Of a stretch of 16,274 bases of DNA, positions 1 to 16,274 are shown piece after piece. The position numbers and the translations under genes are program-made. The notes beneath the pieces are model-generated. The model did not search any database. It was not told the DNA's origin and saw only the letters and a program-made list of their open reading frames with translations. The number at the start of each line of letters is the position of its first letter. Position 1 is the stretch's first letter. Location of the stretch: the IMG/VR virus record IMGVR_UViG_2681813314_000019. The stretch is one strand, 5' to 3'. This DNA is from a virus. Its lineage: Duplodnaviria > Heunggongvirae > Uroviricota > Caudoviricetes.

Positions 1-54
1 TTCTGACAGCTTCGGCTTTGAACTCTTTAGAGTAACGTTGGGTTTTTCTGCTCA
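1..54 (-). CDS. IS3-family transposase OrfA, N-terminal fragment (5' partial in window)
   Basis: Minus-strand translation from the ATG at 54 gives MSRKTQRYSKEFKAEAVR..., the N-terminus I recall for IS600 OrfA (helix-turn-helix protein). A GGAG-like RBS (AAGGAGC) lies upstream at ~61-67. Confidence 0.7.
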
Positions 55-119
55 TTATTAGCTCCTTCTGATGCCATTCTATTTCAGGAAGGAGTGTCCG
101 TTAAACTCAGGCTACCTCA
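1..119 (-). mobile_element. IS600-like (IS3 family) insertion sequence, terminal ~119 bp only; the element continues beyond the left edge of the window
   Basis: The reverse complement of 61-119 reads TGAGGTAGCCTGAGTTTAACGGACACTCC..., which I recognise as an IS600 terminal inverted repeat (IS3-family TG... end). It is followed by an RBS and an ATG at 54-52 opening an ORF that runs leftward out of the window. Confidence 0.75.
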
Positions 120-121
120 TT

Positions 122-208
122 GCACTTGTTGAGCAGATTCCAGAAATCAGAGATTCATTCGACAAGGTTGCAAAGCGCGTTCCGGCATTCAAAGGCATCC
201 TCAACTAA
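122..208 (+). pseudogene. C-terminal fragment of an unidentified (probably prophage) ORF, apparently cut off by the IS600 insertion
   Basis: The frame starting at 122 is open from the IS boundary (...ALVEQIPEIRDSFDKVAKRVPAFKGILN*) with a TAA stop at 206-208 and no start codon inside the window. It sits upstream of xis, where lambdoid phages carry accessory ORFs. Confidence 0.3.
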
Positions 209-412
209 TGGGATTCCCTCGTCGCTCTGTTGAAGTCTGAAATGAAGATACACGGAAACAAAGCACCAGAGACTTACAGAAGAATTAGCGAGCTACGCAA
301 GGACTAACCACAGCCTCACACTCAATGAGGCCTGTTCATTTCTCAAGATATCCAGACCTACCATTGCCGCATCAATGCGGCTTTTCTTGCGTGTAATTGC
401 GGAGACTTTGCG

Positions 413-608
413 ATGTACTTGACACTTCAGGAGTGGAATGCACGCCAGCGACGCCCAAGAAGCCTTGAAACAGTTCGTCGATGGGTGCGCGAATGCAGGA
501 TATTCCCTCCTCCGGTTAAGGATGGAAGAGAGTATCTGTTCCACGAATCAGCGGTAAAGGTTGACTTAAATCGACCAGTAACAAGTAGCCTTTTGAAGAG
601 GATCAGAA

Positions 609-631
<23 letters not shown>
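413..631 (+). CDS. xis: Lambda-type excisionase Xis (72 aa)
   Basis: The 72-aa product MYLTLQEWNARQRRPRSLETVRRWVRECRIFPPPVKDGREYLFHESAVKVDLNRPVT..LLKRIRNGKKAKS matches my recollection of phage lambda Xis almost residue for residue. It overlaps the start of int by 23 bp, as in lambda. Confidence 0.9.
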
Positions 632-3985
<3,354 letters not shown>

Positions 3986-4133
3986 TGCCACATTCCTTGT
4001 GTATAGCCAGCCATTTTTTACGGGCACAGCCAAACTTTACCGTGCCCTAATACGACAAAAGCCCAGACTTTGCAGCCTGGACTTTTCAATTCAAACAAGG
4101 GAGATAGCTCCCTTTTGGCATGAAGAAGTAAAA

Positions 4134-6761
4134 TTATTCTTCTTCTGGCTCGTCGTCAACGTCCACTTCCGGAGCGATTTCATCGTCCCCTTCCGCGGCA
4201 CTGCCATCGATGGTATCCAGATCTTCCTCGTCAACCGGTTCAGCAACACGTTGCAGACCCACTACGTTTTCATCTTCCGCAGTACGGATGAGGATCACGC
4301 CCTGGGTGTTACGGCCTACGATGCTGATTTCCGAAACGCGAGTACGTACCAGCGTACCGGCATCGGTGATCATCATGATCTGGTCGCAGTCATCTACCTG
4401 TACCGCGCTAACCACTAAACCATTACGTTCAGTAACCTTAATGGAGATAACCCCTTTCGTCGCACGCGACTTGGTTGGGTATTCCGCCACTGCGGTACGT
4501 TTACCGTAACCGTTTTGCGTTGCGGTGAGGATTGCGCCATCGCCACGAGGCACGATCAGAGAGACGACTTTATCGCCTTCACCTAAGCGAATACCGCGAA
4601 CACCGGTGGTGTTGCAGCCCATCGCACGGACAGAAGACTCTTTAAAGCGCACCACTTTACCTTCAGCGGAGAACAGCATTACTTCGTCTTCGCCGCTGGT
4701 CAGGTCAACGCCGATCAGCTCATCGCCGTCAACCAGTTTGATCGCCACTTTACCGGCGGTACGCAGACGGTTGAACTCGGTGAGGACAGTTTTCTTCACG
4801 GTACCGTTAGCGGTCGCCATGAAGACTTTCACGCCTTCTTCAAACTCGGTCACTGGCAGGATCGCAGTGATACGTTCGTCCTGCTCCAGCGGCAGCAGGT
4901 TGACGATCGGACGACCGCGCGCGCCACGAGTGGCTTCCGGCAACTGATAAACTTTCATCGAATAGACGCGACCACGGCTGGAGAAGCACAGAATATGGTC
5001 GTGAGTGTTCGCCACCAGCAGTCGGTCGATAAAGTCTTCTTCTTTAATACGTGCGGCAGATTTACCTTTCCCGCCACGACGCTGCGCTTCGTATTCAGAA
5101 AGCGGCTGATACTTAACGTAGCCCTGGTGAGAGAGCGTCACTACCACATCTTCCTGAGTGATCAGATCTTCCAGGTTGATGTCTGCGCTGTTGGCGGTGA
5201 TTTCAGTACGACGTTTGTCACCGAACTGTTCACGAACCAGCTCCAGCTCTTCACGGATCACTTCCATCAAACGATCGGCGCTACCAAGAATACGCAACAG
5301 TTCCGCGATCTGATCCAGCAGCTCTTTGTATTCGTCGAGCAGTTTTTCGTGCTCAAGGCCGGTCAGTTTCTGCAAACGCAGATCCAGAATCGCCTGAGCT
5401 TGCTGTTCGGTCAGGTAGTACAGACCATCACGCACGCCGAACTCTGGCTCCAGCCATTCCGGACGCGCAGCGTCGTCGCCAGCACGTTCGAGCATCGCGG
5501 CAACGTTGCCCAGCTGCCACGGATTAGCAACCAGCGCAGTTTTCGCTTCTGCAGGCGTCGGCGCATGACGGATCAGTTCGATGATCGGGTCGATGTTCGC
5601 CAGCGCCACGGCTAATGCTTCAAGGATATGAGCACGATCGCGAGCTTTACGCAGTTCGAAAATAGTACGACGGGTCACCACTTCACGGCGGTGACGAACA
5701 AACGCCGCGATGATGTCTTTCAGGTTCATGATCTTCGGCTGACCATGGTGCAATGCCACCATGTTGATACCGAAAGAAACCTGCAACTGGGTCTGGGAGT
5801 AGAGGTTGTTGAGCACAACTTCACCGACCGCATCGCGTTTCACTTCAATCACGATGCGCATACCGTCTTTGTCAGACTCGTCACGCAGCGCGCTGATGCC
5901 TTCCACGCGTTTTTCTTTTACCAGTTCCGCAATCTTCTCGATCAGGCGCGCTTTGTTTACCTGATACGGAATTTCGTGGACGATAATGGTTTCACGACCG
6001 GTTTTGGCGTCAACTTCCACTTCTGCGCGAGCGCGGATATACACCTTGCCGCGACCGGTACGGTAAGCTTCTTCAATACCGCGACGACCGTTAATGATTG
6101 CCGCCGTCGGGAAGTCCGGCCCCGGGATGTGTTCCATCAGCCCTTCAATGCTGATGTCTTCATCATCGATATACGCCAGACAACCGTTGATGACTTCCGT
6201 CAGGTTGTGCGGCGGGATGTTGGTTGCCATACCTACGGCGATACCGGAAGAACCGTTCACCAGCAGGTTAGGAATTTTGGTTGGCATGACGTCGGGAATT
6301 TTTTCCGTGCCGTCATAGTTATCAACGAAATCGACCGTCTCTTTTTCGAGATCGGCCATCAGTTCATGGGCAATTTTCGCCAGACGGATTTCCGTATAAC
6401 GCATTGCCGCCGCAGAGTCGCCGTCGATGGAACCGAAGTTACCCTGACCGTCTACCAGCATGTAACGCAGCGAGAATGGCTGCGCCATACGGACGATCGT
6501 GTCATAAACCGCCGCGTCACCATGGGGATGGTATTTACCGATTACGTCACCAACGACACGGGCAGATTTTTTATAGGCTTTGTTCCAGTCATTGCCTAGT
6601 ACGTTCATGGCGTAAAGTACGCGACGGTGTACCGGCTTCAGGCCATCTCGGACATCTGGCAGCGCACGGCCAACAATGACCGACATCGCATAATCCAGAT
6701 AGGAGCTCTTCAGCTCTTCCTCAATGTTGACCGGTGTAATTTCTCTCGCAAGGTCGCTCAT
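4134..6761 (-). CDS. gyrA: DNA gyrase subunit A (875 aa)
   Basis: The full-length product begins [53 protein letters not shown]..., contains the active-site Tyr122 region and ends with the acidic tail ...DDEPEEE. It is essentially identical to E. coli GyrA as I recall it, but codon 83 here is GCG (Ala). Confidence 0.98.
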
Positions 6762-6799
6762 CTAACCGCTATCCCTCTACTGTATCCCGGATTCAAAGG

Positions 6800-6840
6800 T
6801 CGCAAATTATAACACAGCCGCGCAGTTTGAGGTAAACCTA
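6800..6840 (-). promoter_or_regulatory. Probable gyrA promoter (-10 TATAAT on the minus strand at 6811-6806)
   Basis: A perfect TATAAT hexamer lies on the minus strand ~45 bp upstream of the gyrA ATG, with a weak -35-like TTACCT ~17 bp further upstream. It is in the divergent gyrA/ubiG intergenic region. Confidence 0.4.
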
Positions 6841-6907
6841 TACGCTTTATTCACATCCAATGCCTGATATACTCGTTTGTCTTGCCAATTACGGAGTAGA
6901 AGTGCCA

Positions 6908-7630
6908 ATGAATGCCGAAAAATCGCCGGAAAACCATAACGTAGACCACGAAGAGATCGCTAAATTTGAAGCCGTCGCCTCCCGCTGGTGGGATCTTGAA
7001 GGTGAGTTCAAACCGTTGCACCGCATTAACCCGCTGCGTCTGGGCTATATTGCCGAGCGTGCTGGCGGTTTATTTGGCAAAAAGGTGCTCGATGTCGGTT
7101 GTGGCGGCGGCATTCTGGCCGAGAGTATGGCGCGCGAAGGCGCGACGGTGACCGGTCTGGATATGGGCTTTGAGCCATTGCAGGTGGCAAAACTGCACGC
7201 GCTGGAAAGCGGCATTCAGGTGGATTATGTGCAGGAAACCGTGGAAGAGCACGCGGCAAAACATGCCAGGCAGTATGATGTGGTGACCTGCATGGAGATG
7301 CTGGAGCACGTCCCCGATCCGCAGTCAGTGGTCAGAGCCTGTGCGCAACTGGTGAAACCAGGCGGCGATGTCTTTTTCTCGACGCTTAACCGCAACGGCA
7401 AGTCATGGCTGATGGCGGTGGTTGGCGCGGAATATATTTTGCGCATGGTGCCCAAAGGCACGCATGATGTGAAGAAGTTTATTAAACCGGCAGAACTGCT
7501 TGGCTGGGTAGATCAGACAAGCCTTAAAGAGCGACATATAACCGGGCTACATTACAACCCGCTCACTAATACTTTTAAACTCGGCCCCGGCGTGGATGTG
7601 AACTATATGCTGCACACGCAGAATAAGTGA
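6908..7630 (+). CDS. ubiG: Ubiquinone biosynthesis O-methyltransferase UbiG (240 aa; the longest ORF starts at 6860 but the internal ATG matches the known N-terminus)
   Basis: From the ATG at 6908 the product reads [47 protein letters not shown]... and carries the SAM-binding motif [13 protein letters not shown]. It is divergent from gyrA, as in E. coli. Confidence 0.93.
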
Positions 7631-7649
7631 GGTTGTTGTTTGGCCGAGC

Positions 7650-7740
<91 letters not shown>

Positions 7741-7758
7741 GTGCCGACTAGACAGTGA

Positions 7759-10700
7759 TTACCATTTCACCGTCATCGACAAAAACCCTGCCGTCTGGGC
7801 AAAATCATCACTCCCTTTCTGCCACGCCACGCTGCCGCGCAGGGACACTCGCTGACTGATATTGCCCGTGACTCCCACTTTTATTTCACCCCGTCGCTTC
7901 ACCGCATCGTCACTGATAGTGCTGCCATCTTCTTCAATTTCCGTCGCATGGGGATCGTGATAATAATTCAGATCTAATGTTGGTGTGACACCAACCGCGG
8001 TACGCCATTCGCTGTGTAAACCCAGCCGCGTCTGAATATCATCCCCCTGCGATTGTGACACGCGCGCATGGTTAGCGGCGGTAAAATCATCCTGCTGCAC
8101 GCCCTGATAAATCACCTGCGCCTGCGGTTCAATCACCACACCACGCCCCGGTAACCACTGATACCCGGCTTCCAGCGAGGCGATAATCCCCGACGAGTGG
8201 TAATGATCTGTGCCATCGTCTTGTTCGGAAACATCATTGTTAAACCACGCGTATTGCAGCCAGCTATCCAGCCAGGCCCCCTGCTTCTGATTACCGTGCT
8301 GATACCAGCTTGAGGTCAGCCCAACGGCATAACCGTGGTTCTGGTTATCGGCGCGAGTTCCGGTCATATTCGAGCGGCTCTCGCCCTGATTATCACTGTA
8401 GCCACCAACCGCCCCAAGCATCCACTCGCCATCATCGCCCCAGCGCCCGCTAAACAGGTCACCGCTAAGCTGCACCGTAGAAGTGTCTTCATGCTGAGCC
8501 AGTTGCCCTGCCGCCGTGTAATGATAACGTCCGCCGATAACACGTAAATTCAGCGTCTGACCATTGCCACCTGCATGATCGCGTCGCTCCATCATAAACG
8601 CCTGATTTGCCGCCCGCAGATTATTGAGATAACCGCCAACTTTGGCATTCAGCACCGGCTGGTAAGCGGGGATTGGATCGGGTGTTGGGTCAGGATCGGG
8701 TGTTGGGTCAGGGTCTGGATCAGGTGGCAATGGTGGCGTTACTTCTTGCGATCGCAGATACCAGTCGTTGTTATCTTCCACCAGCGTGTAGTCATATGCT
8801 CCCATATTGACGTAGCCGCTGCCTGCCAGACTGAACTTCGCATTGTTTTGAAACTGCGTGGGATCGGCTGCGAAATCAACCACTTTAATGCCTGTCGATG
8901 TCGGCTCACCAATCCCTGTAATGGAGTTAACCACCACAGTTGTGTTGCCAGCAGTATTACCGTTCAACACCAATTGATCGCTTACCGAGTCATCGCCGTT
9001 TAATTCGCTATCGAGCAGTAGCGTACCGCCGCCGGTATAATCACCGTTTACCGTCAGCGTATCGCCAGCGACGCCATTTTGCAGGCTAACCGCACCGGAC
9101 GTATTGGTCAGATTGCCATTAACCGTCACGTCGGAAAGATAGGTCAGGCTGTCAGTTTCAAGGTTGGTATTAAGCTCACCTGTCAACGTCACGCCATCGG
9201 TGGCATTCACCAGCGTCCCATCGCCGTTAAACAGTGAGGCATTAAGGGCGACAGAAGTATCCTGCCCGGTCAGGCGCAAAACCGTACCATCGCTGATGTC
9301 GATAGTGCCGCTGGAAGTAGCATCAATAGATTGAATATCCTGATCCGCGCCAGTAACGAACGTCGCCCCATCACCGACCCACAGTGACGAAGCATAAGGA
9401 AGGATATCCGCGACATCGCCTTTCAGGGTGCCTTCTTCGACACGTACCGCCGACTGCGTTGTACCGCTGGCGGTCAGCTCCAGCGTACCCGCCCCCGTTT
9501 TAGTCAATGTGCTACCCTCATCCTGATGCTGCCCGCTGCTGTCAGCCATCAGTGCGCCCCACTGCGTGTCTACCCCCGCATCAACTGCCACTTCACCGTC
9601 GGCGCGCATTTCAATATCACGCCCATGCTCAGTCGTCGTAGAGCGAGTATCGACATTGGCAGTAATCTCCATCACGCTTTCTTGTTGCTTATCGGTAAAG
9701 ATAACCTGGCGGTTATAGTGGGTATCTCCAAGCTGTGAGTTGTCGCTCACCTCCAGCATACCGGAGGCGATTTGTGTTGTGCCCAAATAACTATTATTGT
9801 TTGCCAGACTTACCTGCCCGTCGCCCGCATCGACCACCACGTAGACGCCATCTTTCCCGTCACCGCCGATATGCATATCGTTTCCACCTGCAAGATCTAC
9901 CACATCCTGACTGCCGATAACCGTTCCGCTGCTGCCGCTGACTTCAAGGCCATCGTTGTATGATGTGCCACTCTGCCAGGTGGAGAAATCAGAGAGATCG
10001 AGCACACCGCCGTTTAACACGATCGACTGCGGATCGTCCTGGAGAGCGGTAAGATCTGCCGCGTCGCCTTCCAGCGAAAGCACCGCACCATCATCAACGA
10101 CTATATCGCCGGTTAGCGCCATCGACTGCGCCCCCGACAGCACGTAGCTGCCGTTTTGCGCAATGGTGAGCTGACCAGCACCTTCGATGGTGCCAGCAAA
10201 ACTGCCTTGATTAACAGTAACATTGCCACCAGCATCGATATTTAAAGTGCCATTCTGAAAGCCCGTCAATGAGTGCACAAAGGTTTGTTGGGTGGAGCCA
10301 ACGTTTAGCTCTGCCTGATTCTGGTACTTATCAATACTCCCTATCGTCAGACCGTAGCAGTCTTGCGGATCGTCCTGGCAATGCGTATCGCCGACATTCA
10401 TCAGGGAGTTGCTGCGACCCAGGGTAACTTCACCGTTTTCAATCTGCATCTCACCAGTAAAGTCATTGTTATCTGCATTAAGTACCAGATCGCCGGAACC
10501 TGTTTTGGTGATCAACCCGGTACCAGCAATAGAGTCAACAGCTCCGTCATTCTCTGTATTGCCAATAACCAGCGTTTTTCCGTCGGCAATATCAAAGGTA
10601 ACTTCACTTAAGCCGAGATACATAAAGCCACCCGCCGCAGTGGAAGGACCATCTCCATAGCCTGCTGCGCTGTTGTTCTCATCCACTAACACGCCGCCGT

Positions 10701-11499
10701 TCTGGCTGTAGCTGTCATCAACAGAAATATCAATAAGATAGGGAGCCGTCGCGCTATTGGTATATATCGCCCCGCCATAACCTTCGGCAGTGTTATTTGT
10801 AAAGGCGGTGTTATTTATTATCGTATAACCTGAAGGATGCTTGCTGTCGCTATTATTATCGGTAACATCGATTGCCCCGCCATCGCCATCACTGTAACTT
10901 GTTGATGTATATGCCTGGTTGTTATCAAAAATAACATCACTTAAATAAACGTCATTATTAATGGTATAAATTGCGCCACCTTTGCCATCATTAGCGATGT
11001 TATTGCGAAACATGGCGTTAGTGACACGTAAATCGACGACACCAGTATCATTAGTACCAGAAGAATAGATTGCGCCACCATAGCCGCCTGCGACGTTACC
11101 AGAAAAAATAACATCAGTAAGATTCAGCGTTGAGTTTTCTTTAGCAAATATGGCCCCGCCGTTATTATATTCTCCTGTAACGGTGTTATTGGCAAACAGA
11201 GTCATTCCAGTTTCATTTTCTGGTAATAGTGAAAATTCCGCTCCTTGTTGCAAAAATACGGCTCCTCCGCTGGCGTTATTGGTCATATCCGAAAAAACCA
11301 GCCATTGCCCATCGGCGACACTCCAGTCCTGCGTAATGCCTGAAAGGCTTTGCCTGCTGGCGTGACAACTCGCTTTGATATCATATCCCTGGCATAAATC
11401 AATGGCCGCCGCGAAACCGTTAGCAGAGAAAAGAGATGCAATCATTGACGGGAGTAGAGATAAATACTCCTTGCGTAGAAAGATAATCCGCATATTCAT
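7759..11499 (-). CDS. yfaL: Autotransporter (type Va secretion) adhesin YfaL, 1246 aa; the start could be the ATG two codons in (11493)
   Basis: The N-terminal signal peptide reads MNMRIIFLRKEYLSLLPSMIASLFSANGFAAA. The passenger domain is rich in GGAIY / N-x-A beta-helix repeats and is followed by a Pro/Asp/Thr linker (PPLPPDPDPDPTPDPDPTPDPIP). The C-terminal beta-barrel translocator ends ...FLSMTVKW with an aromatic terminus. It is syntenic with ubiG/nrdA, as is E. coli yfaL. Confidence 0.88.
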   Translation of the reverse strand: MNMRIIFLRKEYLSLLPSMIASLFSANGFAAAIDLCQGYDIKASCHASRQSLSGITQDWSVADGQWLVFSDMTNNASGGAVFLQQGAEFSLLPENETGMTLFANNTVTGEYNNGGAIFAKENSTLNLTDVIFSGNVAGGYGGAIYSSGTNDTGVVDLRVTNAMFRNNIANDGKGGAIYTINNDVYLSDVIFDNNQAYTSTSYSDGDGGAIDVTDNNSDSKHPSGYTIINNTAFTNNTAEGYGGAIYTNSATAPYLIDISVDDSYSQNGGVLVDENNSAAGYGDGPSTAAGGFMYLGLSEVTFDIADGKTLVIGNTENDGAVDSIAGTGLITKTGSGDLVLNADNNDFTGEMQIENGEVTLGRSNSLMNVGDTHCQDDPQDCYGLTIGSIDKYQNQAELNVGSTQQTFVHSLTGFQNGTLNIDAGGNVTVNQGSFAGTIEGAGQLTIAQNGSYVLSGAQSMALTGDIVVDDGAVLSLEGDAADLTALQDDPQSIVLNGGVLDLSDFSTWQSGTSYNDGLEVSGSSGTVIGSQDVVDLAGGNDMHIGGDGKDGVYVVVDAGDGQVSLANNNSYLGTTQIASGMLEVSDNSQLGDTHYNRQVIFTDKQQESVMEITANVDTRSTTTEHGRDIEMRADGEVAVDAGVDTQWGALMADSSGQHQDEGSTLTKTGAGTLELTASGTTQSAVRVEEGTLKGDVADILPYASSLWVGDGATFVTGADQDIQSIDATSSGTIDISDGTVLRLTGQDTSVALNASLFNGDGTLVNATDGVTLTGELNTNLETDSLTYLSDVTVNGNLTNTSGAVSLQNGVAGDTLTVNGDYTGGGTLLLDSELNGDDSVSDQLVLNGNTAGNTTVVVNSITGIGEPTSTGIKVVDFAADPTQFQNNAKFSLAGSGYVNMGAYDYTLVEDNNDWYLRSQEVTPPLPPDPDPDPTPDPDPTPDPIPAYQPVLNAKVGGYLNNLRAANQAFMMERRDHAGGNGQTLNLRVIGGRYHYTAAGQLAQHEDTSTVQLSGDLFSGRWGDDGEWMLGAVGGYSDNQGESRSNMTGTRADNQNHGYAVGLTSSWYQHGNQKQGAWLDSWLQYAWFNNDVSEQDDGTDHYHSSGIIASLEAGYQWLPGRGVVIEPQAQVIYQGVQQDDFTAANHARVSQSQGDDIQTRLGLHSEWRTAVGVTPTLDLNYYHDPHATEIEEDGSTISDDAVKRRGEIKVGVTGNISQRVSLRGSVAWQKGSDDFAQTAGFLSMTVKW
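8689..8724 (-). repeat. Tandem 18-bp (six-codon) repeat encoding the DPDPTP linker of YfaL
   Basis: GGGTGTTGGGTCAGGATC is directly followed by GGGTGTTGGGTCAGGGTC on the plus strand. On the minus strand this encodes the repeated P-D-P-T-P-D linker. Confidence 0.7.
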
Positions 11500-12019
11500 C
11501 TAACCATCATTTTATATAAGACGGCATATTTAAACGCATTATACAATATGGGTTATCTTTCTTTTGTAAATTGTCCAACCCGATGCAATGGCTATTTTGT
11601 TATTATTTGATGAATAGTATCAGTGCGTCATAATTCAAGTTAATAACCTTAAGGGATACCAGTTATATTTAAACTAAATTAAAGTAATGAATAATTTTCT
11701 TATAATATAAGGTAAATTAACAAAATGGCTTCGCATTTAACAATAACCGAATAGAAAACAACCATTTCGACATCAACAATCGCTTACATTCGCTTATATA
11801 TTGACCACAACTGATACATCAGATTATGTGATGACTCGTGCTTAGATCAATTTTTGCAATCATTAGCAAAAAGATTAATAAACCATCTATATCAATTTAT
11901 CCAACCTATTCTGCCGTTCAAGAAATCGCCGAACAGTTATTTTTAACAAATTTTTCTCTTCCCATTGACTTTCCCGGACACCTTGTCTGACCTAAGGTGC
12001 GCGAAAGCCACTTTTTCCT

Positions 12020-12115
12020 TCCTGAGTTATCCACAAAGTTATGCACTTGCAAGAGGGCCATTTTCACACTATCTTGCAGTGAATCCCAAACATACCCCCT
12101 ATATATAGTGTTCTA
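12020..12115 (+). promoter_or_regulatory. nrdAB promoter region with DnaA boxes and candidate NrdR boxes
   Basis: A perfect DnaA box TTATCCACA lies at 12027-12035 and a second 7/9 box TTATGCACT at 12038-12046. A candidate -35 TTGCAA (12047-12052) and -10 TATCTT (12070-12075) follow. The palindrome CCCCTATATATAGTGT (12095-12110) matches the NrdR-box consensus at 14 of 16 positions, and a weaker partner CACTATCTTGCAGTG lies at ~12067-12081. The layout agrees with the published nrdAB control region. Confidence 0.55.
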
Positions 12116-12188
12116 AGCAGCTTCCCGTACTACAGGTAGTCTGCATGAAACTATTGCGGAAAGAATTCCAAAAACAGGTACGACATAC

Positions 12189-14474
12189 ATGAATCAGAAT
12201 CTGCTGGTGACAAAGCGCGACGGTAGCACAGAGCGCATCAATCTCGACAAAATCCATCGCGTTCTGGATTGGGCGGCAGAAGGACTGCATAACGTTTCGA
12301 TTTCCCAGGTCGAGCTGCGCTCCCACATTCAGTTTTATGACGGTATCAAGACCTCTGACATCCACGAAACCATTATCAAGGCGGCCGCAGACCTGATCTC
12401 CCGTGATGCGCCGGATTATCAGTATCTCGCCGCGCGCCTGGCGATCTTCCACCTGCGTAAAAAAGCCTACGGCCAGTTTGAGCCGCCTGCGCTGTACGAC
12501 CACGTGGTGAAAATGGTCGAGATGGGCAAATACGATAATCATCTGCTGGAAGACTACACGGAAGAAGAGTTCAAGCAGATGGACACGTTTATCGATCACG
12601 ACCGTGATATGACCTTCTCTTATGCTGCCGTTAAGCAGCTGGAAGGCAAATATCTGGTACAGAACCGCGTGACCGGCGAAATCTACGAAAGCGCCCAGTT
12701 CCTTTATATTCTGGTTGCCGCGTGCCTGTTCTCGAACTACCCGCGTGAAACGCGCCTGCAATATGTGAAGCGTTTTTACGACGCGGTTTCCACATTTAAA
12801 ATTTCGCTGCCGACGCCAATCATGTCCGGCGTGCGTACCCCGACTCGTCAGTTCAGCTCCTGCGTACTGATCGAGTGCGGTGACAGTCTGGATTCCATCA
12901 ACGCTACCTCCAGCGCGATTGTGAAATACGTTTCCCAGCGTGCCGGGATCGGCATCAACGCCGGGCGTATTCGTGCACTGGGTAGCCCGATTCGCGGTGG
13001 TGAAGCGTTCCATACCGGCTGTATTCCGTTCTACAAACATTTCCAGACAGCGGTGAAATCCTGCTCTCAGGGCGGCGTGCGCGGCGGTGCGGCAACGCTG
13101 TTCTACCCGATGTGGCATCTGGAAGTGGAAAGCCTGCTGGTGTTGAAAAACAACCGTGGTGTGGAAGGCAACCGCGTGCGCCATATGGACTACGGGGTAC
13201 AGATCAACAAACTGATGTATACCCGCCTGCTGAAAGGTGAAGATATCACCCTGTTCAGCCCGTCCGACGTACCGGGGCTGTACGACGCATTCTTCGCCGA
13301 TCAGGAAGAGTTTGAACGCCTGTATACCAAATATGAGAAAGACGACAGCATCCGCAAGCAGCGTGTGAAAGCCGTTGAGCTGTTCTCGCTGATGATGCAG
13401 GAACGTGCGTCTACCGGTCGTATCTATATTCAGAACGTTGACCACTGCAATACCCATAGCCCGTTTGATCCGGCCATCGCGCCAGTGCGTCAGTCTAACC
13501 TGTGCCTGGAGATAGCCCTGCCGACCAAACCGCTGAACGACGTCAACGACGAGAACGGTGAAATCGCGCTGTGTACGCTGTCTGCTTTCAACCTGGGCGC
13601 AATTAATAGCCTGGATGAACTGGAAGAGCTGGCAATTCTGGCGGTTCGTGCACTTGACGCGCTGCTGGATTATCAGGATTACCCGATCCCGGCCGCCAAA
13701 CGTGGAGCGATGGGTCGTCGTACGCTGGGTATTGGTGTGATCAACTTCGCTTACTACCTGGCGAAGCACGGTGTGCGTTACTCCGACGGCAGCGCCAACA
13801 ACCTGACGCATAAAACCTTCGAAGCGATTCAGTATTACCTGCTGAAAGCGTCTAACGAGCTGGCAAAAGAGCAAGGCGCGTGCCCGTGGTTTAACGAAAC
13901 CACTTACGCGAAAGGGATCCTGCCGATCGATACCTATAAGAAAGATCTGGATACCATCGCTAATGAGCCGCTGCATTACGACTGGGAAGCATTGCGTGAA
14001 TCAATCAAAACGCACGGCCTGCGTAACTCCACGCTTTCTGCCCTGATGCCGTCAGAGACTTCTTCACAGATCTCTAACGCCACTAACGGTATTGAACCGC
14101 CGCGCGGTTACGTCAGCATCAAAGCGTCGAAAGACGGTATTTTGCGCCAGGTGGTGCCGGACTACGAGCACCTGCACGACGCCTATGAGCTGCTGTGGGA
14201 AATGCCGGGTAACGATGGCTACCTGCAACTGGTAGGTATCATGCAGAAATTTATCGATCAGTCGATCTCTGCTAACACCAACTACGATCCGTCACGTTTC
14301 CCGTCAGGAAAAGTGCCGATGCAGCAGTTGCTGAAAGACCTGCTCACCGCCTACAAATTCGGGGTCAAAACGCTGTATTATCAGAACACCCGTGACGGCG
14401 CTGAAGACGCGCAGGACGATCTGGTACCGTCAATCCAGGACGATGGCTGCGAAAGCGGCGCATGTAAGATCTGA
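12189..14474 (+). CDS. nrdA: Class Ia ribonucleotide reductase alpha subunit NrdA (761 aa)
   Basis: The full-length product begins MNQNLLVTKRDGSTERINLDKIHRVLDWAAEGL... and includes the ATP-cone, the active-site Cys/Glu/Asn region (NLCLEIALP) and the C-terminal redox cysteines (...DDGCESGACKI). Confidence 0.98.
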   Translation: MNQNLLVTKRDGSTERINLDKIHRVLDWAAEGLHNVSISQVELRSHIQFYDGIKTSDIHETIIKAAADLISRDAPDYQYLAARLAIFHLRKKAYGQFEPPALYDHVVKMVEMGKYDNHLLEDYTEEEFKQMDTFIDHDRDMTFSYAAVKQLEGKYLVQNRVTGEIYESAQFLYILVAACLFSNYPRETRLQYVKRFYDAVSTFKISLPTPIMSGVRTPTRQFSSCVLIECGDSLDSINATSSAIVKYVSQRAGIGINAGRIRALGSPIRGGEAFHTGCIPFYKHFQTAVKSCSQGGVRGGAATLFYPMWHLEVESLLVLKNNRGVEGNRVRHMDYGVQINKLMYTRLLKGEDITLFSPSDVPGLYDAFFADQEEFERLYTKYEKDDSIRKQRVKAVELFSLMMQERASTGRIYIQNVDHCNTHSPFDPAIAPVRQSNLCLEIALPTKPLNDVNDENGEIALCTLSAFNLGAINSLDELEELAILAVRALDALLDYQDYPIPAAKRGAMGRRTLGIGVINFAYYLAKHGVRYSDGSANNLTHKTFEAIQYYLLKASNELAKEQGACPWFNETTYAKGILPIDTYKKDLDTIANEPLHYDWEALRESIKTHGLRNSTLSALMPSETSSQISNATNGIEPPRGYVSIKASKDGILRQVVPDYEHLHDAYELLWEMPGNDGYLQLVGIMQKFIDQSISANTNYDPSRFPSGKVPMQQLLKDLLTAYKFGVKTLYYQNTRDGAEDAQDDLVPSIQDDGCESGACKI

Positions 14475-14502
14475 TAATCCCCCAGCCTTTGCACCAAACC
14501 GT

Positions 14503-14539
14503 CCCCTCTCCCCTTGCGGGAGAGGGTTAGGGTGAGGGG
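14503..14539 (+). repeat. GC-rich inverted repeat / stem-loop in the nrdA-nrdB intergenic spacer
   Basis: CCCTCTCCC (14504-14512) pairs with GGGAGAGGG (14518-14526) around a 5-nt loop, followed by GTTAGGGTGAGGGG. No U-tract follows, so it is unlikely to be a strong intrinsic terminator. It is more likely an RNA processing or stability element, or a boxC-like repeat. Confidence 0.45.
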
Positions 14540-14562
14540 TAATAAAACCACAGGACACACTC

Positions 14563-15693
14563 ATGGCATATACCACCTTTTCACAGACGAAAAATGATCA
14601 GCTCAAAGAACCGATGTTCTTTGGTCAGCCGGTCAACGTGGCTCGCTACGATCAGCAAAAATATGACATCTTCGAAAAGCTGATCGAAAAGCAGCTCTCT
14701 TTCTTCTGGCGTCCGGAAGAAGTTGACGTTTCTCGCGACCGTATCGATTACCAGGCACTGCCTGAACACGAAAAACACATCTTTATCAGCAACCTGAAAT
14801 ATCAGACGCTGCTGGATTCCATTCAGGGCCGTAGCCCGAACGTGGCACTGCTGCCGCTGATCTCGATCCCGGAACTGGAGACCTGGGTCGAAACCTGGGC
14901 GTTCTCAGAAACGATTCATTCCCGTTCCTATACTCATATCATTCGTAATATCGTTAACGATCCGTCTGTTGTGTTTGACGATATCGTCACCAACGAGCAG
15001 ATCCAGAAACGTGCGGAAGGGATCTCCAGCTATTACGATGAGCTGATCGAAATGACCAGCTACTGGCATCTGCTGGGCGAAGGCACCCACACCGTTAACG
15101 GTAAAACTGTGACCGTTAGCCTGCGCGAGCTGAAGAAAAAACTGTATCTCTGCCTGATGAGCGTTAACGCGCTGGAAGCGATTCGTTTCTACGTCAGCTT
15201 TGCTTGTTCCTTCGCATTTGCAGAACGCGAATTGATGGAAGGCAACGCCAAAATTATTCGCCTGATTGCCCGCGACGAAGCCCTGCACCTGACCGGCACC
15301 CAGCATATGCTGAATCTGCTGCGCAGCGGCGCGGACGATCCTGAGATGGCGGAAATTGCCGAAGAGTGTAAGCAGGAGTGCTATGACCTGTTTGTTCAGG
15401 CAGCTCAACAGGAGAAAGACTGGGCGGATTATCTGTTCCGCGACGGTTCGATGATTGGTCTGAATAAAGACATTCTCTGCCAGTACGTTGAATACATCAC
15501 CAATATCCGTATGCAGGCAGTCGGTTTGGATCTGCCGTTCCAGACGCGCTCCAACCCGATCCCATGGATCAACACCTGGCTGGTGTCTGATAACGTGCAG
15601 GTTGCTCCGCAGGAAGTGGAAGTCAGTTCTTATCTGGTCGGGCAGATTGACGCGGAAGTGGACACCGACGATTTGAGTAACTTCCAACTCTGA
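14563..15693 (+). CDS. nrdB: Class Ia ribonucleotide reductase beta subunit NrdB (376 aa)
   Basis: The product begins [55 protein letters not shown]..., carries the di-iron/tyrosyl-radical ligand motifs and ends ...DDLSNFQL. An AGGA RBS sits 7 nt upstream. Confidence 0.98.
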
Positions 15694-15947
15694 TGGCCCG
15701 CGTTACCCTGCGCATCACTGGCACACAACTGCTGTGCCAGGATGAACACCCTTCCCTTCTGGCGGCGCTGGAATCCCACAATGTGGCGGTTGAGTATCAG
15801 TGTCGCGAAGGTTACTGCGGCTCCTGTCGCACCCGTCTGGTTGCAGGTCAGGTTGACTGGATTGCCGAACCGTTAGCCTTTATTCAGCCGGGGGAAATTT
15901 TGCCCTGTTGTTGCCGGGCAAAAGGCGATATTGAAATCGAGATGTGA
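15693..15947 (+). CDS. yfaE: 2Fe-2S ferredoxin YfaE (84 aa), NrdB cofactor-maintenance protein
   Basis: The product [84 protein letters not shown] has the Cys pattern of plant-type ferredoxins. Its start overlaps the nrdB stop (TGATG). Confidence 0.93.
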   Translation: MARVTLRITGTQLLCQDEHPSLLAALESHNVAVEYQCREGYCGSCRTRLVAGQVDWIAEPLAFIQPGEILPCCCRAKGDIEIEM

Positions 15948-15954
15948 ATTGGTT

Positions 15955-15996
15955 GTAGTGCCAGATACAACGCTTATGCGTCTTATCTGGCCTACA
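15955..15996. repeat. REP palindrome downstream of yfaE, between convergent yfaE and inaA
   Basis: TGTAGTGCCAGATACAACGCTTATGCGTCTTATCTGGCCTACA is an imperfect palindrome of the REP family (GCCAGATA...TATCTGGC stem). Confidence 0.65.
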
Positions 15997-16000
15997 ACGA

Positions 16001-16194
16001 TTACATGGCGTAGTAATACGCTTTCACCTGCTCCCAGTCCGCTTTGGGGATTGGCTCCAGATATTTTTCCAGCTGGCGGAAGTCATGATTAATCGCTTTA
16101 TCGCGACGCAAGCGGCGACGACTTTTCTCCAGGTCAAGAAAACCAGCTTCTGCATTACCTTCTGTTTTCACATAGATATGGCGAACATAACAAC
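16001..16194 (-). pseudogene. inaA: inaA 3' fragment (C-terminal ~64 codons), 5' part displaced by the IS629-like insertion
   Basis: The minus-strand frame is open from the IS boundary to the stop at 16003-16001 and encodes ...HIYVKTEGNAEAGFLDLEKSRRRLRRDKAINHDFRQLEKYLEPIPKADWEQVKAYYYAM*. It occupies the position of inaA, convergent with yfaE as in E. coli. There is no start codon in the window; the reading frame runs straight into the IS terminal repeat at 16195. Confidence 0.6.
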
Positions 16195-16274
16195 TGAACC
16201 GCCCCGGGAATCCTGGAGACTAAACTTCCTGAGAAAGAGGTAAACAGGATGACTAAAAATACTCGTTTTTCCCC
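16195..16274 (+). mobile_element. IS629-like (IS3 family) insertion sequence, left end only; continues beyond the right edge of the window
   Basis: The terminal sequence TGAACCGCCCCGGGAATCCTGGAGACTAAACTTCCTGAGAAAGAGGTAAACAGG is followed by an ATG at 16249, matching the IS629/IS1203 left end as I recall it. Confidence 0.75.
16249..16274 (+). CDS. IS3-family transposase OrfA, N-terminal fragment (3' partial in window)
   Basis: Translation gives MTKNTRFSP..., the N-terminus of IS629-group OrfA. A GAGG RBS lies upstream. Confidence 0.7.

Follow-up and report, generated by a model that had tools for sequence, protein, structure and literature searches.

The stretch of DNA analysed here, referred to below as the window, is 16,274 nucleotides long and contains, on its minus strand, a complete gene for DNA gyrase subunit A. 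This gene, gyrA, lies in its canonical neighbourhood (yfaT-yfaA-gyrA-ubiG-yfaL-ypaB-nrdA-nrdB-yfaE-inaA), the order being the same as that found in K-12 and in phylogroup-B1 genomes, and the genes inside the window are all intact except for inaA. At one side the series is joined to the end of a lambdoid prophage, while both ends of the window as a whole are formed by termini of IS3-family elements. The features referred to in the following sections are listed here, with strands given for genes and codons:

1-119: IS600 terminus (100% match), which breaks the prophage upstream of xis
120-1679: end of a lambdoid prophage, comprising a hypothetical gene, an excisionase and an integrase (int, 609..1679), and adjoining yfaT
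4134..6761, minus strand: gyrA, DNA gyrase subunit A, 875 amino acids, intact (from the open reading frame list and its translation)
4407..4409, minus strand: gyrA codon 785, AGC (Ser) in place of GGC (Gly), i.e. G785S, the changed base being 4409
5472, minus strand: gyrA codon 430 (D430), synonymous change GAT>GAC, private to the window
6444..6563, minus strand: quinolone-resistance region (QRDR), codons 67-106, in which residue 83 alone departs from wild type
6503..6501, minus strand: gyrA codon 87, GAC (Asp), wild type
6515..6513, minus strand: gyrA codon 83, GCG (Ala), from the minus-strand reading and comparison with reference alleles
7268, plus strand: ubiG codon 121, GGG>AGG, missense change G121R, private to the window
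16195-16274: IS1203/IS629-like terminus, including the start of orfA (97.5% match), which breaks inaA

The gyrA gene and its genomic background

The reading frame at 4134..6761 scores 1308 bits against TIGR01063, the NCBIfam equivalog model for gyrA (cutoff 877), and 579.7 bits against the parC_Gneg model, which is below that model's cutoff of 628.9. Solved structures of E. coli GyrA (6rks, 3nuh) match it from end to end, and the structures that it matches also include some from Mycobacterium tuberculosis (5bs8 and others). The catalytic Tyr122 is present, residues 560-566 form the GyrA box (QRRGGKG), and in comparison with the K-12 protein S83A and G785S are the sole differences. Judged by its sequence, this is the chromosomal gyrA of an E. 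coli of phylogroup-B1 type.

As regards the wider background, the 16 kb of the window share 99.9% identity with E. coli of phylogroup B1, namely of the O111:H8/O26/O103 STEC/EPEC type, and this level of identity to B1 genomes spans the lambdoid int/xis junction. The prophage junction at yfaT is common to O111/O26/O103-type STEC genomes but is missing in K-12, UTME-14, AZ147 and E2980, in all of which yfaT is followed by yfaS (alpha-2-macroglobulin). The setting had been described in the first-pass annotation as IS-rich and Shigella-like. The first half of that description stands, given the IS600 and IS1203-like ends, but the second is not supported, as the best matches, prophage junction included, are to B1 E. 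coli (the comparison being made within a collection made up of E. coli genomes, Shigella not being among them). As a separate observation, the insertion site within inaA in the window differs from the IS600 insertion site in strain 88_1577.

Codon 83 and the quinolone-resistance region

Read on the minus strand from 6518 to 6501, codons 82-87 are GAC GCG GCG GTT TAT GAC, or D-A-A-V-Y-D; codon 82 (6518..6516) is GAC, and codons 84, 85 and 86, which follow the codon of interest, are GCG, GTT and TAT. In K-12 and in the B1 allele closest to that of the window, codon 83 is TCG (Ser), and one transversion, T>G at window position 6515 (A>C as read on the plus strand), turns this into GCG. The claim that codon 83 encodes Ala where the wild type has Ser is thus correct to the base, as judged by the minus-strand reading and the alignment with K-12, and the accompanying statement that Asp87 is unchanged is equally borne out by the GAC at codon 87.

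The bounds used here for the QRDR (GyrA residues 67-106) are those defined in PMC9953508, and the substitution falls on one of the two residues, Ser83 and Asp87, that anchor the drug-binding bridge discussed in the last section. The remaining GyrA positions in PointFinder, namely 51, 67, 81, 82, 84, 87, 106 and 196, are without exception wild type, while S83A itself has an entry there under E. coli gyrA. With Asp87 wild type, the GyrA share of multi-step fluoroquinolone resistance is absent (the window does not extend to parC and parE).

A difference of just one base, in data from one isolate, naturally raises the question of whether the G at window position 6515 might be an artefact of sequencing or assembly. 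The window corresponds, in reverse orientation, to the entire contig CYDM01000065.1 of the NCBI assembly GCA_001284885.1. This assembly and one made from run ERR178166 by Logan, which were produced independently, agree on gyrA, and the change coincides precisely with a site already known for recurrent resistance mutations, an unlikely target for random error. The same isolate's reads are probably behind both assemblies; the fact that gyrA is identical in the two therefore excludes an error of assembly, though not, formally, an error at the level of the reads. All in all, the chance that this base is an artefact is considered negligible.

Origin and recurrence of the alanine codon

In considering whether Ala83 is ancestral or derived, relatives were compared over the 16-kb window, not by means of a genome-wide phylogeny. 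Over this length the two closest genomes are 88_1577, with 12 differences from the window in 16,075 bp, and AUSMDU00014361, with 9; both have TCG at codon 83, and the prophage junction is common to both of them and to the window. Use was also made, as a lineage marker, of a variant at positions 7685-7687, in a REP-like element between ubiG and yfaL, where the window reads CAGGATCTAC, a form unique to it. K-12, 88_1577 and UTME-14 have CAGGCCTAC at these positions, and six genomes (E110019, AUSMDU00014361, 01_3327, 03_3013, Z1323HEC0393 and AREA_497) have CAGTATCTAC, this 'ATC' form being closely related to that of the window. When checked against the 43 Ala83 genomes described below, none of the six was found to carry Ala83 (0/6).

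Further afield, among representatives of 80 gammaproteobacterial species, 57 have Ser at residue 83 and 19 have Thr, with Gly, Ile, Met and Lys occurring once each and Ala not at all (0/80). Because the closest genomes and the 'ATC' group carry TCG, and because none of the 80 species has Ala, the comparison indicates that Ala83 is the derived state and not the ancestral one. The idea that Ala83 might be the natural state of some related species or lineage was rejected on the strength of the same zero count among the species representatives, and the possibility raised in the first-pass annotation, that GCG is the ancestral allele of this lineage, fails, since the closest genomes carry TCG. It is instructive to set beside this the GyrA of M. 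tuberculosis, which naturally has Ala (Ala90) at the equivalent position; there the alanine is the ancestral state of the species, whereas Ala83 of the window is derived on a Ser background.

The frequency of the allele was assessed in 5,426 complete E. coli genomes, using short queries such that every 28-mer megablast seed spans the diagnostic bases; for a codon 83 beginning with GC the query was a 54-mer in which every seed holds both the G and the C. By this count 43 of the 5,426 genomes have a codon 83 of this kind, many of them clonal (O104:H4 genomes and derivatives of EC0026B). A C at base 2 of the codon is found in 3,108 genomes, made up of those with TCG (about 3,065) and the 43 with GC, while T at base 2 is found in 2,308, which are essentially S83L (about 2,300) together with 4 that have S83V. 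A 55-mer centred on base 1 returned 47 genomes, the 4 with S83V (GTG) included.

Carriers of Ala83 (GCG) include O104:H4, ETEC E2980, Ecol_AZ147, UTME-14 and a B2 APEC, and these have differing local haplotypes or gyrA alleles. For O104:H4, E2980 and Ecol_AZ147 it is the ubiG, yfaL or yfaA haplotypes that differ, while in the B2 APEC carrier, which is of type O2:K1:H7, gyrA is 65 nt away from that of the window. Selection on S83A is suggested because the identical T>G is found on several unrelated E. coli backgrounds, and the recurrence of one and the same transversion at an otherwise invariantly hydroxyl-bearing site points to just such a signature.

The closest known counterparts are those of O104:H4 (the 2011 outbreak clone) and E2980 (the ETEC L3 reference strain), both of which have the same TCG>GCG change in a B1-type gyrA allele. 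Their GyrA is the same as the protein of the window except for G785S, and at the nucleotide level gyrA of O104:H4 departs from that of the window at 4 sites and gyrA of E2980 at 5, the window having G785S and the synonymous D430 change where these two strains have neither. In all three S83A is the sole QRDR change. However, the ubiG and yfaL haplotypes flanking gyrA in O104:H4 and E2980 are unlike those of the window, so that neither belongs to its lineage. In UTME-14 and UTME-10 S83A occurs on a local haplotype near-identical to that of the window save for the latter's private SNPs; given this near-identity, the S83A of the window may have come by descent from, or by recombination with, an S83A ancestor.

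Another reading would have S83A arise not by mutation in this lineage but with a gyrA-ubiG segment imported by homologous recombination from an unsampled S83A donor, the linked private SNPs being brought in with it. It is true that 4 of the 9 differences from AUSMDU00014361 fall within 2.9 kb (at 4409, 5472, 6515 and 7268), and that UTME-14 and AZ147 have S83A on the same basic gyrA allele. On the other hand, the clustering of 4 out of 9 is not significant (binomial P ~0.06 before any scanning correction), the three SNPs linked to codon 83 were found in 0 of the 5,426 genomes, and hence no donor is visible, and according to a published analysis recombination is merely an occasional route by which gyrA acquires resistance alleles. 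Import of this kind is regarded as improbable. The density of SNPs in gyrA taken by itself is likewise not significant (the gene makes up 16% of the length and has 3 of the 9 differences; P = 0.17), and an account in terms of recombination or hyper-selection based on SNP clustering was dropped in view of these two P values, for gyrA and for gyrA-ubiG respectively.

The three private changes deserve brief description in their own right. G785S, the second missense change in the protein, lies in the C-terminal DNA-wrapping domain of GyrA; it was found in 0 of the 5,426 complete E. coli genomes, and a search of the literature gave no match to it. Among the 80 species representatives residue 785 is Gly in 74 and Ser in 4. 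The synonymous change in codon 430 (position 5472) was similarly found in 0 of the 5,426 complete genomes. UbiG G121R, which immediately precedes a 13-residue motif, affects the divergently transcribed neighbour of gyrA, and it too was found in 0 of the 5,426. One might imagine that G785S and UbiG G121R are not incidental, and that the isolate records an episode of selection at several linked loci: G785S would then adjust the supercoiling activity of the S83A gyrase, as its epistatic or compensatory partner, or else UbiG G121R would lower ubiquinone and proton-motive force and so add to drug tolerance. There is, in our estimation, very little likelihood that this is so.

The explanation preferred here is that S83A is a genuine, selected, target-site mutation of low effect, which arose by a single T>G change in the lineage's own allele. 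This we hold to be highly probable.

Expected effect on quinolone susceptibility

According to published work, Ser83 and Asp87 form hydrogen bonds to the waters of an Mg2+ ion chelated by the keto-acid of the quinolone (PMC9917921, PMC9953508). In the mechanism proposed for the present case, the C3/C4 keto-acid of the drug would chelate Mg2+, and the waters of the latter would be anchored by the hydroxyl of Ser83 and the carboxylate of Asp87 (the 'water-metal ion bridge'). Ala83 would take away one of these two anchors but, unlike Leu or Trp, would bring with it no steric clash, and the bridge would be expected to persist on Asp87 in a weakened form. The phenotype to be expected is a modest rise in the nalidixic acid MIC (tens of mg/L), along with a rise in the ciprofloxacin MIC that would be 2-4-fold at most and would stay in the susceptible range. 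The allele would have been selected by past exposure to a quinolone, probably nalidixic acid or some low-level quinolone, either in the isolate itself or in a recent ancestor.

Published measurements on S83A are somewhat varied. In O104:H4 with S83A, MICs were 24-48 mg/L for nalidixic acid and 0.03-0.05 mg/L for ciprofloxacin, the corresponding values for O104:H4 relatives with S83L being 128->256 and 0.125 mg/L (PMC3551546). S. dysenteriae 3 with S83A was resistant to nalidixic acid and susceptible to ciprofloxacin (PMC10763507), and a nalidixic acid MIC of 64 mg/L was reported for a Ghanaian E. coli with S83A together with qnrS1 (PMC3051878). ETEC E2980, which also carries S83A, is nalidixic-acid sensitive. 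As to the enzyme itself, cleavage assays on the purified S83A form of E. coli GyrA revealed, unexpectedly, no resistance to ciprofloxacin, and ciprofloxacin-induced cleavage by this enzyme requires more Mg2+; the authors of that study concluded that the Asp87-anchored bridge is left intact by Ala but is sterically disrupted by Leu (PMC9917921). Because E2980 is sensitive to nalidixic acid, and because the purified enzyme is not resistant to ciprofloxacin, the effect of S83A may be small to nil, according to drug and background.

This being so, one must ask whether S83A might be effectively neutral here, i.e. without any measurable quinolone phenotype, and fixed by drift or hitch-hiking. The sensitivity of E2980 and the behaviour of the purified enzyme would both fit with this, as would the fact that further QRDR mutations rarely follow S83A. 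However, residue 83 is hydroxyl-bearing in 76 of the 80 species representatives and Ala in none of them, the identical transversion is found on several unrelated E. coli backgrounds, as described above, and S83A isolates were resistant to nalidixic acid in three other studies (at 24-64 mg/L or by breakpoint). Neutrality is on balance unlikely, although less so than import of the allele, and a selected mutation of low effect is preferred to it.

Comparison with S83L, the dominant first-step mutation of E. coli, is helpful in placing this allele. S83L alters this residue too, and with it the same bridge anchor, and like S83A it is a single-nucleotide change, but at base 2 of the codon (C>T), and its bulky side chain sterically disrupts the bridge. 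It gives higher MICs than S83A, as the O104:H4 values show, its frequency is roughly 50-fold higher (about 2,300 genomes as against 43 out of 5,426), and it commonly precedes parC S80I and gyrA D87N, whereas S83A usually stays alone. The statement in the first-pass annotation that S83A is a documented substitution, weaker than S83L, is upheld both by the PointFinder entry and by the lower MICs of O104:H4. To call it a first-step mutation, on the other hand, is to overstate the case: in a population-genomic study S83A stood out among QRDR mutations as the only one that is typically unaccompanied by others, and it is characteristically not a step towards multi-mutation resistance. S83V (GTG), which is listed in PointFinder, is also rare and also has G as its first base, but it requires two base changes from TCG, and the codon in the window is GCG and not GTG.

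In sum of significance, S83A is an already known and catalogued low-level quinolone-resistance allele, found here in unremarkable chromosomal surroundings of E. coli, and it raises no new biological question. For annotation and surveillance purposes it would be appropriate to flag gyrA S83A and to expect low-level nalidixic acid resistance, with a ciprofloxacin MIC within or near the wild-type range; a label of fluoroquinolone-resistant would be unwarranted for the isolate. It must be remembered that a match to a resistance hotspot does not by itself establish a phenotype: S83A predicts far less resistance than does S83L, and sometimes none, and it rarely leads to high-level resistance.

Some minor observations made in the course of the genome counts may be recorded here. 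GTG (S83V) at codon 83 occurs in 4 complete E. coli genomes, an example being strain 504838 (98.2% identity class), which also has GyrA T408N. In a few genomes of the E. coli collection gyrA is found at two places, and one full-length copy of gyrA, of the type with T at base 2 of codon 83 (S83L-like), belongs to a sequence record marked as plasmid.
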